Origin: an uncultured Bacillales bacterium | Lineage (GTDB): Bacteria; Bacillota_I; Bacilli_A; RF39; UBA660 | DNA length: 64,000 nt | Assembly (NCBI GenBank): GCA_947571655.1 | Contig: CANOYR010000003.1 | Coordinates: 3,408 to 67,407, forward strand | Direction: 5' to 3' | Shown: in pieces, positions 1 through 64,000 of the stretch | Numbering within the stretch: position 1 is the first letter of the stretch | How the letters are laid out: every line of letters starts with the position of its first letter | The notes under the pieces: generated by a model | Told to the model about the DNA's origin: nothing | The model's database searches: none | The model's input: only the letters and a program-made list of their open reading frames with translations | Made by a program: the position numbers and the translations under genes

Positions 1-162
1 AATACTTCGATTGAAGCTTTAACTGATTTGGTAACAACCAAAGAGAATCATTTGGCAAAAATTGCCAAAGATACAGTGTCTGGAGCAGTTTTTCTATTTA
101 TTATTATGTTTATTGCGGTGATTGGAATTATTTTTGTTCCCAAAATATTAGAATTATTTTAG
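1..162 (+). CDS. dgkA: Diacylglycerol/undecaprenol kinase family protein, C-terminal fragment (gene starts upstream of window)
   Basis: Frame 1 reads a hydrophobic C-terminus (...GAVFLFIIMFIAVIGIIFVPKILELF*) ending at TAG 160-162. The position directly upstream of cdd-era matches the conserved Firmicutes ybeY-dgkA-cdd-era order. Confidence 0.45.
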   Translation, partial: NTSIEALTDLVTTKENHLAKIAKDTVSGAVFLFIIMFIAVIGIIFVPKILELF

Positions 163-558
163 GTGATGGTTATGTTAGAAGAATTAAAAAAATTGGCGAA
201 TTATTCAAAGAGTAGATATTATTCTTTTCCAGTGAGCACTATTTTAGAATGTCAGGATGGAAAACTTTTTCGAGGGGTAAATGTGGAAACATCTTCTCCA
301 GCTGCGGGAATATGTGCAGAAAGAAATGCTTTGTTTCAAGCACTTGCTATGGGATATACTAAGAAAGATTTTCAAAGAATTTATATTTACAATGAAAGTG
401 AAAATTTGATTTCTCCTTGTTTTATTTGTAGACAAGCTCTAAATGATTACTGTAATCCAGAGTTAGAAATTATCAGTTATAATTGTTCTGGAGAGAAAAA
501 AACATGGATATTGAAAGATTTATGTCAGGATGCTTTTGGAGAGGATCATTTAAAATGA
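163..558 (+). CDS. cdd: Cytidine deaminase
   Basis: CAERNA and PCxxCRQ zinc-ligand motifs are present. The true start is probably ATG 172, with RBS aggtgatgg at 161-169. The stop overlaps the era start (ATGA). Confidence 0.8.
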   Translation: MMVMLEELKKLANYSKSRYYSFPVSTILECQDGKLFRGVNVETSSPAAGICAERNALFQALAMGYTKKDFQRIYIYNESENLISPCFICRQALNDYCNPELEIISYNCSGEKKTWILKDLCQDAFGEDHLK

Positions 559-1445
559 GAAGTGGATTTATTAGTATTGTAGGGCGTCCAAATGTTGGGA
601 AAAGTACCTTACTAAATAGTTTATTGGAAACGAAATTAGCGATTACCTCAGATAAGATGGGAACAACTAGAAATATTATTGAGGGAGTTTATGAAGATGA
701 GGATAGTCAAATTATTTTTGTCGATACTCCAGGAATTCATAAGCCACTTCATAAATTAGGAAATATTTTAAATAAAAAGGCTTATGCAAGTACAGAAAAT
801 GTGGATTTGATTTTATTTTTAATCGATGTAAGTACTGGATTTGGAAAAGGAGATCAATTTATTTTAAATCGAATTAAAGAGGAAGGAATTCCAATTATTT
901 TAGTGATGAATAAAGTAGATGCTATTAAAAAGGACTTACTACTAAAAAGAATTGATGAATATAAAGATTTCTATTCTTTTGAAGAGATATTTCCTATTTC
1001 TGCATTAAAAAACGATAATGTAGAAAAGTTATTAAAAGCAGTAAAAAAGTATCTTCCAAACGAGGGAAAAATTTTTGAAGATGATACTTTCACAAATATT
1101 TCTACTAATTTTTATGTAAGTGAAATTATTCGAGAAAAAGTACTTCAACTTACCAAAGAAGAAGTTCCGCATGCAGTCACTTGTTACGTAGAAAAAATAG
1201 AATATGCCAAACGAAAAGTAATTATTAACGCTGTACTTGTTGTTGATAGGGATCATTTAAAAAAGATAATTATTGGAAATCATGGGAGCATGTTAAAACG
1301 AATTGGAACAGAAGCCCGAAGGGAATTAGAAGAGTATTTTGGGAAAACTGTTTACTTAGAGAATTTTGTAAAAACAATTGATAATTGGCGTGATCGGGAG
1401 AGGTATTTAAAAGAATTAGGAATTGATGATTTGAAAAAAAATTAA
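555..1445 (+). CDS. era: GTPase Era
   Basis: G1 motif GRPNVGKST, DTPG, NKVD and a C-terminal KH domain. The ATG at 555 overlaps the cdd stop. The ORF-track start at 483 is an upstream in-frame extension. Confidence 0.9.
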   Translation: MRSGFISIVGRPNVGKSTLLNSLLETKLAITSDKMGTTRNIIEGVYEDEDSQIIFVDTPGIHKPLHKLGNILNKKAYASTENVDLILFLIDVSTGFGKGDQFILNRIKEEGIPIILVMNKVDAIKKDLLLKRIDEYKDFYSFEEIFPISALKNDNVEKLLKAVKKYLPNEGKIFEDDTFTNISTNFYVSEIIREKVLQLTKEEVPHAVTCYVEKIEYAKRKVIINAVLVVDRDHLKKIIIGNHGSMLKRIGTEARRELEEYFGKTVYLENFVKTIDNWRDRERYLKELGIDDLKKN

Positions 1446-1508
1446 AAAAATGGAATTTGGTGTATAAATTTTAAAAAAAAGCTTCACTATGGTAATGGGT
1501 GAAGAAAA

Positions 1509-1595
1509 ATGAAAAATATTTTATGGAATTTATTTAAAGAAACAGGAAAAATCAATTATTATAATTTATCAAAGCACATCAGAGAGAAGAAGTGA
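1509..1595 (+). CDS. YqzL-family small protein (28 aa), absent from the ORF track
   Basis: ATG 1509 through TGA 1593-1595 reads MKNILWNLFKETGKINYYNLSKHIREKK. The W..F..TG.I..Y.L.K pattern and the era-yqzL-recO position match Bacillus. Confidence 0.45.
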   Translation: MKNILWNLFKETGKINYYNLSKHIREKK

Positions 1596-1600
1596 AGTCA

Positions 1601-2338
1601 ATGAATTTAGTAAAAACGGAGGGAATTGTTCTAGGGGAAACGAATTATAGTGAATCTAGTAAAATTCTAAAAGTGTTGACAAAAGAGTATGGAATGATTA
1701 GTATAATGTCCAAGGGATGCAGAAATCTCAAAAGTAAGCTTCGAGGTGTTAGTAGTTTGTTTGTTTATGGAGATTTTCACTTTTCTTATAGGGAAAGTGG
1801 GATTTCTACGTTAATAAGTGTTGATATTAAAAATAGTTTTTTAAAATTACAAAGTGATATTGAGAAGATTACGTATGCTAGTTATCTTTTGGATTTAACG
1901 GAACAAGTATTAAAACATAATGCACAAGAAGATATCTATTTCCTTTTGACGGCAACTTTAGAGAAAATGAATGATGGTTATAATCTACAAGCTTTAACAA
2001 ATATTTTAGAATTAAAGTATTTAGATTTCTTAGGAATTCGTCCTGTTTTAGATTGTTGTAGTGTCTGTGGAAACAAAACAGAGATTGTAACTATTAATGC
2101 TTCAGCTGGTGGTTATCTTTGTAGAAATTGTTATCATAATGAAAAAATGTATAGTGAAAAGACGATTAAGTTAATTAGGATGTTTTACTATGTAGATATT
2201 TCTAAAATTTCAAAGTTAGAAATTAAAGAAGATTCTTTAAAAGAATTGGAGGAGTTTATTGGAGATTATTATGATCGGTACTCTGGATTATATTTAAAAA
2301 GTAGAAATTTCTTAGAAAATGTTTGTAAAATAGGATAG
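1601..2338 (+). CDS. recO: DNA repair protein RecO
   Basis: N-terminal OB-fold region and a C-terminal C4 zinc finger (CCSVCGN...CRNC). The likely ATG is at 1601 after the RBS agagagaagaag. The ORF-track start at 1592 is GTG. Confidence 0.8.
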   Translation: MNLVKTEGIVLGETNYSESSKILKVLTKEYGMISIMSKGCRNLKSKLRGVSSLFVYGDFHFSYRESGISTLISVDIKNSFLKLQSDIEKITYASYLLDLTEQVLKHNAQEDIYFLLTATLEKMNDGYNLQALTNILELKYLDFLGIRPVLDCCSVCGNKTEIVTINASAGGYLCRNCYHNEKMYSEKTIKLIRMFYYVDISKISKLEIKEDSLKELEEFIGDYYDRYSGLYLKSRNFLENVCKIG

Positions 2339-2348
2339 AGGTACAAAA

Positions 2349-5036
2349 ATGAAAAAGCAATTGTATGATAAAAGAGCATATATTGTAACTATATTATTAG
2401 TATTTGTAATCTTTCTCTTTCTTTTTATAGGTAAAGGGATTTTTCCATTTGGAAAAAATTCTTTGATTTGGGGAGATATGCACGATCAAATTACAGCTTT
2501 TTACTATCATTTTTATGATAGTTTTTATGGGAATAGTTCTTTATTGATTGATTTTACTACCAGTGGTGGAGTGAATTTTTTTGGAGTTCTTTGTTATTAT
2601 ATTTTAAGTCCTCTTAGCTTTCTTTTATTGCTTTTTCCAAGAGAAGATATTTATTTAGCGGTATCGATTATTGTCGCATTAAAAGTTTTAATTTCTAGTC
2701 TTACGTGCCTTTATTTTATTCGTTTTTATTTTAAAAAATTGCCAAGTTTTTTAAGTATTTTTTTAGCGATTTGTTATGCTTTTTCGGGATATAGTTTATC
2801 TATGTATCAAATTACTCCATGGATTGATATTGTGTATTTATTTCCACTATTAATGATAGGGTTTAAGAAGGTATTGGATTTACAAAAACCGACTTGGTAT
2901 ATTCTTATATTAACGTTATCCTTTATTTGTTGTTTTTATATTTCTGTGATGCTTATTTTCTTTCTTCTTTTATCAGCTTCTTTTTATCTTTTTATATATA
3001 AAGAAAAAGAAGAAAGGAAAAAGGGAATTTTGGCACTTGGAATTTCTACTATTTTGAGTTTACTTCTTTCTTTATTTGTTTTAGTTCCTTCTTATATGCA
3101 GATATCTATTTCTTCTAGACTTGGATTTCGTTTGGGTGAGCTTTTAAATTCTAGGGCAGGACCTTTAACAGATAAAATATCTTTCTTTATGTTTGGTGGA
3201 ATTGTTTATTTAGGAATTTTATTTTTATTAAAACATTTAAAAAAAGACTCTAAATTTTTTCTTTGGTATTTTTCTACTTGTCTAATTGTTGGAATTCCTG
3301 TTATTATTGAACCAATTAATAAACTTTGGCATTTTGGTTCTTATGCTTTTTTTCCTTATCGATTTGGTTTTATTATGATTTTTTTACTAATTATAGGGTC
3401 GTGTCAAGGTTATACATTAGAATTAGAGGTTAAGGATAAGAAAAAAAAGAAAAGGGAACATCCTTTTTTGATAATTTTCGTTACGTTAATTTCTAGTATT
3501 GTAATTTCTTTTTGTACTTATAATAACTATTATGATTTTCAAAGTGCACTTTCTAAATTAACGATTTCTACGGATCATTCTTTGTTGTGGTTTTTACTCA
3601 CTACAACACTTTTGGTATTTTTAACGTGTTATTTTATTTATCGATATACAAAATCTAATCGAACACTTTGTACTTGTTGTGTTGCAGTTATTACTTTGGT
3701 TCATATTTTAAATAATAGTTTTTTATATTTTGGTGTTGATTTTAATCAGGAAAAATTAATGAGTCAATATGAAAGTTTAACGGAATTATCGAAAACTTAT
3801 GAAGAAGGAAATTATTATCGTGTAAAAAATTTAAGTTCTAATTTTATGATGAATAGTGGGATGGTAATGAAATATCATACGTTAGATCATTTTACATCTT
3901 TAACAGACCGTAATAATTTACAAAGCTTAAAAAAGCTTGGATATTCTTCTATGTGGGTTAAGACTTTTTCAAAAGGAGGAACCTTGTTTAGTGATGCTAT
4001 TTTAGCTAATCGCTATATTTTAAGTAGATCTCCGATAGAAAGTCCTTATTACCAATTTGTTCAAAGTTATGGAAATTTAAAATTTTATGAGCATTTAAAA
4101 ACGCCTTCTTATGGTTATTTAATTGATAAAAATATCGATATTTTAGATGAAGAGAATTCTTTTACGATTCAAAATCAAATGTATCAGGCAATTAGAAAGA
4201 GTAAGGAAGATATTTTTAAAATTTATGATGATTGGCAATTAGATAATATTAAAAAAACAGAAAAAGATGAGAAAATTTCTTATCAAATTATCGATGAAGA
4301 TGCTTATAACTTTATAGAGCAAACAATTCCTATTCATCAAAAACAAGTTTTATATTTAGAAATATTAAAAGATTTAGATAATACTATTAATTCTGAAATT
4401 TATCAAAAATTTAATATTTATGTAAATGATCAATTATGGCAAAAAAATGCACTTACTGCTAATAATAATGGTGTCATTGATTTAGGAACTTTTGAACATG
4501 AGGATGTCGATATTAAAATTGAGCTATTAGGTGATATTGAAATTTCTAATTTGACCCTTGCTACGATGGATGTTTTGAAGTATGAAAGTTTTATTGAGGA
4601 AAATTATGTACCATTAAAAATTAAATATAATAAGAATAAAATTCAAATTGAAGTAACTTCAGAAAAAAACCAAATTTTATTTTTACCTATTTCTTATAAT
4701 GATGGGTATGAGAGTGTTGTAAATCAACAAAAGGTGTCAGTAGAAAAGGTATTTGGAAATTTTGTTGGAATTCCTTTAGAAAAGGGAGATAATAAGATTG
4801 AAATATCTTTTCTACCTCCAGGATTTAAAATATCGACTGCAATTAGTGTTTTTGCATTACTTGTTACAGTTCTTTTTCTTCATAAAAAGTGGTATTTTAA
4901 ATTGCTTGAGTCTTCAACTTTTCAAAAAGTTGCGAGTGTTTGTTATTACAGTATTTATTCACTCTTTATACTTTTTGCTTATGTTGGTTTGACGATTGTC
5001 TTTATTTTGTCACATTTTATCTATTTTCAAGTTTAA
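2349..5036 (+). CDS. YfhO-family polytopic membrane protein (putative glycosyltransferase of cell-envelope polymers)
   Basis: 895 aa with many TM helices at the N-terminus and a large C-terminal extracytoplasmic domain. The size and topology are typical of YfhO. Confidence 0.6.
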   Translation: MKKQLYDKRAYIVTILLVFVIFLFLFIGKGIFPFGKNSLIWGDMHDQITAFYYHFYDSFYGNSSLLIDFTTSGGVNFFGVLCYYILSPLSFLLLLFPREDIYLAVSIIVALKVLISSLTCLYFIRFYFKKLPSFLSIFLAICYAFSGYSLSMYQITPWIDIVYLFPLLMIGFKKVLDLQKPTWYILILTLSFICCFYISVMLIFFLLLSASFYLFIYKEKEERKKGILALGISTILSLLLSLFVLVPSYMQISISSRLGFRLGELLNSRAGPLTDKISFFMFGGIVYLGILFLLKHLKKDSKFFLWYFSTCLIVGIPVIIEPINKLWHFGSYAFFPYRFGFIMIFLLIIGSCQGYTLELEVKDKKKKKREHPFLIIFVTLISSIVISFCTYNNYYDFQSALSKLTISTDHSLLWFLLTTTLLVFLTCYFIYRYTKSNRTLCTCCVAVITLVHILNNSFLYFGVDFNQEKLMSQYESLTELSKTYEEGNYYRVKNLSSNFMMNSGMVMKYHTLDHFTSLTDRNNLQSLKKLGYSSMWVKTFSKGGTLFSDAILANRYILSRSPIESPYYQFVQSYGNLKFYEHLKTPSYGYLIDKNIDILDEENSFTIQNQMYQAIRKSKEDIFKIYDDWQLDNIKKTEKDEKISYQIIDEDAYNFIEQTIPIHQKQVLYLEILKDLDNTINSEIYQKFNIYVNDQLWQKNALTANNNGVIDLGTFEHEDVDIKIELLGDIEISNLTLATMDVLKYESFIEENYVPLKIKYNKNKIQIEVTSEKNQILFLPISYNDGYESVVNQQKVSVEKVFGNFVGIPLEKGDNKIEISFLPPGFKISTAISVFALLVTVLFLHKKWYFKLLESSTFQKVASVCYYSIYSLFILFAYVGLTIVFILSHFIYFQV

Positions 5037-5039
5037 TAT

Positions 5040-5231
5040 TGACAGATAAAAAAAGTATCTGTAAAATAAGTATTGTTAATGTGAAGATGGCCTTGGAAAA
5101 GTCGGAGCAATACAAAAAGAGAGATTCTTCTAGAATAAGTAGAGTGGAACCGCGGAATTGATTTTCGTCTCTACAGTTCTAGGAGTTTTTTTGTTTTTTG
5201 AGGAAGAAAATGTTTAAAAAAGGAGAAAAAG
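5040..5231 (+). promoter_or_regulatory. Promoter plus compact T-box leader (glycine) of glyQS
   Basis: The promoter is TTGACA (5040-5045), a 17-nt spacer, then TAAAAT. The T-box core is AGAGTGGAACCGCGG at 5141-5155, whose UGGA would pair with a U73 discriminator as in tRNA-Gly. A GGC is at 5088-5090 and a hairpin with U-run lies at 5165-5195. Confidence 0.5.
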
Positions 5232-6611
5232 ATGATGGAAAATAAAAAATTGACAATGGAAAAATTGGTGAATGTCTGTAAACAGTATGGATTTATTTTT
5301 CAGGGAAGTGAAATTTATGGAGGATTAGCAAATACTTGGGATTATGGTCCTTTGGGTGCAAGACTTAAAAATAATGTAAAAGATACATGGCGCAAACGAT
5401 TTATTCAAGAAAGACCAAATGCTTATGAAGTGGATGCTGCAATTTTAATGCATCCTAGGGTTTGGGAAGCCAGTGGTCATGTTGCTAGTTTTTCTGATCC
5501 ATTGATTGATTGTAAATCATGTAAGATGCGTCATCGAGCAGATAATTTGATTGATGATTTTGATAAGAATGCCCATGCAGATGGAATGACACAGGAAGAG
5601 ATGGTTTCCTATATTAAGGAACATCAAGTACCTTGTCCAGGATGTGGAAGTAGTGATTATACAGAAATTCGTCAGTTTAATTTGATGTTTGAAACTTATC
5701 GTGGAGTTACTGAGAGTAATAAGAATAAAATTTATTTACGACCAGAAAATGCACAAGGTGAGTATGTTAATTTTTTAAATGTACAGCGTTCTATGAGGTG
5801 TAAATTACCTTTTAGTATTGGTCAAATTGGAAAAGCTTTTAGAAATGAGATTACTCCAGGAAATTTTACTTTTCGCACTATTGAATTTGAACAAATGGAG
5901 TATCAAACTTTTTGTAAAGAGGGGACAGATAGTGAATTATACCGTTATTTTAAAGAGTATGCCAAAAAGTATTTTATGGATTTAGGTCTTCCAGAAGAGA
6001 AGTTGAGATTTCATGATCATGAAAAATTAGCACATTATGCAAAAGAGGCTTGTGATATTGAATATCAATTTAATTTTGGATGGGGAGAAATTAATGGAAC
6101 ACATAATCGTACAGATTATGATTTGGGACGTCATCAGGAGTATTCGAAGACTTCTCAGGAATATCTAGATTCTGAAACGAATGAAAAATATATTCCTTAT
6201 ATTATTGAATCTACAGTTGGATGTGATCGTGCTGTTTTAGCACTTTTGGATCATGCTTATGAAGAAGAGCAACTAGAAGATGGAACCACTCGTGAAGTTA
6301 TGCATTTTCATCCATTTTTAGCACCATATAAAGTAGCAGTACTTCCATTATTAAAAAGATATCATGCAGAAGGGGCAAGTAAGATATATACGCAATTTTC
6401 AAAAGAAATGATGGCAACTTATGATGAGAGTGGAAATATTGGAAAACGATATCGTAGACAAGATGTGATTGGAACTCCTTATTGTGTAACAATCGATGAC
6501 AATACGATTCATGATGGGACAGTTACAATTCGTGATAGAGATAGTATGGAACAAATTACTTTATCTGTGGAGGATGCAATTGTTTATATTAAGGATAAGA
6601 TAAAATTTTAA
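5232..6611 (+). CDS. glyQS: Glycine--tRNA ligase (single-chain, class II)
   Basis: The N-terminus YGFIFQGSEIYGGLANTWDYGPLG and the C-terminal anticodon-binding domain are present. Confidence 0.9.
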   Translation: MMENKKLTMEKLVNVCKQYGFIFQGSEIYGGLANTWDYGPLGARLKNNVKDTWRKRFIQERPNAYEVDAAILMHPRVWEASGHVASFSDPLIDCKSCKMRHRADNLIDDFDKNAHADGMTQEEMVSYIKEHQVPCPGCGSSDYTEIRQFNLMFETYRGVTESNKNKIYLRPENAQGEYVNFLNVQRSMRCKLPFSIGQIGKAFRNEITPGNFTFRTIEFEQMEYQTFCKEGTDSELYRYFKEYAKKYFMDLGLPEEKLRFHDHEKLAHYAKEACDIEYQFNFGWGEINGTHNRTDYDLGRHQEYSKTSQEYLDSETNEKYIPYIIESTVGCDRAVLALLDHAYEEEQLEDGTTREVMHFHPFLAPYKVAVLPLLKRYHAEGASKIYTQFSKEMMATYDESGNIGKRYRRQDVIGTPYCVTIDDNTIHDGTVTIRDRDSMEQITLSVEDAIVYIKDKIKF

Positions 6612-6666
6612 AGGAAAAAGTTCTATGAGTTATAGAACTTTTTTTGTAAAAAAATAATTTTTGTGA

Positions 6667-7446
6667 TTAAAAGTTAATTTCTTCAAGATGTGCAATTATA
6701 ATTTGGTAAATCCAATCTGGTCGTTCTAGGTAGGGAAAATGTTCTAATCCTTTTAAAACGATAAGTTCGGAGTTTGGTATTTCTTTTTCCATTTTTTTTG
6801 CATCTTTAAGAGGAGTAGAAGAATCCCTTTCTCCCCAAATTAGTAGTACACGTGCTTTTATTTTTTTTAAATAATAAGAAAGGTCCTCGTTTACGACATT
6901 TTGAAAGGTCATTCTCATATTTTCTGGAAGCGCCTGATAGTCAGGGGATGCAAATTTTTGGAATAACCATTCTTGATAAATTTTTCTTTTCTTTTTTGGA
7001 AGGAGTTTTCCAATTTTTTTGAGAAATTGATACCATCTTTTTCGAAAAAAACTTCGGAATGTCTTTTTTGGTCTGATTCCTGCACTATCCATAAAAATAA
7101 AATTAGAATAGTCATAATGATAGTATCCGCTTAGAAGAATTAAAAGACGACCACCAAAAGAGTGTCCAATAAAAATAGAGTCCTTAAGACCTAGATCAGT
7201 AATCCAAGAATGAATCATGTTGGCATAATCAAAAATGGTCATTGAGTGACGAGGAAATTTTGTTTTTCCAAATCCAGGATAATCTAAGATATAGACTGTA
7301 TAGTTTAAAGATAGGGCAGAAATTAAAGAATCAAAAGTCGCTCTGGTATCTCCCCAGCCAGGAAGAATTACGATACTTTTTTTATGTTCTCCATATTTTT
7401 TATAATATAATGAGATATCATTGTAAGTATAAAACATGATAATCAC
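6667..7446 (-). CDS. Alpha/beta-hydrolase fold protein
   Basis: Nucleophile elbow GHSFGG and an HGW/PGWG N-terminal motif in a 259-aa protein. Confidence 0.7.
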   Translation of the reverse strand: MIIMFYTYNDISLYYKKYGEHKKSIVILPGWGDTRATFDSLISALSLNYTVYILDYPGFGKTKFPRHSMTIFDYANMIHSWITDLGLKDSIFIGHSFGGRLLILLSGYYHYDYSNFIFMDSAGIRPKKTFRSFFRKRWYQFLKKIGKLLPKKKRKIYQEWLFQKFASPDYQALPENMRMTFQNVVNEDLSYYLKKIKARVLLIWGERDSSTPLKDAKKMEKEIPNSELIVLKGLEHFPYLERPDWIYQIIIAHLEEINF

Positions 7447-7552
7447 CTAATATAGTGTATGAAAATGGGAAATGATTGTTTCCAAAAAGGACAAGTTAAA
7501 AAAATTTTTAAAAATAGTATGAAAATTGCAAAAGTGTGATATACTAAAAGTG

Positions 7553-7733
7553 TCTAAGAAATGCGAAACAGTCACATATAAAACCGACTAATATGACGAT
7601 ACGGGAGTCTTGATCAGTAATCTGTGTTGAATGCCTTTCCTTTTGGTAAAGGAATCCTAAGGGTTACGTATGGACACCCACCTGTAAAAATGCAGGTTTT
7701 ATCGCCGACTGAACCGCTTTCTTGGACTTTTTA
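7553..7733 (+). ncRNA. ssrS: Candidate 6S RNA (SsrS-like)
   Basis: An extended -10 (TGATATACT, 7537-7545) is followed by a ~180-nt noncoding segment. Its 5-prime end (AAGAAAGCG..CAGTC, 7557-7575) pairs with its 3-prime end (GACTG..CGCTTTCTT, 7706-7722) around a bulge, and a U-run follows. It lies directly upstream of a tcdA/yrvM-like gene, as B. subtilis 6S-1 does. Confidence 0.4.
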
Positions 7734-7735
7734 TT

Positions 7736-8443
7736 TTGAAAAATAGAAATGGAGTGATCTGGATGCTTGATCGTTTAGAATTATTAATAAGTCCAGAAAA
7801 TCTAGAAAAGATAAAAAAGCTTCGTGTACTGGTCGTTGGACTTGGTGGAGTTGGGGGATATACAGTAGAATCTTTAGTTCGTTCAGGAGTTGAAGAAATA
7901 ATTTTAGTAGATTATGATACTGTAAGTATTAGTAATAAAAATCGACAAATTATCGCAACTGATGAGGTCATAGGAATGAAAAAAGTAGAGGCTTTTAAAA
8001 GACGAATTGAATTGATTTCAAGTACTTGTCATGTGATACCAGTGGATTTGTTTTTAAGTAGGGAAAATATTTCTTTTTTAGATTCTTATTCTATTGATTA
8101 TATCGTAGATGCTTGTGATAGTGTATTTACTAAGCAATCATTAATTACTTACAGTTTGGAACGTAAAATTCCGTTGATTTCTTGTATGGGAACAGGAAAT
8201 CGCCTAGATCCTAGTCAATTAGAAATTACGGATTTAAGGAGTACCTGTTATGATCCTTTGGCTAGAAAAATGAGAAGTTTTATCACTAAGAATAAAATTA
8301 AAGAAAAAGTAACAGTTGTTTGTAGTAGGGAACACCCAATAAAAACAGGGAGTAAAACAATTGGATCTTGTAGTTTTGTTCCAAGTGTGGCAGGGCTATT
8401 AATTACTAGCTACATTATTCGACAAATAATCAAAGAAAATTAG
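7736..8443 (+). CDS. tcdA: tRNA threonylcarbamoyladenosine dehydratase / ThiF-MoeB family E1-like protein
   Basis: Rossmann motif VVGLGGVGG. An alternative start at ATG 7763 follows the RBS aaatggagtg. Confidence 0.7.
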   Translation: MKNRNGVIWMLDRLELLISPENLEKIKKLRVLVVGLGGVGGYTVESLVRSGVEEIILVDYDTVSISNKNRQIIATDEVIGMKKVEAFKRRIELISSTCHVIPVDLFLSRENISFLDSYSIDYIVDACDSVFTKQSLITYSLERKIPLISCMGTGNRLDPSQLEITDLRSTCYDPLARKMRSFITKNKIKEKVTVVCSREHPIKTGSKTIGSCSFVPSVAGLLITSYIIRQIIKEN

Positions 8444-8503
8444 GATATTCTGATAATAGAAGATTCTAATTTTTATATGAGAAATAATGAGGAGGGCTTA
8501 TTT

Positions 8504-9550
8504 ATGAAAAAGGGAATTCTTTTATTCGCTTTTTTTATTTTTTTTCAAAGTATGAATGTAATGGCTTTAGAAAGCAATTCTAAATGGAGAACATTGCAGC
8601 CAGAAGTGAACAAGAGTAGTAATCATATTCTAGAAAAGGAAATGGAAGTAAAGAAAAAGACAACGAAGGATGGTCTCCAATATAAAGAGTATACTATTAC
8701 TTATATCATTCCTGAAGATTATCAGGAAAATGAAATTCTTTTTGTTCCTATTCAGTATATGCAACAGGTTGTTTCTAGCGATGAGAAAGATCAATTTCAA
8801 ATTATTATTAAAAATCATACAGATAAGATTTTTCAATACAAAAATCAATCTTTAGTAATTGCAACAGAAAATTTGGATATGTATAGTGATGATGAATTAG
8901 GTCCATGGGTAGGAGAAGCGATTGGTTTTAATCAGGTAAAAATTAGAGAGGGTTTAGGATTTTATCGGACAATAAATAGTGCAATTTTGGACCTTTATCA
9001 AGAGATAAATCAAATTACAATCACAGAGTCTAGTTTGGAGGAGAAATTACAAGAAAAAGGCTATCATGGAATCTCAGAATTAAATCGTTATTATTTAGAC
9101 TTTTTTAATACAAAATATCATTTGACTGCTACTCAATTGGAAGATTTATCAGATTCTGCAATTTTGGATTTATTAAGTGGGAAATTAATTGAGGGAATGA
9201 AAGAGGAAAATAAGGAAATCTTAGAACTTGCTTATAATTATTATTATAATCAATTGTTTTTTATAGGATTTGATTTAAGTCAGAACCTTCATGATTTTAG
9301 TGTTGGTTCTTATATGAGAAAGGAAGCATCTTATGAATTTTTGAATGATTTATTTCAAGAACAGTTTACTACTATTTTTCCTAATCAGGAGGTTTCTATT
9401 GAAATGCCAAGTTTTTCTGTTAAGAAGATACCTAAAGAATCTATTTATGAAAATTATTATAGTGGAATTTATGTAGAGTTTACTCTTGAAGCAAATAATG
9501 AACAAGAGGGTATGATATATTCTATTCAAGATTCTCATTGGTACTGCTAA
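8504..9550 (+). CDS. Secreted hypothetical protein (signal peptide)
   Basis: The MKKGILLFAFFIFFQSMNVMALE signal peptide is followed by a D/E-rich extracytoplasmic domain with no recognised motif. The start is taken at the internal ATG after the RBS gaggagggc. Confidence 0.5.
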   Translation: MKKGILLFAFFIFFQSMNVMALESNSKWRTLQPEVNKSSNHILEKEMEVKKKTTKDGLQYKEYTITYIIPEDYQENEILFVPIQYMQQVVSSDEKDQFQIIIKNHTDKIFQYKNQSLVIATENLDMYSDDELGPWVGEAIGFNQVKIREGLGFYRTINSAILDLYQEINQITITESSLEEKLQEKGYHGISELNRYYLDFFNTKYHLTATQLEDLSDSAILDLLSGKLIEGMKEENKEILELAYNYYYNQLFFIGFDLSQNLHDFSVGSYMRKEASYEFLNDLFQEQFTTIFPNQEVSIEMPSFSVKKIPKESIYENYYSGIYVEFTLEANNEQEGMIYSIQDSHWYC

Positions 9551-9730
9551 AAATTGGAAAAGGCAGTTTCATGTTTTGTATAAAAAAGTAAAATAAGTTG
9601 TAATCGCTTTATTACATATTTTAAAAAGCAAGAAAAACATAAAGTTATATTTCAATATCGAAAGATATTTTGAGTTCTAATAGGAAATAAAAAAGTATAA
9701 ATTTTTTTTAGAAATTCAACATTATAATAA

Positions 9731-9752
9731 AAGAGAGCAAAGGCTCTCTTTA
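9731..9752. terminator. Bidirectional intrinsic terminator between convergent genes
   Basis: Hairpin AGAGAGC-aaag-GCTCTCT flanked by A-runs and T-runs. Confidence 0.5.
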
Positions 9753-9762
9753 TACATTCATA

Positions 9763-10380
9763 TTATAGTTTTCGATAAAGTCCGATTACTTTTCCTAGAA
9801 TAGTTACATTTGGTAGAATAATTGGTAGCATAAAGTCATTTTCAGGTTGTAAGCGAATATAGTCGTTTTCTTTATAAAAAGTTTTTACTGTTACTTCGAA
9901 TTCATCTGTCATCGCAACGACTGTGTCTCCATTATTTGCTGAGTTTTTTCGTTCTACTATAATGATATCTTTATCATAAATTCCAACATTAATCATTGAT
10001 TCTCCACTGACACGAAGGGCAAATACTTCTTTTTTTTGGGGAATTAAGTCAATGGGTACTGAAAAAAATTCATCTGGCATTTCGATTGCCTCGATTGGAT
10101 TTCCAGCTGTAACTTTTCCAAGTAGGGGAACTTCTATTGTTTTTTCATTTTCTGTTACATATTCATTGGGAACTAATAATTCAATCGTTCTGTTTTTAGA
10201 ATTATCCTTTTTAATATATCCTTTTTCTGCCAGTTTATTTAAATGAAATTGAGTGGTTGCAGGAGAAGATAATCCTACCATTTCTCCAAGTTCACGAACA
10301 GTAGGTGGGTATCCTTTTTTTGCTAAAATTTGTTTGAGTGCTTTTAAAATTTCTTCTTGACGTGTAGTTAATTTTTCCAT
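9763..10380 (-). CDS. lexA: LexA repressor
   Basis: N-terminal winged-helix region (PTVRELGEMVGLSSPATTQFHL). The C-terminal S24 peptidase domain carries the Ala-Gly cleavage site, the Ser nucleophile (VSGESM) and a Lys. Confidence 0.9.
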   Translation of the reverse strand: MEKLTTRQEEILKALKQILAKKGYPPTVRELGEMVGLSSPATTQFHLNKLAEKGYIKKDNSKNRTIELLVPNEYVTENEKTIEVPLLGKVTAGNPIEAIEMPDEFFSVPIDLIPQKKEVFALRVSGESMINVGIYDKDIIIVERKNSANNGDTVVAMTDEFEVTVKTFYKENDYIRLQPENDFMLPIILPNVTILGKVIGLYRKL

Positions 10381-10424
10381 TTATATCCTCCTTTTAAGTT
10401 CATAATATCATGGTCATTTCCTTT

Positions 10425-10457
10425 TGTCAAACAAATGTTTAAGAGAACTTTTGTTCT
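10425..10457 (-). promoter_or_regulatory. lexA promoter with two LexA (Cheo/SOS) boxes
   Basis: On the minus strand the promoter reads TTGACA, 17 nt, TATTAT, then RBS AAGGAGG. Box AGAACTTTTGTTCT (10444-10457) is a perfect GAAC-N4-GTTC. Box AAACAAATGTTT (10429-10440) overlaps the -35. Confidence 0.6.
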
Positions 10458-10572
10458 TATTTCAAAGATTTTAATTATTTTTTAAATTAATTGTTGATTT
10501 AGGAAAGAAAGTGAGAAAAGGTTTTTGCTAGTTGTTCATACATGTTATAATAAATATGGATAGGTGAAAAGA

Positions 10573-13185
10573 ATGAAAAAAGTAATTTTGGTCGACGGAA
10601 ATAATTTATTATTTCGAAGTTATTTTGCTACAAGTTATAGTGGAAATATTATGAGGAATTCAAAAGGTTTTCCAACAAATGCAGTCTATGGGTTTATTAA
10701 TATGATTAATAAGATTATTAATGAAGAAAAACCAGAATATATGATGATTGCCTTTGATAAGGGTAAAACTTTTCGGCATGAGAAGTTTCAAGAATATAAG
10801 GGTGGGAGAAATGAAACACCAGATGATTTAAAACAACAATTTCCAGTTGCCAAACAAATTTGTGAAGCTATGGGAATTCATTATTTTGAAATTGACAATT
10901 ATGAAGCAGATGATATTATTGGAACTTTTGCGAAAAAGATAGAAGAAAATCCTGAATTTAATGCTACGATTATTAGTAGTGATAAGGATTTATTGCAGTT
11001 AATTAGTGATGAAATTGATGTGAAGTTATTAAAACAAACTGGTTTTATTCGAATGGATCGAAAGTTATTTCAGGAAACATATGGAGTAGAGCCGATTGGG
11101 ATGATTGATTTAAAGGCCTTAATGGGAGATTCTAGTGATAATATTCCTGGAGTTAAGGGAATTGGTGAAAAGACAGCAATTCAATTGCTTAGTCAGTATC
11201 AAACATTAGATAATTTATATGATCATATTGATGAGATTAAGGGGAAAACAAAAGAAAAGTTGTTGATTGATAAAGAAAATGCATATATGAGTAAAGAAAT
11301 TGCGACGATTTATCGAGAGGTTCCCATTGATACAGAGTTAGAACATATTCGTTATATTGGAATTGATGCTTTAGAATATGTGAAGTTATTAGAAGAGTTA
11401 GAATTTTTCTCGTTAATTAAAAAATTGGATATTCAAGAGGAAGTTCTTCGACAAAACCAAAAAGAAGAAGTGGAGGTTTCTATTGCTACTACTTTGGATG
11501 GATTGAAACTTCCAGAAAAATATGCGCTTTATTTGGAGGTTTTGGGAGAGAATTATCATAAGGCTTTAGCAATTGGTGTTGGAATTTATGGAGAAGGGGT
11601 TAGTCTTTATATACCATTTGAACTTTTAAAAGAAAAACCCGATATTTTTTTAGGAAGCGAAGAGAAATATACCTATGATTTAAAGAAACTCTGGTATGTA
11701 TTTAAGCGTGAGGGATTTCATCTTTGTCATTGTAATTTTGATACCATGATTGCAGGCTACCTTTTAAATTATCCAATTAAAGATGATATTGCCCATTTGG
11801 CTAGAGTCCATGATTATCGTATTCCTTTTTATGAAGAAATTTATGGAAAGAGAGAAAAGGAAAAATTGCCAGAATTAGAAGTTGTTGCGAGGCATACGAT
11901 TGAGAAGGCACGTTATATTTATGAGACCAAAGATCGCTTACTTCAAGAATTAGATCAGGAGGGGGCATTATTATTATTTCAGAATATTGAAATGCCTCTT
12001 GTAGAAGTATTATGTGATATGGAACAAACGGGGGTTCGTGTAGATTGCGAATATCTAAATCAGATGGGTGTAGATCTTGATCAAAGAATTCATATCTTAG
12101 AAAAGGAAATTTATGATATTTCAGGAGAGACATTTAATATTTCTTCTCCTAAGCAATTAGGAATTGTTCTTTTTGAGAAGTTAGGAATTCCTTATCCTAA
12201 AAAGATAAAGGGTGGTAGTTATTCTACAAGTAAAGATATTTTAGATAAGCTTAGTCCTAATTATCCAATTATTCAAAAAATTTTGGACTATCGGATGCTT
12301 ACGAAATTAAAAGCTACTTATATTACAGGATTACTGGCAGAAGTATTAGAAGATGGGAAAATTCATACAATATTTAATCAGACGTTAACTAGAACAGGAA
12401 GACTTTCTAGTATTTCTCCTAATCTACAGAATATTCCGATTCGGACTGAAGAAGGAAGGCTCATTCGAAAGGCTTTTATTCCAGAAGAAAATAGTATAAT
12501 ATTATCTAGTGATTATTCGCAAATTGAGCTTCGAATTTTTGCATCTTTAGCGAATGTTGATAATTTAATAAAGGCTTTTAGAGAAAATAAAGATATTCAT
12601 GCGAAAACGGCTTCTGATATTTTTCATGTTCCATTAGAGGAAGTTACAAAGGATATGAGAAGAACAGCAAAAGCGGTAAATTTTGGGATTCTTTATGGAA
12701 TTAGTAGTTTCGGTCTTTCTGAAGACTTAGGAATTGATATTATTAGTGCGAAAGAGTTTATTGATGGATATTTGGATACTTATCCAGAAATCAAAAAGTA
12801 TATGGATGAAGTAGTAAGAATAGCCTATGATAAGGGCTATGTGAAAACGATTATGAATCGAAAACGAACGATTGATGAGTTGAAAAGTAAAGTATATTTG
12901 GTTCGTACGCAAGGGGAAAGAATGGCTTTAAATACGCCAATTCAGGGAAGTAGTGCCGATATTTTGAAGAAGGCTATGATTGAGATATATCAAGAGTTTC
13001 ATGAAAAGCAACTAAAGAGTAAAATGTTAGTTCAAGTACACGATGAATTGGTATTTAATGTTGTATTAGAAGAACAAGAGGTCGTTACTGAAATTGTAAA
13101 AAGAGTAATGGAGAATACTTATCAATTAAATGTTCCACTAGTAGTAGATATTGAAACTGGAAAGAATTGGTACGAAGCAAAATAA
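10573..13185 (+). CDS. polA: DNA polymerase I
   Basis: 5-prime nuclease domain (DGNNLLFRSYFA), then a 3-prime-5-prime exo-like domain. The polymerase motifs are motif A DYSQIELR, motif B RRTAKAVNFGILYG and motif C VHDE. Its own extended -10 is TGTTATAAT at 10536-10544. Confidence 0.9.
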   Translation: MKKVILVDGNNLLFRSYFATSYSGNIMRNSKGFPTNAVYGFINMINKIINEEKPEYMMIAFDKGKTFRHEKFQEYKGGRNETPDDLKQQFPVAKQICEAMGIHYFEIDNYEADDIIGTFAKKIEENPEFNATIISSDKDLLQLISDEIDVKLLKQTGFIRMDRKLFQETYGVEPIGMIDLKALMGDSSDNIPGVKGIGEKTAIQLLSQYQTLDNLYDHIDEIKGKTKEKLLIDKENAYMSKEIATIYREVPIDTELEHIRYIGIDALEYVKLLEELEFFSLIKKLDIQEEVLRQNQKEEVEVSIATTLDGLKLPEKYALYLEVLGENYHKALAIGVGIYGEGVSLYIPFELLKEKPDIFLGSEEKYTYDLKKLWYVFKREGFHLCHCNFDTMIAGYLLNYPIKDDIAHLARVHDYRIPFYEEIYGKREKEKLPELEVVARHTIEKARYIYETKDRLLQELDQEGALLLFQNIEMPLVEVLCDMEQTGVRVDCEYLNQMGVDLDQRIHILEKEIYDISGETFNISSPKQLGIVLFEKLGIPYPKKIKGGSYSTSKDILDKLSPNYPIIQKILDYRMLTKLKATYITGLLAEVLEDGKIHTIFNQTLTRTGRLSSISPNLQNIPIRTEEGRLIRKAFIPEENSIILSSDYSQIELRIFASLANVDNLIKAFRENKDIHAKTASDIFHVPLEEVTKDMRRTAKAVNFGILYGISSFGLSEDLGIDIISAKEFIDGYLDTYPEIKKYMDEVVRIAYDKGYVKTIMNRKRTIDELKSKVYLVRTQGERMALNTPIQGSSADILKKAMIEIYQEFHEKQLKSKMLVQVHDELVFNVVLEEQEVVTEIVKRVMENTYQLNVPLVVDIETGKNWYEAK

Positions 13186-13462
13186 TTTTTTTGTAAAAAG
13201 TGAGATCTTTTGATATAATAAGTCAGAAAGAAAAGAGCCATATTATATGGAAGTTACTTATGAAATTTATAAAATGTATCAAGAGTTTTAAGAGGTAAAA
13301 GTAAGAAAAAGTAAGAGAATTTTTGGAATAGGTTGCAGCACAAGAAAAATATCAAGATGTTGGGGAAGATACAATGGATTAAATAATAATTGGTCAAGTA
13401 AATGTTTCTGTAGAAAATAAAGAAAAAGTCTATCATATTTAAGAATAAGGAGTGTTAGTGAT

Positions 13463-14299
13463 ATGCCAGAAAAGCCAGAAGTAATAACAGTTGCTCGAAA
13501 ACTGAAGAATCATTTAGTCGGAAGAGAATTTAAAAATGTTGAGATTTTTCATAACAACATTATTGCATATCCTACAGTAAAAGAATTTAAAGAAAAGATA
13601 AAAAATAAGAAAGTAGTTGACATAACAACTAGAGGAAAGTGGATTGTATTTGACTTAGGAGAGGATTATTTATTAGTGCATCTTAGAATGGAAGGAAAAT
13701 TCTTTTATCGTAGTCCTAAGGATGTCCGTGAAAAGCATGAACATGTCATTTTCACTTTAGATAATGGAGAACAGCTTCGATATCATGATGTTCGTAAATT
13801 TGGAAAAATGGTTTTCATTTCTAAAGAAGAGGCTCCTAGTCATAAGCCATTTTCAGAACTTGGATTAGAGTTCTGGGATTCTAACCTTACAGATTCTTAT
13901 TTAAAAGATCATTTTCAAAAAAAATCACTTCCAATTAAGAGTGCTTTACTTGATCAATCCATTATTACAGGAATTGGCAACATCTATGCAGATGAAATTT
14001 TATATTTATCACATATTTCTCCCTTATGTTCTGCGAACCAGCTAACTAAAAAGAACCGTAGTGATATTATTCTTTATACAAGAGAAGTATTAAATGAAGC
14101 GATCGAAGCAGGTGGAACTACGATTCGAAGTTATACTTCAGAAGAGGGAATTCATGGACTTTTCCAACAACAATTAAAAGTTCATGGAAAAAAGGGAGAA
14201 CCTTGTCCTACCTGTGGAGAAAATATTTTAAAAATTCAAATTGGGGGAAGAGGAACTTATTATTGTTCAAACTGTCAAAAGAAAAAAATGGATAAATGA
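13463..14299 (+). CDS. mutM: Formamidopyrimidine-DNA glycosylase
   Basis: N-terminal MPEKPEV carries the catalytic Pro2/Glu3. The C-terminal zinc finger is CPTCG...CSNC. The polA-mutM synteny is conserved. Confidence 0.85.
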   Translation: MPEKPEVITVARKLKNHLVGREFKNVEIFHNNIIAYPTVKEFKEKIKNKKVVDITTRGKWIVFDLGEDYLLVHLRMEGKFFYRSPKDVREKHEHVIFTLDNGEQLRYHDVRKFGKMVFISKEEAPSHKPFSELGLEFWDSNLTDSYLKDHFQKKSLPIKSALLDQSIITGIGNIYADEILYLSHISPLCSANQLTKKNRSDIILYTREVLNEAIEAGGTTIRSYTSEEGIHGLFQQQLKVHGKKGEPCPTCGENILKIQIGGRGTYYCSNCQKKKMDK

Positions 14300-14375
14300 G
14301 TTTTTTATCTTTTTTTATTGTAAAAATTTATTTTTCATGATATTATGAGAATCGTGTTTAAAAAGGAGTGAAAAA

Positions 14376-15782
14376 ATGAAAAAGACAAAAATTATTTGTA
14401 GTATTGGACCTGCTACACAAACTTGGGAAAAATTCAAAGGATTGGTAGAAGCAGGAATGAATGTGGTTCGTATTAATTTTTCTCATGCGACGATGGAAGA
14501 GAGGAAATTAGATGAAAGTTTAGTAGAAAGGGCTAGAAAAGAGTTAGGTGCTAATCTTGCGATTCTTTATGATACTAAGGGACCAGATTTAAGAACTTGT
14601 GAGTTTGAAAATGATAAAATTGAGCTTGTTGCAGGAAAAACTATTCGAATTGTAGAGGAAGATGTGATTGGGAATAGTGAAAGAATTTCTTTAAATTATA
14701 AGGGTATTTTAAAGGATATAGAAATTGGTGGAACGATTTTAATTGATGATGGATTTTATAAATTGGTAGTGGTTTCTAAAGAAAAGGATGGATTAACTTG
14801 CGAAATTAAAAATTCAGGAATCATTAAAAGTAAACGTGGGGTTTGTATTCCAGGTATTAAATTAGATGTTCCTTATATTTCAGAAAAGGATGAAGAGGAT
14901 ATCAAATATGCTTGTGATATGGATGGAGATTATTTGGCAATTTCATTTGTTAATAGTAAAGAAGATGTAGAAGCAGTTCGAAATTTGTGTAAGAAGTTTG
15001 GTAAGCCTAATATGCCGATTGTTTCAAAAGTAGAAACTCAATATGCAATGGATAATTTGGAAGAAATTGTTGAGGCTTCTGATTATATTATGGTTGCTCG
15101 TGGAGATTTAGGAATTGAAACAGGGGTTGAGAATTTACCATTATATCAGCAGATGATGATTGATGCTTGTCATGCGAGTGGAAAAGGGGTTATTATGGCA
15201 ACTCAAATGATGTATAGCATGAAGACAAATATTCGTCCAACTAATGCAGAAGTTACAGATGTTTCTAATGCTGTTTTGGCAGGATGTGATGCGATTATGA
15301 CAAGTGATGAAACTACTATGGGAAATTATCCAGTAGAAACGATTGAAATGATGTCTTCTATTTGTAAGAATGTAGAAAAAATTACAAAATATAATTTAAG
15401 TGATTATCAGTTAAAAGGAACTGCGATTCATAATACAATTGCAAAATGTGTTGTAGAAGCTACTACAAATTTACCAATCAAAGCTGTGGTTGTATCTACC
15501 CTAACAGGAGCAACGGCATTGGATGTTTCTTCTTTAAGACCAGATTCTGTAATTGTAGCGACTGTAACAGATGAAAAGGTGGCACGAACTTTGGCACTAA
15601 AATGGGGAGTTTATACGAAAATTGTTCCTGTATATCATACGACAGATGAGATAGTGGATGCTGGAATTACTGCTGCAAAAGAGGTTCTTCATTTGGAAAA
15701 AGGAGATGTAATTGCGATTATTGGTGGTTTTCCAACCACAGCTCATACCAATTTCTTAAAAATTGAGCAAATTGAATCATAG
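14376..15782 (+). CDS. pyk: Pyruvate kinase
   Basis: MKKTKIICSIGPA...NFSHA, the MVARGDLG motif and the C-terminal regulatory domain are present. Confidence 0.9.
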   Translation: MKKTKIICSIGPATQTWEKFKGLVEAGMNVVRINFSHATMEERKLDESLVERARKELGANLAILYDTKGPDLRTCEFENDKIELVAGKTIRIVEEDVIGNSERISLNYKGILKDIEIGGTILIDDGFYKLVVVSKEKDGLTCEIKNSGIIKSKRGVCIPGIKLDVPYISEKDEEDIKYACDMDGDYLAISFVNSKEDVEAVRNLCKKFGKPNMPIVSKVETQYAMDNLEEIVEASDYIMVARGDLGIETGVENLPLYQQMMIDACHASGKGVIMATQMMYSMKTNIRPTNAEVTDVSNAVLAGCDAIMTSDETTMGNYPVETIEMMSSICKNVEKITKYNLSDYQLKGTAIHNTIAKCVVEATTNLPIKAVVVSTLTGATALDVSSLRPDSVIVATVTDEKVARTLALKWGVYTKIVPVYHTTDEIVDAGITAAKEVLHLEKGDVIAIIGGFPTTAHTNFLKIEQIES

Positions 15783-15894
15783 GAAATTTATAAATTGTAA
15801 AATGTTTTCTAGTTGGAAGACATTTTCTTTTTTTATTGTGGTTCTTTTGTCCGATTTTTTATTTGGGTGGTATAATGTAAATAGGTGATGTATC

Positions 15895-18270
15895 ATGGAT
15901 ATTTTAAATGAATTAAAAAAATCTACTCTGCTTATTACAACAAATAAAATTAAAAATCAGATATTAAAGGAAATGTCCAGTACCAAAAGAATGATTCCAG
16001 TCAAATTTATGACATTAGAAGAGTTCTTTAATCATTACTTTTTTCAAGTAAAAAAAGAAGCTTATTTTTATTTGAAAAATAAGGAACAAAAGAAGATTTC
16101 TATTTTAGAAGAAGAAATTAAGTGTCTTCCCTATTTAATAAATTCTAATTATAAAAGTGAGAAATTGAATCACTTAAAGACTATTTTAGAAGATTTAGAA
16201 AGAGAGGATTTCTTAAAAAAGAATCCTTTTTTTCCTTCTTATTTAGAAACTGTAGAGATTATAGTTTATGGCTATCATTTAGATTCTTTTTGTCAAACGT
16301 TATTTTCGAATCTTTCTGCTAGAGTCATTGAATTTTCTAAGGAATCAAAAAAACACTATGTAGTTTATAAGTTTCATGATATTGAAGAAGAGATTAGTTA
16401 TGTAGGGGGAGAAATTTTAAAAAAAATTCAGTCGGGTGTTTCTATTGATCAAATAAAAATTCTTTCTTTGCCTGATGAATATCGAAATCCTCTTCGACGT
16501 ATTTTTAAGTTACTTCATCTTCCAGTAGGAATTGAGGAGGATACTAAGCTTTATGAAACTGTTTTGGGACAGAAGACATTAAAATATCTCGAGGATTCTA
16601 AATCTTTAGAAGAGGTAATTGAAAGAGTGAGAAATGAGTTTTCTGATATTGCAGAAGTAAACATTCTTATTGATTTATTGAATGATTATACGTGGTATGT
16701 TGGTAATCCAGTGGATTTAAGAGAATTGATCGAGAATGATTTAAAAAAGAAAAGTTTATTAAAAGAATGTTGGACGAATAGAATTGAATGTGTTTCTAAG
16801 GAAGAAATTGAAATAGAAAAGGAGTATTTTCTTCTTGGTTTTAATCAAGAAAATATTCCAAAAATTTATCAGGATAATGATTTTCTTTCAGATGAAGAAA
16901 AAAGAGAGCTAGGTCTTTTTACAAGTGATGAAAAAAATAAATTAGAACGTGAAGATTGGAAAAATCTAATTTTCAAACTTCCTCGATTGACGATTACTTA
17001 TAAAGAAAAAAGTGCTTTTGGTCGTTGGAATCCATCTTTACTTATTGAAAAAATGGAGTTTGAAAAGGTAGAAATGTATTCTAGTTATCAAAATTCTAAT
17101 TTATATAATGAAGTATTACTTGCGAAATATTTGGACAAGTTAAATAAATATGGGGTGATAGAGGGAAATCTTTCTAAATTGTATTATACCTATCCAAATC
17201 ACTTATATATGACTTATAATAATCAGTTTAAAGGCCTTGAAAGAAATGCGTTTTATCATTATCTTGATCATAAGTTAGTACTTTCTTATTCTAGTATTGA
17301 TAACTTTTATAAATGTAGTTTTCGGTATTATTTATCTAATATTTTAAAAATTGATCCTTTTAAGAGTAATTTTTTTACCGTGATTGGGGATATTTTTCAT
17401 CATGTATTAGAGCATTTTCTAGATTCAGATTTTGATTTTTCAAAGTTTTTTGAGGAGGAATTGGGAAAATATTCTTTTAAGGAGAGTGAGAAAGCTTTTT
17501 TAAATCATTTAAGAGAAGAACTTATTTTTGATATTCATGTATTAAAAAGTCAAAGGGAGTATACGACCTTTCAAACGGAGTTTCATGAAGAAAAATTTTA
17601 TCTTCCTATCGCAAAGGATAATTATTTAGAAACTATTTTTATGGGAATTGTCGACAAAATTATGATTTTAGAAGGAAGTCAAGAAACTTATTTGGCAATC
17701 GTTGATTATAAAACGGGATCTCTTCCAGATAATTTAAATAATACTATTTATGGAATAGGAATGCAGTTACCAGTTTATTTGTATTTGATTAATCGAAGTA
17801 ATAGATTTCCTTCTCCTAAAGTTGTAGGAATATTTTTACAAAAGGTTATCAATAAAGAAATTAAAAGAAATACCAAGAAAGATTATCAGGAGGAAAAGAA
17901 AAATCATCTAAAATTGGTTGGTTTTTGTTTAGAGGAAGAAGAATTATTAAGAAAATTGGATATTTCTTATGAGAATAGTGTTTTGATTAAAAGTTTAAAA
18001 AAAGGTAGCAATGGATTTTATAGATATTCAAGAGTACTTAGTGAAGAGAAATTTCAAAAATTAGAACAAATTGTTCATACAAAAGTAGAGGAAGCAGATA
18101 TGAAAATTAGAAATGCTGATTTTAGAATTAATCCAAAAAGAATTGGGAAAGACTTGATAGGATGTGAATTTTGTAAATATAAAGATATTTGTTTTCGAAG
18201 GGAAGAGGATATTATTTCTCTTAAAGAATATAAAAATTTAGAATTTTTAGGGGGTGAAGATGATGCCTAG
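15895..18270 (+). CDS. addB: AddB/RexB-type helicase-nuclease subunit B (compact, no Walker A)
   Basis: C-terminal RecB-like nuclease motif (IVDYKTG) and a Cys cluster GCEFCKYKDIC (Fe-S). It lies directly upstream of and overlapping addA. At 791 aa it is short, with no N-terminal P-loop. Confidence 0.65.
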   Translation: MDILNELKKSTLLITTNKIKNQILKEMSSTKRMIPVKFMTLEEFFNHYFFQVKKEAYFYLKNKEQKKISILEEEIKCLPYLINSNYKSEKLNHLKTILEDLEREDFLKKNPFFPSYLETVEIIVYGYHLDSFCQTLFSNLSARVIEFSKESKKHYVVYKFHDIEEEISYVGGEILKKIQSGVSIDQIKILSLPDEYRNPLRRIFKLLHLPVGIEEDTKLYETVLGQKTLKYLEDSKSLEEVIERVRNEFSDIAEVNILIDLLNDYTWYVGNPVDLRELIENDLKKKSLLKECWTNRIECVSKEEIEIEKEYFLLGFNQENIPKIYQDNDFLSDEEKRELGLFTSDEKNKLEREDWKNLIFKLPRLTITYKEKSAFGRWNPSLLIEKMEFEKVEMYSSYQNSNLYNEVLLAKYLDKLNKYGVIEGNLSKLYYTYPNHLYMTYNNQFKGLERNAFYHYLDHKLVLSYSSIDNFYKCSFRYYLSNILKIDPFKSNFFTVIGDIFHHVLEHFLDSDFDFSKFFEEELGKYSFKESEKAFLNHLREELIFDIHVLKSQREYTTFQTEFHEEKFYLPIAKDNYLETIFMGIVDKIMILEGSQETYLAIVDYKTGSLPDNLNNTIYGIGMQLPVYLYLINRSNRFPSPKVVGIFLQKVINKEIKRNTKKDYQEEKKNHLKLVGFCLEEEELLRKLDISYENSVLIKSLKKGSNGFYRYSRVLSEEKFQKLEQIVHTKVEEADMKIRNADFRINPKRIGKDLIGCEFCKYKDICFRREEDIISLKEYKNLEFLGGEDDA

Positions 18271-21200
18271 TTGGACAAAGGAGCAGCAAGAAGCAATTAA
18301 TCAAGAAGGAACGAATATTATTGTTAGTGCAGGTGCTGGAAGTGGAAAAACAGCAGTACTATCAGAAAGAGTATTACGAAAAGTTAAAAATGGGGTAGAT
18401 ATTGACAAATTATTAATTTTAACTTTTACCAAAGCGGCTGCCTATGAGATGATGATTCGAATTCGTGAAAATATGAAAGATGCTGGAATGGACAGTCAAT
18501 TAGAAAAAATTGAGAAAGCCTACATTACAACTTTTGATTCTTTTGCTCTTTCAATTGTTAAAAAGTATCATTTTATTTTAAATATTTCTAAAGAGGTTCA
18601 AATTGTCGATGAAAATCTAATGCTCTTTCTCAAAAAAGAGTTTTTAGATCAGATTTTTGAAGAATTTTACAGGAAAAAAGATGAAAAATTTCATCATTTA
18701 ATTCATGACTTTTGTATTAAGGATGATCAAGAGTTAAAAGATTCGATATTAAAAATTAGTGATAAATTAGATATGAAATATGAAAAGAGTGAATATTTAC
18801 ACTCTTATTTAGAGAATTTTGAGAGGACAAAAATTGAAAAAGATATTTTAGAATATGAAGATTATTTGAAAAGAGAAAGAGAAAAGATTTTTCCAGAATT
18901 AGAAAAAATCCGAATGGAAGTGGATGGAGATTTCTATGAAAGTATATGGAAAAGTTTAAGTCCTCTGTTTGAAAGTCAGCAGTATGATTCTTTTAAGAAT
19001 TCCTTAGATTGTAAATTACCTTCTTTACCAAGAAATTCTTCAGATACTATTAAAAAAAGTAAAGAACGAATTGGAAAATTATTAGATTCTTTACGAGAAA
19101 TGTGTATTTATGAAAGTAAAGAGGAAATCATCGAAACGATTCTTTCTACTAAGGATTATGTAGAAGTCATTATCGAAATCATTTGTGCATTGGATGAAAA
19201 AATTTGTGCTTATAAACACAAAAACGATACATTTGAATTCGTGGATATTAGTAAGCTAGCGATTCAATTGGTAAAGAAACATTCTGAAATCAGGAAGGAA
19301 TTACAGAATTCTTTTGTAGAAATTATGATTGATGAATATCAAGATACTAATGATTTACAAGAAGAATTTATTCGATGGATTGAAAATGGTAATGTTTATA
19401 TGGTAGGAGATATCAAACAGTCTATTTATCGTTTTCGTAATGCTAACCCTTATATTTTTAAAAAGAAATATGATGATTATTCTTTGGGAATTGGGGGATA
19501 TAAGATTGATTTAGTAAAAAATTTTCGTAGTAGAAAAGAAGTGTTAGAAGATATTAATGGGATTTTTAATCTTATTATGGATAATCATTTTGGAGGAGCA
19601 GATTATTCCTCTAGTCATCAAATGGTTTTTGGAAATACTGCTTATCTTCATGAAGGAAAAACTGATCAAAATCAATTTTTAGAGATTTATCATTATGAAG
19701 ATTTCAAAGATTGTAGTTATACAAAAGAAGAGATAGAAGCTTTTTTAGTTGCTAATGATATTAAAGAAAAAATTAAGAATCATTATCAAGTATTTGATAA
19801 GGAAAAGAAGATATTAAGAGATGCTACTTATCAGGATTTTGTGATTTTGATGGACAAGAGTAGTAAATTTGAACTATATAAAAAAATTTTTGAATATGAA
19901 CAATTGCCACTTACAATTTTAAAAGATGAAAATATTATGAATCAGATAGAAATTTATCTCATTCATCATTTATTGGAGTTAGTTTTAGGAGCGGCAAAAA
20001 AGAAATTTGATGATACGTTTCGCTATGCCTTTTTAAGTGTTGGACGTAGTTATCTATTTGAAATGGATGATCAGGAGCTTTTTATGGTTTTGAGAGATGA
20101 ATCTTATTCAGATACACAGTTGTATCATCATTTAGAGCCTTTTTTTACCAAAATAGCAACTCTAGATATTGAAAATTTTCTAATTCAATTGATTAATGAA
20201 TTTGATTTTTATACAAAATTAATTCGAGTAGGAAATGTAGAACTTTCTACTAATAATCTAGAATATATCATAGAGACTGCTTCTAATTTAAAAAAGTTGG
20301 GATATACATTAGAGGAGTTTTCCCTATACTTAAAAAACATTATTGAAAGTGGAAAAGAAATTAAAATACCAGCAATGATGGGAAATGAAAATAGTGTTCA
20401 AATGATGACAATTCATAAATCTAAGGGATTAGAATTTCCGATTTGTTATTATACAGGTTTATTTTCTTCCTTTAATATGAGTGATTTGAAAGAAAAGGTG
20501 TTATTTGATAATACTTATGGGATTATTACTCCTTATTTTAAAGAAGGATATGGGGATACCATTTATAAAAGCTTATTAAAAAATAAGTTTTATCAAGATG
20601 AAATTAGTGAAAAAATTCGTCTTTTCTATGTAGCATTAACCAGATGTAAAGAAAAAATGATTATTGTTACTTCTTTGAAGGAAGAGGAGAGTAACTTTCA
20701 AAATGGGAAAGTAGAAGAAAATCGACGTTTTGCATATCGTTCCTTTTTAGATTTTTTAAAAAGTATTTATGAAAATCTTACGAATTATATTAAAAAAATA
20801 GATTTAGCAGAAGTTCCGATGTCTTTGGACTATAAAAAAAGAACGAGTAAAAATTTAGAGAATATGGTACCACCATCAACAGATTTTATTTCTATTTCCG
20901 AAATTAATATTGAACAAGTATTGAAAGAAAAAGAGAAACTTTCTAAAGGAATCGTGGGATTATTAGATCAGAATCAGATGAAAAATTTAGAATTTGGAAA
21001 AGAAGTTCATCAAGCATTAGAATATTTAGATTTTCTTCATCCAAATTTAGAGGGGATGAATTCTTTTCTTTCCAAAAAAATAAAGGCTTTTTTACAACTT
21101 CCAATTTTTTCTAAATGTGGGGAGGCATCTATCTATAAAGAGTATGAATTTATAGATATTATGGAGGGAAAAGAGATTCATGGAGTGATTGATTTAATGC

Positions 21201-21370
21201 TTATTTATCCAGATCATGTAGATATTATTGATTACAAGTTAAAAACGATATACGATCAAGATTATAAAAGACAATTAGAGGGATATTGTTCCTATATAAA
21301 AAATTTGACAGGTAAGAAAACAGATGGTTATCTCTATTCGATTCTAGATGAAAAGTTAGAAAAATTATGA
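18254..21370 (+). CDS. addA: AddA/RexA-type ATP-dependent helicase-nuclease subunit A (UvrD family)
   Basis: Walker A AGAGSGKT, UvrD helicase motifs (TFTKAAAYEM, DEYQDT, FRS), and a C-terminal nuclease domain (VIDLM...IIDYK). Confidence 0.8.
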   Translation: MKMMPSWTKEQQEAINQEGTNIIVSAGAGSGKTAVLSERVLRKVKNGVDIDKLLILTFTKAAAYEMMIRIRENMKDAGMDSQLEKIEKAYITTFDSFALSIVKKYHFILNISKEVQIVDENLMLFLKKEFLDQIFEEFYRKKDEKFHHLIHDFCIKDDQELKDSILKISDKLDMKYEKSEYLHSYLENFERTKIEKDILEYEDYLKREREKIFPELEKIRMEVDGDFYESIWKSLSPLFESQQYDSFKNSLDCKLPSLPRNSSDTIKKSKERIGKLLDSLREMCIYESKEEIIETILSTKDYVEVIIEIICALDEKICAYKHKNDTFEFVDISKLAIQLVKKHSEIRKELQNSFVEIMIDEYQDTNDLQEEFIRWIENGNVYMVGDIKQSIYRFRNANPYIFKKKYDDYSLGIGGYKIDLVKNFRSRKEVLEDINGIFNLIMDNHFGGADYSSSHQMVFGNTAYLHEGKTDQNQFLEIYHYEDFKDCSYTKEEIEAFLVANDIKEKIKNHYQVFDKEKKILRDATYQDFVILMDKSSKFELYKKIFEYEQLPLTILKDENIMNQIEIYLIHHLLELVLGAAKKKFDDTFRYAFLSVGRSYLFEMDDQELFMVLRDESYSDTQLYHHLEPFFTKIATLDIENFLIQLINEFDFYTKLIRVGNVELSTNNLEYIIETASNLKKLGYTLEEFSLYLKNIIESGKEIKIPAMMGNENSVQMMTIHKSKGLEFPICYYTGLFSSFNMSDLKEKVLFDNTYGIITPYFKEGYGDTIYKSLLKNKFYQDEISEKIRLFYVALTRCKEKMIIVTSLKEEESNFQNGKVEENRRFAYRSFLDFLKSIYENLTNYIKKIDLAEVPMSLDYKKRTSKNLENMVPPSTDFISISEINIEQVLKEKEKLSKGIVGLLDQNQMKNLEFGKEVHQALEYLDFLHPNLEGMNSFLSKKIKAFLQLPIFSKCGEASIYKEYEFIDIMEGKEIHGVIDLMLIYPDHVDIIDYKLKTIYDQDYKRQLEGYCSYIKNLTGKKTDGYLYSILDEKLEKL

Positions 21371-21400
21371 TATAATATAGAAAATTTTGAGGTGAGACGC

Positions 21401-22714
21401 ATGAAGGTTGGTATTTATACTCTAGGCTGCAAAGTAAATGCTTATGAAAGTGAATATGTGATGAGTTTGTTTAAAGAAAGAGGATATGAAATAGTTCCTT
21501 TTACAGAAAAATGTGATATTTATATTATTAATACTTGTTCTGTAACGAATACATCTGATGCAAAAAGTAGAAAAGTAATCCATCAAGCGATTCGAAGAAA
21601 TCCAGATGCTTGTGTGGTAGCAATGGGATGTTTTATTGAAGCGAATAAAAATATTGTAATTGATGGAGTAGATATCTTTATTGGAAATAAGGATAAAAGT
21701 CAGATTGTTTCATTGGTCGAAGAACATCAAAAGAACAAAAAGGAAATTAGAAATCTTTATGAAGATTTGGGGACAGAATTTGAGGATATGGAAATTTCTT
21801 CTTTTGAGGGAAGGACAAGGGCATTTGTGAAGATTCAAGACGGTTGTGAGAATTTTTGTACTTATTGTATTATTCCGTTTGTTCGAGGAAAATGTAGAAG
21901 TAAAGATCCAGAGTTGGTGATTAAAGAAATTACAACACTTGTGAATCATGGGTATCAAGAAATCGTATTAACAGGAATTCATACAGGAAATTATGGTGTT
22001 GATTTAGAAATGGATTTTTCTTCATTACTAAAAAAGATTTTAAGAATTCCAAATCTTCATCGTCTTCGAATTTCTTCTATTGAAATTACGGAGTTAAATC
22101 AGAATGTTTTAAATTTACTAAAGAACCCTATTATTGCGAATCATTTACATATTCCACTTCAATCTGGGAGTAGTCAAATTATGAGGGCAATGAACCGAAA
22201 ATACACAAAGGAAGAATATTTAGAAAAAATTAAAGAAATTCGACGTATTCGTTCTGATATTTCTATTTCTACTGATGTAATTGTTGGATTTCCAGGGGAA
22301 GAAGAGGATTTGTTTGAAGAAAGCTATCAATTTTGTAAAGAAGTTGGATTTTCTAAAATTCATGTTTTCCCTTATTCAAAAAGAGATGGAACAGCGGCTT
22401 CTAAATTTCCGAATCAAATGGATGCTCGTGTAAAAAAAGAACGTGTGAAAAGACTTTCTGAACTATCGAATTGGTTAGAAGATGCTTATATGAGGAAATT
22501 TTTGGGAAAAGAAGTAGAAGTTTTGATTGAAAGAACTATCGATGGAAGTAGTATTGGTCATACAAGTAATTTTTTATTAGTAAAGGTTTTAGGAGAATAC
22601 CAACAAGGTCAATTACTTTCTGTTTTTATTGATAAAATTCAATATCCTTATTGTTTAGGAATCTGTTGTGATGATATTAGAAAAACAGAAAGAGAAACAG
22701 TTATGAGCCATTGA
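21401..22714 (+). CDS. mtaB: Radical-SAM methylthiotransferase, MtaB(YqeV)-like
   Basis: N-terminal MTTase domain with LGCKVN...NTCSVT cysteines, a radical-SAM core CENFCTYC, and a C-terminal TRAM domain. A -10 TATAAT is at 21370-21375. Confidence 0.7.
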   Translation: MKVGIYTLGCKVNAYESEYVMSLFKERGYEIVPFTEKCDIYIINTCSVTNTSDAKSRKVIHQAIRRNPDACVVAMGCFIEANKNIVIDGVDIFIGNKDKSQIVSLVEEHQKNKKEIRNLYEDLGTEFEDMEISSFEGRTRAFVKIQDGCENFCTYCIIPFVRGKCRSKDPELVIKEITTLVNHGYQEIVLTGIHTGNYGVDLEMDFSSLLKKILRIPNLHRLRISSIEITELNQNVLNLLKNPIIANHLHIPLQSGSSQIMRAMNRKYTKEEYLEKIKEIRRIRSDISISTDVIVGFPGEEEDLFEESYQFCKEVGFSKIHVFPYSKRDGTAASKFPNQMDARVKKERVKRLSELSNWLEDAYMRKFLGKEVEVLIERTIDGSSIGHTSNFLLVKVLGEYQQGQLLSVFIDKIQYPYCLGICCDDIRKTERETVMSH

Positions 22715-22800
22715 TTTTAAAAGGAAAATTAGGAAATTCATTTTTGATAATTTGTTGACAAATTTAAAGAGTTCTTCTATAATGATAATAAGGTGATAGT

Positions 22801-23427
22801 ATGAATAATCAAAACGAATTTAATGAAAATATGACATTGACAGAAAACCAAGCAGATTCTTTAAAATTGTCATCCTCTATGGAAACAGAATCTCCTCATG
22901 ATTTTAATAGAGTTCAAGAACTTGTCAATCAATTAGAAAGTAAAATTCAACAAATTAATAGTAATTTTTCATCGAATATAATGGAGAAAGTTTATCAAAA
23001 AAGTACTCAAGATGGGAGTATGAAGCAAGTTGTCGAGGGAGAAGTTTATGTTGGTAAAAATCCTACTCTTGCAAAATTTGTTGGAAATGCTCGTAGAGAA
23101 ATGGTAGAAACGATGAAAGATAGGTATTTTCGTTCAACTTCAGGGAATGATAAGAAGGAGGAAGAAAGTTCGAATATTAATATGGCTCCTATGAATCAGG
23201 AACAGTTAGAAGAATCAATTCCTAGTTTAGAACTTACGAGTCCTATTCCTTTAAAACAAAATGTAGTTCCTAATTCAGTTCCACTTGAAATTTCACAACC
23301 ACCACTAAAACCTGAAAATATTTTTGATGATGAAATGGAAGAGGAGCCAGTGGAAGTGTTTGGAACACAGAATAGTAATCCAGAAAATTTGAGTGAAATA
23401 TATCAGGATAGAGGTAAAGCGGTATGA
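22801..23427 (+). CDS. Hypothetical acidic, Q/N/E/S/P-rich low-complexity protein
   Basis: 208-aa ORF with no TM segment or known motif. The stop overlaps the start of the next ORF (ATGA). Confidence 0.4.
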   Translation: MNNQNEFNENMTLTENQADSLKLSSSMETESPHDFNRVQELVNQLESKIQQINSNFSSNIMEKVYQKSTQDGSMKQVVEGEVYVGKNPTLAKFVGNARREMVETMKDRYFRSTSGNDKKEEESSNINMAPMNQEQLEESIPSLELTSPIPLKQNVVPNSVPLEISQPPLKPENIFDDEMEEEPVEVFGTQNSNPENLSEIYQDRGKAV

Positions 23428-23657
23428 TAAATAATAGTATAAGAGAATTAGAAGATAATGAAACGTATGCTGTAGTGGATACGATTCCTTATGATAATGG
23501 TACTTATGTATATTTGGCAAATATCAGAGATTCAGAAGATTTTTGTGTCAGAAAGCAATTAAAGAAAGAATCAGAAACCATTTTGGTGGGGTTAGATAAT
23601 AGAGATGAAGTAGATTATGCGTTGCAGCTTTTAGTACAAAAGAATTTAGCAGCATAA
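23424..23657 (+). CDS. Small DUF1292/YrzB-like protein (77 aa)
   Basis: The pattern ...DNGTYVYLANIRDSEDF...ILVGLDNRDEVDY resembles the UPF0473 family. It is translationally coupled to the upstream ORF. Confidence 0.35.
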   Translation: MINNSIRELEDNETYAVVDTIPYDNGTYVYLANIRDSEDFCVRKQLKKESETILVGLDNRDEVDYALQLLVQKNLAA

Positions 23658-23729
23658 TTTCTAATACTGTATTTTGGACACTTTAGAAATTCTAAGGTGT
23701 CTTTCTTTCACTTCAAGAGGAGGACATAC

Positions 23730-25925
23730 ATGAATACATATATAAAGGGAAATTTAAGAAAGACAATTTATCGAACGGATAAAGGTTATGTTGTAGGACT
23801 ATTCAAAGTTAAGGAAGCAAGTTCAGAGGAATTAGACTTTTATATTCATCATACCATTCCTTTTACTGGGTATTTTCATGAATTAAATGAAGAAGATACC
23901 TATGTTTTTTATGGAAAATTAGTAGAACATGAAAAATATGGAGAGCAATTTCAGGTAGAAAGATATGAACGTGTTCTTCCTGAGGAAAAAGATTCCATTG
24001 TTGAATTTTTAAGTAGTGGTCTATTCAAAGGAATTGGAAATAAGACTGCTCAAAATATTGTCGATTGCCTTGGTAGTGATACCCTTTCTATCATTTTGGA
24101 GAATCCTAATAATCTTTTGTTAGTTCCTTCTATTACAAAAAAGCAAATTGCTACACTTCATAATACATTGATTGAATATGAAGCTAGTTACAAAATCGTA
24201 TTAGAGTTGAATGAGCTTGGATTTTCTACAAAGGATAGTCTTGTAATTTATAATAAATATAAATCTCAAACGCTTTTGGTTATCGAGGAAAATATTTATC
24301 GATTGATGGAGGAAATTGATGAAATTACTTTTAAAAAAGTGGATACTATTTATTTAAAACAAGATTCATCAAAAAGAGATCATCCAAATAGAATTATGGC
24401 TGCAATTCTTTATTCTATGGAGGAAGTTTGTGATTTATTTGGACATTGTTATTTAGAAAAGGAAGAGTTATTAATGTATAGTATTCGTGCTTTAGGAAAT
24501 TCTATTTCTCAAAGTGATTTTGTTTCTTCTTTAGAAAATCTTTTGACAGAGCTGAAAATAATAAAAAAATCAGAGAGATATTATTTAAAAAAGTTATTTG
24601 ATGCAGAATTAAATATTGCACAGCGTTGTGGTTATTTGATGAGAAAAAAAGATAATTATAATAGTAGGTTAAGAAAGCATGTAGAGGATGTCAGTAAGGT
24701 GTTTCAATGCACTTATAATCAAGAACAATTAGAAGCTATTCAAAATTCTTTTAGTAAAAACTTACTGATTGTAACAGGAGGACCAGGGACTGGAAAAACA
24801 ACAATCATTCAAGCAATTTGTGAACTTTATAAAACTATGAACCATCTATCTCATGAATCACTAGTAAAGGAAATTGCTCTTTTAGCACCTACAGGAAGAG
24901 CAAGCAAAAGAATTAGTGAATCCACTTTATTACCTGCAGTTACGATTCATCGTTTTTTAAAATGGAATAAGGAAAGTAATAAGTTTGCGATTAATGAGTT
25001 TTGTAAAAGCGAAGTAAAATTTGTAATTATTGATGAATTTAGTATGGTAGATACTCTTCTTTTTGATCATTTATTAAAAGGTCTTCGTTATGATACTCAA
25101 ATTATTTTAGTAGGAGATTATAATCAATTACCAAGTGTTGGTACTGGGCAATTACTTAAAGATATGATTGAAAGTAAAAAAATTAATGTAATTTCTCTTC
25201 ATCAACTTTATCGTCAAAAGGAAAATTCTAATATTATTACTTTGGCTTATCAAATTAATGAGAATCAATTAGATTCTAGCATTTTTAATCAACAAGAAGA
25301 TTTAACTTTCATTCCTGTTCCTAGTAGTAATTTAAAAAAAGAAGTGTTAAATGTTTCTTCCTTATATAAAGAACAACAGCAATCGTTTCAGGTTTTAGCA
25401 CCGATGTATAAGACTATCCATGGAATTGATTTGTTGAATATAGGTTTACAAGAGGTTTTTAATCCAAAGTCTAGAGAGAAAAAAGAGATGATTATCAATG
25501 GTGTTTTATTTCGGGAAAAGGATAAAGTTATTCAACTTACGAATATGCCAGAAGAGAATGTGTTTAATGGAGATATTGGTTATATTGAATCTATTGAAAA
25601 TGGAACTAAGAAAGAAATTGTTATTGATTTTGATGGGACTTTTGTTCGATATACCAGTGCAAATTTTAATAAGTTTAAGCATGCTTATGCGATTAGTATT
25701 CATAAAAGTCAGGGAAGTGAGTTTGATACTGTAATTCTTCCAATTGTAAAAGAGTATGGTAAAATGCTATATCGAAAATTAATTTATACAGCAGTTACTC
25801 GATGTAAAAAGAAATTGTATTTGATTGGTGAGATTGATTCTTTAGAATTTGCAATTCAAAATAATAATACAGATATTAGAAAAACGAGCTTAAAAGAAAT
25901 GTTAATAGAAAACATTAGTGTATAA
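23730..25925 (+). CDS. recD2: ATP-dependent RecD2-like DNA helicase
   Basis: N-terminal RecD2 OB/HhH region (LFKGIGNKTAQNIVD), Walker A TGGPGTGKTT and SF1 helicase motifs. RBS aggagga precedes ATG 23730. Confidence 0.8.
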   Translation: MNTYIKGNLRKTIYRTDKGYVVGLFKVKEASSEELDFYIHHTIPFTGYFHELNEEDTYVFYGKLVEHEKYGEQFQVERYERVLPEEKDSIVEFLSSGLFKGIGNKTAQNIVDCLGSDTLSIILENPNNLLLVPSITKKQIATLHNTLIEYEASYKIVLELNELGFSTKDSLVIYNKYKSQTLLVIEENIYRLMEEIDEITFKKVDTIYLKQDSSKRDHPNRIMAAILYSMEEVCDLFGHCYLEKEELLMYSIRALGNSISQSDFVSSLENLLTELKIIKKSERYYLKKLFDAELNIAQRCGYLMRKKDNYNSRLRKHVEDVSKVFQCTYNQEQLEAIQNSFSKNLLIVTGGPGTGKTTIIQAICELYKTMNHLSHESLVKEIALLAPTGRASKRISESTLLPAVTIHRFLKWNKESNKFAINEFCKSEVKFVIIDEFSMVDTLLFDHLLKGLRYDTQIILVGDYNQLPSVGTGQLLKDMIESKKINVISLHQLYRQKENSNIITLAYQINENQLDSSIFNQQEDLTFIPVPSSNLKKEVLNVSSLYKEQQQSFQVLAPMYKTIHGIDLLNIGLQEVFNPKSREKKEMIINGVLFREKDKVIQLTNMPEENVFNGDIGYIESIENGTKKEIVIDFDGTFVRYTSANFNKFKHAYAISIHKSQGSEFDTVILPIVKEYGKMLYRKLIYTAVTRCKKKLYLIGEIDSLEFAIQNNNTDIRKTSLKEMLIENISV

Positions 25926-26000
25926 AAATAGAAAATTGATTCCATAATAGGAATGGTATAGAAATATACTGATCATATTTTTAATAAAGAGGTGATAAGA

Positions 26001-26180
26001 TTGAAAAAAGGAAGCATCATCACAGGAGTTGCATTGGGACTTGCTTTAACTGGATATGGTGCATGGTGTATGTATAAGAAATATTGTCCTGAGTGTGCAA
26101 ATGATATGAAAAAAGACATGAAACGTAACATGAAAAGAATGACAAAAGACGTAGAAAAAAGTATTGAAAATATGATGTAG
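26001..26180 (+). CDS. Small hypothetical membrane protein with CxxC
   Basis: RBS aaagagg, then TTG 26001 or GTG 25992. One TM helix and a K/M-rich tail. A clean terminator follows. Confidence 0.3.
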   Translation: MKKGSIITGVALGLALTGYGAWCMYKKYCPECANDMKKDMKRNMKRMTKDVEKSIENMM

Positions 26181-26203
26181 AGAAGAGGAAACTCTTCTTT
26201 TTC
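26181..26203 (+). terminator. Intrinsic terminator
   Basis: Hairpin AGAAGAG-gaaa-CTCTTCT followed by TTTTT. Confidence 0.55.
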
Positions 26204-26289
26204 TATACATTCTTTTAGGTTATTGTTCAAATAAATTACTTTTAGTATAATAGCTAGGTAAATGGAAGGTCTTTAGAACAACTGCTAGA

Positions 26290-26747
26290 AATAGAAAGTA
26301 AAACTGTGATTTGATCTTATACAGATTTTATTGAAAGTTTAAAGCTAAGATTAACTACTTTTCAACTTTTGCATCTTCTGTCAGATAAGAAAAATTTGTG
26401 AAATTTTTTTGATAAATTGTATTCAGAATACAGAGTAAATGGTCTTATTTGCCAGGCTGTAGATGAACTCTACTTTTCCTTATTAAATGATTTGATTGTT
26501 GTAATTGATAGTACATCCATAGAAAAAGAACCTTTCTTTAATGAAAGGAGAAGCTGTTAATCATTTGATTTTAGGGTATTTTAAGGAAAACATTAAAGGA
26601 GATAAATTAGTTCCTGGTTACACCAAAACATACGATTTTCAGGAATTTTTCCATTGGTCTTTAGACATACCTTATGGTTCTTTTAGTAAAGAAGAAGTTA
26701 TGGAACGCAAGTTCAAAAAATCGAATGTGCCTTCTTGCTGGAGATGA
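26290..26747 (+). pseudogene. Possible decayed transposase-like gene remnant (frame-broken)
   Basis: Protein-like translations lie in two different frames separated by stops: ...LYSEYRVNGLICQAVDELYFSLLNDLIVVIDSTSIEKEPF, and the 68-aa ORF 26541-26747. The IDST-like motif recalls the first catalytic Asp region of DDE transposases. No intact ORF remains. Confidence 0.25.
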
Positions 26748-26870
26748 GCAACAAGTAAAATAGAAGGGTAAGAAAATGCTCATTTAATGAAAAATATGAT
26801 TTTCATGTCCTTTTTGATGTCAAGTAGAATAAAATATGATACAATAATAAATAACGGATAGGTGAAGAGT

Positions 26871-28016
26871 ATGTTTATGAAAAAGAAAGATGATAGTTTA
26901 GATTATAAAAAATTAAATGAGGGAATTCGGATTGGTGTAACATTATTAAAAATTACACTTTTCCTTGCAGTTGTTTTGTTAACTTATATTAGTTTAAAGC
27001 TAATAGGAGAACTTAAAATATTTCCAACGATTGGAAAGCTATTAAAAATAATTTCTCCATTTTTTATAGGAATGGTAATTGCATGGCTTTTTGATCCAGT
27101 TGTGAAATCTTTAGAAAAAAAGAAGGTGAATCGACCACTTGGTATTGTATTTGTTTATGTTGTTTTTATTGCTGTGATAGTCTTGCTTTTATATATTATG
27201 ATTCCAATGGTAGGAAATCAGCTGAACGATTTGATTGTTTCAGCACCAGCATTTTTTAACGATGTAAAGGATTGGGCAGATGGTATTTTTGTGAGCTTAA
27301 GTAAATCCACAGGAAATGATTTTGTTGATATTCAAGAAAATATTTATGATGCGATTAATAAACTTGGAGAATCTTTTACCGTTGGTCTTCCAGCACAAAT
27401 TATGAGTGTGGTTAGTAATATTTTACAGGGAGGTTTAAATTTCTTAATTGGATTATTGGTAGGATTCTATATGTTGTTTGATTTTGGAAATGTGAAAGAA
27501 CATTTATTAACCTTTATTCCTAAAAAATATAGAGAGGATACAAGGGAATTGGTAGATCAGTTAAATGGTAATTTACGTAGTTATGTTGCAGGAACTTTAA
27601 GAATTATGCTTATTCTTTTTGCTTTTCAGTCTATTGCTTTAGCAATTGCCGGACTTAAAGCTCCAATGGTATTTGGTTTATTTTGTGCAGTAACTAATAT
27701 TATTCCTTATGTTGGTCCATATATTGGAGGTATTCCCGCTGTTTTGGTTGGATTTTCTATGGATCCAATGACTGGAATTTGTTCCTTGATTGCGGTTGTC
27801 ATTGCTCAGGTACTAGAAAGTTATTTCCTTCAACCACTAGTGATGGGAAAAACGATGAAACTTCATCCAGTAACTATCATGATTGGTTTATTAGTATTTG
27901 GAAGTTTCTTTGGAATTATTGGAATGATTTTAGCGACTCCGATTATTTCCATTTTTAAAACAATTGTATTATTTTTCAATGAAAAGTTCTCATTGATGGA
28001 ACGAATGACAGGTTAA
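26871..28016 (+). CDS. AI-2E family transporter (UPF0118 permease)
   Basis: Multiple TM helices and conserved core FAFQSIALAIAGLKAPMVFGLFCAVTNIIPYVGPYIGGIP. Confidence 0.75.
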   Translation: MFMKKKDDSLDYKKLNEGIRIGVTLLKITLFLAVVLLTYISLKLIGELKIFPTIGKLLKIISPFFIGMVIAWLFDPVVKSLEKKKVNRPLGIVFVYVVFIAVIVLLLYIMIPMVGNQLNDLIVSAPAFFNDVKDWADGIFVSLSKSTGNDFVDIQENIYDAINKLGESFTVGLPAQIMSVVSNILQGGLNFLIGLLVGFYMLFDFGNVKEHLLTFIPKKYREDTRELVDQLNGNLRSYVAGTLRIMLILFAFQSIALAIAGLKAPMVFGLFCAVTNIIPYVGPYIGGIPAVLVGFSMDPMTGICSLIAVVIAQVLESYFLQPLVMGKTMKLHPVTIMIGLLVFGSFFGIIGMILATPIISIFKTIVLFFNEKFSLMERMTG

Positions 28017-28099
28017 AAAAATTAAAAATAAAAGAAAGAGGAATCGTGTATTGAAAATTTGGCCTCTTTTTGATATACTCATTATAGTTTCAAAAAATA

Positions 28100-28315
28100 G
28101 GAAAGTATATCTGAAAAGCGAAGAAAAAGAGGAGTATGATAAGAGATTCTTTTTTAGAGAACTAGGGGTAGGTGAAACCTAGTAAAGAACCTTATAGGAA
28201 GCTACTTTGGAGTGAAATAATCCGGAGAAATCCGTTATCCAAAATAAGATCTAACAAGGATGGTACCGTGATTATTCGCTCCTGTTTAGGTCTTTTAATT
28301 TATGTAAAAGGAGAA
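28100..28315 (+). promoter_or_regulatory. T-box leader (alanine specifier) preceding the dNMP-kinase-like ORF and alaS
   Basis: AGAGA box at ~28158, a stem-loop CTAGGggtaggtgaaaCCTAG, a GCU-A candidate specifier at ~28204, and an AGTGA element. The T-box core AAGGATGGTACCGTG (28258-28272) carries UGGU, which would pair with the A73 discriminator of tRNA-Ala. A stem and U-run follow. Confidence 0.45.
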
Positions 28316-28320
28316 CCTGT

Positions 28321-28872
28321 ATGAGATTATATTTAATTAGTGGTCGAGCGAGGAATGGAAAAGGTACGATGAGTCAATTAATTCAAGAAGAATATGAGAT
28401 TCGTCATAAGAGAGTATGTTTTATCCAATTAATGAGACCTTTAAAATGGTTATTGCAAGATTATTTTGGTTGGGATGGAAAAGAAGAAACGAAGCCTAGA
28501 GAAAAATTGCAAAAAATGGGGACAGAACTGATTCGTGAACAGTTAGAAATGCCATTATATTTTATCGATCGTTTAACTGAGAATATCAAAATATTGGAAT
28601 CGTTTTATGATGTTTTTTTGGTAACAGATGTTAGGTTACCATTGGAAATTGAAACTTTAAAAAGTCGTTTTCCTGGAGCAGTTAGTATTCATATAAATAG
28701 AATCAATTATAAGAGTGAATTACATGAAAAAGAACAGGTTCATTATACAGAAGTTGCACTGGATGGATATCAGGACTTTGATTATGAAGTGGTGAATGAA
28801 TCTCTTTTAGAACTAAAAAAATCTGTAAAAGAAATAGTAAGTGAGGTAGAGAAGAATGAAAAAGATGAGTAG
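28321..28872 (+). CDS. P-loop deoxynucleoside monophosphate kinase-like protein (T4 gp1-like family)
   Basis: P-loop LISGRARNGKGT. The segments REKLQKMGTELI, LVTDVRLP...AVSIHINR and HYTEV follow the layout of T4 dNMP kinase. The stop overlaps the alaS start. Confidence 0.5.
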   Translation: MRLYLISGRARNGKGTMSQLIQEEYEIRHKRVCFIQLMRPLKWLLQDYFGWDGKEETKPREKLQKMGTELIREQLEMPLYFIDRLTENIKILESFYDVFLVTDVRLPLEIETLKSRFPGAVSIHINRINYKSELHEKEQVHYTEVALDGYQDFDYEVVNESLLELKKSVKEIVSEVEKNEKDE

Positions 28873-31537
28873 TACAGAAATTAGGAATATGTGGTATCGC
28901 TTCTTTGAGAAAAAGGGACATGCCAAAATGCCTAGTGCTTCTTTAATTCCACAAGATGATAAAAGTTTATTATGGATTAATGCAGGAGTTGCGCCATTAA
29001 AAAAATATTTTGATGGTAGCGAAGTTCCAGAAAATAGAAGAATTGTAAATATTCAAAAGTGTATACGAACGAATGATATTGAAAATGTTGGACTTACAGC
29101 AAGACATCAAACATTCTTTGAAATGATGGGGAATTTTTCGATTGGAGATTACTTTAAAGAAGAAGCGATTGAATTTGCTTTTGAGCTTTTGACAGGGAAA
29201 GAATGGTTTGCAATTCCAAAGGAAAAACTTTATTTTACGGTTTATACGGAGGATCAAACAGCCTACGAAAAGTGGTTGAGTTTGGGGGTTTCTCCAGATC
29301 ATGTTATAAAATTAGATGGGAATTTTTGGGAAATTGGAGAGGGTCCTTGTGGACCAGATTCTGAAATTTTCTTTGATCGTGGTGAAAAGTATGATCCAAA
29401 AAAAGATGCGCTTCAAAAATTTAAAAAAGATGAGGATCAGGAGCGATATGTAGAAATTTGGAATAATGTATTTAGTCAGTTTAATTCTAAAGAAAATGTT
29501 CCTCGTGAAAAGTATCAGGAACTTCCTAGCAAAAATATTGATACTGGTGCAGGACTGGAACGTTGGGCATGTATTTTTCAGGGAGTAGATTCTAACTTTG
29601 ATACAGATTTGTTTGTTCCTATTATTAAAAAAATTGAGGAATTAAGTGGTGTTTTATATAATGGGGAATCTTCCTTTAAAATCATTGCGGATCATATTCG
29701 TACGATTACAGTTGCTTTGTCTGATGGAGCTATTTTTGAAAATGTAGGACGTGGATATGTTCTTAGAAGATTACTGAGAAGAAGTGTACGAATGGGAAAG
29801 AAATTAGGGTTAAATGAACCATTTCTTTATAAGCTTGTTCATACAGTTATTCAAATTATGGAAGAATCTTATCCTACATTAAGAGAAACTCAAGGAGATG
29901 TTGAAACTCTTGTTTATGAAGAGGAACAATTGTTTCATAAAACGCTTGCTTCTGGAGAACGTAGGCTTTTAGAATTGATGAAAAAAGCAGGGAAAAAAGT
30001 AATTTCTGGAAGTGAGGTTTTCAAGCTGTATGATACTTATGGATTTCCTTATGAGCTTACTTTAGAATATCTAGAAGAAAAGGGATTTACAACCTCACGT
30101 GAAGAATTTGATCGATGTATGGAGGAACAGAAATTTCTTGCGAAGTCTTCAAGAAAGCAAGAAGCAAATATGAATATTCAAAATGAGGCACTTTTGTCTT
30201 TTCAAGAAGCAAGTGAATTTCAATATCATACTTATACATTGAAGGGAAAAGTAATTGGGTTATTTCATAAAGAAAAACAAGTGGAGACTTTAGAAAAAGA
30301 GGGGTTTGTAATTTTAGATAAAACTTGTTTTTATGCAGAAAGTGGAGGACAGGTTAGTGATACTGGGATGTTGATTAGTAATACTGTGAAGGCAAGAGTA
30401 CTTAGTGTGATGAAGGCTCCAAATGGCCAAAATCTTCATAAGATTAAGATTTTGGATGGAAAAATGAAACTGGGAGACACTTTAAAGGCAACTATTGATG
30501 AAGTACGACGTCATGAAATTGAAGTTAATCATTCTTCTGTTCATCTTCTTCAATATGCCCTTCAGAATATAATTAGTGATACCATTCATCAGGCGGGAAG
30601 TAAGGTAGATGAAGATTCTCTTCGTTTTGATTTTACTTATACTGGAAAATTATTAGATGAAAAAATCATAGAAGTAGAAAAATTTTTAAATCAATACATT
30701 GAAAGAAATATAGAATCTGAAACAGAGATTATGACTTTGGAAGATGCTAAAAAAACAAAAGCTATGGCGTTATTTAGTGAAAAATATAAAAACCAAGTAC
30801 GTGTGGTAACGATTGGAGATTCTAAAGAATTATGTGGAGGAACACATATTAAGAATACTTCAGAAATTAAAAAAATTGCTATTTTTAATGTAGAGTCTAA
30901 AGGAAGTAATATCTATCGAATTGAGGCAGTAACGAATGACAAAATTGAAGATAAATTAATGGAAGTTATTAAGCCATATAATGATGAAAAAATTAAGTTA
31001 TTAATGAAGGCAAGAAACATCATTAGTAAGGCGAAGGCAGAGGGGATTTTTCTAGACTTTGATATTCAAATTGATAATAAAGAACCAGAGAGCTATTGTG
31101 ATCTTGTTTCTGAGAGAAATGAATTAGAATATACTCAAGTAGAAGTAAAAGAGTTAGAAAAGAAGTATCAACAAGAAAAGCAAAAACAGGCTTTAAAAAA
31201 TACAGCTATTTATGAGGATAGAATTGAAGAAATTCATGGGGTAAAAGTGCTTTTAATGCAGTTAGAGGATCAAGATAATACAGTATTGAAAAATATTATT
31301 GATGATCTTTTAAATAATATGGGAAAAGGATTAATTTTGTTTGCTAATTGTAAGGGGGAAAATGTTAATTTTATTGCACGAAGTAACATTGATTGTAGTG
31401 CAGGAGATATTGTAAAAATGGCAAGTCAACTTTCTTCTGGAAATGGTGGTGGTAGTCAGACATTTGCACAAGGTGGCGGCAAAACTACGAAACATATTTC
31501 GGAAATCTTTGATAAAATTAGGGAACAATTTTCATGA
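28856..31537 (+). CDS. alaS: Alanine--tRNA ligase
   Basis: Class II catalytic core (FFEKKGH...LIP...WINAGV), an editing domain with HxxxH...CGGTH, and a C-terminal DHHA1-like domain. Confidence 0.9.
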   Translation: MKKMSSTEIRNMWYRFFEKKGHAKMPSASLIPQDDKSLLWINAGVAPLKKYFDGSEVPENRRIVNIQKCIRTNDIENVGLTARHQTFFEMMGNFSIGDYFKEEAIEFAFELLTGKEWFAIPKEKLYFTVYTEDQTAYEKWLSLGVSPDHVIKLDGNFWEIGEGPCGPDSEIFFDRGEKYDPKKDALQKFKKDEDQERYVEIWNNVFSQFNSKENVPREKYQELPSKNIDTGAGLERWACIFQGVDSNFDTDLFVPIIKKIEELSGVLYNGESSFKIIADHIRTITVALSDGAIFENVGRGYVLRRLLRRSVRMGKKLGLNEPFLYKLVHTVIQIMEESYPTLRETQGDVETLVYEEEQLFHKTLASGERRLLELMKKAGKKVISGSEVFKLYDTYGFPYELTLEYLEEKGFTTSREEFDRCMEEQKFLAKSSRKQEANMNIQNEALLSFQEASEFQYHTYTLKGKVIGLFHKEKQVETLEKEGFVILDKTCFYAESGGQVSDTGMLISNTVKARVLSVMKAPNGQNLHKIKILDGKMKLGDTLKATIDEVRRHEIEVNHSSVHLLQYALQNIISDTIHQAGSKVDEDSLRFDFTYTGKLLDEKIIEVEKFLNQYIERNIESETEIMTLEDAKKTKAMALFSEKYKNQVRVVTIGDSKELCGGTHIKNTSEIKKIAIFNVESKGSNIYRIEAVTNDKIEDKLMEVIKPYNDEKIKLLMKARNIISKAKAEGIFLDFDIQIDNKEPESYCDLVSERNELEYTQVEVKELEKKYQQEKQKQALKNTAIYEDRIEEIHGVKVLLMQLEDQDNTVLKNIIDDLLNNMGKGLILFANCKGENVNFIARSNIDCSAGDIVKMASQLSSGNGGGSQTFAQGGGKTTKHISEIFDKIREQFS

Positions 31538-32466
31538 ATTGTTTATATGTAATTGTATCTAATGATCAAGTTACGATTGATGCTCAAATAAAAAAACTTT
31601 GTCCTAATTCTAATGGTTTAGAACGTATTTTTTATGATTTGTTAGAAACTCCGATTGAAAGAGTTATTGAAGACTTGGATACTTATAATTTTTTTACGAA
31701 GAAAAAGGTAGTGATAGCAACGAATGCTACTTTTTTATCGAATGAAAAGAAAAAAGGAGAAATTGAGCATCAATTAAATTCATTTGAAAAGTATCTTAAA
31801 AATCCAAACCCAGAAAATATTTTAGTATTGATTACTGATAGTTTAGATAAACGAAAAAAAATTGTTACAGCCCTTTTAGAAAAAGCAACTGTTTTAGATA
31901 AAGAGCTTTCTTTAAATGTTGTTTTAAAAGATCAATTATTAGATTTTAAAATGGAACAACAAACTTTAGATTATTTGATTACTTATTGTGGAAATCAAAA
32001 GGAGAGAGTTTTAAAAGAAATTGAGAAATTAAAGATATATAAATGGGAAGAAAAAGAAATTACTATTTTTGATGTTCAAGAAATTGTCTTTAAAAATCTG
32101 GAAAATAATATTTATTCATTAGTAGATTCTATTTTGAATGCTAATAAGAGGGATTCATTTTCTAAGTATCAAGATTTACTATTACAAGGGGAACAAGCTA
32201 GTAGTATTTTGAGTAAACTCGCAAATAAAATTCGTTTAATTTATCAGGTAAAAATTTTATTAAATGAAGGATTTCGGGATTTGGAAATAGCGAAGCAATT
32301 AAATATGCATCCCTATCCTATAAAACTTGCTAGAGAAGCTTCTTATCAATATAGTGAAAAGTTGTTAATGGAATATCTTTTAAAGTTAGCTCAAGTAGAT
32401 TTAGAAATGAAAAGTGGAAATCCTGTAGCTAATCTCTCTTTAGAAGTTTTTATTGCAAGTATTTAA
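31534..32466 (+). CDS. holA: DNA polymerase III delta subunit-like
   Basis: N-terminal delta-fold pattern (IYVIV..., LETPIE..., FFTKKKVVIATNATF, LEKYLKNPNPENILVLI) and about 310 aa in length. It overlaps the alaS stop. Confidence 0.5.
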   Translation: MNCLYVIVSNDQVTIDAQIKKLCPNSNGLERIFYDLLETPIERVIEDLDTYNFFTKKKVVIATNATFLSNEKKKGEIEHQLNSFEKYLKNPNPENILVLITDSLDKRKKIVTALLEKATVLDKELSLNVVLKDQLLDFKMEQQTLDYLITYCGNQKERVLKEIEKLKIYKWEEKEITIFDVQEIVFKNLENNIYSLVDSILNANKRDSFSKYQDLLLQGEQASSILSKLANKIRLIYQVKILLNEGFRDLEIAKQLNMHPYPIKLAREASYQYSEKLLMEYLLKLAQVDLEMKSGNPVANLSLEVFIASI

Positions 32467-32886
32467 GTATTTTTAATGATTAAGAAGTGTATGATGAATA
32501 TTGTTTTGAAAATGAAAAAGAATGAAGGAATCGCATAAAACAAAACTGTCCTGAAGTAGTATTTAGTGAAATGGAAAACGAAGTATGATTTTGCTAATCA
32601 TTCTTTGTTTTTATATACAAAAAATTTTTAATTATTTGGAAAATCTTGATAAAACTTAAAAAAATAACTAAATAGTAAGAAAATTTTGAAGGTATTTCAA
32701 TTTTTTTAAGAAGCATTGATTTCGTATATTAATTTATGATATCTTAGGAATATTAGGAGAATATTTTTTATTTTAATTTAGTGAGTTTAACAAAAAGTTA
32801 ACAATTTTTATTTTTTTATGGAACAATAAAAAAAAATCGAGTATAATAAAATCAAGGAAAATGGATTATAGGAAAGGGATGCTTAT

Positions 32887-33603
32887 ATGTTAGATGTGAA
32901 TTTGATTCCAACACCACATATTGAGAGTGAGTTATCACAAATTGCTAAAAATGTAATTATGCCAGGAGATCCTTTGCGTGCCAAGTATATTGCCGAAAAT
33001 TTTTTAGAGAATGTTATTTGTGTGAATACAGTACGCAACTGTCTTGGGTATACAGGAATTTATAAAGGAGAAAAGGTTACTGTTTTTGCTTCTGGAATGG
33101 GAATGCCTAGTATTGGGATTTATTCTTATGAACTATTTAAGTACTATGGAGTTGAGAATATTATTCGAATTGGGACTGCTGGTAGCTATAGTAAAGATAT
33201 TCAAATCTTAGATATCATTTTATCTAAAAAATCGTATTCAGATAGTAGTTATGCAAAAGTTCAGAATGGATATGAAAAAAATTTTATTGAATCATCTGAT
33301 ATTTTAAATGAAAAAATTATAAAAACAGCAGAGAAGCAAAAAATAAATGTTAAGCAATTAGATATTTATTCTAGTGATGTTTTTTATAATGATATAGAAA
33401 GCAGTCTTCTTAAAAAATATCAATTAGAAATCGTTGAAATGGAATCTTTTGCTTTATTTCATAATGCTAAAGTTTTAGGAAAAAATGCGACTTGTCTTTT
33501 GACAATTTCAAATAATTTTAAAACGGGAGAAGAAACAACATCGAAGATGCGAGAACAGGGACTAAAAGAGATGATACAACTTGCGTTAGAATCTTGTTTA
33601 TAA
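32887..33603 (+). CDS. deoD: Purine nucleoside phosphorylase DeoD-type
   Basis: PNP/UDP-1 family motifs (IMPGDPLRAKYIAE, GTAGS, EMES). Confidence 0.8.
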   Translation: MLDVNLIPTPHIESELSQIAKNVIMPGDPLRAKYIAENFLENVICVNTVRNCLGYTGIYKGEKVTVFASGMGMPSIGIYSYELFKYYGVENIIRIGTAGSYSKDIQILDIILSKKSYSDSSYAKVQNGYEKNFIESSDILNEKIIKTAEKQKINVKQLDIYSSDVFYNDIESSLLKKYQLEIVEMESFALFHNAKVLGKNATCLLTISNNFKTGEETTSKMREQGLKEMIQLALESCL

Positions 33604-33642
33604 AATAAAAATAAGGACATACTATAGAAGAGGTGAAATATT

Positions 33643-34917
33643 TTGAATTATAAAAAATTAGATATGGGTTCTTTTCAACTCCATTTAATTTCTACAAATC
33701 GCTTTAAGACAATTTTAACAAGGGTTTGTCTTAGAGATAAGATTGTCAAAGAAGAAATTACATTACGGAATTTTTTAACTAACTTTTTAACATATTCTAC
33801 TGCCACCTATAAGACGAAAAGAGACCTTGTTTTAAAATCCCAAGACTTATATGCTGCGAATATTTATACTAAGGTTTATCGTGCTGGAAACTATAATATG
33901 ATGAGTTTTTATTTATCCACATTAGAGGAGAAATATACAGAAGAGGGAATGCTTGCAGAGTCGATTGCTCTTTTATCAGATATCATTTTTCATCCAAATT
34001 TTGAAGAGGAAGAATATTTTCAAGAAGCATTTCATTTTTTATATAACTCTATGGAAAATGCAATTCAAGGATTAAAAGAAGATCCAACGCTTTATTCGAC
34101 GGTTCGAATGTTAGAACATTTGGGAGATGGAGCTCCTTATTCTTTTTATGAGCATGGGTATATTGAGGATTTAGAAAAGATTAACCGTGATCTTTTAAAA
34201 GAATACTATCAAAAGGTGATGAATCATAGTCTTGTTGATATTTATGTAATTGGAAACTTTGATGATACAAAGATTGTAGAAATTATGAAGCAGCAAATGC
34301 AATTTGAAACATTTAAAAGACCTAAAGAATCTCAAATTTTGTATCATGAAAAAATGCCAAAGAAGATTAAAACAATCAAGGAAAGTACTGAGGGATCTCA
34401 GTCGAAATTATCGATTGGATGTAAGATTGATCGTTTAGATGAATTTGAAAGAAACTATGTTTTGACAATTTATAATTTCTTATTAGGAAGTGGAAGTGAA
34501 TCTAAGTTTTTTAGAATTATTCGAGAACAAAATTCTTTGGCTTATTATATTTATTCTTCTTTAAATAAATTGGATCATTTAATGATTATCCGTGCAGGAA
34601 TTTCGAAGGATAGTTTTAACCAGACCGTAAAACTTGTAAAAAAATTGATGAAAGAGATGGAAGATGGAAAGTTTGATGAAGAGAGTATAGAAGTTGCGAA
34701 GAGTAATTACATCACTTTCTTAAAAGAAATCGAAGATAATGAAAGTGCGATTATTGAAACCTATTTGGCAAAAGATTTATTAAATTTAGGAAATATTGAG
34801 GAAAGAAAAAAAGAAATTCAGAAAGTAACAAAAGAAGATATTATGAGAGTTGCTAAGAAAGTTAAAATAGATACCGTCTTTCTTTTGGAAGGAGATGTGG
34901 AAAATGAAGGAGATTAA
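33643..34917 (+). CDS. M16-family peptidase-like protein (non-catalytic partner, lacks HxxEH)
   Basis: Insulinase-like fold length and layout with no intact zinc motif. It pairs with the downstream catalytic M16 gene, as ymfF/ymfH do. Confidence 0.6.
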   Translation: MNYKKLDMGSFQLHLISTNRFKTILTRVCLRDKIVKEEITLRNFLTNFLTYSTATYKTKRDLVLKSQDLYAANIYTKVYRAGNYNMMSFYLSTLEEKYTEEGMLAESIALLSDIIFHPNFEEEEYFQEAFHFLYNSMENAIQGLKEDPTLYSTVRMLEHLGDGAPYSFYEHGYIEDLEKINRDLLKEYYQKVMNHSLVDIYVIGNFDDTKIVEIMKQQMQFETFKRPKESQILYHEKMPKKIKTIKESTEGSQSKLSIGCKIDRLDEFERNYVLTIYNFLLGSGSESKFFRIIREQNSLAYYIYSSLNKLDHLMIIRAGISKDSFNQTVKLVKKLMKEMEDGKFDEESIEVAKSNYITFLKEIEDNESAIIETYLAKDLLNLGNIEERKKEIQKVTKEDIMRVAKKVKIDTVFLLEGDVENEGD

Positions 34918-36178
34918 ATTAGTTGGATTGGATCAAAGTGTTTTTTATGAAAAATTAGAAAATGGATTACAAGTTTACTTAATACCATATCAAAATAAAA
35001 CCAATTATACTATGCATTATGTAACTAAATTTGGTTCTATTAATACCAATTTTTGTCCAATTGGAGAAAAAAAGTGTATTCAAGTGCCAGATGGGATTGC
35101 TCATTTTTTAGAGCATAAAATGTTTGAACAGGAAGACGGGATTGATCCATTTACTTTTGCATCAAAATCGGGAACAACCTCGAATGCTTCTACGAGTTAT
35201 AAGATTACTCGGTATTATTTTGAGGGAAGTAATAATTTTAAAGAAAATTTAGATTATTTATTAACTTATATTCATAGTCCTTATTTTACTGAAGAAAATG
35301 TCGAGAAAGAGAAAGGAATTATTGGGGAGGAGATTAAACAATATGATGATGAAATCGATTGGATATTAGATGAGGAGTTAAGAAAATCTATCTTTCAAAA
35401 AGATCCAACTAGGCTTGATATTGCAGGTACTATTGAGTCGATTGATAAAATTACTAAGGATCTTTTATATCAGACCTATGAAACTTATTATCAGCCTAGT
35501 AATATGATATTATTAATCAGTGGTGCATTCGATCAAGAAGAGGCATTAGAAGTTATTAAGAATAATCAAGCTTTGAATAATGCAAAAACCAATCATTCTA
35601 TTAAAGAAAAGAGTGAAAAGGAACCCTTAGAAGTTGCCAGAAGCGAATATAGTTTTACATTTCCTATTGTTAATCCAAAGGTTGCCTATGGGATTAAAAT
35701 TCCAGTAAAGGAAATTAAGGATAAATATAGATTTAATTTATATGTTGGGATGATTTTAAATGTCTTATTTGGGTTATCTTCTCGGTTTAGAGAGCGAATG
35801 AAGAAAGAAAAGTTGATGACTTCTTTTTATAACGAACGTAATTTTGTAGGGGATTATTTAGTGATTAGTTTTTATGCAGATAGTAAAGATGCAAAAAAAT
35901 TAGTGAATGAAATTAAGAAGGAATTGAAATCTGGAAAAATTGAAGAAGAAGAGATTGAAAGGCTAAAAAAAGTATGGATTTCATCAGAAGTAGTGATGAT
36001 AGATAATATTGCTTTAACTTTAGATAATCTTTTAGATGATATTATTAATTATGGAAAAGTTATTGAGGATAAAATTAGTTTATATAAATCCTTAAATAAA
36101 AAGGAATTAGATGAGATTATGAAAAAGATAGATTTTGAAAATGATAGTGTTGTTTATGTAACACCAAAAGAATCATAA
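34895..36178 (+). CDS. M16-family zinc peptidase (insulinase-like)
   Basis: Inverted zinc motif HFLEHKMFE with a downstream Glu. RBS ggaaggag sits upstream and the start overlaps the previous gene. Confidence 0.7.
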   Translation: MWKMKEIKLVGLDQSVFYEKLENGLQVYLIPYQNKTNYTMHYVTKFGSINTNFCPIGEKKCIQVPDGIAHFLEHKMFEQEDGIDPFTFASKSGTTSNASTSYKITRYYFEGSNNFKENLDYLLTYIHSPYFTEENVEKEKGIIGEEIKQYDDEIDWILDEELRKSIFQKDPTRLDIAGTIESIDKITKDLLYQTYETYYQPSNMILLISGAFDQEEALEVIKNNQALNNAKTNHSIKEKSEKEPLEVARSEYSFTFPIVNPKVAYGIKIPVKEIKDKYRFNLYVGMILNVLFGLSSRFRERMKKEKLMTSFYNERNFVGDYLVISFYADSKDAKKLVNEIKKELKSGKIEEEEIERLKKVWISSEVVMIDNIALTLDNLLDDIINYGKVIEDKISLYKSLNKKELDEIMKKIDFENDSVVYVTPKES

Positions 36179-36215
36179 ATGTAAAAGCTTGTACATACAA
36201 ATAGAATAGGTGAGG

Positions 36216-37403
36216 ATGATGAAAAATAAAAAAATCCTAGTTACAAGTTTTGTGGTAGTAGTCCTTGGATTTACTACCTTTTTTAGTGGTTTTGGGAAAG
36301 TGGAATTACCAAAAAATGAAAAAAAACAAGTAGAAGAAAAGAGAGGGGTCTTTTTTTCCTATTTAGAAATTGAAGAATATTTTCAAAAGAAAGAAGAAAT
36401 AGAAGCGAAAAAAAAGATTCAGGAAATTCTTGATTTTTTAAAAGAAAAGAATTTTAATATGATTTTATTGCAAGTTCGTTCTTTTTCTGATGCGATTTAT
36501 CCATCCAAAATTTTTCCTCTTTCTAAATCTTTAACAGGAAACGAAAATGAAAGTTATCCATTTGATTTTCTAAAATATTTTATTGATGAGGCACATCAAA
36601 GAGGGATTGAAGTTCATGCTTGGATTAATCCTTATCGGATTAGAAATAATACAGATGTTAGCTCGATTAGTATCAAAAATCCAGCCTATGGATGGTTAGG
36701 AACAAATAAAGTGAAGGTAATTGAGAATCAAGGAATTTACTATAATCCAGCTTCTTTGGAAGTGCAGGATTTAATTGTCGAAGGGATTGTTGAATTGATT
36801 GAGAATTATGAAATTGATGGAATCCATTTTGATGATTATTTTTATCCAGATGATACAATCGATGAAGAGGAATATCAAGAGTATCAATTTACGATGTCTA
36901 GACAAGATTTTCATTTAGCACAAGTAAATCAATTAATTCGACGTGTTTATGAAATCGTAAAAAAGAAGAGTCTTATATTTGGAATTAGTCCAGAAGGAAA
37001 TATTGATAATAATTATCAAAGAAATTATGCAGATGTAAAAACATGGTTATCAGAAGAGGGATATATTGATTATATTATGCCTCAAATTTATTACGGATTT
37101 GAAAATGAAGTAAAGCCTTTTCAAAAGACATTGGAAGAATGGCAGACTTTGATTAAAAATGACGTAGATCTTATTCCTGCTTTAGCAATTTATAAATCGG
37201 GACTTTTGGATTCTTATGCTAAAAATGGTGAAAAAGAGTGGCAACAGCATTCAGATATTATTCAAAGAGAAATAGAATTTAGTAGAAAGATGCCAAACTA
37301 TAGAGGATTTTCTTTGTTTCGTTATGATTTTTTAACAGGAGATACTGAGAATCAAAACTTAAAAGAGGAAAGGGAACAAATTTTTGAGTTATTAAAAAAG
37401 TAG
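36216..37403 (+). CDS. Glycoside-hydrolase-like family 10 (GHL10/DUF187, YngK/YddW-like) exported protein
   Basis: N-terminal signal/TM (ILVTSFVVVVLGFTTFFSG) and a TIM-barrel-like core with EVHAWINPYR. Confidence 0.5.
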   Translation: MMKNKKILVTSFVVVVLGFTTFFSGFGKVELPKNEKKQVEEKRGVFFSYLEIEEYFQKKEEIEAKKKIQEILDFLKEKNFNMILLQVRSFSDAIYPSKIFPLSKSLTGNENESYPFDFLKYFIDEAHQRGIEVHAWINPYRIRNNTDVSSISIKNPAYGWLGTNKVKVIENQGIYYNPASLEVQDLIVEGIVELIENYEIDGIHFDDYFYPDDTIDEEEYQEYQFTMSRQDFHLAQVNQLIRRVYEIVKKKSLIFGISPEGNIDNNYQRNYADVKTWLSEEGYIDYIMPQIYYGFENEVKPFQKTLEEWQTLIKNDVDLIPALAIYKSGLLDSYAKNGEKEWQQHSDIIQREIEFSRKMPNYRGFSLFRYDFLTGDTENQNLKEEREQIFELLKK

Positions 37404-37420
37404 AGTTACTTTTAAAGACT

Positions 37421-38569
37421 TTACTTTTTCTTATAGATGGGAAATGCTTGATATTCTAAAGTTTTTAATTTTTGCTGTTCTTGAGCTTGAAAAACTGATA
37501 AATAGATTAGAAAGATTTGCTTTTCATATTCTAACATATCAGATGTACCTTTTGATAAAGTGCTAATCAAAGGAACGGGAATTTCTTTTTTGATATGATT
37601 TAAGTATTTTCTTCCTTTTTGGTTAAATCCTAGAATACGAATATATTGAATGCTTGAAAATTGTTTTGCTTTTTCTTTCGTGAAATTACATAAGATATGA
37701 CAACACATTCTCTGAATTCGGTTATAGGGGTATCGCTTGGTTTTTACTTTTTGAAGGAATTCATCCCAACTATTAACAGAAGAAATTATTTTTTTTATAC
37801 GATTTTCAATTCCCTCATCTACAGTTTGATAAATGGAAAGATCTTCTGAAGAGATTATCTTATATTTTAGAAAAGGAAAGTAAGCTTCTTCTAAATTTCC
37901 ATTTTCTTTTAGATATTCATAGATACTATCAGGAACAGTACCTTTAAATTCTTGTTTTTGTGCGATTGCTTTTCGAATGCTAGTAGCACTAGTGATTGTA
38001 GAAAAAATATGATGTTCATGAAAATTATTTGTTCTTTGAATCGTTTTAGGGATAATTTTACTTTTTTGTTTTATAATTTCTCTAATATAGGAAAAACCTA
38101 GTAAGTCGTTTGGTGTATTGACCATTTCTTGATTTGAAAAGGCTTTTGCAAAGGAAGCTGGATAACTTTCTCCTTTGGATAGGTAGAGCAAAACTTGTTT
38201 TTCAAAGTTCTTTTCTAAGGATTTTTTAGCGAGTGATATCAGTTTTTCGACATTATTACATTCACTTCCAAAGTAGATTTTTTGAACTTTTAAAAATTCT
38301 AAGATTTGTATTGCCCCTTTCGCAAAAATATCGGCACTTTGTGTGGCAAATGGGAAGGGGAGTTCTATCACTAAATCAATTTCATAATCAAGACATAATT
38401 TTGTTTTGGTATATTTGTCTAAATAGCAAGGAGTTCCTCGTTGTGTAAAGGTTGTTGTAATTACGGCGATAATTAAGGAATCTGGTTCGATGGTACGAAT
38501 TTGTTCTAAATGATAGAGATGTCCATTATGAAATGGATTGTATTCAGCAATTACTCCAATAATATTCAT
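37421..38569 (-). CDS. tmcAL: tRNA(Met) cytidine acetate ligase TmcAL (YlbM/UPF0348 nucleotidyltransferase)
   Basis: N-terminal HxGH motif (EYNPFHNGHLYH). It lies beside ylbN-rpmF as in Bacillus. Confidence 0.7.
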   Translation of the reverse strand: MNIIGVIAEYNPFHNGHLYHLEQIRTIEPDSLIIAVITTTFTQRGTPCYLDKYTKTKLCLDYEIDLVIELPFPFATQSADIFAKGAIQILEFLKVQKIYFGSECNNVEKLISLAKKSLEKNFEKQVLLYLSKGESYPASFAKAFSNQEMVNTPNDLLGFSYIREIIKQKSKIIPKTIQRTNNFHEHHIFSTITSATSIRKAIAQKQEFKGTVPDSIYEYLKENGNLEEAYFPFLKYKIISSEDLSIYQTVDEGIENRIKKIISSVNSWDEFLQKVKTKRYPYNRIQRMCCHILCNFTKEKAKQFSSIQYIRILGFNQKGRKYLNHIKKEIPVPLISTLSKGTSDMLEYEKQIFLIYLSVFQAQEQQKLKTLEYQAFPIYKKK

Positions 38570-38668
38570 AAACTTCCTCCCTTTACAATGAACCTATTAT
38601 ATCAAAAATTAAAAAAGAAAAGAAGAGTACTTGAAAAAAATAGAGATGTACTGTATAATGAATAAGCG

Positions 38669-39145
38669 GTGGTGGTCCTATTGCTTATTGATTTGACAGA
38701 ATTATTGCATTTTAAAAGAAAAGAAATTTTAATTGATGAGGTTTTTTCTTTTCCAGATTCTTATTTAATTGATTCTGAAATTAAAGGAATTGGACCAGTA
38801 ACAATCAAAGGAAAATGTCAGTTTGAGGATTCTAATATTATCATTTCTGGAAGTCTTAGTGGAGAGTTTGAATTATTAGATTCGATTAGTTTGGAGAAAA
38901 TTTCTTCTTCGTTTTCCTTTGAATTTGAAGAAATCTTATCAGAAAATATGAGAAATGATGAGAAATTTCTTGATATTACAGATATTTTATGGCAAAATAT
39001 TGTATTAGAAGTTCCTTTGAAACAAACAGAAGTCTCTGATTTTGGCAAATATCAAGGGGATGGTTGGAAATTAATATCCGAAGAGGAAGCCAAGGTTGGT
39101 AATCATCCTTTCGGTGAATTAGCGAATATGTGGGGAGAGGAGTGA
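38669..39145 (+). CDS. ylbN: YceD/DUF177 (YlbN-like) protein
   Basis: About 155-aa acidic protein directly upstream of rpmF. This is conserved synteny, but the start codon is uncertain (GTG/TTG). Confidence 0.6.
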
Positions 39146-39149
39146 TAAT

Positions 39150-39335
39150 ATGGCAGTACCATTCAGAAAAGTATCTAAAACAAGAAAGAGAATGAGAAGA
39201 AGTCATAATGCTTTAACAGCTGTCGGAACAACAAAATGTACAAATTGTGGAGAGATGATTCGTCCACATAGAGTTTGTCCAGCATGTGGTTTCTATAAAG
39301 GAAAAGAAGAAGTTAGTAAAGAAGACGCTGAATAA
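39150..39335 (+). CDS. rpmF: 50S ribosomal protein L32
   Basis: [22 protein letters not shown] plus a CxxC...CxxC zinc ribbon. Confidence 0.9.
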
Positions 39336-39401
39336 GCGTTTTTTTTATTCGACAAAATAGACGTTATAAAAAATTTAAAATGGAACTAGGGTGAAGATAA
39401 A

Positions 39402-40184
39402 ATGAAGATTTACTTAGACCTAGTTTTTTTTATTAATTTTTTCTTTGACTATCTTCTTTTAATTACTGTAAATAAAATATTAAAAAGAAATGCAAAAAAG
39501 AAAAGAATCTTTTTAGGGGCACTTATAGGTAGTCTTAGTACCTTCTTTTTATTCTTTTCTTTTGATTCTATTGAATTGTTTCTTTTTAAGGTTTTTCTTT
39601 CGGTTCTTATGATTTTAATTTCTTTTTCTCATCATTCATTCAGGGATACTGTTATCAATTTGGCTTATTTATATTTTGTTAGTATTTTGCTTGGAGGCTT
39701 TCTTTACTATTTAAATTTAGAATTTTCATATGATGTTATCCGTAGTATATTTGTGAAGAAAGGTAATTCTAGAAATTTATTATTCCTTTGTCCTACAATC
39801 TTATACATTTATGTTAAGCAGAGTGCTTATCAAAAGAGGAGAAATGCAAATCTTTATTGTATTGAATTAGTTAGTGGAAGGAGGAGATATCAGTATACAG
39901 GTTATCTTGATACAGGAAATAGACTTTATGATCCTTATACGAAGCGTCCTGTTCATTTGTTGTATGATCCTTCCTATCAACCTTCTAAAAAACAAAAAGT
40001 ATTATATGTTCCTTATCATGGGGTTGGAGGAAGTGGAATTTTACCTTGCGTTTTTTTTGATAAGATGATTATTGATCAAAAAAAAGAAGTTTCAAAAGTT
40101 TTAATTGGAATTAGTAAGGAGGCTTTTCATATCGATGGAGTTCATATGATTTTACAAAGTGATGAAATTCTTCAAGATTCCTAG
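39402..40184 (+). CDS. spoIIGA: Sporulation sigma-E factor-processing peptidase SpoIIGA
   Basis: Multi-pass membrane N-terminus and a C-terminal aspartic protease motif GYLDTGNRLYDPYTKRPV, which matches SpoIIGA LIDSGNQLYDP. Confidence 0.8.
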   Translation: MKIYLDLVFFINFFFDYLLLITVNKILKRNAKKKRIFLGALIGSLSTFFLFFSFDSIELFLFKVFLSVLMILISFSHHSFRDTVINLAYLYFVSILLGGFLYYLNLEFSYDVIRSIFVKKGNSRNLLFLCPTILYIYVKQSAYQKRRNANLYCIELVSGRRRYQYTGYLDTGNRLYDPYTKRPVHLLYDPSYQPSKKQKVLYVPYHGVGGSGILPCVFFDKMIIDQKKEVSKVLIGISKEAFHIDGVHMILQSDEILQDS

Positions 40185-40259
40185 TCTTCGACATATTTCT
40201 AGAAAATGAATTTCTATAATAAAATTATCTATCATATATTAAAGAAAGGGAGGATAATC

Positions 40260-40949
40260 ATGATAGGAATATTTTTACTGATTATTTTATTTACACAAAA
40301 ACAGGATGCGTTATTTTATGTTGGAGCAGTTGATCGTTTGCCAGAACCATTAAAAAAAGAGGAAGAGGAATTTTATATTGAACTTTCTTGTGATGGTGAT
40401 GCTTTTGCTAGAGATAAATTAATTGAACATAATTTAAGGTTAGTTGTTTTTCTTGCTAAAAAATATGAAAATACGAGGGTAGATTTAGAAGATTTAGTGA
40501 GTATTGGAACGATTGGTTTAATTAAAGGAATTAAAACATTTAGTAAAGATAAAAATATAAAGTTAGCGACTTATGCTTCTAGATGTATCGATAATGAAAT
40601 CTTAATGTATCTAAGGAAAAATAAAAGAACAAGGACAGAAGTTAGTTTTGATGAATCTTTAAGTTTTGATGCAGATGGAAATGAGCTTCACTTAGAAGAT
40701 ATTTTAGGAACAGAACCAGATATTGTTACTAAGGGAATTGAAAAAGAAACAGAAAGAGATTTAGTAATGCAAGAGATTAATAAATTAGAAGACCGAGATA
40801 AAGAAATTATTATGCTTCGGTATGGATTGATGGGAAAGAAGGAAATGACACAAAAGGATGTTGCTGATCTTTTAGGAATTAGTCAGTCATATATTTCAAG
40901 GATTGAGAAAAAGGTAATTCGAAGACTTCAAAATTTAGTAAAATGTTAA
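40260..40949 (+). CDS. sigE: Pro-sigma-E (RNA polymerase sporulation sigma factor)
   Basis: Hydrophobic pro-sequence, then region 2 (NLRLVVFLAKKYENTRVDLEDLVSIGTIGLIKGIKTF, KLATYASRCIDNEILMYLRK) and a region 4 HTH. RBS aaagggagg precedes ATG 40260. Confidence 0.85.
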   Translation: MIGIFLLIILFTQKQDALFYVGAVDRLPEPLKKEEEEFYIELSCDGDAFARDKLIEHNLRLVVFLAKKYENTRVDLEDLVSIGTIGLIKGIKTFSKDKNIKLATYASRCIDNEILMYLRKNKRTRTEVSFDESLSFDADGNELHLEDILGTEPDIVTKGIEKETERDLVMQEINKLEDRDKEIIMLRYGLMGKKEMTQKDVADLLGISQSYISRIEKKVIRRLQNLVKC

Positions 40950-41001
40950 ATTTTTATTGAGAAATTTTTTTAAATGAAAAATGATGATTTTTCATCATCA
41001 T

Positions 41002-41913
41002 TTAAAATATACAGGTTTTTAAAATTCTTTCTGTATTTTTAAAGTTGTATTTTGCAATTTCTTTTAGTTTATCTTCTCCAAATTTTTGAACGATTTCTTC
41101 TCCAATTGTATCTACATTTTTACCAGCTCCTTTTGGAAGTGGAATATGAAGAGAATCAGAAAGTTTGTCAAATTCTTTTAAGAAAAGATAGCGACTAATA
41201 ATTGAAGAACAGGCAACTGCTAAGTTTTTATCTTCTGCCTTTGTCATGAAAGTAATTCCTCTTTGAATTTGTGTAGAATCTTTGATATAGTCATAATATC
41301 TTGTTTCTTTGGCAAATTCATCAACTATAATATAGTCATATTCTTCTTTGACTTCATGTACTAGTTGATAGAGGACTTTATTATGTAGGATGGCTTTAAT
41401 TTTATTCATATTGTGATCATTCCCATGTTTTTCGTTATATTCTTTATTGTTTAAAATGATACTTTTATATTGAATTTTTTTGGCAATCTCAGGAGCAATT
41501 TTTAAAATTGTTTCATCACTAATTTTTTTTGAATCACGGATTCCTAGCTTTTCTAAAAAAGAGATATCTTCTTTTTTTACGAAACTGGCAGTTACAACAA
41601 TAGGACCAAAATAATCTCCTGTTCCTACTTCATCAGATCCAATTGAGGAACAATGATGGTATTTTTGAAGATGTTCTTTTTTCTGCTCTTGTGGTTCCTT
41701 TGTTTGTCCATCAATTTCTCTCCACATATTACTATCTATATCTGCACTAACTCCTTGAAACATGATTTTTCCACTTTCGTACATTGTAATTACAGTGTCT
41801 TCATCTTGTGCTTGAAATACAACATAAGGAATGACTTTTTCTCGTTTTTTTCCTTCATAATATTGAATCATTTTTTTTCTTGTTTCTTCATTTACTCGAA
41901 TGACTACATTCAT
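41002..41913 (-). CDS. rnhC: Ribonuclease HIII
   Basis: N-terminal TBP-like domain plus an RNase HII/HIII catalytic core (GSDEVGTGDYFGP). The likely start is MNVV, after the minus-strand RBS gaggga. Confidence 0.75.
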   Translation of the reverse strand: MNVVIRVNEETRKKMIQYYEGKKREKVIPYVVFQAQDEDTVITMYESGKIMFQGVSADIDSNMWREIDGQTKEPQEQKKEHLQKYHHCSSIGSDEVGTGDYFGPIVVTASFVKKEDISFLEKLGIRDSKKISDETILKIAPEIAKKIQYKSIILNNKEYNEKHGNDHNMNKIKAILHNKVLYQLVHEVKEEYDYIIVDEFAKETRYYDYIKDSTQIQRGITFMTKAEDKNLAVACSSIISRYLFLKEFDKLSDSLHIPLPKGAGKNVDTIGEEIVQKFGEDKLKEIAKYNFKNTERILKTCIF

Positions 41914-42154
41914 AAAATCCCTCATTTCTGTCTTTATTTTATTATACCGTAAAATTTTCGACTTTACCAAAAAAATAATCGATTGACTTGGAATTATTTA
42001 ATTTTACTAAATTGGTATTGTATGATTCAGAAAAATTTATCCAATAATAGTTGTTACTATCAAAAAAAAGGAAAAGAAGATTAATTTATTTTTGTCTGTT
42101 GTAAAATCAAAAAAATATCGCTATAATAAATAATAGAAAGAGAGTGTGAAGGAA

Positions 42155-42874
42155 ATGAACGTTACCAATATTGTAGATGTATTGATTGTATTGGGTATTT
42201 TATTATGTGGAATTACAGGAATGAAGCGAGGTGGGATCAAACAGCTTGTAGGCACGATTGGATTTATTTTTGTGTTAATTTTAGCATTTCAACTAAAAAA
42301 TCCGTTGGCAGAATTTTTAAGTCTTCATCTTCCTTTTTTTAAATTTAGTGGTGCTTATCAAGGTGTTACGGCTTTAAATATTTTAATTTATCAACTGATT
42401 GCTTTTTTAGTTGTATTAGCCATATTAGAGGGAATTTTAAAACTTGTTCTTGCAGTTACTGGAATTTTAGAGAAACTTTTAAAGATGACAATTATTTTAG
42501 CACTTCCATCTAAGATTTTAGGATTTATTGTTGGTTTAGTAGAAGGATTTCTTATTGTTTTCATTATCTTATTGGTGTTACATCAACCAATGTTTCATAT
42601 TCAATCGTTTGAAGGTAGTAAGTTGACTGATAAAATTTTAAAATCAACTCCACTTATGTCTAATTTTGCGAATGGAATTGTAACTACAGTGAATGATATT
42701 TATGAGGTAGGAAAAGGTTATACAGAACAGAGTGATTCTAATGAGTTGAATAAACAAACAATTGAGATTATGTTAAAACATAAGGTTATTACAGTAGATT
42801 ATGTGGAGAAATTAGTAGAGCGTGGAAAGATTGATGTTTTAGGAATTGATAATATTATGAATCAGTATCGATAA
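42155..42874 (+). CDS. CvpA-family membrane protein
   Basis: Four TM helices typical of CvpA. It is divergent from rnhC, as Bacillus rnhC is divergent from the zapA-yshB cluster. Confidence 0.65.
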   Translation: MNVTNIVDVLIVLGILLCGITGMKRGGIKQLVGTIGFIFVLILAFQLKNPLAEFLSLHLPFFKFSGAYQGVTALNILIYQLIAFLVVLAILEGILKLVLAVTGILEKLLKMTIILALPSKILGFIVGLVEGFLIVFIILLVLHQPMFHIQSFEGSKLTDKILKSTPLMSNFANGIVTTVNDIYEVGKGYTEQSDSNELNKQTIEIMLKHKVITVDYVEKLVERGKIDVLGIDNIMNQYR

Positions 42875-42886
42875 GGAGGATATGAT

Positions 42887-43201
42887 ATGGAATTAAAAAA
42901 TGAAAATTTTCACGAAGAAATTAAAAATGGAGTTACGTTGGTAGATTTTTATGCAACTTGGTGTGGTCCATGTAAAATGATGCATCCCATCATTGAAAAG
43001 ATAGAAAAGAAGTATCCAAAAGTCAAAGTAATTAAAGTAGATGTTGATTTACATGAAGAGTTATCTAGAGAATATGGAATTATGTCAATTCCTACGTTAT
43101 GTTTCATAAAGAATGGTGAGATTGTAGAAAAAAATATTGGGTTTACTTCAGAGAATCAATTAGAAAAATGGATAGAGAATTATCAATCAGAGGAATTATA
43201 A
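42887..43201 (+). CDS. trxA: Thioredoxin
   Basis: WCGPC active site in a 104-aa protein. Confidence 0.85.
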   Translation: MELKNENFHEEIKNGVTLVDFYATWCGPCKMMHPIIEKIEKKYPKVKVIKVDVDLHEELSREYGIMSIPTLCFIKNGEIVEKNIGFTSENQLEKWIENYQSEEL

Positions 43202-43316
43202 TTCTCTTTTTTTTATATTGAGTTCATTTCTTAAGGATTGACGGAATCTAAAAAATAGGATACAATCTGAATAAATTTTTAAAATCTAAAAATTGTAAAT
43301 GATAGAGGAGAAAGTT

Positions 43317-44000
43317 ATGGAAAATATGCTGAAATCACAAGTAAGAGGAAATTTAGTAGTTATTAGTGGTCCTTCAGGTGCTGGGAAGGGAAGTATTATT
43401 CAAGAAATTTTGAAGGATAATTTAAATGTTTGGTTATCAATTTCTATGACGTCTAGAAAAAGTCGTGATGGGGAAGTCAATGGAAGAGAGTACTATTTTG
43501 TAACAAGAGAGGAATTTGAGGAGGGAATAAAGAATCAAGAACTTTTAGAGTATACAGAATATAGTGGAAATTATTATGGAACTCCTCGTGGGAAAATTAA
43601 TGAGCATCTTCAATCTGGGCAAGATGTTATTTTAGAAATTGAAATCGAAGGTGCCTTAAAAATAAAGGAATTGGTAAAAGGGGCTTTATTTATATTTATT
43701 ATGCCTCCTAATATGAAGGAGCTAAAAAGAAGATTAGAAAATAGAAAGACAGAGACACAAGATAAGGTAATGATGAGATTTAAGCGTGCCTATCAAGAGA
43801 TAAATGAAGTAACAAAGTATAATTATGTTGTTGTAAATGATGAACTTAAAAATGCTGTAAATAAAGTAAAGTCTATTTTGCTTGCTGAGCGTTGTCGAGT
43901 AGATCGAATCGAAGAAATTTACATTGGAAATCAGGAAGAGCTTCTTCATGAAAGTCTTGTGGATAATAAGAATATTGTCAATTTAGAGAATAAAATATAA
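43317..44000 (+). CDS. gmk: Guanylate kinase
   Basis: P-loop ISGPSGAGKGS, then SMTSR...REGEVNGREYYFV and YGTP motifs. RBS agaggag precedes ATG 43317. Confidence 0.75.
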   Translation: MENMLKSQVRGNLVVISGPSGAGKGSIIQEILKDNLNVWLSISMTSRKSRDGEVNGREYYFVTREEFEEGIKNQELLEYTEYSGNYYGTPRGKINEHLQSGQDVILEIEIEGALKIKELVKGALFIFIMPPNMKELKRRLENRKTETQDKVMMRFKRAYQEINEVTKYNYVVVNDELKNAVNKVKSILLAERCRVDRIEEIYIGNQEELLHESLVDNKNIVNLENKI

Positions 44001-44080
44001 AAAAATTAGACATTTTTTTCTTTTTTCTTGTTGTTTTTATAAAAAGGAATTATACTTAAATAGAAAAGGAGTGAAGTAAG

Positions 44081-45325
44081 ATGTATTGTGGTGAGTGTGG
44101 AACTAAGCTAAAGAAAAACGACATTTTTTGTGGAAATTGTGGTACTAAAGTCGAGCAGACAACAGAGGCCAAAGAATCTTCTTCTAATTCCTCGTCTAAG
44201 CAAGTAGTACCAAAAAAGCCAATGTCAAAGTCTAAAAAAATACTATTTGCGATATGTGCAGTTGTAGTGGTTGTATTAGTTTTAGGATATCAGTTTCTTG
44301 ATAAAAAATATGGTCCTAAGGGAGTTGCCGCTGAATATATAGAGGCTCTTATTCATCAAGACGCAAATGCTTTATATGATTATTTACATTTGGAAGGAGA
44401 TACTACTTTTACCAGTAGAGAGCAATTTGAAGAAATTGTTCGAGATTCAGAATCTAATTCATCTATTCAAAATTATAAAATTGGAGAAGTAGTGTATGGA
44501 GATGGGAAACTTAGTGCACGAGTAAAGATTCATTTCACTTTTAAGGATACACAAATGGAAACGACAGAAACAATTGATTTAATTAAGACAAAAAAGAAAA
44601 AATATTTGTTTTTTGACGTTTGGGAATTGAATCAAAATTTTGATTCTGTTTTAGTAAAAGATTATCAGGTAAAAGTTCCAAAAAATTCAGAAGTATCCAT
44701 TAACAAAATTTTGTTAGATAAGAAATATTTTGATAAAAAGGATTCAACTACAGAGTGGGATGTTTATAAAATTCCTCAGATTTTTAAATCAGAAGTAGAC
44801 ATAATATCAACAATCGCTGGTTTTGAGGTAGAGGAAAAAGTGGTGCCATCTAGTTTTGGATATACAGCATCCTTAGAACTTGATTCTTTATCAAAAGAGG
44901 ATAAGGAAAAACTAGAGAAGCAATTAATGACAGATATGACAACCATTTATCAAAATCTAATCGAAGGTAAGACTTGGGATAGTATTTCAGATTCTTATAA
45001 TTTTGAAGGGGCAGATTTAGAGGAATTGGAGGAAACATATCAATCCTTATATGAAGATGTTGTAAATGATGAGTATAGAAAATTGAAAAAATTTGAAATT
45101 ACTTCTATGAAAGTTAATTCTTTAACATCAGATGATGATGGAGAGATTCGAATTGGAGTAAAATTGAGTTACAACTATACAATTGACTATAAAAAATATG
45201 ATGATTCCATTGAGGAGAGAACAGGAAAGAATAGTTCAAATTCAATATTGATTTACCAATTTTCAGGTAATAAGCTTAGATTAATTGATGCGTCTTATCT
45301 AGTATCATATTTCTCAGCCTATTAA
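44081..45325 (+). CDS. Zinc-ribbon membrane protein with large extracytoplasmic domain
   Basis: N-terminal MYCGECGTKLKKNDIFCGNCG zinc ribbon, one TM helix (ILFAICAVVVVVLVLGY), then about 340 aa of extracellular domain. Confidence 0.5.
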   Translation: MYCGECGTKLKKNDIFCGNCGTKVEQTTEAKESSSNSSSKQVVPKKPMSKSKKILFAICAVVVVVLVLGYQFLDKKYGPKGVAAEYIEALIHQDANALYDYLHLEGDTTFTSREQFEEIVRDSESNSSIQNYKIGEVVYGDGKLSARVKIHFTFKDTQMETTETIDLIKTKKKKYLFFDVWELNQNFDSVLVKDYQVKVPKNSEVSINKILLDKKYFDKKDSTTEWDVYKIPQIFKSEVDIISTIAGFEVEEKVVPSSFGYTASLELDSLSKEDKEKLEKQLMTDMTTIYQNLIEGKTWDSISDSYNFEGADLEELEETYQSLYEDVVNDEYRKLKKFEITSMKVNSLTSDDDGEIRIGVKLSYNYTIDYKKYDDSIEERTGKNSSNSILIYQFSGNKLRLIDASYLVSYFSAY

Positions 45326-45351
45326 AATAAAATAAAAAAGGAGTGAAAAAA

Positions 45352-46125
45352 ATGGCAAAATTTTGCACAAAGTGTGGAAAAAAGTTAGAAGAAGGAGAAG
45401 TATGTAATTGTACAAAAAAAACTTCTAAAAAAACGGTAGAAAAAGAGGAGAAAGCAGTTAAGGAGGAAGTAAAAGCAGTAGAATCTTTACCAACTAGTTC
45501 TGCGAATGACTATATCAATAAATATATTGAAGTTGTGAAAGGAATTTTTACACATCCAATAGATACAATGAAAAAGTATGGAACGAGTGAGCATTTTAAT
45601 TTGGGATTAATTATGATTGCTGTGAATTGTTTCATTACAGTATTATTTGTTTATTTAGGATTTAAGGAATTAATTTCAGTAATGACAGAATCTCGTGAAT
45701 TAAGTTCTGTTTTTGGACTTGGATATGGTTTTGGTTATGGAGATATATCTCTTCCAATAGAAGTTTTAATTAAAATCTTTATAATGATGGCTGGAGGATT
45801 TGCTACCACTGCAGCAATGCTTTATGTAATTGCAGGACCTGTACTTAAAACAAAGGCAGATATTAAGCAATTATTCTCATTGGTTGGTGTTTGTTCTGTA
45901 CTTACTACTGTTACAACGATTGTGGCTACTTTATGTATGTATATTTCAGAAAAAATAATGTTCATTGTATTATTGGTATCTGGTGTATTGTATTTGACAC
46001 ACTTATATCATGGATTTCAAAAATCAACAGAAGTGGAAGAAAACAAGATGGGGTATACCTATGTTGTGGCAATTTCAGTTGCAACATTTGTAGTAGTATA
46101 TTTATTACCAAAAATTTTATTCTAA
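45352..46125 (+). CDS. Zinc-ribbon membrane protein (paralogous architecture to upstream gene)
   Basis: N-terminal FCTKCGKKLEEGEVCNC, a K/E-rich linker, then about 5 TM helices. Confidence 0.5.
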   Translation: MAKFCTKCGKKLEEGEVCNCTKKTSKKTVEKEEKAVKEEVKAVESLPTSSANDYINKYIEVVKGIFTHPIDTMKKYGTSEHFNLGLIMIAVNCFITVLFVYLGFKELISVMTESRELSSVFGLGYGFGYGDISLPIEVLIKIFIMMAGGFATTAAMLYVIAGPVLKTKADIKQLFSLVGVCSVLTTVTTIVATLCMYISEKIMFIVLLVSGVLYLTHLYHGFQKSTEVEENKMGYTYVVAISVATFVVVYLLPKILF

Positions 46126-46269
46126 AAGGTGAATAGGAAGCTATGGATGATAGTTTCCTTTTTAATTTAGAGAATAGGTTTTGTTAAAACTTATGAAATA
46201 AAAAAGTTTTCTTGAATTTTTGTTAAAAGTGTTGTAAACTAATCATAGATTCTTAGAAAGAAGAGTAAC

Positions 46270-46460
46270 GAAATTTCTTTTTTTAGAGAGGATATGGTTG
46301 GTGAAAATATCTATTAGAAATGAGTGAAGACACTTTCTATTAAAAGAAACGTAATTCTGCGTTAAAGAAGATAAGCATAAGTAATTATGGAAATAAGGTG
46401 GCACCACGAATTGATATTCGTCCTTTGTAGTGTTACCTTTTTCTTTTTAATCAAGAAAGG
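46270..46460 (+). promoter_or_regulatory. T-box leader of the hisS-aspS operon
   Basis: AGAGA at 46286, GGTGAAA and AGTGAAGACAC elements, and a GACAC specifier region at ~46329-46333. The T-box core AATAAGGTGGCACCACG is at 46391-46407. A terminator stem AAGGTGGCAC/GTGTTACCTT is followed by a U-run. Confidence 0.6.
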
Positions 46461-46469
46461 AAGAAGAAT

Positions 46470-47831
46470 ATGATAATAAAACAAAAAGGATGTCATGATA
46501 TTTATGGATTAGAAGCAAAAAAATGGAATTATGTATCTCAAGTAATTGATGCTGTTTGTGAAAGATATCATTATGATTTTATTCGTACTCCAATTTTTGA
46601 AGCAAGTGAACTATTTCATCGTAGTATTGGGGAAGAAACAGATGTCGTTCGTAAAGAGATGTATGATTTTAAGGATAAGGGAAATCGTGACATTACTCTA
46701 AGACCAGAGGGAACAGCAGGAGTAATCCGAAGCTATATTGAAAATAAAATGTATGGTGATTCTGTACAACCTGTGAAGCTATATTATAATGGAACGATGT
46801 ATCGATATGAGCGTCCACAATCTGGAAGAGATCGGGAACTTACTCAATTTGGAGTTGAAGTTTTAGGAAGTGATGATCCAATGATTGATGCGGAGGTTAT
46901 TTCTCTTGCTGTTAATATTTATAAAATTTTGGGGTTAAAAGGAATTAAAGTAAATATTAATTCTTTGGGAGATCAAGAGTCGAGAGATAATTATCGAAAG
47001 GTCTTGATTGATTACTTTACTCCATATGTGAATGAATTGTGTGAAGATTGTAAGATCCGCTTAGAAAAAAATCCACTTCGTATCTTAGATTGTAAGATAG
47101 ATTGTCAATTAGAAATTATGAAGAATGCTCCTATTATAGTAGATTATTTAAATGAAGAGAGTAAGAAGCGATTTTTGGCTGTTCAAAAGTATTTAGATTT
47201 ATTAGATATTGAATATGAAGTTAATCCATCGATTGTCCGAGGATTAGATTATTATAATCATACGGTATTTGAAATTGAGGCAGATATTGAAGATTTTGGT
47301 AGTCAAAATGTGTTAGGTGGTGGTGGAAGGTATAATCATTTGGTATCGCAACTTGGAGGTCCAGAAACTCCTGGAATTGGGTTTGCGATGGGAATTGGAC
47401 GCCTTATTCTTGCTTTAGAAAAAGAAGAAATTCAATTGCCAATAGAGGAAGGAATTGATGTATTCGTAATGTATGTATCTGATACAGAGAAAGAATATGC
47501 GGTTACTCTAGTTCAAGAACTTCGTATGAATGGATTTAAAGCAGAAACAGAATATATGAATCGAGGTTTAAAAGGACAGTTTAAGCAAGCAGACCGTTTG
47601 AAAAGTAAATTTTTAATTTTGTTAAATGATGAAGAATTAAAGGAAAATCAAATAAAAATAAAAAATAATCAGACTAAGGAAGAGAATTTTATAGAGCTTG
47701 ATTATATTCTATATTACTTAGATGAGCAACTTTCCTCTTTTGAAGAGAGTGATTGTAATTGTGGACATCATCATGAAGAGGGACATCATTGTCATTGCCA
47801 ACATAAAGATGATGGAGAAATTAATTTTTAA
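46470..47831 (+). CDS. hisS: Histidine--tRNA ligase with His/Cys-rich C-terminal tail
   Basis: Class II aaRS motifs and anticodon-binding domain. The additional C-terminal tail reads ...ESDCNCGHHHEEGHHCHCQHKDDGEINF. Confidence 0.9.
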   Translation: MIIKQKGCHDIYGLEAKKWNYVSQVIDAVCERYHYDFIRTPIFEASELFHRSIGEETDVVRKEMYDFKDKGNRDITLRPEGTAGVIRSYIENKMYGDSVQPVKLYYNGTMYRYERPQSGRDRELTQFGVEVLGSDDPMIDAEVISLAVNIYKILGLKGIKVNINSLGDQESRDNYRKVLIDYFTPYVNELCEDCKIRLEKNPLRILDCKIDCQLEIMKNAPIIVDYLNEESKKRFLAVQKYLDLLDIEYEVNPSIVRGLDYYNHTVFEIEADIEDFGSQNVLGGGGRYNHLVSQLGGPETPGIGFAMGIGRLILALEKEEIQLPIEEGIDVFVMYVSDTEKEYAVTLVQELRMNGFKAETEYMNRGLKGQFKQADRLKSKFLILLNDEELKENQIKIKNNQTKEENFIELDYILYYLDEQLSSFEESDCNCGHHHEEGHHCHCQHKDDGEINF

Positions 47832-47848
47832 AGAAGAGAGGAGAAGTC

Positions 47849-49600
47849 ATGAAGAAATATAACAATGTACAGTTTAATATAAAAAATGTAGGAGAATCTG
47901 TAGTTTTAGAAGGTTGGGTAGCGAAAAAAAGAAATCTTGGGGGATTAATCTTTTTGGATTTAAGGGATCGTTCAGGGATTATACAGTTGGTGGTACGACC
48001 AGGGCAAAAAGATTATGAATTAGCAAGTGGTTTGAAAACGGAATCAGTAATTAGAGCGAAGGGAAAAATTCTAGAAAGAGAAAGTAAAAATTTAAAAATT
48101 CCAACAGGAGAGATTGAGGTAATTGTCGATGAATTAGAAATTTTTAGTATCGCACATGATCTTCCTTTTGAAATTAGTGATGATACAACGGCATTAGAAG
48201 ATACTAGGCTTAAATATCGTTATTTGGATTTACGAAGAACAAACTTAAAAAAGAATTTAATTGCACGAAGTCAATTAATGCATATTATTCGGAATTTCTT
48301 TTATGAAGAGGGCTTTATAGAAGTAGAAACTCCTATTCTTTGTAAATCTACACCAGAAGGAGCTAGGGATTATCTGGTTCCATCGCGAATAAATCATGGT
48401 AGTTTTTATGCACTTCCTCAGTCTCCTCAAATTTTTAAACAATTATTAATGATTGGTGGAATGGAAAAATACTTTCAAATTGCAAAGTGTTTTCGTGATG
48501 AAGATTTAAGATCAGATCGTCAACCAGAGTTTACACAAGTTGATTTGGAAATGAGTTTTGTAGAGGAGGAAGATGTAATTTCTACAACAGAAAGATTGCT
48601 TGCTAAAGTGTTTAAAGAAATGAAGGGAATTCAATTAACTCTTCCACTTTCTAGAATGAAATATGATGATGCAATTAGAGATTATGGTACTGATCAACCA
48701 GATTTACGTTATGATATGAAAATTCAAAGCTTAAATGAATTATTTAAGAAAACAGAATTTTTAGTTTTCCAAAATATTTTAAAATCTGGAGGAGAAATTG
48801 GATGTATTCTTGTAAAGAATAGTGCAGATAAGTATTCTAGAAAAGAAATTGACAAGTTAGCAGATTTTATGAAGACATATCAGGTAAGTGGAATTTCTTG
48901 GTTAAAGTATATTGATTCTGATTTTTCTGGAAGTATTCGCAAGGTGTTATCGGATGAAGAGTTGAGTGGATTAAAGAATCAATTAAATATTGAAGAAAAT
49001 GATATGCTTTTTATTGTTGCTGATAAGTATGGAATAACAAAAACTTCTCTCGGTGCTTTACGAATTCGATTGGCTCATGAATTGGGTCTTGTGAAAAGAG
49101 GAGATTATCAATTTACGTGGATTGTTGATTTTCCATCTTTTGAGTATAGTGAAGAAGAAAGTCGGTATGTTGCTTGTCATCATCCATTTACAGCACCAAA
49201 AGATACCGATATTGATAAATTGTTAAATGATAAATCAAATTGTTATTCTAAGGCTTATGATATTGTCATTAATGGTTATGAAGCTGGAGGAGGAAGTATC
49301 CGTATTCATCAGGCAGAGGTTCAAAAAAAGATGTTTGAGGCTTTGGGTTTTACTTTAGAGCAAGCAAAGGAAAAATTTGGCTTTTTTCTAGAAGCATTTG
49401 ATTATGGTACTCCTCCCCATGGTGGTCTTGCTTTAGGATTGGATCGATTAACAATGCTTTTAGTAGAAACAGAAAATATTCGAGATGTAATTGCTTTTCC
49501 AAAGACTACTAGTGCTTCTTGCTTGATGAGTGAGTGCCCAAATAGGGTGGATCAAAAGCAATTAGATGAGTTGGAAATATCAGTAGTAGAAAAAGACTAA
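47849..49600 (+). CDS. aspS: Aspartate--tRNA ligase
   Basis: N-terminal OB anticodon-binding domain, class II motifs (FRDEDLR, GGGSIRIH, GLDRL) and a GAD insertion. Confidence 0.9.
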   Translation: MKKYNNVQFNIKNVGESVVLEGWVAKKRNLGGLIFLDLRDRSGIIQLVVRPGQKDYELASGLKTESVIRAKGKILERESKNLKIPTGEIEVIVDELEIFSIAHDLPFEISDDTTALEDTRLKYRYLDLRRTNLKKNLIARSQLMHIIRNFFYEEGFIEVETPILCKSTPEGARDYLVPSRINHGSFYALPQSPQIFKQLLMIGGMEKYFQIAKCFRDEDLRSDRQPEFTQVDLEMSFVEEEDVISTTERLLAKVFKEMKGIQLTLPLSRMKYDDAIRDYGTDQPDLRYDMKIQSLNELFKKTEFLVFQNILKSGGEIGCILVKNSADKYSRKEIDKLADFMKTYQVSGISWLKYIDSDFSGSIRKVLSDEELSGLKNQLNIEENDMLFIVADKYGITKTSLGALRIRLAHELGLVKRGDYQFTWIVDFPSFEYSEEESRYVACHHPFTAPKDTDIDKLLNDKSNCYSKAYDIVINGYEAGGGSIRIHQAEVQKKMFEALGFTLEQAKEKFGFFLEAFDYGTPPHGGLALGLDRLTMLLVETENIRDVIAFPKTTSASCLMSECPNRVDQKQLDELEISVVEKD

Positions 49601-49632
49601 AGAAAGACTAAAGGTCTTTTTTTTTATTAATG

Positions 49633-49650
49633 TATTATTTAAAGTTTTTC
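49633..49650. repeat. Left copy of 18-bp direct repeat ATTATTTAAAGTTTTTCT flanking the IS (putative target-site duplication)
   Basis: Identical 18-mer at 51229-51246. Divergence begins immediately beyond the repeat on the inner side. Confidence 0.55.
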
Positions 49651-51228
49651 TGTCAATTTTTTTTAAAAATGTCAGTAAAATCGTTTTGAGAAAATGTCAG
49701 TTTGAAGTATAGTCATAGTAAGATCAAAAGATCAATTTTTGATGTGAGAAGATTATACTTCTTTTCTTTGTTAGTCAAGAATCAAGATAAACGACTGAAG
49801 TCGTCCTTGACTAACAACCATGATTTAGACAATAGTACATATTACTGTGAGAAGTAATAGGAGGTAACCCTTTTCTCCAAGGGGGATTTATAGATTTATG
49901 AGTTTTAGAAGAGTTAATATTGGAACTAGATTTCGTTATTTTGATATTTCTTTTTAACGAGGTATTAAAGTCTTTAACGGTATGTAAGTCATACCAAGTA
50001 TCATTAAATAAAATATGTTCAGTACCATCAAGAAATGTATATACTCTAACAGATTTGCTAGTTGGGAGATATACTTTCTCATTATTTTTTAATATTACAT
50101 GATAGACTTTATTGTATTTTAAGTAGGAATTATGAAATACCTTATGCTCACTCCAAACAGCTAATTGTTTGTTATAATCAAAATCATTGTCTAGACATAT
50201 GAAATGATTTTTGGTATTATCAATAGGAAGAGCGAATCTAGCGTTGTATTTGGGGATAAAGACATCGTTTAAGTATTGATTTGCCTCTTCAATTGTATGT
50301 ATGTGTTTCTTTTTGAGCTCTTTATATAAACGATCTTGAAAAGTTCTCCATAGTCTTTCAATCCTGCCTTTAGCACGTGGATTGATAGAAATAATATCTG
50401 TTCCAATATGTTCTAACATATTAGCGAAACGGGTATTTTTTATTTGTTTACCTTGAAGTTCGTCTTCTAAGGTTAACTCCTTTTTAGGAGATTTAAAAAC
50501 GGTTCTATAATCGGTATATAGATATTCAGGAATGCCATAGTTTTGAATTGTTTGTTTCATAATCATTTGATATCCGAAAATAGTTTCTTCTTTATCAAAG
50601 AAACAAGAGGTTACAGTACCAGTGGAATCATCGATTCCACCATGAAGATAGTAATATTTATCATCACCATAGAACCATTGGTGTTTCGATGCATCAACTT
50701 GAATTAATTCTCCAGCATATTCTTTTCTTTCTCTAGGAGGATAAGATTTTTTATGTTTTTTATATTTATGAGGAGATTCAATACCATTAGAAGTAAGAAG
50801 GTTATAAATAAAAGAATCAGAAACTATAATTTTGTGATAATCTTCTAAAATGTCATTAAAATGGTAGAAATTCCAACCTTCATATTCTTTATGATACAGA
50901 TCTATAATTTTATTTTTTAGTTCTTCTGAATATCCACGATGAGTGGATCTATTTCTATTTTTATGAGAAATACTTTTAATGCCATCTTTTAAGTAAGCCT
51001 TTTTCTTTCTATATATTTGTCTTTTAGATAGACCAGTTAATCTTGATACATCTGATATATTAATTTCGTTGGCAAGTAATTTTATTAAAATATTATTAAT
51101 TCTTTCTTCTTTCATATTTAATGTAATCCTTTCATTCATTTTGATTGCTCCCTTCCTAAGGAGCATATTATACCACTTACTGCCATTTTTAAAAAATGAT
51201 ATATACTGACATTATCACAAAATGATTA
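49651..51228 (-). mobile_element. Insertion sequence (~1.58 kb), DDE transposase, ISNCY/IS1202-like
   Basis: A single transposase ORF. The imperfect terminal inverted repeats start TGTCAATTTTTTTTAAAAATGTCAGTA (left) and TGTAATCATTTTGTGATAATGTCAGTA (reverse complement of the right end). An 18-bp direct repeat flanks it. It sits between the aspS terminator and the tRNA promoter. Confidence 0.5.
49811..51139 (-). CDS. DDE (rve integrase-core) transposase
   Basis: N-terminal HTH (ISDVSRLTGLSKRQIYR). DDE core: IQVDASKH...HGGIDDSTG...LYTDYRTVF...E. The start is MNERITL, after the RBS ggaagggag. Confidence 0.7.
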   Translation of the reverse strand: MNERITLNMKEERINNILIKLLANEINISDVSRLTGLSKRQIYRKKKAYLKDGIKSISHKNRNRSTHRGYSEELKNKIIDLYHKEYEGWNFYHFNDILEDYHKIIVSDSFIYNLLTSNGIESPHKYKKHKKSYPPRERKEYAGELIQVDASKHQWFYGDDKYYYLHGGIDDSTGTVTSCFFDKEETIFGYQMIMKQTIQNYGIPEYLYTDYRTVFKSPKKELTLEDELQGKQIKNTRFANMLEHIGTDIISINPRAKGRIERLWRTFQDRLYKELKKKHIHTIEEANQYLNDVFIPKYNARFALPIDNTKNHFICLDNDFDYNKQLAVWSEHKVFHNSYLKYNKVYHVILKNNEKVYLPTSKSVRVYTFLDGTEHILFNDTWYDLHTVKDFNTSLKRNIKITKSSSNINSSKTHKSINPPWRKGLPPITSHSNMYYCLNHGC

Positions 51229-51246
51229 CAATTATTTAAAGTTTTT
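51229..51246. repeat. Right copy of the 18-bp direct repeat flanking the IS
   Basis: ATTATTTAAAGTTTTTCT is identical to 49633-49650. Confidence 0.55.
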
Positions 51247-51325
51247 CTTGCATTTTTATTCATTTTGTAGTAGAATAATGCATACCTTGTATAAGAATCG
51301 GAAAGTAGCAAAGGGGGTTACATCA

Positions 51326-51745
51326 ATGAATTCTTCTTATATATTTGAATACCAAAATGAAAACGAGTTTAAGGTAAAGGAGAGAACTTTACGAAAGTAT
51401 AATATGATTGCATATAAGGAACTTGTCTTTAAAGATTATCCTGCACTAAGAAATGGGAAATTTTTAGGTAATTTAGTCTCTGAAAATAAAGAGGAAAAGA
51501 TTAAAAGTTATGAATTAGAATTGCCAAGTGATGATTCGTTTAAAAAAGTTCATGGAAATGTATATTTGCATTATACAGTTTATGAAATTGGCAAAGTAGT
51601 ATTATTAACAAATATTAGTCCAGATGAAATCTTGGAAGAAGCTCATCGTACTGAGCTTCCTACTTATAAGGGAGTATTGATTTCTAAAAGCAATCCTCAA
51701 AAAGATATTTTTAAGGTGAATTTGTTAAATATGTTGAATAAATAA
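51326..51745 (+). CDS. Hypothetical protein (orphan ORF between IS and tRNA promoter)
   Basis: RBS aaagggggt precedes ATG 51326. The 139-aa product has no recognised motif. Confidence 0.3.
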   Translation: MNSSYIFEYQNENEFKVKERTLRKYNMIAYKELVFKDYPALRNGKFLGNLVSENKEEKIKSYELELPSDDSFKKVHGNVYLHYTVYEIGKVVLLTNISPDEILEEAHRTELPTYKGVLISKSNPQKDIFKVNLLNMLNK

Positions 51746-51765
51746 AAGTAAAATCAAAAAAAATA

Positions 51766-51794
51766 TTGCAACAATTGTAAAAATATGTTACTAT
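51766..51794 (+). promoter_or_regulatory. Sigma-A-type promoter for the tRNA pair
   Basis: TTGCAA, a 17-nt spacer, then TACTAT, about 12 nt before the tRNA 5-prime end. Confidence 0.45.
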
Positions 51795-51806
51795 TAAAAA
51801 GTCGAT

Positions 51807-51883
51807 GGACCCTTAGCTCAGTTGGTTAGAGCATTCGGCTCATAACCGAACGGTCGATGGTTCGAGTCCATCAGGGTCCACCA
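51807..51883 (+). tRNA. tRNA-Met (anticodon CAT; could alternatively be tRNA-Ile2/k2C)
   Basis: 77-nt cloverleaf with 7-bp acceptor GGACCCT/AGGGTCC, D-arm GCTC-AGTTGGTTA-GAGC, anticodon loop CTCATAA, T-arm GGTTCGAGTCC, and encoded CCA. Confidence 0.85.
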
Positions 51884-51891
51884 CAAAATAT

Positions 51892-51976
51892 GCGGGTATG
51901 GCGGAATTGGCAGACGCACTAGACTTAGGATCTAGCGCCGCAAGGCTTGCAGGTTCAACTCCTGTTACCCGCACCA
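51892..51976 (+). tRNA. tRNA-Leu (anticodon TAG), class II with long variable arm
   Basis: GCGGGTATGGCGGAATTGGCAGACGC...anticodon loop CTTAGGA...variable arm...GGTTCAACTCCTGTTACCCGCACCA. Confidence 0.85.
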
Positions 51977-51988
51977 ATCGACATATAG

Positions 51989-52010
51989 CCCTTGATTTTC
52001 AAGGGTTTTT
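51989..52010 (+). terminator. Intrinsic terminator after the tRNA pair
   Basis: CCCTTG-atttt-CAAGGG followed by TTTTT. It overlaps the integrase stop codon. Confidence 0.5.
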
Positions 52011-53238
52011 ATATGCCCAAAATTATCTCTGGTCTTGTTTTGGTCTTGTTACTATTCTTTATTTCATCAATATAACTAATACTATCGAAATAATCTTTAG
52101 GAATCAAATGAATATATGTTTTCATTGTTTCATCAACGCTGGAGTGACGTAATCGCTTTGAAACTACCGTAATTGGCAGTTTTAATGATATTAACCAAGA
52201 GGCAAAAGAATGGCGAAAATCGTGTAATCTAAAGTTTCCTTGAGTAATATTTGTTTTCTTCAAATATTTATTTACAGCATTACAGAGTGAATTCTCAGAT
52301 ATTGGTTCATCTTTACCAAATATAAACCATGTTTCTTTAAAGTTAGGATCTTTCATACAAATTAACTTCCATTGGTGTATTTTCTCATTTAATTGTTTAT
52401 CTAGAGGCATTACATCTTTAGAAGATGGTGTTTTTGGATCTTTTAAATATCTTTTTTGTCCTTTCTTTTTTTTACTCATTGTATGATTTACAGTTAGAGT
52501 AGAATTTTCATAAGAATAATCTATCCATCTAAAGGCCATTAATTCTCCCGGTCTAGGCCCATTTGAGTAAAACAAATCAAAGATAGTATGATATTTATCA
52601 TCTTTTTTCGTTACTTCTAATAGTTTTAAATACTGTTCATAGGAAATTATATTGTATTTTTTTTCTTTTCTTTGATTAGCAATCATCTTTTTAGTGCCAA
52701 ACTTTCCGACTTTTCTAATTGGATTAGTCACAATTAACTCATTACTAACCGCAAATTCATACATCGCATTTACATAAGAATGTATTGCGTTTAAAAAAGA
52801 AAGTGAGTATTTTTTTTCTTTTTTTCCTCGAATGTATGTGGAATCTATTTTTTTGTCTTGCCATTGCTTATATTTGTCGCTAGTGTATGATATTATTTTT
52901 TTTACTCCTTCAGTTGGTAAAAAATGTTGTTCTAATCTGTTTTCAATAATCATTAAGCTATCATCATCTATTTTATGTTTTTTTGATTCTATGTACATCT
53001 TGAAAAGTTCATTATTGTTTATTTTTCTTACACCATTTGTAGATAATTGATTTTTATTATTGCTTAGTTCTTTAATAGCGTTTTCATATCCTTCTTTACC
53101 TAACCACATATTTCCATGATTGTCTAATCTTTTTGTAATCTGTTTTCCATTTACATAGGGTCTAATATAATATCTCGTTTGTCCATTTACTTTTTCTGGA
53201 TATTCATAAATAGGTATTGTTTTCTTTGATTTTGGCAT
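52009..53238 (-). CDS. int: Tyrosine site-specific integrase
   Basis: C-terminal catalytic domain with R...HDFRHSFAS...RLRHSSVDETMKTYIHL (R-H-R-Y). Confidence 0.85.
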   Translation of the reverse strand: MPKSKKTIPIYEYPEKVNGQTRYYIRPYVNGKQITKRLDNHGNMWLGKEGYENAIKELSNNKNQLSTNGVRKINNNELFKMYIESKKHKIDDDSLMIIENRLEQHFLPTEGVKKIISYTSDKYKQWQDKKIDSTYIRGKKEKKYSLSFLNAIHSYVNAMYEFAVSNELIVTNPIRKVGKFGTKKMIANQRKEKKYNIISYEQYLKLLEVTKKDDKYHTIFDLFYSNGPRPGELMAFRWIDYSYENSTLTVNHTMSKKKKGQKRYLKDPKTPSSKDVMPLDKQLNEKIHQWKLICMKDPNFKETWFIFGKDEPISENSLCNAVNKYLKKTNITQGNFRLHDFRHSFASWLISLKLPITVVSKRLRHSSVDETMKTYIHLIPKDYFDSISYIDEIKNSNKTKTRPEIILGI

Positions 53239-53614
53239 ACTTTACATATTCTCCTTTCCGTATGCCCTCCTTTCAAGCACTATATTATAATACTTTTTGT
53301 GTACTTTTCAATGACATTTTGTAAATTAATTAAAAAAATCGAAAAAATGTTCGTGTTTGGTTTTTTTCTAAAACGAATTATATTATAATAAAAAAGTAAG
53401 ATATCTTATGGCACAGGTTATCAATAAATTTTCATGAAAATATATGATAATATTGGATAAACATAGTATGTCGCAGTATTTGTACTAATGTTTATTAATT
53501 TTAATTATGGATTAAAAAGGGTAGAGGAGAGCGATGTAGTATGTATATTAAGTATTTGTATTTTATTTTAAAAGATTATAGATTGTATGATCGGTTTATA
53601 GAATATTTAGAAAA

Positions 53615-53642
53615 TAAAAAAGACACTAATTAATGGTGTCTT
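53615..53642 (-). terminator. Intrinsic terminator of the minus-strand lipoprotein gene
   Basis: AGACACTA-atta-ATGGTGTCT with a U-run on the minus strand. Confidence 0.45.
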
Positions 53643-53969
53643 TTAATCTACGCATTCAATACTTTTTAAATCTATAGAATAATTTTCAATATTTGTAATA
53701 TTGCCTGAATACAAGCATTCAAAATTTTTTGTTTCTTTAGCTTCTAAGTTGTTTACTATACACAAATCCTCTTCTTTTAATGAACCACTTTTATATTCTA
53801 AATTAATCCATAAGGTATTACAACTCTTTGAACTATTATTTTTGATTGTTCCTGTGACCCAATTCAAATTTATTTTCTCAGACCAATTCATTTGAGATAT
53901 TTCATATTTTGTATTCCTACATCCACACAAACACAGACAGCATAGTCCGATTAATAATATTTTTTTCAT
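53643..53969 (-). CDS. Small lipoprotein (hypothetical)
   Basis: RBS gaaaggagt, then MKKILLIGLCCLCLCGC (signal peptide plus lipobox). The product is 108 aa. Confidence 0.4.
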   Translation of the reverse strand: MKKILLIGLCCLCLCGCRNTKYEISQMNWSEKINLNWVTGTIKNNSSKSCNTLWINLEYKSGSLKEEDLCIVNNLEAKETKNFECLYSGNITNIENYSIDLKSIECVD

Positions 53970-54059
53970 ATTACTCCTTTCTGTCTCTATACTAGCAGAC
54001 TTGTTTGATTTCATACTATCATATTTAAAGCAAAAAGAAAAGATACTATTTTTCAGTAT

Positions 54060-54485
54060 CTACTTTCTTTCTATGCAATTAAATTTTAATACTTCATCTT
54101 CTTCAAGTTTCTTCATTTTTTCAATATACGAAATTTTATCATTAGAATTGTATATAGAAGTAAAACTTGAATGAACAATTTTACCATTTCGGCTGGCTTT
54201 GCAATCTTGCACTTTTTCATCTGTCTCTTTACACCATTCTTTATGAGATTGTTCATTTTCAATTGCTTCCGAGAGTGTTTCATAACCAAAAAATGCAACT
54301 ATTTTTTCTTTTAAAATATATTTTCGACTTCTATCTAAATAATAGGTGTATTCAAGATAATTTTCGTCTTCCTTACTACCACTTGAGCAAATTGTATAGG
54401 GGTGAGGTTCGTTAGTGGTAAACGCAATGGTTCCAATTAGTAAAATACTAACAATGGTGATAATAATCAAAACTTTCTTTTTCAT
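54060..54485 (-). CDS. Membrane-anchored hypothetical protein (co-transcribed with repressor)
   Basis: MKKKVLIIITIVSILLIGTIAF N-terminal TM anchor. The start overlaps the repressor stop (ATGA). Confidence 0.35.
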   Translation of the reverse strand: MKKKVLIIITIVSILLIGTIAFTTNEPHPYTICSSGSKEDENYLEYTYYLDRSRKYILKEKIVAFFGYETLSEAIENEQSHKEWCKETDEKVQDCKASRNGKIVHSSFTSIYNSNDKISYIEKMKKLEEDEVLKFNCIERK

Positions 54486-54814
54486 TTTATTTTTTTCTCC
54501 TTTAACACATCGACAATCTGTAGGGCTTTATGTAATTCATCAATTGTTAAGTCATCACCAACCATTAATCCAGATTGTTTTAATAATCGTTTTATTTGCT
54601 CAATTTCTTCTAAACCATCAATTTCATTCCCCAATAAATAATCAATTGTTACTTGAAATTGATTTGCTATTTCTTTAATTATTTCTAATGATGGTTGACT
54701 AATACCAGATTCCCAATAGGAAACTGTATTTTTTGCAACACCCAATTTTTCTCCTAGTTCTTGTTGAGTTAAATTTGCTTGTTTTCTTAGCTCTTTTAAT
54801 TTGTTTCCAAACAA
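54482..54814 (-). CDS. XRE-family HTH repressor (cI-like)
   Basis: HTH KLKELRKQANLTQQELGEKLGVAKNTVSYWESG. The likely start is TTG after the RBS aaaggtggag. The ORF-track start, GTG at 54826, is also possible. Confidence 0.7.
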   Translation of the reverse strand: MFGNKLKELRKQANLTQQELGEKLGVAKNTVSYWESGISQPSLEIIKEIANQFQVTIDYLLGNEIDGLEEIEQIKRLLKQSGLMVGDDLTIDELHKALQIVDVLKEKKIK

Positions 54815-54831
54815 GTGAATCTCCACCTTTT

Positions 54832-54853
54832 CATATATACTAAAGTATATATG
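54832..54853. promoter_or_regulatory. Perfect 10/10 palindromic operator candidate at the repressor start
   Basis: CATATATACT-aa-AGTATATATG lies immediately upstream of the repressor RBS. Confidence 0.4.
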
Positions 54854-54943
54854 AATTATACCATATAAGTTGATAGATTAGTATGAAAAAGTCAATAAAT
54901 ATGAATAATTATCGTAAAATAATTAAAAAATTGATTTTATATA

Positions 54944-54972
54944 TTGACTTTGTTCAACAATATTGATATATT
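54944..54972 (+). promoter_or_regulatory. Rightward early promoter (P_R-like)
   Basis: TTGACT, a 17-nt spacer, then TATATT, oriented towards the cro-like and replication genes. Confidence 0.45.
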
Positions 54973-55333
54973 TGTATTGTAGCAAGGATAAGTTACTTGT
55001 GAAGAATAAAAAAAGAAGTTAAGTTCTGTCGTCGAAAAATAGAAACTTAACTCCTAGGCAATTACTTTTTAACTACAACTTTAATTAATGAAATATCACT
55101 AATTTTAATTGTAATATCGTTATTAAGTAATCGTTTTAATAGAGTGATCATTAATTAAGACCTTTCTTTTTGTGCGTGAGCACCTAACTGTATTGGCCTC
55201 CTTCCAATGACACACCTCCTGCTACAAAAGACATTTAATGGCATTTGTAACACTTATAAAATAACACAAACGTCCATTATTGTCAATCAATGTATGGACT
55301 TTTTCTATACAAAAAAATATTGAAGCGAAGGGA

Positions 55334-55585
55334 GTGAAGACGATCGAATTAAAATCGCTAGATAGATTGTTTTATAAGGCTCTAGGAAGAGAATTATCTC
55401 TTATTAGACATCGTAAAGGAATCAATCTAAAAGAAATTGGAGAAGAACTGTCTTGTAGTGCACAAATGGTCGATAATTTTGAGCTTGGAAAGTGTAGAGT
55501 GTCCGAGGAAAAATTCGCCAGATATTGCAACTATTTAGGTATCGAACCAATTTTAGAAATTACAGTAAAATTTAAGAAAGAGTAG
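55334..55585 (+). CDS. Cro/XRE-like HTH protein
   Basis: HTH LSLIRHRKGINLKEIGEELSCSAQMVDNFELGK. The start is uncertain: TTG 55280 or GTG 55334. Confidence 0.45.
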   Translation: MKTIELKSLDRLFYKALGRELSLIRHRKGINLKEIGEELSCSAQMVDNFELGKCRVSEEKFARYCNYLGIEPILEITVKFKKE

Positions 55586-55593
55586 GGTTAATT

Positions 55594-56322
55594 ATGCAAC
55601 ATAGTTTTGATGTAGAAATAGCACAAAAGTATGGGATTTTGGAAGCAATTTTATTGGAAAATATTTATTATTGGATTAAAAAAAATGAAGCCAATAACAA
55701 GCATTTTTATGATGGAAAATATTGGACCTATAATTCAAGAAAAGCATTCGCCGAAATATTCCCATATGCTAGTGAAAAACAAATACGAACAGCCTTAGAA
55801 AAACTGATTAAAAATGGTTTAATTATCACGGGAAATTATAACCAAGATGGCAGAGATAGAACATTGTGGTATTCACTTACAGATGGGGGAATTTCACTGT
55901 TTCTAAAAAGGCAAATGCAACAGACTAACAAGTCAGACACACTTGCCCAAGAGGGCGAACCATTACCAGATAATAAACCAGATATATTACCCCCTTATAT
56001 TCCCCCTAAGGGAGAAACCAAGGAAAACAACAAAGAATTAATCGAGCAAATAATTGATTATCTTAACAGCAAAGGTGGTACATCATTCAAATCCACGAAT
56101 AAGCAAACAGTACAATTGATTAATGCTAGAATCAGACAAGGATACAACCTAGAAGATTTTAAAGACGTAATTTGGTATTGCTATTGTGAGTGGGTTCAAG
56201 AACCGTTTAAATTCAAAAACGGAAAAATGAGTGACACATATTTTAGACCATCAACACTGTTTAGAGAAACAAATTTTGAAAATTATTTACAAGAATATCG
56301 TAAAAGTATAAGTGGAACGTAA
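55594..56322 (+). CDS. Phage replisome organizer / DnaD-like replication protein with conserved phage C-terminal domain
   Basis: N-terminal winged-helix-like region (YGILEAILLENIYYWIKKNE...YWTYNSRKAFAEIFPYASEKQIRTALEKLIKNGLI). It lies immediately upstream of the DnaB helicase, and the ORFs overlap. Confidence 0.5.
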   Translation: MQHSFDVEIAQKYGILEAILLENIYYWIKKNEANNKHFYDGKYWTYNSRKAFAEIFPYASEKQIRTALEKLIKNGLIITGNYNQDGRDRTLWYSLTDGGISLFLKRQMQQTNKSDTLAQEGEPLPDNKPDILPPYIPPKGETKENNKELIEQIIDYLNSKGGTSFKSTNKQTVQLINARIRQGYNLEDFKDVIWYCYCEWVQEPFKFKNGKMSDTYFRPSTLFRETNFENYLQEYRKSISGT

Positions 56323-57652
56323 GAGTTTTGTTACAGATGAAAACGAAATAGAAGAATTCTTACTTGCTTGTATATTCCTTTACCCAGAAGTTACCAAAGA
56401 AATTAACTTTGAAGATAAATTTTTCGTTAATAAAAAGTTATTGAACATGTTTAAAAAAGTCTATCAAGAATATGGCTATTTGGATATTCCATTAATTGTT
56501 CAACTTGCGAAAGATAAACAAAAAGCATTAGATAGAATAATGGCATTAATGGAATATGTTGTAATAAAAGACAGCACAAGTTCCTATTACCAAAGATTAA
56601 AAGAAAAATATATCAAAGATGAAACTAACAAATTGGTTGCAAAACTTAATACGTTAGAAATCGATTATCAAGAATTTACTGATTGTGTTAAAGAACTGAA
56701 TGAAATTGAAATTTCTAACAACAATGGTTTATTAACAACCAAGGATATAGTTATAGATGAAAAAATCGAAAGAGAATATACAAACATAAGTGAGTTAGAT
56801 TATTTATTGAAAGGTATAGAGTATGGAAAATTATCGTTATGGAGTGGTATTACTAATCATGGAAAAACAACATTAATGATTCAATTTGCTAAAGAATGTT
56901 TGAAACAACATAAAAAGATATTCTACTTTAGTGGAGAACAATCAGCTAGTGAATTTAAAAATTATTTATATGTTGGTATGTGTAGGAAAGAGCAATTGGA
57001 TTTTATAAAAGATTCACATAATGACAAGATTTATGATACAAAACCCAAACAAGAAGTAATTGACTATTTCGATGATATATATTCAAGCGATTTATATATC
57101 TATGACAATAATATGTTAGATAATACAGTGACAAATATGCTTAAAACAATGAAAAATGCACTTCATAAAGGAGTACGAATATTCTTTATAGATAATTTTA
57201 TGCAACTTGATAATAGCGAAAGATTAGAGGAACAAACAAGGATAGTAGAGTTGTTCAAAAGATTTGCAAGAGATAATAATGTGATTGTTAATCTTGTAGC
57301 ACACCCTAGAAAGACTCAATTTATGAAATCACGATTAACTATTTTCGATATAGCAGGAACACAAAATATAGCTAATAAAAGTTCTAATATATGTACAATC
57401 ATGAGAACGGACATTTTGTCTGATACGGAAAAAAGCGAAATTGGATATATGCTGTTTAAAAGTGGTTTTAATATAGAACGATGTGATGGAATAGTTGAAG
57501 TTATAAAAACAAAAGGAAACAATTGCAAGATGGTTGGTTTAATTTATGATCAAGAATTTAAAACATATAAGCAATCTCCTAAATTATCTCAAGACGAATT
57601 AAAAAGTTTGGAAATAAAGTATTCAAAAAAAGGTGGAAGAAGGCTTGACTGA
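56312..57652 (+). CDS. dnaB: Replicative DNA helicase (DnaB family)
   Basis: DnaB N-terminal domain plus a RecA-like core: Walker A SGITNHGKTT, Walker B IFFIDNF, and H4 motifs. Confidence 0.75.
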   Translation: MERKSFVTDENEIEEFLLACIFLYPEVTKEINFEDKFFVNKKLLNMFKKVYQEYGYLDIPLIVQLAKDKQKALDRIMALMEYVVIKDSTSSYYQRLKEKYIKDETNKLVAKLNTLEIDYQEFTDCVKELNEIEISNNNGLLTTKDIVIDEKIEREYTNISELDYLLKGIEYGKLSLWSGITNHGKTTLMIQFAKECLKQHKKIFYFSGEQSASEFKNYLYVGMCRKEQLDFIKDSHNDKIYDTKPKQEVIDYFDDIYSSDLYIYDNNMLDNTVTNMLKTMKNALHKGVRIFFIDNFMQLDNSERLEEQTRIVELFKRFARDNNVIVNLVAHPRKTQFMKSRLTIFDIAGTQNIANKSSNICTIMRTDILSDTEKSEIGYMLFKSGFNIERCDGIVEVIKTKGNNCKMVGLIYDQEFKTYKQSPKLSQDELKSLEIKYSKKGGRRLD

Positions 57653-57824
57653 TTATTCAGAAACAAAAGATCTGCCAAGTTATATCTCAGGTTATGAGCA
57701 ATATTGTGATGAGATAGAACGGAGTAATAAACGCAATCATAGTAATGAATTTACTGAATATGATGACGAAAGATATGAAGAATATCGCATACAGGAGGAG
57801 TTGAATGGAAAACGAAATTTATAA
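57633..57824 (+). CDS. Hypothetical small acidic protein
   Basis: ORF only; it overlaps the dnaB stop. Confidence 0.25.
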   Translation: MEEGLTDYSETKDLPSYISGYEQYCDEIERSNKRNHSNEFTEYDDERYEEYRIQEELNGKRNL

Positions 57825-58125
57825 ATATTTATTGGAAAATGCACTTGGTTTTGAAAATCGAATCAAAGGTCAAGAATTAATGAAAATATTTAATATTTCA
57901 GACCACAAAACATTACGTTCTTATATAGAAGAAGCACGGAATAATGCTAAATATGAATATTTGATAGGAAGTGAAGCTGGAAAAGACGGTGGGTATTATA
58001 TTCCAATCAGTTTAGAAGAAAAAGATGTATCAACAAGTCATATTAGATTACGTGCAGAAAGTCAATTAAGAACATACGAAAATATGGAAGGAAAAAGATT
58101 TTATGAAATTAAAGAATCTATTTAG
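57805..58125 (+). CDS. Hypothetical phage protein
   Basis: ORF in the operon context with no confident motif. Confidence 0.3.
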   Translation: MENEIYKYLLENALGFENRIKGQELMKIFNISDHKTLRSYIEEARNNAKYEYLIGSEAGKDGGYYIPISLEEKDVSTSHIRLRAESQLRTYENMEGKRFYEIKESI

Positions 58126-58327
58126 TAATCTCTATTGGAAAAAGAAATATAACACTTTAGAAAATAAATATGAAACTGAAATTCAAGCCAAATTGAAAGC
58201 TAAAGAAAAAACAATAGAATTACAAGAAAAATATATCACATTGCTTGAAAAAGTAGAGGATATAGATAAATTATTTAAAAAAATGAATTTAAAATTTAAT
58301 GAGTTAGAGATGAAAGGAACAAAGTAA
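58103..58327 (+). CDS. Hypothetical coiled-coil protein
   Basis: K/E-rich heptad-like sequence with overlapping starts and stops. Confidence 0.3.
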   Translation: MKLKNLFSNLYWKKKYNTLENKYETEIQAKLKAKEKTIELQEKYITLLEKVEDIDKLFKKMNLKFNELEMKGTK

Positions 58328-58328
58328 A

Positions 58329-58643
58329 ATGGAAAATAAATTTAAAGTTGGAGATACAGTTAAAATTAACAAACAAGCAACTATAGAAGATTTTACAAAA
58401 AATCATTGGAATGGTTGTCAGAATGATACACTTGAATTTATTAAAGAATATGGGAATACAGATCGAACTTTTATAGTAAATAAAATTACTCCTATGAATA
58501 ATTTATCGGTAGTGGAATTTGAATGTGTAAATCATAATATTTTTGAATTGATTAAAAAGAAAGAAAATGTCAAAGAGATGACAGTGTCAGAAATTGAAAA
58601 AGAGTTAGGAATTACTGGTTTAAGGATTAAGAAAGAGGATTAA
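58329..58643 (+). CDS. Hypothetical phage protein
   Basis: ORF in the operon context. Confidence 0.3.
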   Translation: MENKFKVGDTVKINKQATIEDFTKNHWNGCQNDTLEFIKEYGNTDRTFIVNKITPMNNLSVVEFECVNHNIFELIKKKENVKEMTVSEIEKELGITGLRIKKED

Positions 58644-59344
58644 TGGAAAAGAAAATTAGAACATTAAAACCAGAAGAAATAGAAGTTAGAGTAAATCAAG
58701 TAACTTCTAAAGGTTGTCAATTATTGCTTTATAAAGACAGTCGTTGTGATAAAAGAATCCTTGATGAAACATTTGGAATCAACGGTTGGAAAAATAGATA
58801 TGAAGAAATCAAAGGAAATTTATTCTGTATTATATCTGTTTGGGATGATGAAAAAAAACAATGGATTGATAAAGAAGATTGTGGAGTCGAAAGTTTCTCA
58901 GAAAAACAAAAAGGGGAAGCAAGTGACGCTTTTAAAAGAGCATGTTTCAATATTGGAATTGGAAGAGAGCTATATACAAGACTTCATTATTTCGCAACAG
59001 TTCCAACACAAAATGTTAGTACAGATCCTAAGAAACCAAAGTATGAACTTATCAACAAGTATGAGAAATTTTCTGTATCAGAAATTTTTGTAAATGAAGA
59101 AACAGAAAAAATTGAAAAAATAAAAATTGTTGATAGTAAGAAAAAAGTAGTATTTAATTATGGCTACTCTGGACTAACGGAAATGATTACTCCAGAACAA
59201 ATAAAACAACTTCATACAATCCTTAGTAAAAAAGAAGGATTAAAAGAAAATGTTTATAAGCAATTGGGAATTACATCTTCTAAGGAGTTAACTTATGAAA
59301 AAGCAAAAGCAGTTATTGAAGACTTAAAAAAGAAGGTTAAGTAA
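58643..59344 (+). CDS. Rad52/Sak-like single-strand annealing protein
   Basis: The segments ...IEVRVNQ...ILDETFGINGWKNRYEE... and EASDAFKRACFNIGIGRELY align with lactococcal phage Sak. Confidence 0.55.
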   Translation: MEKKIRTLKPEEIEVRVNQVTSKGCQLLLYKDSRCDKRILDETFGINGWKNRYEEIKGNLFCIISVWDDEKKQWIDKEDCGVESFSEKQKGEASDAFKRACFNIGIGRELYTRLHYFATVPTQNVSTDPKKPKYELINKYEKFSVSEIFVNEETEKIEKIKIVDSKKKVVFNYGYSGLTEMITPEQIKQLHTILSKKEGLKENVYKQLGITSSKELTYEKAKAVIEDLKKKVK

Positions 59345-59345
59345 T

Positions 59346-60053
59346 ATGTTACCACAAATTAAAACATATGAGATTGATTATCAATTCATTATTGATAATT
59401 ATACAGACCCTAAGTTATGGGATAAAGTATGGAATTTATTTATATTTAGAAATTACGTTTATACATTGACTTTAAGTAGCATTGATGTTAAAAAATATGA
59501 GATTAGTTTTGAAATAAGGTTAGAAAGTGACTTAGATATATACAATCATAATAAATCAACAATTATTAAACATAATCTAAAAAATTCAACTATTGAAATA
59601 CTAAAAAAACAAATAAATGGAACAATGTTTACATTGTCTGAATGGCTAGAAAAAGAAGTTATTCAAAAAAGCTCAGAATACCAGGAAATAGAAAATTCTA
59701 AGTATAATGAAAGACAATACTTAGAAGATATCGCAAACGATTTTTTAGATGATAATGGTGTAACAAATGGTGATATTAGAGAGGTATATGTTGACTATTA
59801 TGTAGATAATAATGAGACCGTATATGAAAGATTAAGTGATTTAGAAGACAAAATGCGTTATAACTATTTAACAAACCTATTTTTAATATTAGTTGAATGT
59901 TCAAATGATGAGTTAAGAAAAGAACTTGTTATTAAAAATCAAAAAAATGAAGAAAAAATTCAGCAGATTATAAATGAAGTAGATGAATATATGCAATATG
60001 TTGAAACGGAAGAATGGTCCGATGAAATGAGAAATAAATTAGAGGCTATTTAA
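59346..60053 (+). CDS. Hypothetical protein
   Basis: 235-aa acidic protein with no motif, lying between the SSAP and the exonuclease. Confidence 0.3.
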   Translation: MLPQIKTYEIDYQFIIDNYTDPKLWDKVWNLFIFRNYVYTLTLSSIDVKKYEISFEIRLESDLDIYNHNKSTIIKHNLKNSTIEILKKQINGTMFTLSEWLEKEVIQKSSEYQEIENSKYNERQYLEDIANDFLDDNGVTNGDIREVYVDYYVDNNETVYERLSDLEDKMRYNYLTNLFLILVECSNDELRKELVIKNQKNEEKIQQIINEVDEYMQYVETEEWSDEMRNKLEAI

Positions 60054-60958
60054 TGTTAACTAACAAATGTAATTTACCAGAACCGATATATAACTTTTTA
60101 AAAAGTGATTATCAACCAAAAGAAAAACAATATAGTGTGACTACTATATTGAATCCAACAAGACAAATAATTTTAAAAAGAAGATATAACAATGCGATAG
60201 ACCAAGATTGCTCAGATTTGATCTGGACAATGCTTGGAACAGCATTTCATCTTGTTTTAGAAAATTCAAAAGCAGGAGATAATCAATTACAAGAAGAATA
60301 TTTAAAACAAGAGTTAAGCTGCTTAGATGATAGATTAAAAGGTTATTATTTAAGTGGAAAAGCTGACTTATTAGATATCAAGCAAAAAAAGATTATTGAT
60401 TATAAAACAACGAGTTCATTCAAATTTATAAAAAAAGACTTTGAAGACTATCGTTTACAATTATTAATTTATGCTTGGTTATTTAAAAAGATTGGTTATG
60501 AAGTAAATAAGGGAGAAATAGTTGCAATACTTCGTGATTGGCAAAGAAGTAAGGCAAAATTTGATAAATCATATCCACAATTACAAGTGCAAACTATTAC
60601 TTTTGAATTTACTGACAAAGATTTTGAAGATATAGAAATATATATCAAGAATCGATTTTTAGAAATAAAGGCATACGAGGACAAGCCGGATAATGAACTT
60701 CCAGAATGTACTATGGAAGAACGTTGGGCAAGTCCAACAATATATGCAATAAAGAAAATAGGAAATAAAAAAGCAATGAAATTACATGAGAATGAAAAAG
60801 AAGCTATAGATCATCTTAAAAATCTAAATTCAAAATTTGGAGACATATACGAAATAGAAGTTAGAGAGTCTTGTGATGGAAGATGTGAAAACTACTGTTC
60901 ATGTAATAAATATTGCAAATATTATCAAGAAAAATATTTAGATAAAGGAGAAAAATAA
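60053..60958 (+). CDS. PD-(D/E)XK nuclease with C-terminal Fe-S cysteine cluster (Cas4/AddB-nuclease-like phage exonuclease)
   Basis: Motifs D...DLLD...IIDYKT and QLLIYAWL. C-terminal cysteines CDGRCENYCSCNKYC. Confidence 0.55.
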   Translation: MLTNKCNLPEPIYNFLKSDYQPKEKQYSVTTILNPTRQIILKRRYNNAIDQDCSDLIWTMLGTAFHLVLENSKAGDNQLQEEYLKQELSCLDDRLKGYYLSGKADLLDIKQKKIIDYKTTSSFKFIKKDFEDYRLQLLIYAWLFKKIGYEVNKGEIVAILRDWQRSKAKFDKSYPQLQVQTITFEFTDKDFEDIEIYIKNRFLEIKAYEDKPDNELPECTMEERWASPTIYAIKKIGNKKAMKLHENEKEAIDHLKNLNSKFGDIYEIEVRESCDGRCENYCSCNKYCKYYQEKYLDKGEK

Positions 60959-60959
60959 A

Positions 60960-61382
60960 ATGGGAATTGATTTTAGTGAAAATATATTTAGTATTGATAC
61001 AAATGGACTTTTTCGTCGATTAGGAGTAGCTAGAAATTTATCAGAAAAAAAAGTAAATGGAAGATTAGATGAAATTGAATCCTATATTATAAATGATAAA
61101 GCAGTCATTATCTTTTGGAAAAATGGTAAAAAAACAGTAGCAACTGTAGATAAAAGAGATACATTTGACAAAGAATTCGGATTCTGTCTAGCAGTATTCA
61201 AATATATAATTTATGACATTTCAAGAAATAGTTATAAAAGAAAACTTGATTGTATTAAAGAAGATAAAATGAAAGATTATCTATTAGAATATTTTGATGA
61301 AGTAACTTTTAAAGATATAGAAAAGTCTAGGAAATTTCTTAGAAGTTTGAAAACAACAGGAAAGAGGGAAAAAATATGTTAG
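60960..61382 (+). CDS. Hypothetical protein
   Basis: ORF only. Confidence 0.3.
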   Translation: MGIDFSENIFSIDTNGLFRRLGVARNLSEKKVNGRLDEIESYIINDKAVIIFWKNGKKTVATVDKRDTFDKEFGFCLAVFKYIIYDISRNSYKRKLDCIKEDKMKDYLLEYFDEVTFKDIEKSRKFLRSLKTTGKREKIC

Positions 61383-61801
61383 AAGATATTGATAGAACAG
61401 ATTGGATTGAAGAAAGTAAAAATGCTTTCAATATTATTGGAAAAAATATTGGATTAAAAGATTTGATTAGAAAAGATAATTCCGAAGAAGAATATAAAAC
61501 TAACAAATTATTTATTAATTCTAAAGAAGATGAAACAATTGAACATCTTACTTGCAAGATCTATATATTAATTGAAAAATGGTTTTTATCAAGAGGAATA
61601 TTACCAGAATATATAGTTTTATCTAAGGAAGATTATAAGAAATTGTTAGATAGAACAATCGTTGTTGATGACAATTGTATTTTAGGAATAAAGATTGATT
61701 TATTAAGGGAGAAAAGAAATTATGAATCAAACAGAAATTCAAATTTTAGTTTTAGGAATCGTAAATATTCTACTGGCAATAGACATTCTTTTGCTAGATA
61801 G
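61376..61801 (+). CDS. Hypothetical protein (3-prime end uncertain; tail is low-complexity and overlaps an alternative small ORF)
   Basis: ORF in the track. The final ~30 codons read RNYESNRNSNFSFRNRKYSTGNRHSFAR, which is not protein-like. Confidence 0.25.
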   Translation: MLEDIDRTDWIEESKNAFNIIGKNIGLKDLIRKDNSEEEYKTNKLFINSKEDETIEHLTCKIYILIEKWFLSRGILPEYIVLSKEDYKKLLDRTIVVDDNCILGIKIDLLREKRNYESNRNSNFSFRNRKYSTGNRHSFAR

Positions 61802-61823
61802 AAAAGTTAGGAAAGGAAAATAG
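61722..61823 (+). CDS. Candidate 33-aa single-TM peptide (not in ORF track)
   Basis: RBS agggag at 61707-61712. ATG 61722 to TAG 61821-61823 reads MNQTEIQILVLGIVNILLAIDILLLDRKVRKGK. It ends 2 nt before the lipoprotein gene start. Confidence 0.3.
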   Translation: MNQTEIQILVLGIVNILLAIDILLLDRKVRKGK

Positions 61824-61825
61824 AT

Positions 61826-62419
61826 ATGAAGAAAGGTTTAAAATTATTAAGCATTATGGTATTAGTTTTATTTATTACTACAGGTTGTAGTTTAGAAGAA
61901 TCAGAAACTAATTCTAAGTTAAATAAAAATATAAAAAACTCAACTAGCGCCTCTTCTAATATTATTGAACATCAACCAGCACCTACTGATTTAGATTACT
62001 CATTAGAAAGATATAACTTAATTAAAAGAGCTTATTGGGTTAATGGAATGAGAGATAAAGCAAGAACACTTCCAAGCCCTATAGCTGATATGCCACTTGG
62101 ATATATTGTATTAATGAGTGATAGTGGTGCAATTGTAGGAAAATTTGTAGTAGATGGGAAAGTTAGTAGTTTAGGAAGTTATTTATTTCCGTCATATATA
62201 GATCAAGATAGTGATGGAGATACACCGGGTAGTGGTGCAGGTTATAGTAGTGGTGTTTACTCTGTAGAAATACCTGGTATTGATGGTGCTTATGGTAGCA
62301 ATGTAGAAGGTATATTCTTTTTTACAACGGATGGGAAATATATTGAATGGACTGGAGATTATTTATATAGTGATATCCCATTTGAAGTCAATAATCCAAT
62401 TGTTAAGATAGGAGAATAA
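61826..62419 (+). CDS. Lipoprotein (hypothetical) with Gly/Ser/Asp-rich region
   Basis: MKKGLKLLSIMVLVLFITTGCS (lipobox LFITTGC) in a 197-aa protein. Confidence 0.45.
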   Translation: MKKGLKLLSIMVLVLFITTGCSLEESETNSKLNKNIKNSTSASSNIIEHQPAPTDLDYSLERYNLIKRAYWVNGMRDKARTLPSPIADMPLGYIVLMSDSGAIVGKFVVDGKVSSLGSYLFPSYIDQDSDGDTPGSGAGYSSGVYSVEIPGIDGAYGSNVEGIFFFTTDGKYIEWTGDYLYSDIPFEVNNPIVKIGE

Positions 62420-62512
62420 AATGAGAAATAATTTTACTAATAAAACATTTATAGTAGCATTTTTTACAATACTTTGTATTGCTGTAATAATGCTTAGTAG
62501 GGGGCTTAGGTA

Positions 62513-62902
62513 ATGGGATATGTATTAGGTTGTTTTGGCGGATTAATAGTAGCACTATTATTGATATTTGGAGTTTATACAACCTTCTTCCCTAATGGAA
62601 GAGCAATGATTAATTCTTATGATAATATGATGAAAAAAGTTGACGACAGAACACAATATGAAACAAGAAAAAAAGTAGAAGATACAGCTCGAGCAAGTAT
62701 TAGTTCCTACAAGACTGATAAAGAAACTTATGAGATGTATAAAGACAGTGATAACTTAGAAAAACAATCATGGGCAGAACAAGCTAAAATGAGAGCTAAC
62801 AAAACAGCAAATATTTATAATGAGTATATGCTTAAAAATAGTTATGTCTTTGATGGAAATATTCCATCAGATATAGATTATCAATTAGAAATTTTAAAAT
62901 AG
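62513..62902 (+). CDS. N-terminally membrane-anchored hypothetical protein
   Basis: Hydrophobic N-terminus GYVLGCFGGLIVALLLIFGVY, then a charged soluble domain. Confidence 0.35.
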   Translation: MGYVLGCFGGLIVALLLIFGVYTTFFPNGRAMINSYDNMMKKVDDRTQYETRKKVEDTARASISSYKTDKETYEMYKDSDNLEKQSWAEQAKMRANKTANIYNEYMLKNSYVFDGNIPSDIDYQLEILK

Positions 62903-62911
62903 GAGGAATAC

Positions 62912-63169
62912 ATGGAATTAGAATTAAAAGTATTAGAAGAAATCGATACATACGAAGATGAAGTTAGATATCAAGAAATAAATGATAAAGAAAACAATAT
63001 TGCTTTCAGTGTTAGCAATATGGACTTTTGCCCAGAAGACGCAATTATCGGCAGAAGTTTATTTACGGCTATTGATTATATTAATACATTAAATAAAGGT
63101 ATCGAATTAGCAAAAAAAGGATATGAAAAAGTAATATTTAAAAAGGAGAAAATAAATGATGAAAATTAA
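62912..63169 (+). CDS. Hypothetical acidic protein
   Basis: ORF only. Confidence 0.3.
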   Translation: MELELKVLEEIDTYEDEVRYQEINDKENNIAFSVSNMDFCPEDAIIGRSLFTAIDYINTLNKGIELAKKGYEKVIFKKEKINDEN

Positions 63170-63491
63170 TATAAGAAAAGGTGAATATGGTTATTATACC
63201 AAAGTAAAAAACATACAAAATGATGAAGAAATTATTGCTTATATGAATGTTCAATTTCCTAAAGATAAAGAACCAGCAGAAACGGCATTACAAATTAATA
63301 TAAAAGATATGTTTCTTAGTTGTTATAACAGTCAAGAGGGAACAAAAGTAAAATTAGTTGTTACAGATTATGAAGTATTAAGAATATATGATGATTCTCA
63401 AAATACACAAGAAAGTGAAGTGTCTCAAACTAACGAACATGAAAACTTTCAAATAGATTTAGATTTAAGTGATGAATTACCGTTTGAATAG
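63156..63491 (+). CDS. Hypothetical acidic protein
   Basis: ORF only. Confidence 0.3.
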   Translation: MMKINIRKGEYGYYTKVKNIQNDEEIIAYMNVQFPKDKEPAETALQINIKDMFLSCYNSQEGTKVKLVVTDYEVLRIYDDSQNTQESEVSQTNEHENFQIDLDLSDELPFE

Positions 63492-63502
63492 GTAGTGATA
63501 AC

Positions 63503-63847
63503 TTGATAATTGTAAAATGTATAAAGAATGTAGAAAAAGAATTAGAAGTTATCAATAGTGAGTTAAATAGAGAATCAAAAAAGGAAGAAGTCAATCAACA
63601 GTACATTTGTGAATTATCTAAAACCAAAGATGAATTAGAAAAATATTTAGAACAATATAAAAAGAATTTATCGGAATTGGATGATATAGAAGCAAGAATA
63701 TATTACAAAATAGTATATCAAGGGTTAAATCCAATGAAGGCAATTGATAAAGTAGCAGAGGAAAATTATTTAAGAGATATTAGCCCATGTAATCCTGATT
63801 ATATAAGAAAAAGTATATATGCAAAGAAAATAAGAAATTTGATTTAG
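63503..63847 (+). CDS. Hypothetical protein, possible ArpU/sigma-region-4-like late regulator
   Basis: The C-terminal LDDIEARIYYKIVYQGLNPMKAIDKVAEENYL resembles a region-4 HTH. This is a weak call. Confidence 0.25.
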   Translation: MIIVKCIKNVEKELEVINSELNRESKKEEVNQQYICELSKTKDELEKYLEQYKKNLSELDDIEARIYYKIVYQGLNPMKAIDKVAEENYLRDISPCNPDYIRKSIYAKKIRNLI

Positions 63848-63967
63848 TATCCTTAAAATGTCCACTTTTTTCTTGATATAACATAATTGCAAGGAAGTAA
63901 GGAAACTTATTTTCTTGTCATAAAATCACCTCCTTTCTTTGGAGAGAGTAATCTCTCCTATATTGCG

Positions 63968-64000
63968 GGGTAGAGCAGTCTGGTAGCTCAGTGGACTCAT
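63968..64000 (+). tRNA. 5-prime part of a tRNA (truncated by window end); anticodon region reads CTCAT, possibly Met/Ile2-type
   Basis: GCGGGGTA-GAGC-AGTCTGGTA-GCTC-A-GTGGACTCAT has the acceptor and D-arm geometry of a tRNA. Confidence 0.5.

What the first reader, a model, noticed from the sequence alone, without database searches (positions are those of the whole stretch)
46270..46460. hisS-aspS T-box with overlapping GAC/CAC specifier register and a discriminator-pairing base that fits tRNA-Asp rather than tRNA-His
The leader has a clear T-box core, AAGGTGGCACCACG, plus a terminator. The variable bulge base is C (UGGC), which would pair with a G73 discriminator. That is characteristic of tRNA-Asp, whereas bacterial tRNA-His has C73. 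The specifier region reads GAAGACACUUU, so GAC followed by A (Asp) and CAC followed by U (His) overlap by two nucleotides. A single leader controlling hisS-aspS could therefore read either or both tRNAs.
Basis: partly seen in the sequence, partly recalled or inferred. Interest (0 to 1): 0.6.

Follow-up and report, generated by a model that had tools for sequence, protein, structure and literature searches.

The report
Aspartate-sensing T-box leader of hisS-aspS
This is an ordinary tRNA-sensing T-box riboswitch in front of the hisS-aspS operon that reads tRNA-Asp; the overlapping histidine codon is a by-product of normal T-box architecture and is already in the literature.

Summary
Rfam's T-box model matches window 46249-46428 (93.1 bits, E 4e-19). 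A terminator follows (46395-46439 plus a U tract), then hisS and aspS.

The structural alignment fixes the register as GAA|GAC|A|helix. GAC (Asp) sits in the canonical specifier slot, A46332 is the conserved purine, and the last C of "CAC" (C46333) pairs with G46260 as the first pair of the basal Stem I helix.

In 51 leaders from relatives:
- GAC is invariant.
- That closing pair covaries (G-C 25, A-U 26, never broken).
- The +2 triplet drifts: CAC 24, CAU 25, CGY 2.

The +2 triplet is CCU or CUU in Brevibacillus and Paenibacillus hisS-aspS leaders. CAU also occurs in an aspS-only leader. About 1 in 8 unrelated T-boxes (Thr, Tyr, Asn, Ser) carry the same incidental CAY.

The bulge base is C or U in every Asp leader, which fits G73. 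A true His T-box has A.

The GACAC motif of hisS-aspS leaders was described by Gutiérrez-Preciado et al. 2009, as reported in PMC5313534, and assigned mainly to tRNA-Asp.

Verdict: a known kind, Asp-specific, with no support for dual sensing. Low interest.

The parts
46212..46240 (+). Putative sigma-70 promoter: TTGAAT, 17-nt spacer, TAAACT
   Evidence: Read from the sequence. It scores 8 of 12, below the scanner's cut-off, so one search does not list it. Relatives carry TATAAT-like boxes at the same distance from the leader. Inferred.
46249..46428 (+). T-box leader RNA: Stem I, Stem IIA/B region, Stem III and antiterminator
   Evidence: Rfam RF00230, 93.1 bits, E 4.4e-19, full-length match.
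46254..46260 (+). 5' strand of the basal Stem I helix (UAGAAAG). G46260 pairs with C46333.
   Evidence: Rfam alignment. Covariation in 51 leaders: all seven pairs of the helix show double changes, and the four pairs nearest the specifier loop are never broken (the parse that selected the leaders required those four); closing pair G-C 25, A-U 26, 0 unpaired.
46261..46267 (+). 5' side of the specifier loop with the S-turn motif (AAGAGUA)
   Evidence: AGUA is invariant in alignment A2. It matches the Rfam consensus AaaAGUA.
46285..46307 (+). Distal Stem I: AGAGA bulge (46285-46289) and distal loop GGUUGGUGAAAA, flanked by helix 46290-46295 / 46307-46312. This is the platform for the tRNA elbow.
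   Evidence: The motifs are invariant or nearly so in A2. The distal helix is 98.7% paired with double changes in all 6 pairs. The elbow-binding role comes from established T-box structures (PMC7583486).
46326..46332 (+). 3' side of the specifier loop: GAA (46326-46328), specifier GAC = Asp (46329-46331), conserved purine A46332
   Evidence: Rfam alignment columns with high posterior probability. GAC occurs in 51 of 51 relatives; the next base is A in 49 and G in 2. Bacillus, Listeria, Brevibacillus and Paenibacillus leaders use the same register.
46333..46339 (+). 3' strand of the basal Stem I helix (CUUUCUA). C46333 is the third base of the supposed CAC.
46349..46364 (+). Stem IIA/B-like element (ACGUAAUUCUGCGUUA). 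Stem II itself is absent.
   Evidence: Rfam alignment: model positions for Stem II are deleted and the CG...CGUUA element is retained.
46375..46390 (+). Stem III
   Evidence: Rfam alignment. MFE hairpin CAUAA/UUAUG.
46395..46425 (+). Antiterminator with the T-box sequence (46395-46408) and the 7-nt bulge UGGCACC (46399-46405). C46402 lies opposite the tRNA discriminator.
   Evidence: Rfam alignment. The bulge base is C in 48 and U in 3 of 51 relatives.
46395..46448 (+). Intrinsic terminator: hairpin 46395-46439 followed by UUUUCUUUUU. It is mutually exclusive with the antiterminator.
   Evidence: dG -16.9 kcal/mol, z -4.45, 0 of 200 shuffles fold as well. It is also present in the MFE fold of the whole leader.
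46470..47831 (+). hisS (histidyl-tRNA synthetase, 453 aa)
   Evidence: ORF. Homologues carry Pfam tRNA-synt_His and HGTP_anticodon domains.
47849..49600 (+). aspS (aspartyl-tRNA synthetase, 583 aa), 17 nt after hisS with no terminator between them
   Evidence: ORF. Pfam tRNA_anti-codon, tRNA-synt_2 and GAD on the identical gene in L001. Terminator scan.

Best explanation
This is a canonical transcription-attenuating T-box riboswitch specific for tRNA-Asp (anticodon GUC), and it controls the hisS-aspS operon.

Proposed mechanism:
1. Stem I presents GAC (46329-46331) at the 3' end of the specifier loop, stacked on the conserved purine A46332.
2. The distal Stem I platform binds the tRNA elbow.
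3. If the tRNA is uncharged, its 3' G73-C-C-A pairs with U-G-G-C (46399-46402) in the T-box bulge.
4. That pairing stabilises the antiterminator (46395-46425), so RNA polymerase reads through into hisS and aspS.
5. If the tRNA is charged, the more stable terminator (46395-46439 plus the U tract) forms instead.

The CAC that overlaps GAC by two bases is not a second specifier. It consists of the third codon base (C, the usual T-box preference), the conserved purine (A) and the first pyrimidine of the basal helix.

Shown here: the family match, the register, helix covariation, conservation of GAC and of UGGY, and the terminator. Inferred from the established T-box mechanism: tRNA binding and charge-dependent read-through.
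For: **Family and register**
- Rfam T-box match with a full-length alignment that places GAC, A and the helix in the canonical columns.
- The same register appears in Bacillus, Listeria, Brevibacillus and Paenibacillus hisS-aspS leaders.
- TBDB defines the default specifier as nucleotides 2-4 from the 3' end of the specifier bulge, which is GAC here. CAC lies outside even its -1/+1 alternative frames (PMC7778990).

**51 lineage leaders**
- GAC in 51 of 51; the following base is a purine in 51 of 51.
- Closing pair G-C 25, A-U 26, no unpaired cells and no one-sided changes. Sliding the partner by one column drops pairing from 90.5% to about 45%.

**Bulge base**
- C in 48 and U in 3 relatives; both pair with G73.
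- C, U, C and C in the four outgroup leaders.
- U in an aspS-only leader.
- tRNA-Asp of Bacillus badius ends ...GGACC-G-CCA.

**Terminator**
- dG -16.9 kcal/mol, z -4.45.

**The overlap is generic**
- The Rfam consensus reads ...GAAauucaCC..., with a conserved C after the purine.
- The third codon base is overwhelmingly C in T-boxes (PMC7583486, PMC7778990).
- The Ala T-box in the same window reads GCU-A-C, which by the same logic would give an overlapping Tyr UAC.
- In a metagenome sample of 40 T-boxes the closing pair is purine:pyrimidine in 35. CAY occupies the +2 frame in 5, which are Thr, Tyr, Asp, Asn and Ser leaders.

**Literature**
- GACAC is called a characteristic of hisS-aspS T-boxes and is assigned mainly to tRNA-Asp (PMC5313534, citing Gutiérrez-Preciado et al. 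2009).
Against: - No experiment exists for this leader.
- CAY survives in the +2 frame of 49 of 51 lineage leaders. Sequence alone therefore cannot exclude occasional tRNA-His pairing if the closing pair breathes.
- An Asp-only sensor leaves hisS with no detected histidine-responsive control. That is a known oddity of this operon.
- One paper labels the S. aureus hisS-aspS leader a "histidine T-box" (PMC7927825).
- This genome's own tRNA-Asp and tRNA-His genes are not in the window or in any fetched locus of relatives. Their discriminators are assumed from the general bacterial rule and from other Bacilli.
- The isolated Stem I does not fold to the canonical shape by MFE. The structure rests on the covariance model and on covariation.
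Confidence: 0.88

Rival explanations
1. Dual-specificity leader. The same Stem I reads tRNA-Asp through GAC and tRNA-His through CAC after the G46260-C46333 closing pair opens. Shortage of either charged tRNA would then induce hisS-aspS, by analogy with the two-codon Asn/Glu T-box of Clostridium acetobutylicum.
For: - GACAC is present.
- CAY, which is still a His codon, is kept in 49 of 51 lineage leaders and in Bacillus and Listeria.
- The operon encodes both synthetases.
- A two-codon T-box binding two tRNAs has experimental precedent (Saad et al. 2013, as summarised in PMC4052509).
- True His T-boxes do not need a discriminator match (PMC7778990; UGGA), so UGGC does not by itself forbid tRNA-His.
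Against: - The third base of CAC is a covarying helix base, never unpaired in 51 leaders.
- The +2 triplet is followed by a pyrimidine in all 51, not by the conserved purine.
- CAC and CAU are about 1:1, whereas functional two-codon-family specifiers use one codon in more than 85% of cases and favour a 3' C (PMC7778990). GAC is 51 of 51.
- The +2 triplet is CGY in 2 relatives (a third, L047, reads GACGU but fell outside the 51-leader set), CAG in L049, CCU in Brevibacillus and CUU in Paenibacillus.
- An aspS-only leader has the same GACAU.
- The same incidental CAY occurs in Thr, Tyr, Asn and Ser T-boxes.
- The bona fide His T-box places CAC directly before the purine and the helix.
Confidence: 0.06
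2. His-specific T-box. CAC is the real specifier and GAC is incidental.
For: - hisS is the first gene of the operon.
- One paper calls the S. aureus hisS-aspS leader a histidine T-box (PMC7927825).
Against: - All the register and covariation evidence above applies.
- GAC is invariant while the +2 triplet varies.
- The bulge base is C or U, matching G73, whereas the verified His T-box has A.
- Brevibacillus and Paenibacillus leaders have no His codon at all in that frame.
Confidence: 0.02
3. A decaying or non-functional leader remnant in a reduced genome. It lacks the K-turn and Stem II and only just reaches Rfam's threshold.
For: - The score is 93.1 against a gathering score of 93, and the K-turn and Stem II columns are deleted.
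- Some relatives have lost the leader.
- One relative (L084) has a degenerate core and no GAC.
Against: - All functional motifs are intact and conserved across about 50 species-level relatives, with compensatory changes in the helices.
- The terminator is strong.
- The Ala T-box in the same window also lacks Stem II, so Stem II-less T-boxes are not unique to this leader.
Confidence: 0.04

Closest known systems
hisS-aspS T-box leaders of Bacillales and Lactobacillales (GACAC specifier region; Gutiérrez-Preciado et al. 2009 as cited in PMC5313534)
   Same: - Same operon and same GAA-(N)-GAC-A-C arrangement.
- Same UGGC or UGGU bulge and the same terminator/antiterminator logic. This was verified here for Bacillus sp. 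N5-665 and Listeria monocytogenes with the Rfam model.
   Different: - This leader is shorter, 180 nt against about 230.
- It lacks the K-turn at the base of Stem I and lacks Stem II.
- It comes from an uncultured gut Bacilli lineage with genomes of about 1.3 Mb.
Two-codon T-box of Clostridium acetobutylicum that binds tRNA-Asn and tRNA-Glu (Saad et al. 2013, summarised in PMC4052509)
   Same: Two codons overlap near the specifier position upstream of genes that serve two amino acids.
   Different: - Here the second triplet extends into the basal helix, is not followed by a purine and is not conserved as a codon.
- Nothing indicates that a second tRNA binds.
His-specific T-box of the histidine-decarboxylase-cluster hisS (Tetragenococcus pHDC plasmids; L. 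buchneri type, PMC5313534)
   Same: It is a T-box in front of a hisS gene.
   Different: - There CAC occupies the canonical slot, directly before the purine and the helix.
- Its bulge is UGGA and no aspS follows.
- The window leader has GAC in that slot and a UGGC bulge.
glyQS-type T-boxes without Stem II (PMC7583486)
   Same: Stem II is absent and the leader is compact.
   Different: - Different specificity.
- glyQS leaders keep the K-turn, whereas this one has lost it.

Membership tests
T-box leader (Rfam RF00230) | Covariance-model score at or above the curated gathering score | tested here: met
   93.1 bits against 93, E 4.4e-19, model positions 1-219. The margin is narrow because the K-turn and Stem II columns are deleted.
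T-box leader (Rfam RF00230) | Stem I specifier loop: S-turn (AGUA and GAA), then a trinucleotide followed by a purine at the 3' end of the loop, closed by a helix | tested here: met
   AAGAGUA lies at 46261-46267 and GAA-GAC-A at 46326-46332. The basal helix 46254-46260 / 46333-46339 covaries.
T-box leader (Rfam RF00230) | Distal Stem I motifs (AG bulge and distal loop) that dock the tRNA elbow | tested here: met
   AGAGA and GGUUGGUGAAAA are present and nearly invariant in 51 relatives. The flanking helix is 98.7% paired. Docking itself was not tested.
T-box leader (Rfam RF00230) | Conserved T-box sequence forming an antiterminator with the 7-nt bulge UGGNACC | tested here: met
   AAGGUGGCACCACG lies at 46395-46408. 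The helices flanking the bulge align to the model.
T-box leader (Rfam RF00230) | Competing intrinsic terminator that overlaps the 3' half of the antiterminator | tested here: met
   Hairpin 46395-46439 plus a U tract, dG -16.9 kcal/mol, z -4.45.
T-box leader (Rfam RF00230) | K-turn (GA motif) at the base of Stem I, and Stem II with its S-turn. These are common but not universal. | tested here: not met
   Model positions 9-14 and 99-101 (K-turn) and about 106-132 (Stem II) are deleted. Stem II is likewise absent from well-studied glycyl T-boxes (PMC7583486), so its absence is not disqualifying.
T-box leader (Rfam RF00230) | Located upstream of aminoacyl-tRNA synthetase or amino-acid genes that match the specifier | tested here: met
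   hisS-aspS lie downstream. The GAC specifier matches aspS.
T-box leader (Rfam RF00230) | Binding of uncharged cognate tRNA causes read-through | not testable with these tools
   This needs in vitro transcription or reporter assays.
Asp-specific T-box | The bulge base N of UGGN can pair with the discriminator of the tRNA named by the specifier | tested here: met
   N is C here, and C in 48 and U in 3 relatives. tRNA-Asp has G73 in B. badius. This genome's own tRNA-Asp was not available.
Two-codon (dual-tRNA) T-box | Both candidate codons lie unpaired within the specifier loop | tested here: not met
   C46333 of CAC is the first base of the basal helix. The pair is G-C 25 and A-U 26, with 0 unpaired in 51 leaders.
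Two-codon (dual-tRNA) T-box | The second codon is conserved as a codon across orthologous leaders | tested here: not met
   The +2 triplet is CAC 24, CAU 25 and CGY 2 in the lineage. It is CAG in L049, CCU in Brevibacillus and CUU in Paenibacillus.
Two-codon (dual-tRNA) T-box | Both tRNAs bind and promote antitermination | not testable with these tools
   This needs biochemistry.

The most novel reading that the evidence does not exclude
The leader is primarily an Asp sensor, but transient opening of the G46260-C46333 (or A-U) closing pair lets tRNA-His(GUG) pair with CAY. This would give hisS-aspS a weak second input from histidine charging: a 2-nt register-shifted dual T-box shared by many Bacilli.
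Probability: 0.05. Interest if true: 0.55.

Novelty: already known. Interest (0 to 1): 0.12.

Why it matters
Very little changes. The result confirms that a gut-associated, uncultured Bacilli lineage with a small genome still regulates hisS-aspS with a standard tRNA-Asp T-box, in a trimmed form without the K-turn or Stem II.

The useful general point concerns annotation. Because T-box codons usually end in C, are followed by a purine, and are closed by a purine:pyrimidine pair, an apparent overlapping CAY or NAY codon is expected in many T-boxes. It should not be read as dual specificity without evidence.

If the dual reading were nevertheless true, it would explain how hisS senses histidine in this widespread operon.

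Tried and rejected
- **Primary papers.** I tried to read Gutiérrez-Preciado et al. 2009, Vitreschak et al. 2008 and Saad et al. 2013. None is held. Their content is cited only through PMC5313534, PMC4052509, PMC7778990 and PMC7583486.
- **This lineage's tRNAs.** I looked for tRNA-His and tRNA-Asp in the window and in all 80 loci from relatives. Only Met, Leu and Ser genes turned up. Discriminators were therefore checked in other Bacilli instead: B. badius, L. fermentum and a Tetragenococcus plasmid.
- **Clostridia comparison.** Monoglobus and Acetoanaerobium hisS have no T-box at E <= 0.001.
- **Second His T-box.** The L. reuteri HDC-cluster hisS leader is not recognised by Rfam at E <= 0.1, so it was not used. 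L205 looks like a His leader (CAC-A, UGGU) but scores only 58.9 bits and its downstream gene is cut off. It was not counted.
- **First parser.** My first motif parser picked wrong helices and was replaced. The general metagenome sample rests on that heuristic parser, restricted to 40 high-confidence leaders. Most codon/bulge-base pairs in it match the discriminators recalled for those tRNAs, but it is not a covariance-model alignment.
- **Own covariance model.** I considered building one. It was unnecessary because the invariant AGUA and GAC anchors fix the columns.
- **Folding.** MFE folding of Stem I alone does not recover the canonical fold in this AU-rich sequence, so it was not used as evidence.

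Full report
**1. What is there**

Rfam's T-box covariance model (RF00230) matches window 46249-46428 on the + strand over its full length, at 93.1 bits (gathering score 93) and E 4.4e-19.
- AAGGTGGCACCACG at 46395-46408, with UGGC at 46399-46402 and the variable bulge base C46402.
- GAAGACACTTT at 46326-46336.

A hairpin at 46395-46439 is followed by UUUUCUUUUU. It folds at -16.9 kcal/mol with z -4.45, and none of 200 shuffles folds as well. It overlaps the antiterminator, as a T-box terminator should.

Downstream lie hisS (46470-47831) and aspS (47849-49600). They are 17 nt apart with no terminator between them. The upstream gene has its own terminator at 46135-46159. A weak promoter-like TTGAAT-17-TAAACT lies at 46212-46240; I read this from the sequence and it is inferred. 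The element spans about 46249-46448.

**2. Register of the specifier**

The Rfam alignment places GAA at 46326-46328, GAC in the codon columns (46329-46331), A46332 in the conserved-purine column and C46333 in the first paired column of the basal Stem I helix. All have high posterior probability. C46333 pairs with G46260, and the helix is UAGAAAG/CUUUCUA (46254-46260 / 46333-46339).

TBDB defines the default specifier as nucleotides 2-4 counted from the 3' end of the specifier bulge and considers only -1 and +1 alternatives (PMC7778990). By that rule the specifier is GAC. CAC would be a +2 frame that reaches into the helix. [quoted passage not shown]

**3. Comparative test in the lineage**

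The HisRS protein identifies the source as an uncultured gut "Bacilli bacterium" lineage. Relatives include Clostridium sp. CAG:710 and Candidatus Faecimonas, and one closed relative is 1.31 Mb.

I fetched 80 species-level hisS loci. About 65 carry a T-box upstream. Fifty-one non-identical leaders could be parsed and aligned using the invariant AGUA and GAC anchors. Results:

| Feature | Count |
|---|---|
| GAC in the canonical slot | 51 of 51 |
| Next base | A 49, G 2 |
| Closing pair of the basal helix (alignment columns 7 and 86) | G-C 25, A-U 26, no unpaired cell, no one-sided change |
| Second and third pairs | never broken |
| +2 triplet | CAC 24, CAU 25, CGC 1, CGU 1 |
| Base after the +2 triplet | pyrimidine in all 51 |
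| Bulge base | C 48, U 3 |

Sliding the 3' partners by one column drops pairing from 90.5% to about 45%.

The parser required four pairs, so I checked the three hisS leaders it rejected (L014, L050, L074). For L014 and L074, the two whose specifier region is visible, the closing pair is kept and the break lies further down the helix. L050's leader lies about 500 nt upstream of hisS and its specifier region was never displayed, so its closing pair is not confirmed.

Functional specifiers of two-codon families use one codon in more than 85% of cases and favour a 3' C (PMC7778990). The canonical frame behaves that way: GAC and never GAU. The +2 frame behaves like a neutral covarying helix base.

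**4. Outgroups with the curated model**

| Leader | Specifier region | Bulge |
|---|---|---|
| Bacillus sp. N5-665 | GAA-U-GAC-A-C | UGGC |
| Listeria monocytogenes hisS-aspS | GAA-AA-GAC-A-C | UGGU |
| Brevibacillus laterosporus hisS-aspS | GAC-C-U (+2 triplet CCU) | UGGC |
| Paenibacillus cellulosilyticus | GAC-U-U (+2 triplet CUU) | UGGC |
| Metagenomic leader directly before aspS alone (L176, 139.9 bits) | GAC-A-U | UGGU |

The overlapping His codon is therefore absent from some hisS-aspS leaders and present where no hisS is regulated.

The one bona fide His T-box I could verify is the hisS of the histidine-decarboxylase cluster on Tetragenococcus plasmid pHDC. It puts CAC directly before the purine and the helix, and its bulge is UGGA.

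**5. Is the overlap more than chance?**

No.
- The Rfam consensus itself reads GAAauucaCC, with a conserved C after the purine.
- The third codon base of T-boxes is overwhelmingly C (PMC7583486).

I also sampled 40 unrelated T-boxes from metagenomes (pattern TAGGGTGGNACCGCG; heuristic parse):
- The closing pair is purine:pyrimidine in 35.
- The codon ends in C in 25.
- CAY occupies the +2 frame in 5. These are leaders with ACC (Thr), UAC (Tyr), GAC (Asp), AAC (Asn) and UCC (Ser).

Most codon/bulge-base pairs in that sample fit the usual discriminators as I recall them: Trp with C or U, most Gly and Thr with A, Tyr, Phe, Ala and Leu with U. One GGC leader has U. The Trp pattern is also stated by TBDB (PMC7778990). 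This supports the parse, but the parse is not a covariance-model alignment.

**6. Discriminator base**

- tRNA-Asp of Bacillus badius ends GGACC-G-CCA, so it has G73.
- tRNA-His of B. badius, L. fermentum and the Tetragenococcus plasmid has a genome-encoded G-1 and C73.

C or U in the bulge therefore fits tRNA-Asp.

It is weaker as an argument against tRNA-His. C73 is paired with G-1, TBDB does not use the discriminator for His T-boxes (PMC7778990), and the verified His T-box has A opposite C73.

This genome's own tRNA-Asp and tRNA-His genes could not be reached.

**7. Mechanism**

- Shown: family membership, register, covarying Stem I helices, invariant GAC, UGGY, and a mutually exclusive terminator and antiterminator.
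- Inferred from the established T-box mechanism (PMC4052509, PMC7583486): uncharged tRNA-Asp binds by anticodon and elbow to Stem I and by its 3' GCCA to UGGC. This stabilises the antiterminator and allows transcription of hisS-aspS. Charged tRNA-Asp cannot pair there, so the terminator forms.

I put this explanation at 0.88. The alternatives are dual Asp/His reading at about 0.06, His-only reading at about 0.02 and a decaying non-functional remnant at about 0.04.

**8. Comparison with what is known, and novelty**

T-box-controlled hisS-aspS operons are described for bacilli and lactobacilli. PMC5313534 states that GACAC in the specifier loop is a characteristic of these T-boxes and that Gutiérrez-Preciado et al. 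(2009) suggested it mainly interacts with tRNA-Asp.

The experimentally supported two-codon T-box (Saad et al. 2013, via PMC4052509) is a precedent for dual sensing. The window leader fails the two defining features I could test: both codons unpaired in the loop, and the second codon conserved.

The only departures from the textbook leader are loss of the K-turn and of Stem II. Loss of Stem II is a known kind of reduction (PMC7583486).

Novelty: already known. Interest: low.

**9. Open point**

An Asp-only sensor leaves hisS without a detected histidine input. One paper loosely calls the S. aureus leader a histidine T-box (PMC7927825). Only antitermination assays with both tRNAs and helix-preserving mutants that destroy CAY can close the residual 5% case.

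Noticed in passing
window 47740-47828 (C-terminus of hisS): This HisRS ends in a Cys/His-rich tail (...DCNCGHHHEEGHHCHCQHKDDGEINF). The tail is conserved as C/H-rich in relatives (A1 consensus, C441 invariant). It lies 17 nt upstream of the aspS start. It may bind metal, or the cluster of His codons may couple aspS translation to histidine supply. This is speculation.
   Followed up: no
window 28112-28286 (+): A second T-box leader is present (96.6 bits). Its specifier is GCU (Ala) and its bulge is UGGU. It keeps the K-turn but also lacks Stem II. I used it as an internal control: it shows an incidental UAC in the +2 frame.
   Followed up: partly
L049 9040-9175 and L073 9845-9975: Two relatives carry a hisS leader with an ultrashort Stem I, a 5-6 bp hairpin (GUAAG/CUUAC or AUAAGA/UCUUAU) with GAC-A in the apical loop. 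Rfam matches only the Stem III and antiterminator half of the L049 leader (36.8 bits); L073 was not scanned. The U tract is preceded by a helix that pairs the 5' flank of Stem III (AAAGAGC) with GGCUCUUU, instead of a canonical terminator. Short-Stem-I T-boxes are known (PMC7583486); I recall them mainly from actinobacterial translational ileS leaders, so this form in Bacilli may deserve a look.
   Followed up: partly
L084 1194-1400: One relative has a degenerate leader. Its T-box core is AAGGUAGCACC (UAGC instead of UGGC), and its specifier region GAAAGAACUUA has lost GAC. This is probably a decaying riboswitch.
   Followed up: no
L008, L010, L020, L022, L024, L035, L045, L055, L064, L069, L075, L078, L080; also L029, L040, L050: About 13 of 80 relatives have no T-box upstream of hisS. 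In L029, L040 and L050 the T-box lies about 500-650 nt upstream, which suggests an extra ORF between the leader and hisS.
   Followed up: no
window 46440-46461: In the MFE fold of the leader, the terminator U tract pairs with the purine-rich ribosome-binding region AAGAAAGGA of hisS. This may be incidental in AU-rich sequence, or it may be a second, translational layer of control.
   Followed up: no
window 7548-7732 (+): A 6S RNA gene is present (Rfam RF00013, 62.7 bits).
   Followed up: no
window 49811-53238: A transposase-like ORF (49811-51166, - strand) and an integrase-like ORF (52009-53238, - strand) flank tRNA-Met and tRNA-Leu (51807-51976). This suggests a mobile element integrated next to the tRNA genes downstream of aspS. 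The Met-Leu tRNA pair follows aspS in the closest relatives.
   Followed up: no
L085 4787-4862 (-): The Tetragenococcus pHDC plasmid carries its own tRNA-His (GUG, G-1:C73). It sits next to the His-T-box-controlled hisS and the histidine decarboxylase genes.
   Followed up: partly

What the first reader, a model, noticed from the sequence alone, without database searches (positions are those of the whole stretch)
47730..47831. Histidyl-tRNA synthetase carries a His/Cys-rich C-terminal extension
Beyond the anticodon-binding domain the protein ends ...SFEESDCNCGHHHEEGHHCHCQHKDDGEINF. These ~30 residues hold 7 His and 4 Cys, which is a likely metal-binding tail (Ni/Zn/Co). It sits on the enzyme that consumes histidine, which suggests metal-responsive regulation or a metallochaperone-like function.
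Basis: seen in the sequence. Interest (0 to 1): 0.5.

Follow-up and report, generated by a model that had tools for sequence, protein, structure and literature searches.

The report
Metal-binding-type tail on histidyl-tRNA synthetase
The enzyme that loads histidine onto tRNA here ends in a real, conserved, acidic cysteine/histidine-rich tail that looks like a small metallothionein; nearly all relatives from uncultured gut Bacilli carry one and no paper describing it was found, but metal binding has not been tested.

Summary
hisS (46470..47831, +) encodes a canonical 453-aa HisRS whose last 31 residues hold 7 His, 4 Cys and 8 Asp/Glu. This is the most Cys/His-rich stretch in any frame of the window.

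It is not a frameshift. The identical protein is encoded on at least 8 contigs from separate runs. Of 170 distinct tails from 200 close homologues (65-100 % identity, uncultured gut Bacilli/'Tenericutes' MAGs), 156 have at least 6 Cys+His.

The tails are hypervariable (17-132 aa) and grow by in-frame tandem duplication. All are net negative, and AlphaFold2 predicts the window's tail as disordered.

Cys spacing is strongly non-random. CxC is enriched 2.5-fold; CxxC and CC are depleted 4-5-fold. The metallothionein beta-domain spacing occurs in 32/170 tails against 0.3 expected. Cys is the best-conserved residue, and tail dN/dS is about 0.2.

A second, more distant HisRS group (Erysipelotrichales/Mollicutes MAGs) carries tails in another style (HECCCGHHH, HHHH). 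Tail-less close relatives exist, and three other aaRS in the window have no tail.

Best reading: a metallothionein/HspA-like metal-buffering tail on an essential, T-box-controlled enzyme. Metal binding, the metal's identity and the link to histidine are inferred, not shown. I found no prior description.

The parts
46249..46428 (+). T-box leader controlling the hisS-aspS operon
   Evidence: Rfam RF00230 scores 93.1 bits against a gathering score of 93. The specifier region reads GAA-GAC-AC.
46470..47735 (+). Canonical HisRS body (residues 1-422): class II catalytic core, HGTP anticodon-binding domain, and a last helix at about 410-427
   Evidence: TIGR00442 scores 481 bits. PF13393 covers residues 7-311 and PF03129 covers 330-417. 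PDB 1QE0 matches at E=6.5e-142 over residues 5-417.
47736..47828 (+). C-terminal extension (residues 423-453, SFEESDCNCGHHHEEGHHCHCQHKDDGEINF): acidic, Cys/His-rich, predicted disordered
   Evidence: Sequence. pLDDT is below 50 for residues 428-453. Homologous tails are seen.
47754..47804 (+). Putative ligand core CNCGHHHEEGHHCHCQH (residues 429-445): two CxC pairs flanking a His/Glu run
   Evidence: Translation. C441 is nearly invariant in alignment A1. CxC and HxH are enriched in the family.
47808..47828 (+). Acidic tip ending in a hydrophobic residue, DDGEINF-COOH (residues 447-453)
   Evidence: Translation. Of 170 related tails, 27 end in [IVLMF]xF and 31 end in F, although F is only 1.1 % of tail residues.
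47849..49600 (+). aspS (AspRS), second gene of the operon; no tail. Its GAGGAG ribosome-binding site lies in the 17-nt gap after the hisS stop codon.
   Evidence: The same hisS-aspS order is seen in related loci.

Best explanation
The 31-residue extension is a translated, intrinsically disordered, strongly acidic Cys/His-rich tail on an otherwise canonical HisRS. It is the local version of a hypervariable, metallothionein-like tail carried by the HisRS of a large group of uncultured small-genome gut Bacilli (RF39/RFN20-type MAGs). Erysipelotrichales/Mollicutes-like MAGs carry a tail in a different motif style.

Most likely the Cys thiolates and His imidazoles, helped by Asp/Glu, bind borderline or soft divalent metal ions. 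Zn(II) is my first choice; Ni, Co, Fe(II) or Cu(I) are not excluded. I estimate roughly 2-3 ions per tail, so 4-6 per HisRS dimer. The tail would then act as a cytosolic metal buffer or sequestration site riding on an essential, constitutively needed, T-box-controlled enzyme, as the His/Cys tail of H. pylori GroES (HspA) does for nickel.

The tail is not needed for aminoacylation. Capacity is tuned in evolution by in-frame duplication or loss of CxC modules. A plausible reason for the host enzyme is that HisRS consumes histidine, a major low-molecular-weight metal ligand, so a tail could catch metal freed from His-metal complexes.

Shown here: reality, conservation, selection, ligand-type spacing, predicted disorder, and dispensability (tail-less close relatives exist). 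Inferred: metal binding, which metal, the buffering role, and the histidine link.
For: **Real and conserved.**
- The identical protein is on at least 8 contigs, with identical tail DNA.
- Nearly all of the 120 best database homologues and nearly all of 80 genome loci carry a tail.
- Among 170 distinct tails, 155 have at least 4 Cys and 156 have at least 6 Cys+His. Composition is C 20 %, D 17 %, E 16 %, H 11.5 %, G 10.6 %.

**Ligand-type order rather than mere composition.**
- CxC: 619 observed vs 247+-12 in shuffles.
- HxH: 206 vs 78.
- CxxC: 51 vs 242. CC: 63 vs 253.
- CxC-x5-CxC-x3-CxC occurs in 32/170 tails against 0.3 expected.
- The recurring module CGC[QL][DE]GxxCxCGxxCxC occurs in 15 tails against 0 expected.

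**Protein-level selection.**
- Cys is conserved at 80 % of aligned sites, against 51 % for residues other than Cys and His. One third of conserved Cys sites use a different codon.
- dN/dS is 0.21 in the tail and 0.05 in the body.

**Capacity-like evolution.** Length ranges from 17 to 132 aa. Arrays are in frame: 18 nt x 20.8 copies in L072 (41 Cys) and 66 nt x 2.8 copies in L054.

**Dispensable for catalysis.** The sister cluster P0121 (421 aa, 67 % identity) and most other HisRS have no tail.

**Recurrence on HisRS.** In a second group, 39-48 % identical to the window protein, 103/120 members have at least 6 Cys+His in the last 45 residues.

**Not a genome-wide habit in what could be sampled.** No other ORF in the 64-kb window has such a segment; that includes GlyRS-like, AlaRS and AspRS. 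Nor does any ORF in 80 x about 8 kb of flanking sequence.

**Disorder.** pLDDT is below 50 for residues 428-453.

**Precedents.**
- The HspA tail (8 His, 4 Cys) binds 2 Ni per monomer. Its deletion is viable but lowers cellular Ni content and Ni tolerance (PMC5116745, PMC3856676).
- A histidine-consuming enzyme releasing Zn from His-Zn complexes is documented for HutH in A. baumannii (PMC8456098).
Against: - No metal-binding measurement exists, and the metal is unknown.
- Eight of 170 tails have no Cys. Three of those have neither Cys nor His and are simply acidic, so negative charge rather than metal ligation may be the one universal property.
- No tail matches any Pfam metallothionein model or any PDB chain.
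- A few ions per HisRS dimer is a small store unless the enzyme is abundant.
- I could not scan whole genomes, so exclusivity to HisRS is unproven.
- The conserved acidic-I-x-F tip in the window's subclade suggests docking to a protein surface, which a pure metal sponge does not need.
- The Cys-conservation figure is inflated by aligning compositionally biased sequences. The dN/dS figure rests on 11 selected, non-independent pairs.
Confidence: 0.55

Rival explanations
1. Regulatory tail. The acidic tail, emerging one helix after the anticodon-contacting loop, folds back on the basic tRNA-binding surface, or docks through its acidic-I-x-F tip, and competes with tRNA-His. Metal loading or Cys oxidation changes its charge or shape and so tunes aminoacylation to metal or redox status.
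For: - Every tail is net negative: median -12 in 170 tails and -9 in 104 tails of the second group, with none at or above zero.
- Tails lacking Cys remain acidic.
- The invariant K398-E405 loop lies just upstream. It aligns by position with the region of T. thermophilus HisRS where K397/K399 contact the anticodon (PMC4357726).
- The terminal [IV]xF motif is conserved in the window's subclade.
- SecA offers a precedent: its C-terminal tail (flexible linker plus small metal-binding domain) modulates its activity (PMC6620043, title and abstract only).
Against: - Length varies from 17 to 132 aa and Cys count from 0 to 41. That is hard to reconcile with a calibrated switch.
- AF2 gives no confident docking; pLDDT is about 30.
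- Anticodon contacts contribute only weakly to HisRS catalysis (PMC4357726), so competition there would have a modest effect.
- Most tails lack the tip motif.
Confidence: 0.2
2. Functionless low-complexity growth. Replication slippage at the 3' end of hisS created and keeps remodelling a tolerated junk tail.
For: - In-frame tandem arrays occur.
- Length and sequence turn over extremely fast.
- Tail-less relatives are evidently viable.
Against: - The tail is retained in nearly all members across 65-100 % core identity, and in a second distant group.
- CxxC and CC are avoided while CxC is enriched. Slippage alone does not predict this across unrelated tail sequences.
- Cys is conserved despite synonymous codon changes, and dN/dS is about 0.2.
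- Cys is costly and reactive, so it is unlikely to drift to 20 %.
Confidence: 0.1
3. Iron-sulfur cluster or redox-sensor tail. The Cys bind an Fe-S cluster or form reversible disulfides that report oxygen or redox state in a strict anaerobe.
For: - Cys content is high and the hosts are anaerobic gut organisms carrying feo iron uptake and [FeFe] hydrogenases (PMC7301438).
- The HspA tail Cys can form disulfides (PMC5116745).
Against: - CxxC, the usual Fe-S and redox motif, is depleted 5-fold.
- Cys number is highly variable.
- No ferredoxin-type pattern appears, and no Pfam hit was found.
Confidence: 0.07
4. Nucleotide- or translation-level device. The run of His, Cys and Asp codons at the 3' end of hisS stalls ribosomes when charged tRNAs are scarce and thereby tunes translation of aspS, 17 nt downstream.
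For: - Seven His codons lie within 31 codons, directly upstream of the aspS ribosome-binding site.
- The operon responds to tRNA charging through a T-box.
Against: - His content varies from 0 to 10 and is often low, while Cys dominates.
- The amino acid is conserved while codons change.
- The last His codon is 24 nt upstream of the stop codon, too far for a stalled ribosome to cover the aspS site (inference).
- The T-box already provides the sensing.
Confidence: 0.03
5. Assembly or sequencing frameshift creating an artificial tail.
For: None found.
Against: - The identical 453-aa protein is on at least 8 contigs from separate runs, with identical tail DNA.
- Alignable tails occur in homologues at 84-87 % identity and in about 200 others.
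- The +1 frame gives only a 46-aa hydrophobic ORF unrelated to HisRS.
Confidence: 0.01

Closest known systems
His/Cys-rich C-terminal extension ('domain B') of Helicobacter pylori GroES/HspA
   Same: It is a short tail appended to the C-terminus of an essential, conserved housekeeping protein. Composition is almost the same: 8 His and 4 Cys there, 7 His and 4 Cys here. It is absent from most orthologues, and deleting it is viable. It binds 2 Ni per monomer and serves Ni storage and detoxification (PMC5116745, PMC3856676).
   Different: The host protein differs, and the similarity is analogy, not homology. HspA's tail is confined to gastric Helicobacter and fixed in length, whereas the HisRS tail spans a broad lineage and is hypervariable. 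The family here is Cys/Asp/Glu-dominated with CxC arrays, while HspA uses CC pairs and HxH motifs. HspA is tied to NikR and to Ni enzymes; no such link is known here.
Metallothioneins (mammalian beta-domain, Neurospora Cu-MT, bacterial SmtA/MymT)
   Same: Cys is about 20 % of residues, CxC motifs dominate and aromatic residues are few. The apo form is predicted to be disordered. The exact spacing CxC-x5-CxC-x3-CxC occurs in 32/170 tails; from memory, this is the spacing of the mammalian MT beta-domain N-terminus and of Neurospora MT. Growth is by module duplication.
   Different: These tails are fused to an enzyme rather than free-standing. They are very acidic (34 % Asp/Glu) and His-rich. There is no significant match to Pfam metallothionein models (best PF00131, E=4.3). 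The window's own copy has only 4 Cys and lacks the full spacing.
Other His-rich metal-binding tails on housekeeping proteins (E. coli SlyD, mycobacterial GroEL1)
   Same: These are disordered C-terminal ligand-rich tails on chaperones that bind Ni or Cu and are proposed to act in metal homeostasis (PMC3856676, PMC10170517).
   Different: They are His-dominated with few or no CxC arrays, they are not on translation enzymes, and their tails are not known to expand by tandem repeats.
SecA C-terminal tail (flexible linker plus small metal-binding domain)
   Same: The extreme C-terminal metal-binding element sits on a flexible linker of a housekeeping enzyme and modulates its activity (PMC6620043).
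   Different: From memory, the SecA domain is a compact, conserved Zn/Fe-binding fold with a fixed CxCx8C[HC] motif. The HisRS tail has no fixed motif or length.
Acidic C-terminal tip of bacterial SSB (DDDIPF; from memory)
   Same: A disordered acidic tail ends in acidic-I-x-F-COOH. Compare DDGEINF here and DDIEF or DSISF in relatives.
   Different: The resemblance covers only 4-5 residues. The motif is present in only about 16-18 % of tails. No partner is known and nothing was tested.

Membership tests
Bacterial class IIa histidyl-tRNA synthetase (hisS, TIGR00442) | Full-length match above the curated cutoff, with a class II core and an HGTP anticodon-binding domain | tested here: met
   TIGR00442 scores 481 bits against a cutoff of 287. 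PF13393, PF00587 and PF03129 all match. PDB 1QE0 matches at E=6.5e-142.
Bacterial class IIa histidyl-tRNA synthetase (hisS, TIGR00442) | Genomic context typical of Bacillota: T-box leader followed by the hisS-aspS operon | tested here: met
   The T-box lies at 46249-46428. aspS starts 17 nt after the hisS stop codon.
Metallothionein (Pfam PF00131/PF02069-type families) | Significant sequence match to a metallothionein model | tested here: not met
   The window tail and seven long tails gave no hit better than PF00131 at E=4.3 and 8 bits, against a cutoff of 23.
Metallothionein (Pfam PF00131/PF02069-type families) | High Cys content arranged as CxC, CxxC or CC clusters, with the canonical beta-domain spacing | tested here: inconclusive
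   Across the family, Cys is 20 %, CxC is enriched 2.5-fold and CxC-x5-CxC-x3-CxC occurs in 32/170 tails. However, CxxC and CC are depleted. The window tail has only 4 Cys (13 %), arranged as CxC-x9-CxC.
Metallothionein (Pfam PF00131/PF02069-type families) | Small free-standing protein | tested here: not met
   The segment is fused to the C-terminus of a 422-aa enzyme.
Metallothionein (Pfam PF00131/PF02069-type families) | Forms metal-thiolate clusters | not testable with these tools
   This needs ICP-MS, UV charge-transfer bands or NMR on recombinant protein.
HspA-type His/Cys-rich metal-storage tail (a functional class, not a homologous family) | C-terminal extension of a conserved housekeeping fold, absent from most orthologues and dispensable for the core function | tested here: met
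   The extension lies beyond residue 420. The tail-less sister cluster P0121 and most of the 150 representatives lack it.
HspA-type His/Cys-rich metal-storage tail (a functional class, not a homologous family) | His plus Cys ligand density comparable to HspA (8 His and 4 Cys in about 27 aa) | tested here: met
   The tail has 7 His and 4 Cys in 31 aa, compared with the figures in PMC5116745.
HspA-type His/Cys-rich metal-storage tail (a functional class, not a homologous family) | Binds Ni (or another metal) and affects cellular metal content or tolerance | not testable with these tools
   This is a biochemical and genetic test. The literature reports [FeFe] rather than [NiFe] hydrogenases in RF39/RFN20 (PMC7301438), so a Ni client is not evident.
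Zinc ribbon / zinc finger / Fe-S cluster motif | Paired CxxC (or CxxCxxC) ligand motifs in a compact fold | tested here: not met
   CxxC occurs 51 times against 242+-13 in shuffles. The window tail has none. AF2 predicts no fold.
SSB-like acidic C-terminal tip | Extreme C-terminus D-D-[IL]-P-F that docks on partner proteins | tested here: inconclusive
   The window tail ends DDGEINF, and 27/170 tails end in [IVLMF]xF. There is no Pro and no partner information.

The most novel reading that the evidence does not exclude
The tail makes HisRS a node linking the histidine pool to metal homeostasis. HisRS strips histidine from cytosolic His-metal complexes and the tail captures the released ion.

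Because hisS is induced through its T-box when histidine runs low, tail-borne buffering capacity rises exactly when the free-histidine metal buffer shrinks. Metal loading of the acidic tail, together with docking of its I-x-F tip, may in turn gate tRNA-His binding.

This would be a previously unrecognised moonlighting function of an aminoacyl-tRNA synthetase, and it would be widespread in uncultured gut Bacilli.
Probability: 0.12. Interest if true: 0.75.

Novelty: new variant of a known kind. Interest (0 to 1): 0.5.

Why it matters
Cys/His-rich metal-binding tails on housekeeping proteins are known (HspA, SlyD, GroEL1). I found no report of one on an aminoacyl-tRNA synthetase. I also found no report of a metallothionein-like, duplication-driven tail that is the rule across a whole major lineage of uncultured gut bacteria.

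If it binds metal, it would be a cheap metal-buffering device for small genomes, which may lack dedicated storage proteins (not checked here). It would also tie histidine use to metal handling, and it would be a naturally variable 'capacity dial' for studying how metallothionein-type sequences evolve.

It also matters practically. These tails will behave like built-in His/Cys tags during purification, and truncated gene calls or domain-only annotation will miss them.

Tried and rejected
- **Tail-only database search.** The profile of 23 tails then returned only one 43-aa hit at E=0.8 among 1182 word candidates. Low-complexity scoring defeats this approach, so whether non-HisRS proteins carry such tails is not answered.
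- **Metagenome DNA pattern.** The pattern for (CxCGxx)2CxC with TGT codons matched (TG)n microsatellites. None of 123 ORFs was HisRS-like and none was informative. The pattern was badly designed.
- **Pfam and PDB searches with the tails** gave only chance-level hits (SCRL, conotoxins, PF00131 at E=4.3).
- **Organism names for the second tail-bearing group**. Most entries are unnamed. The only names are 'Mollicutes', 'Erysipelotrichales', 'Erysipelotrichaceae' and 'Bacilli bacterium', all.
- **Literature searches.** Four searches for a HisRS Cys/His tail or a metallothionein-like tail on an aaRS, plus a broader search for His-rich proteins, found nothing relevant. The library lacks most subscription journals.
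- **Crude regex extraction of T-box specifiers across loci** was too noisy to use beyond noting GACAC and GACAT.
- **Hypotheses rejected:** frameshift artefact, zinc-ribbon or Fe-S motif, and a His-codon stalling device. Reasons are given under the rival explanations.
Full report
**1.
The ORF at 46470..47831 (+) encodes a 453-aa protein ending ...YYLDEQLSSFEESDCNCGHHHEEGHHCHCQHKDDGEINF. The last 31 residues (423-453, nt 47736-47828) contain 7 His, 4 Cys, 8 Asp/Glu and one Lys. The window has 29 % G+C. Its long ORFs contain only 1.2 % Cys and 1.8 % His, so 11 Cys/His in 31 residues has a binomial probability near 8e-10. This stretch ranks first among all six-frame ORFs of at least 80 aa.

The body is an ordinary HisRS:
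- TIGR00442 scores 481 bits against a cutoff of 287.
- The Pfam catalytic core covers residues 7-311 and the HGTP anticodon-binding domain covers 330-417.
- Solved bacterial HisRS stop where the domain stops. S. aureus 1QE0 has 420 aa and aligns to residues 5-417 at E=6.5e-142.

Residues from about 421 to 453 are therefore a genuine extension.

**2. Genomic context.**
A T-box leader lies at 46249-46428. aspS (47849-49600) starts 17 nt after the hisS stop codon. This is the usual Bacillota hisS-aspS operon. Upstream are two membrane proteins with zinc-ribbon-like N-termini, one of them with a Yip1 domain. Downstream are a transposase-like ORF and two tRNAs.

**3. It is not an artefact.**
The identical 453-aa protein is encoded on at least 8 contigs from separate sequencing runs. 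In the three I fetched, the tail DNA is identical to the window. Homologues at 84-87 % identity have alignable tails, for example ...CDCGCHHEEGHECHCHD..SISF. The alternative +1 frame gives only a 46-aa hydrophobic ORF.

**4. The tail is the rule in a whole lineage.**
- The 120 best database homologues (68-100 % identity, 435-488 aa) nearly all end in a Cys/His/Asp/Glu-rich tail after the conserved YYLDE helix.
- A scan of one genome per species returned 80 loci (65-86 % identity), and 79 of them also carry a tail (one HisRS ORF was missed by my motif filter). All are uncultured MAGs from gut, rumen or faeces.
- Their labels are Bacilli, Tenericutes, Mycoplasmatota, Ca. Scybalousia, Ca. Faecimonas (NCBI: Bacilli incertae sedis), Clostridium sp. 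CAG:710 and Mycoplasma sp. CAG:877. One is a circular 1.31-Mb genome.
- From my memory of GTDB these are RF39/RFN20-type lineages; I did not test this. A phylogenomic paper places RF39, RFN20 and Erysipelotrichales as neighbouring small-genome clades next to Mycoplasmatales. It reports that they lack several amino-acid pathways and have [FeFe] hydrogenases (PMC7301438).

**5. Anatomy of the family (170 distinct tails from 200 proteins).**
- Median length is 36 aa after the YYLDE anchor, with a range of 17-132 aa.
- Composition is C 20 %, D 17 %, E 16 %, H 11.5 % and G 10.6 %.
- 155 tails have at least 4 Cys and 156 have at least 6 Cys+His.
- Eight have no Cys: five of these retain His plus acidic residues, and three are simply acidic.
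- Every tail is net negative, with a median charge of -12.
- With 4 Cys and 7 His, the window's tail is Cys-poor and His-rich for its clade.
- Tails grow by in-frame tandem duplication. L072 has 18 nt x 20.8 copies, giving (CSCGDD)n with 41 Cys in 132 aa. L054 has 66 nt x 2.8 copies of a 22-aa module.

**6. The order of residues is not random.**
Each tail was compared with shuffles of itself:

| Motif | Observed | Shuffled expectation |
|---|---|---|
| CxC | 619 | 247+-12 |
| HxH | 206 | 78 |
| CxxC | 51 | 242 |
| CC | 63 | 253 |
| CxC-x5-CxC-x3-CxC (tails) | 32/170 | 0.3 |
| CGC[QL][DE]GxxCxCGxxCxC (tails) | 15 | 0 |

From memory, CxC-x5-CxC-x3-CxC is the cysteine spacing at the start of the mammalian metallothionein beta-domain and of Neurospora Cu-metallothionein. 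The depletion of CxxC argues against zinc-ribbon, thioredoxin-like or Fe-S motifs.

**7. Selection acts on the protein.**
- In 342 alignable tail pairs, Cys is conserved at 80 % of sites. His is conserved at 62 % and all other residues at 51 %. One third of conserved Cys sites use the other codon. The caveat is that aligning biased sequences favours Cys-Cys matches.
- In 11 equal-length pairs, dN/dS is 0.21 in the tail against 0.05 in the preceding 120 codons. These pairs are few, selected and not independent.

**8. Beyond the clade.**
A search of 1.84 billion cluster representatives shows that most HisRS are 415-430 aa and have no tail. That includes the representative of the window's own 50 % cluster, P0121 (421 aa, 67 % identity), which ends ...LIDYLDMNI. 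A few more distant representatives do carry Cys/His tails: P0129, P0132, P0148 and P0268, at 39-47 % identity.

Searching with P0268 revealed a second large group, 43-61 % identical to P0268. The few named members are 'Mollicutes', 'Erysipelotrichales', 'Erysipelotrichaceae' and 'Bacilli bacterium'. In this group 103 of 120 members have at least 6 Cys+His in the last 45 residues. The style differs: HHCCH, repeated HECCCGHHH, or just EEEHHHH(H)EE, with CC and CCC common.

In a rough neighbour-joining tree of core domains, the tail-bearing groups are separated by tail-less representatives. This means either several gains or an old gain followed by losses. The tree is too crude to decide.

**9. 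Specificity to HisRS.**
Within what I could sample, only HisRS carries such a segment. Sampled sequence comprises:
- The 64-kb window, which also encodes a GlyRS-like enzyme with the same type of C-terminal domain, AlaRS and AspRS. None of these has a tail.
- About 8 kb around hisS in each of 80 genomes.

Whole genomes could not be scanned, so exclusivity is not established.

**10. Structure.**
AlphaFold2 with a 28-sequence alignment gives a confident anticodon-binding domain ending in a helix at residues 410-427. pLDDT is about 30 for residues 428-453, which indicates an intrinsically disordered tail in the metal-free state.

The tail leaves the domain one helix after the invariant loop K398-E405. 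By position in the sequence alignment, that loop corresponds to the region of T. thermophilus HisRS where K397/K399 contact the anticodon (PMC4357726).

**11. What it most likely does.**
Four properties point to a metallothionein/HspA-type metal-binding tail:
- thiolate, imidazole and carboxylate ligands at very high density;
- metallothionein-type spacing;
- disorder;
- module-wise expansion on a dispensable appendage.

The variable length suggests capacity (buffering or sequestration) rather than a calibrated switch. By ligand count the window's tail could hold about 2-3 ions. I favour Zn(II). Ni or Co would suit His-rich versions like this one, but the lineage is reported to use [FeFe] hydrogenases (PMC7301438), so no Ni client is evident.

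Why HisRS? Two inferred reasons:
- Histidine is a major small-molecule metal ligand. An enzyme that consumes it releases the metal, as shown for HutH and His-Zn in A. baumannii (PMC8456098, citing Nairn et al. 2016).
- hisS is T-box-induced when histidine is scarce. Tail capacity would therefore rise when the free-histidine buffer falls.

None of this has been measured.

**12. Rivals.**
- **Regulation of tRNA binding by an acidic tail (0.2).** This remains credible, because negative charge is the only universal property and the window's subclade conserves an acidic-I-x-F-COOH tip. Of 170 tails, 27 end in [IVLMF]xF, and F is the last residue in 31, although F is only 1.1 % of tail residues.
- **Neutral slippage (0.1).** It is contradicted by retention, spacing and selection.
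- **Fe-S cluster or redox sensing (0.07).** It is contradicted by CxxC depletion.
- **Codon-level stalling (0.03).** It is contradicted by variable His content and by amino-acid conservation despite codon changes.
- **Frameshift (0.01 or less).** It is refuted.

**13. Comparison with what is known.**
The closest functional analogue is the His/Cys-rich C-terminal extension of H. pylori GroES (HspA). That tail has 8 His and 4 Cys and binds 2 Ni per monomer. Its deletion is viable, but it lowers Ni content and Ni tolerance and impairs hydrogenase maturation (PMC5116745, PMC3856676). SlyD, mycobacterial GroEL1 (PMC10170517) and the SecA tail (PMC6620043) are further analogues.

By sequence the tails are not members of any metallothionein family, and no PDB chain resembles them. 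Five literature searches found no description of a Cys/His-rich tail on HisRS or on any other aaRS. The searchable library omits most subscription journals.

**14. Verdict.**
This is a real, conserved, undescribed feature. I class it as a new variant of a known kind, namely metal-ligand tails on housekeeping proteins. It is notable for its host enzyme, its metallothionein-like order, its hypervariability and its breadth in uncultured gut Bacilli. Its function is inferred only.

Noticed in passing
window 47808-47828; related tails in P0002-P0114 and L001-L004: The tail ends DDGEINF. Of 170 related tails, 27 end in [IVLMF]xF and 31 end in F (DDIEF, DSISF, DDINF), although F is only 1.1 % of tail residues. 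This acidic tip with a terminal hydrophobic residue recalls the SSB C-terminus and suggests docking to a protein pocket.
   Followed up: partly
window 46249-46428 (specifier near 46330-46340): In the Rfam alignment, the specifier region of the hisS-aspS T-box reads GAA-GAC-AC. GAC (Asp) is in the canonical register, and a His codon (CAC) overlaps it two bases later. Other loci show GACAC or GACAT. One leader may therefore read either tRNA for a two-gene operon.
   Followed up: partly
L072 5273-5646; L054 1505-1692: These are extreme tails built from in-frame tandem repeats. L072 has 18 nt x 20.8 copies, encoding (CSCGDD)n with 41 Cys in 132 aa. L054 has 66 nt x 2.8 copies of the module CECGCQDGKECTCGEECHCDES.
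   Followed up: yes
P0268, P0330-P0447 (second HisRS group); L081 2434-3789: A distant HisRS group (Erysipelotrichales/Mollicutes MAGs, in a relA-hisS-aspS context) has tails of a different style: HHCCH, repeated HECCCGHHH, or only EEEHHHHEEN. CC and CCC motifs are common there, whereas they are avoided in the window's clade.
   Followed up: partly
window 28112-28286 and 28856-31537; 5232-6611: A second T-box leader precedes a small DNMK-like ORF and AlaRS. A GlyRS-like class IIa enzyme with the same HGTP anticodon domain lies at 5232-6611. Neither synthetase has a Cys/His tail, so they serve as internal controls.
   Followed up: yes
window 44081-45325 and 45343-46125: Two adjacent membrane proteins directly upstream of the hisS leader both begin with a zinc-ribbon-like CxxC...CxxC N-terminus (MYCGECG...CGNCG; KFCTKCG...). 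For the first, Pfam Zn_Ribbon_1 gave a whole-protein match only (26 bits against a cutoff of 25; no matched stretch passed on its own). The second has a Yip1 domain. Any link to the tail is unknown.
   Followed up: no
window 49811-51166 (-), 51807-51973: A 451-aa transposase/integrase-like ORF, with only a weak HTH_29 match, sits between aspS and two tRNA genes. It may be an insertion sequence.
   Followed up: no
window 7548-7732: A 6S RNA gene is present (Rfam RF00013, 62.7 bits).
   Followed up: no

What the first reader, a model, noticed from the sequence alone, without database searches (positions are those of the whole stretch)
49633..51246. IS insertion with unusually long (18-bp) direct repeats and TIRs sharing an AATGTCAGTA core
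ATTATTTAAAGTTTTTCT occurs at both flanks, about 1.6 kb apart. Inside, the ends read TGTCAATTTTTTTTAAAAATGTCAGTA and the reverse complement TGTAATCATTTTGTGATAATGTCAGTA. A single 442-aa DDE transposase and long target duplications fit the IS1202 group of ISNCY. The element sits in the aspS-tRNA intergenic region, so the insertion looks recent.
Basis: partly seen in the sequence, partly recalled or inferred. Interest (0 to 1): 0.5.

Follow-up and report, generated by a model that had tools for sequence, protein, structure and literature searches.

The report
Promoter-seeking insertion sequence beside aspS
This is an intact 1.58-kb jumping gene of the known IS1202 family, and it and dozens of its relatives sit at one fixed distance upstream of a gene's promoter, which suggests these elements home in on promoters, something I could not find reported.

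Summary
An exact 18-nt repeat (49634-49651 and 51231-51248) brackets a 1580-bp element (49651-51230). The element has TGT...ACA tips, imperfect inverted repeats with an AATGTCAGTA core, and one 442-aa DDE transposase gene.

It belongs to the IS1202 family, ISTde1 subgroup. The true target duplication is 17 bp. The 18th T is the first base of the element on the left and the first base of a -35 box on the right. Near-identical copies elsewhere carry different 16-17-bp duplications. Related lineages have the same intergenic region without the element. In this lineage every sampled contig carries it, so "recent" is only relative.

The new point concerns target choice. The duplication next to the transposase-proximal end directly abuts the -35 hexamer of an outward-facing sigma-70-type promoter. 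Here that is TTGCAT-17-TAGAAT, driving a 139-aa ORF. The same geometry holds in 46 of 49 independent insertions, against about 8 expected from shuffles. It also holds in most rows I transcribed from a preprint's curated table of ISTde1-type and IS1202-type elements. The two family papers I could read report no target for these subgroups.

The recognition mechanism is inferred. I favour RNA polymerase holoenzyme bound at the promoter.

The parts
49603..49625 (+). Terminator-like hairpin and T-run after aspS (aspS stop codon ends at 49600). This is the upstream neighbour of the insertion site.
   Evidence: Read from the sequence: AAAGAC-TAAAG-GTCTTT followed by TTTTTT. The scan tool did not list it because the stem has fewer than 3 G-C pairs.
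49634..49650 (.). Target-site duplication, left copy (ATTATTTAAAGTTTTTC, 17 bp).
   Evidence: Tip assignment.
49651..51230 (-). The insertion sequence, 1580 bp. IS1202 family, ISTde1 subgroup.
   Evidence: TGT/ACA tips, inverted repeats and duplication. Transposase family assignment.
49651..49677 (+). IRR, the end distal to the transposase gene: TGTCAATTTTTTTTAAAAATGTCAGTA. Its tip is an outward-facing TTGACA on the minus strand.
   Evidence: The scan tool lists TTGACA (49656-49651), a 16-nt spacer, then TACATT.
49684..49701 (+). Second, subterminal copy of the AAAATGTCAGT motif at the IRR end. Presumed extra transposase-binding site.
   Evidence: Direct-repeat family D13 (49659-49676 and 49684-49701, 83%). 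Harmer et al. (PMC10132070) describe such extra sites for the family.
49721..49745 (-). Hairpin 2 of the 3' non-coding region (ACATCAAAAG-loop-CTTTTGATGT in relatives). Weaker in this copy.
   Evidence: Alignment A2 and RNAalifold: 10 pairs, 3 with compensatory changes.
49770..49815 (-). Conserved nested stem-loop that overlaps the transposase stop codon. Outer stem GTTAGTCAAGGA/TTCTTGACTAAC, inner stem GACGAC/GTCGTT. Function unknown.
   Evidence: 12 outer pairs, 4 with compensatory changes.: -27.5 kcal/mol, z = -3.3. No Rfam match.
49811..51139 (-). Transposase gene, 442 aa. Catalytic residues D149, D210, E261. Additional D170/D171. Q268 at E+7.
   Evidence: The 442-aa start has an RBS (GGGAG, 51152-51148). 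The alternative 451-aa ATG lies upstream of the likely transcription start.
51167..51175 (-). Extended -10 box TGGTATAAT of the transposase promoter, overlapping the inner binding-site repeat.
   Evidence: Read from the sequence. The same box is conserved in relatives.
51177..51200 (-). Second, subterminal copy of the binding motif at the IRL end (reverse complement AAAATGGCAGTAA).
   Evidence: Families D6 and I3.
51204..51230 (-). IRL, the end proximal to the transposase gene: TGTAATCATTTTGTGATAATGTCAGTA.
51231..51247 (.). Target-site duplication, right copy.
51248..51276 (+). Target promoter: -35 TTGCAT (51248-51253), 17-nt spacer, -10 TAGAAT (51271-51276). It fires away from the element.
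   Evidence: Read from the sequence. Matches the consensus at 8 of 12 positions and is not listed by the scan tool. The block is conserved in orthologous uninterrupted sites L118 and L123-L125.
51326..51745 (+). Downstream 139-aa ORF of unknown function, with RBS AAAGGGGG at 51310-51317. This is the gene served by the target promoter.
   Evidence: Nearly all homologues are 139 aa. No Pfam or NCBIfam match.

Best explanation
The feature is an intact insertion sequence of the IS1202 family, ISTde1 subgroup. It is 1580 bp long (49651-51230).

Anatomy. Its single DDE transposase (442 aa) most likely binds the AATGTCAGT motifs, which occur twice at each end. The enzyme would then join the two TGT...ACA tips to target DNA at positions staggered by 17 bp. 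Repair of the stagger gives the 17-bp duplication.

Target choice is not random. The tip distal to the transposase gene (IRR) is joined immediately upstream of the -35 hexamer of a sigma-70/sigma-A-type promoter. The proximal tip (IRL) is joined 16-17 bp further upstream. The element therefore ends up divergent from the promoter. The promoter keeps 16-17 bp of its own upstream DNA, and the neighbouring genes stay whole.

In the window the promoter is TTGCAT-17-TAGAAT, in front of a 139-aa ORF, just downstream of the aspS terminator.

Shown from sequence:
- the boundaries and the duplication;
- the family assignment;
- other copies with other duplications;
- uninterrupted sites in related lineages;
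- the promoter geometry across many independent insertions.

Inferred:
- the chemistry;
- which motif the transposase binds;
- how the promoter is sensed. I favour recognition of RNA polymerase holoenzyme sitting on the promoter. This is by analogy with the dif/XerC-targeting ISAba32 subgroup, where the duplication also spans from IRL to the bound site.
For: Identity.
- NF033594 scores 330.9 bits against a cut-off of 250. The same model scores ISKpn21 at 496 bits and an Acinetobacter 441-aa transposase at 470 bits.
- The transposase is 25-34% identical over more than 80% of its length to plasmid genes annotated ISKpn21-like and ISEsa1 (IS1202-like).
- D149, D170, D210, E261 and Q268 (E+7) are invariant. 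[quoted passage not shown] The preprint 10.1101/2022.12.17.520857 describes this indel for the ISTde1 subgroup.
- The element has TGT tips and a doubled binding motif at each end, as described in PMC10132070.

The duplication is real.
- Copies 98% identical at the protein level lie at five or more other sites with different 16-17-bp duplications. A copy 90% identical has a 16-bp duplication.
- Relatives at 33-78% identity have 16-18-bp duplications.
- Orthologous aspS-ORF139 spacers without the element exist in L118 and L123-L125.

Promoter geometry.
- In 11 of 11 complete elements the duplication abuts a -35-like hexamer, followed at about 17 nt by a -10-like hexamer.
- In 46 of 49 independent IRL flanks the best promoter match has its -35 starting 15-18 nt from the tip. 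Shuffles give a mean of 8.1 and a maximum of 17. The opposite strand gives 6.
- At the aligned positions T, T and G of the -35 occur in 46, 43 and 42 of 46 sites. The -10 reads T45 A46 T32 A42 A35 T46, and a TG extension is enriched.
- Among sites with a TTG-type -35, 30 of 30 have a TAnnnT -10. Only 17% of comparable non-coding hexamers in the window do.
- I transcribed rows with a long duplication from the parts of the preprint's curated table that I read. Of 36 ISTde1-sheet rows, 20 score at least 8.5 of 12 at the duplication edge (shuffle mean 0.46). Of 32 IS1202-sheet rows, 25 do (shuffle mean 1.06). IS1202 itself fits at 3 of 3 sites.
Against: - The window's own promoter matches the consensus at only 8 of 12 positions. 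The scan tool does not call it, and that tool finds no excess of promoter-like sites in this AT-rich region (16 found against 12.8 expected).
- All promoters are predictions from sequence. I have no expression data.
- Three of the 49 sites do not fit. About a third of the transcribed ISTde1 rows also do not fit. Four of those rows have the promoter at the other end, and ISVbsp4 shares a different motif.
- The structure model was too poor to test the TnsB-like fold (mean pLDDT 58.8, catalytic domain below 50). A profile search of PDB sequences found nothing.
- Nothing tested here bears directly on RNA polymerase as the landmark.
Confidence: 0.85

Rival explanations
1. The geometry is the same, but the transposase reads DNA directly. 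It would recognise the -35-like hexamer, perhaps because TTGACA is the reverse complement of its own IRR tip TGTCAA. The -10 boxes would then be there only because insertions elsewhere are lost by selection.
For: The IRR tip is TGTCAA in nearly all long-duplication members. T, T and G of the -35 are almost invariant. Insertion next to end-like sequences is known for other IS, such as IS911 (from my own knowledge).
Against: All 30 TTG-type sites have a TAnnnT -10 at 16-18 nt, against 17% of similar non-coding hexamers in the window. Selection against intragenic insertions cannot explain that difference. The spacer distribution (16 nt: 8 sites; 17 nt: 35; 18 nt: 3) and the TG extension are the signature of sigma-factor recognition. 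The background comes from a single genome window.
Confidence: 0.25
2. The 18-nt repeat is a chance AT-rich repeat or part of the element, not a target duplication.
For: About 1.6 identical 17-mer pairs are expected per window from composition alone, and another 18-mer is repeated in the window.
Against: The repeat abuts both tips exactly. Other copies of the same element have different repeats of the same length. Related lineages have one copy of the promoter-proximal part and no element.
Confidence: 0.01
3. The element belongs to a different DDE family with short duplications (IS481, IS3, IS630), and the long repeat is incidental.
For: Weaker matches to IS481 (87.9 bits), IS630, IS3 and IS21 models.
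Against: All of these fall below their curated cut-offs (224, 100, 160 and 160 bits). NF033594 passes its cut-off. Q at E+7 replaces the usual K/R, and the extra DD is present. Relatives have 16-17-bp duplications throughout.
Confidence: 0.02
4. The promoter association is real but arises after insertion. The element would spread randomly and be kept only where it is harmless, or the assemblies would be biased.
For: All data are natural, surviving insertions from metagenomes and genomes. No de novo events were observed.
Against: Survival bias can favour intergenic DNA. It cannot fix the distance to the -35 at 16-17 bp, make the duplication end exactly at the hexamer, or fix the orientation. 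One locus looks like a tandem second insertion at the same promoter, with 17 nt between the IRL of one copy and the IRR of the next (L102).
Confidence: 0.04

Closest known systems
ISTde1 subgroup of the IS1202 family (for example ISFco1, ISHahy13, ISAchy1)
   Same: Size of about 1.5-1.6 kb with one transposase. TGT at both tips. Inverted repeats of the form TGT-N10-TGATAATGTCA and TGTCAAT...GAAAATGTCA. Duplications of 15-17 bp. [quoted passage not shown] The metagenome relative L094 (38% identity over the aligned 324 residues) has an IRL identical to that of ISFco1 and an IRR one base different over the 25 nt compared.
   Different: It is a new sequence. The nearest proteins from other elements are about 77% identical, and the nearest named one, an NCBI 'ISNCY family transposase' of Staphylococcus nepalensis, is 74%. 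I could not build a tree with ISTde1 itself. The papers I read report no target for this subgroup. Here a promoter target is evident.
IS1202 proper (Streptococcus pneumoniae) and its subgroup
   Same: Same family and similar inverted repeats with a TGTCAA IRR tip. In the transcribed table rows its duplication also abuts a -35 hexamer (25 of 32 rows; IS1202 at 3 of 3 sites).
   Different: Its duplication is 27-28 bp, about one helical turn longer. Its IRL tip is less conserved. Its subgroup has a roughly 30-aa insertion before the catalytic domain, which is absent here.
ISAba32 / ISAjo2 subgroup (dif and pdif site hunters)
   Same: Same transposase family. Insertion is oriented, with IRL towards a protein-bound landmark, and the duplication fills the gap between IRL and the landmark.
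   Different: The landmark is the XerC arm of a Xer site and the duplication is 5-6 bp. Here the landmark is a promoter -35 box and the duplication is 17 bp.
Tn7 (TnsB transposase with separate target selectors)
   Same: TGT/ACA tips and several transposase sites per end. Harmer et al. model the family transposase on TnsB. Both use safe-site targeting.
   Different: There are no TnsA, TnsC or TnsD partners, only a single gene. The TnsB-like fold could not be tested here.
IS1630 of Mycoplasma (IS30 family), and Ty3 of yeast. Both are from my own knowledge and were not checked here.
   Same: IS1630 makes unusually long duplications at a transcription signal (terminators). Ty3 integrates at a fixed distance from a transcription start by binding the initiation machinery.
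   Different: The enzymes are unrelated. The signal here is a bacterial sigma-70-type promoter.

Membership tests
IS1202 family | Transposase matches the family model and named members | tested here: met
   NF033594 scores 330.9 bits (cut-off 250). The model scores ISKpn21 at 496 bits and an Acinetobacter 441-aa transposase at 470 bits. tblastn gives 25-34% identity over more than 80% of the length to ISKpn21-like and ISEsa1 genes.
IS1202 family | [quoted passage not shown] | tested here: met
   D149, D170/D171, D210, E261 and Q268 are invariant in 27 relatives. All except D171 are also conserved against ISKpn21 and the Acinetobacter protein.
IS1202 family | 5'-TGT ... ACA-3' tips and imperfect inverted repeats with a conserved block near position 20 | tested here: met
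   AATGTCAGTA lies at positions 18-27 of both ends.
IS1202 family | Additional internal transposase-binding repeat near each end | tested here: met
   Repeat families D13 and D6. Binding itself is inferred.
IS1202 family | TnsB/MuA-like fold of the transposase | tested here: inconclusive
   The AlphaFold model has mean pLDDT 58.8, with the catalytic domain below 50. A PDB profile search found no hit.
ISTde1 subgroup | Target duplication of 15-17 bp | tested here: met
   17 bp here. Other copies and relatives mostly have 16-17 bp, with one of 18.
ISTde1 subgroup | [quoted passage not shown] | tested here: met
   A 7-residue insertion relative to ISKpn21 and the Acinetobacter protein.
ISTde1 subgroup | Clusters with ISTde1 in the transposase tree | not testable with these tools
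   No ISTde1 sequence could be fetched. Indirect support: the inverted repeats resemble those of members listed on the curated ISTde1 sheet.
IS1202 subgroup | Duplication of 27-28 bp and an insertion of about 30 residues before the catalytic domain | tested here: not met
   The duplication is 17 bp. No such insertion appears in alignment A3.
ISAba32 subgroup | Duplication of 5-6 bp, inserted 5 bp from a XerC/D site | tested here: not met
   The duplication is 17 bp, and the flank is a promoter rather than a Xer site.

The most novel reading that the evidence does not exclude
The long-duplication branches of the IS1202 family (ISTde1-type at 16-17 bp, IS1202-type at 27-28 bp) are promoter hunters. 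They insert in one orientation with the duplication ending exactly at the -35 hexamer of sigma-70-type promoters, probably by docking on promoter-bound RNA polymerase. The three duplication classes of the family (5-6, 16-17, 27-28 bp) would be the same reaction spaced by whole helical turns from a protein landmark. This would be a previously unreported target specificity, and the first bacterial IS group known to me that uses the transcription-initiation site itself as its address.
Probability: 0.55. Interest if true: 0.85.

Novelty: new member of a known kind. Interest (0 to 1): 0.62.

Why it matters
As an element it is ordinary: one more member of a described IS family. The pattern it led to matters more.

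- It would explain where two subgroups insert, for which the family papers found no target.
- It would explain why their duplications are so long. The duplication preserves the promoter's own upstream DNA, so the insertion is nearly harmless.
- It would give a bacterial counterpart to Ty3-like targeting of transcription machinery.
- It points to a testable transposase-RNA polymerase contact.
- A single-protein system that inserts at a fixed distance from promoters could become a tool for promoter tagging or safe-site insertion.
- For annotation, a 16-17-bp or 27-28-bp repeat ending at TTGnnn becomes a marker for both the element and the promoter.

Tried and rejected
- No other copy lies in the window. 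blastn and tblastn find only the element itself.
- No empty site was found among contigs with identical AspS or the identical downstream ORF. All carry the element. Several of those contigs end 24 nt inside the element, which points to a multi-copy repeat.
- L017 and L018 first looked like copies lacking the repeat. They turned out to be assemblies that join two copies. The odd left flank of L017 is the duplication of another site (L133).
- Rfam has nothing inside the element.
- The structure prediction was unusable for the catalytic domain because the alignment was shallow, so I ran no fold search. A PDB profile search was empty.
- I considered insertion next to terminators, because the aspS terminator and one in L017 lie nearby. 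I dropped the idea once the constant feature proved to be on the other side.
- I checked whether the outward TTGACA tip plus the duplication makes a hybrid promoter with a -10 in the far flank. It does at 10 of 12 positions here. By eye it does not in the right flanks of the curated table.
- No second copy of the tRNA-Leu 3' end was found in the window that could mark the far end of the integrase island.
- The journal version of the Siguier et al. paper is not held, so I could not check whether it mentions promoters.
Full report
**What is in the sequence**

The window is 29% G+C. ATTATTTAAAGTTTTTCT occurs twice, at 49634-49651 and 51231-51248, and nowhere else. Between the copies the sequence starts TGTCAATTTTTTTTAAAAATGTCAGTA and ends, in reverse complement, TGTAATCATTTTGTGATAATGTCAGTA. 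Each end holds a second copy of the AAAATG(T/G)CAGT motif 25-26 nt further in (families D13, D6, I2, I3).

One long ORF lies on the minus strand. The 442-aa start (ATG at 51139) follows a GGGAG ribosome-binding site. An extended -10 box, TGGTATAAT (51175-51167), lies upstream of it. The alternative 451-aa ATG would lie upstream of the likely transcription start.

On the left is aspS (47849-49600) with a short terminator-like hairpin and T-run. On the right come a small ORF, tRNA-Met and tRNA-Leu.

**Where the element ends**

Contigs L017 and L018 and several truncated contigs carry near-identical copies with other left flanks. All continue with TGTCAA. In every relative the base before GTAAT is T and the base after GAC is A. 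The tips are therefore TGT and ACA, the element is 49651-51230 (1580 bp), and the duplication is 17 bp.

An 18-nt repeat is not rare in itself in this DNA. About 1.6 identical 17-mer pairs are expected, and one other repeated 18-mer is present. Its exact contact with both tips is what counts.

**Which family**

- Pfam sees only weak helix-turn-helix matches.
- NCBIfam NF033594 (transpos_ISNCY_2) scores 330.9 bits against a cut-off of 250. IS481, IS630, IS3 and IS21 models score below their cut-offs.
- I checked what NF033594 stands for. It scores the annotated ISKpn21 transposase at 496 bits and a 441-aa Acinetobacter ISNCY transposase at 470 bits. ISKpn21 is named as an ISAba32-subgroup member in the preprint 10.1101/2022.12.17.520857.
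- tblastn against plasmids gives 25-34% identity over more than 80% of the protein to genes annotated "ISNCY-like element ISKpn21" and "IS1202-like element ISEsa1".
- In 27 relatives D149, D170, D171, D210, E261 and Q268 are invariant or nearly so. Q268 lies seven residues after E261. Both family papers give this as the family signature in place of K/R.
[quoted passage not shown] It has no large insertion before the catalytic domain. The preprint gives a 5-10-residue indel at that place as the mark of the ISTde1 subgroup, together with 15-17-bp duplications and TGT at both ends.

All tested features fit the ISTde1 subgroup. The features of the IS1202 subgroup (27-28 bp) and the ISAba32 subgroup (5-6 bp) are not met. 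The TnsB-like fold proposed by Harmer et al. (PMC10132070) could not be tested, because the model was poor and the PDB sequence search was empty.

**Is the repeat a target duplication?**

They do not.

- Copies whose transposase is 98% identical lie at eight or more different sites.
- L131 has a perfect 16-bp duplication, and L133 a perfect 17-bp one.
- Three more duplications can be paired across contigs that assemblers joined through the repeat.
- A copy 90% identical has a 16-bp duplication.
- Relatives at 33-78% identity from genomes and metagenomes have 16-18 bp.

**Is the insertion recent?**

Every contig that encodes the identical AspS (nine places shown) or the identical downstream ORF (ten places) carries the element at this site. 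So it is not visibly polymorphic in the sampled population.

Homologues of the downstream ORF are almost all 139 aa, which puts its true start at 51326 behind AAAGGGGG. In lineages where that ORF is 83-86% identical, aspS is followed directly by it, with a spacer of 141-180 bp and no element. In the alignment the block TTTTTC-TTGCAT-17 nt-TAGAAT-AATGCATACCTTGTAT is conserved.

The insertion is therefore derived and the duplication is still perfect. But "recent" holds only on the scale of species divergence.

**The fixed position next to a promoter**

I lined up the flanks in the orientation of the transposase gene. The DNA outside IRL always read: reverse-complemented -10 box, about 17 nt, reverse-complemented -35 box, the duplication, then TGT.

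In all 11 complete elements the duplication copy next to IRL is followed directly by a -35-like hexamer and, about 17 nt on, by a -10-like hexamer. This includes three elements in G+C-rich flanks.

I then located IRL by its own motif only (TGT-N10-..ATAATGTCA), removed duplicate sites, and scored the flanks.

| Measure | Observed | Control |
|---|---|---|
| Best sigma-70-type match with -35 starting 15-18 nt from the tip (mode 17) | 46 of 49 sites | 1000 shuffles: mean 8.1, maximum 17; opposite strand: 6 |
| Score of at least 9 of 12 at that offset (earlier 42-site set) | 33 of 42 sites | 0.5 expected |

At the aligned positions the -35 reads T46 T43 G42 A27 C25 A23 of 46. The -10 reads T45 A46 T32 A42 A35 T46, and a TG extension is enriched. 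Spacers are 16 nt (8 sites), 17 nt (35) and 18 nt (3).

Seven further sites of the 98%-identical element all obey the rule.

Two of the three exceptions are informative:
- L032 has a recombined flank.
- L102 shows 17 nt and then the IRR of a second copy. That is what a second insertion at the same promoter would give.

**An independent data set**

Supplementary Table 1 of the preprint lists flanks and duplications for curated members. I read parts 7-11 of its 12 parts and transcribed the rows with a long duplication by hand.

| Sheet | Rows | Score of at least 8.5 of 12 within 2 nt of the duplication edge, IRL side | Shuffle mean | Shuffle maximum |
|---|---|---|---|---|
| ISTde1 (duplication of 15 bp or more) | 36 | 20 | 0.46 | 3 |
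| IS1202 | 32 | 25 | 1.06 | 5 |

On the ISTde1 sheet, four more rows have the promoter at the edge on the other side, and three ISVbsp4 rows share another motif. On the IS1202 sheet, the fitting rows include all three S. pneumoniae IS1202 sites.

Both long-duplication subgroups thus share the promoter-proximal boundary and differ in the distal one. With the 5-6-bp subgroup, the three classes are spaced by about 11 bp. I read this as whole helical turns; that is an inference.

The text of the preprint uses "promoter" only for hybrid and junction promoters. [quoted passage not shown] Further searches found nothing on this. The journal version is not held.

**How the promoter might be sensed**

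The signature in the flanks is that of sigma-factor recognition: -35, a 17 ± 1 spacer, -10, and a TG extension. A transposase that read only the -35 should also land next to promoterless TTG hexamers.

In the window's non-coding DNA only 26 of 153 such hexamers (17%) have a TAnnnT -10 at the right distance. All 30 insertion sites with a TTG-type -35 do. Loss of intragenic insertions by selection cannot produce that difference.

In the dif-targeting subgroup the duplication likewise spans from IRL to the XerC arm, and contact with bound XerC has been proposed. I therefore favour docking on promoter-bound holoenzyme. The main rival is direct reading of TTGACA, which is the reverse complement of the IRR tip. 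Neither was tested here.

**Weak points**

- The window's own promoter is only 8 of 12. The scan tool does not list it, and promoter-like matches are not enriched in this AT-rich stretch. For this one site the case rests on conservation in the uninterrupted orthologues, the ribosome-binding site, and the family-wide rule.
- All promoters are predicted, not measured.
- The table rows were copied by hand.

**Other features inside the element**

Between the stop codon and IRR all close relatives keep a nested stem-loop that contains the stop codon. Its outer stem has 12 pairs, four with compensatory changes. By eye, the inner stem also varies in a compensatory way. Then comes a TAnAAT box and a second hairpin with three compensatory pairs. 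The window copy folds at -27.5 kcal/mol, z = -3.3. Rfam has no match. The function is unknown. It could be a terminator or stabiliser of the transposase mRNA, or a small RNA.

**Verdict**

The element is a new member of a known family. The interpretation needs three corrections: the duplication is 17 bp, the element lies upstream of a promoter, and it is not demonstrably recent. The promoter-hunting behaviour is well supported by sequence statistics and, as far as I could check, unreported.

Noticed in passing
window 49721-49815 (minus strand); same region in L022-L032, L038, L039: A conserved structured non-coding region lies between the transposase stop codon and IRR. It has a nested stem-loop containing the stop codon, a TAnAAT box, and a second hairpin. 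Compensatory changes occur in 7 of 22 predicted pairs. There is no Rfam match and the function is unknown.
   Followed up: partly
window 51892-53238 and onwards to 64000: A tyrosine integrase gene (52009-53238, minus strand, Phage_integrase E = 3.9e-20) starts 33 bp after tRNA-Leu. It is followed by divergent small ORFs, which looks like a prophage or island integrated at the tRNA. No second copy of the tRNA 3' end lies in the window. Relatives L119 and L120 have other genes there.
   Followed up: partly
window 49629-49656 (minus strand): The IRR tip supplies an outward TTGACA. Together with the duplication as a 16-nt spacer and TACATT in the flank, it gives a 10-of-12 promoter match pointing back into the 3' end of aspS. 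By eye, the right flanks in the curated table do not show this as a general feature.
   Followed up: partly
L102:1-97: Seventeen nucleotides outside the IRL of one copy lies the IRR of a second copy. This is as expected for two successive insertions at the same promoter, so there may be no target immunity. The contig is too short to see the rest.
   Followed up: no
Supplementary Table 1 of 10.1101/2022.12.17.520857 (rows ISSmsp1, ISUba1, ISTna1, ISPlba6; ISVbsp4): Four curated ISTde1-sheet elements have the promoter at the duplication edge on the IRR side. ISPlba6 has one on both sides. The three ISVbsp4 sites share a GGGGCA motif instead of a promoter. These may be clades with a different orientation or target.
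   Followed up: no
window 46470-47831: The histidyl-tRNA synthetase ends in a His/Cys-rich tail (CNCGHHHEEGHHCHCQH...) that reads like a metal-binding extension.
   Followed up: no
window 51277-51300; L118, L123-L125: The 5' leader of the 139-aa ORF (AATGCATACCTTGTAT...) is as conserved as the promoter itself across lineages whose ORF is only 83-86% identical. This hints at a regulatory leader.
   Followed up: no
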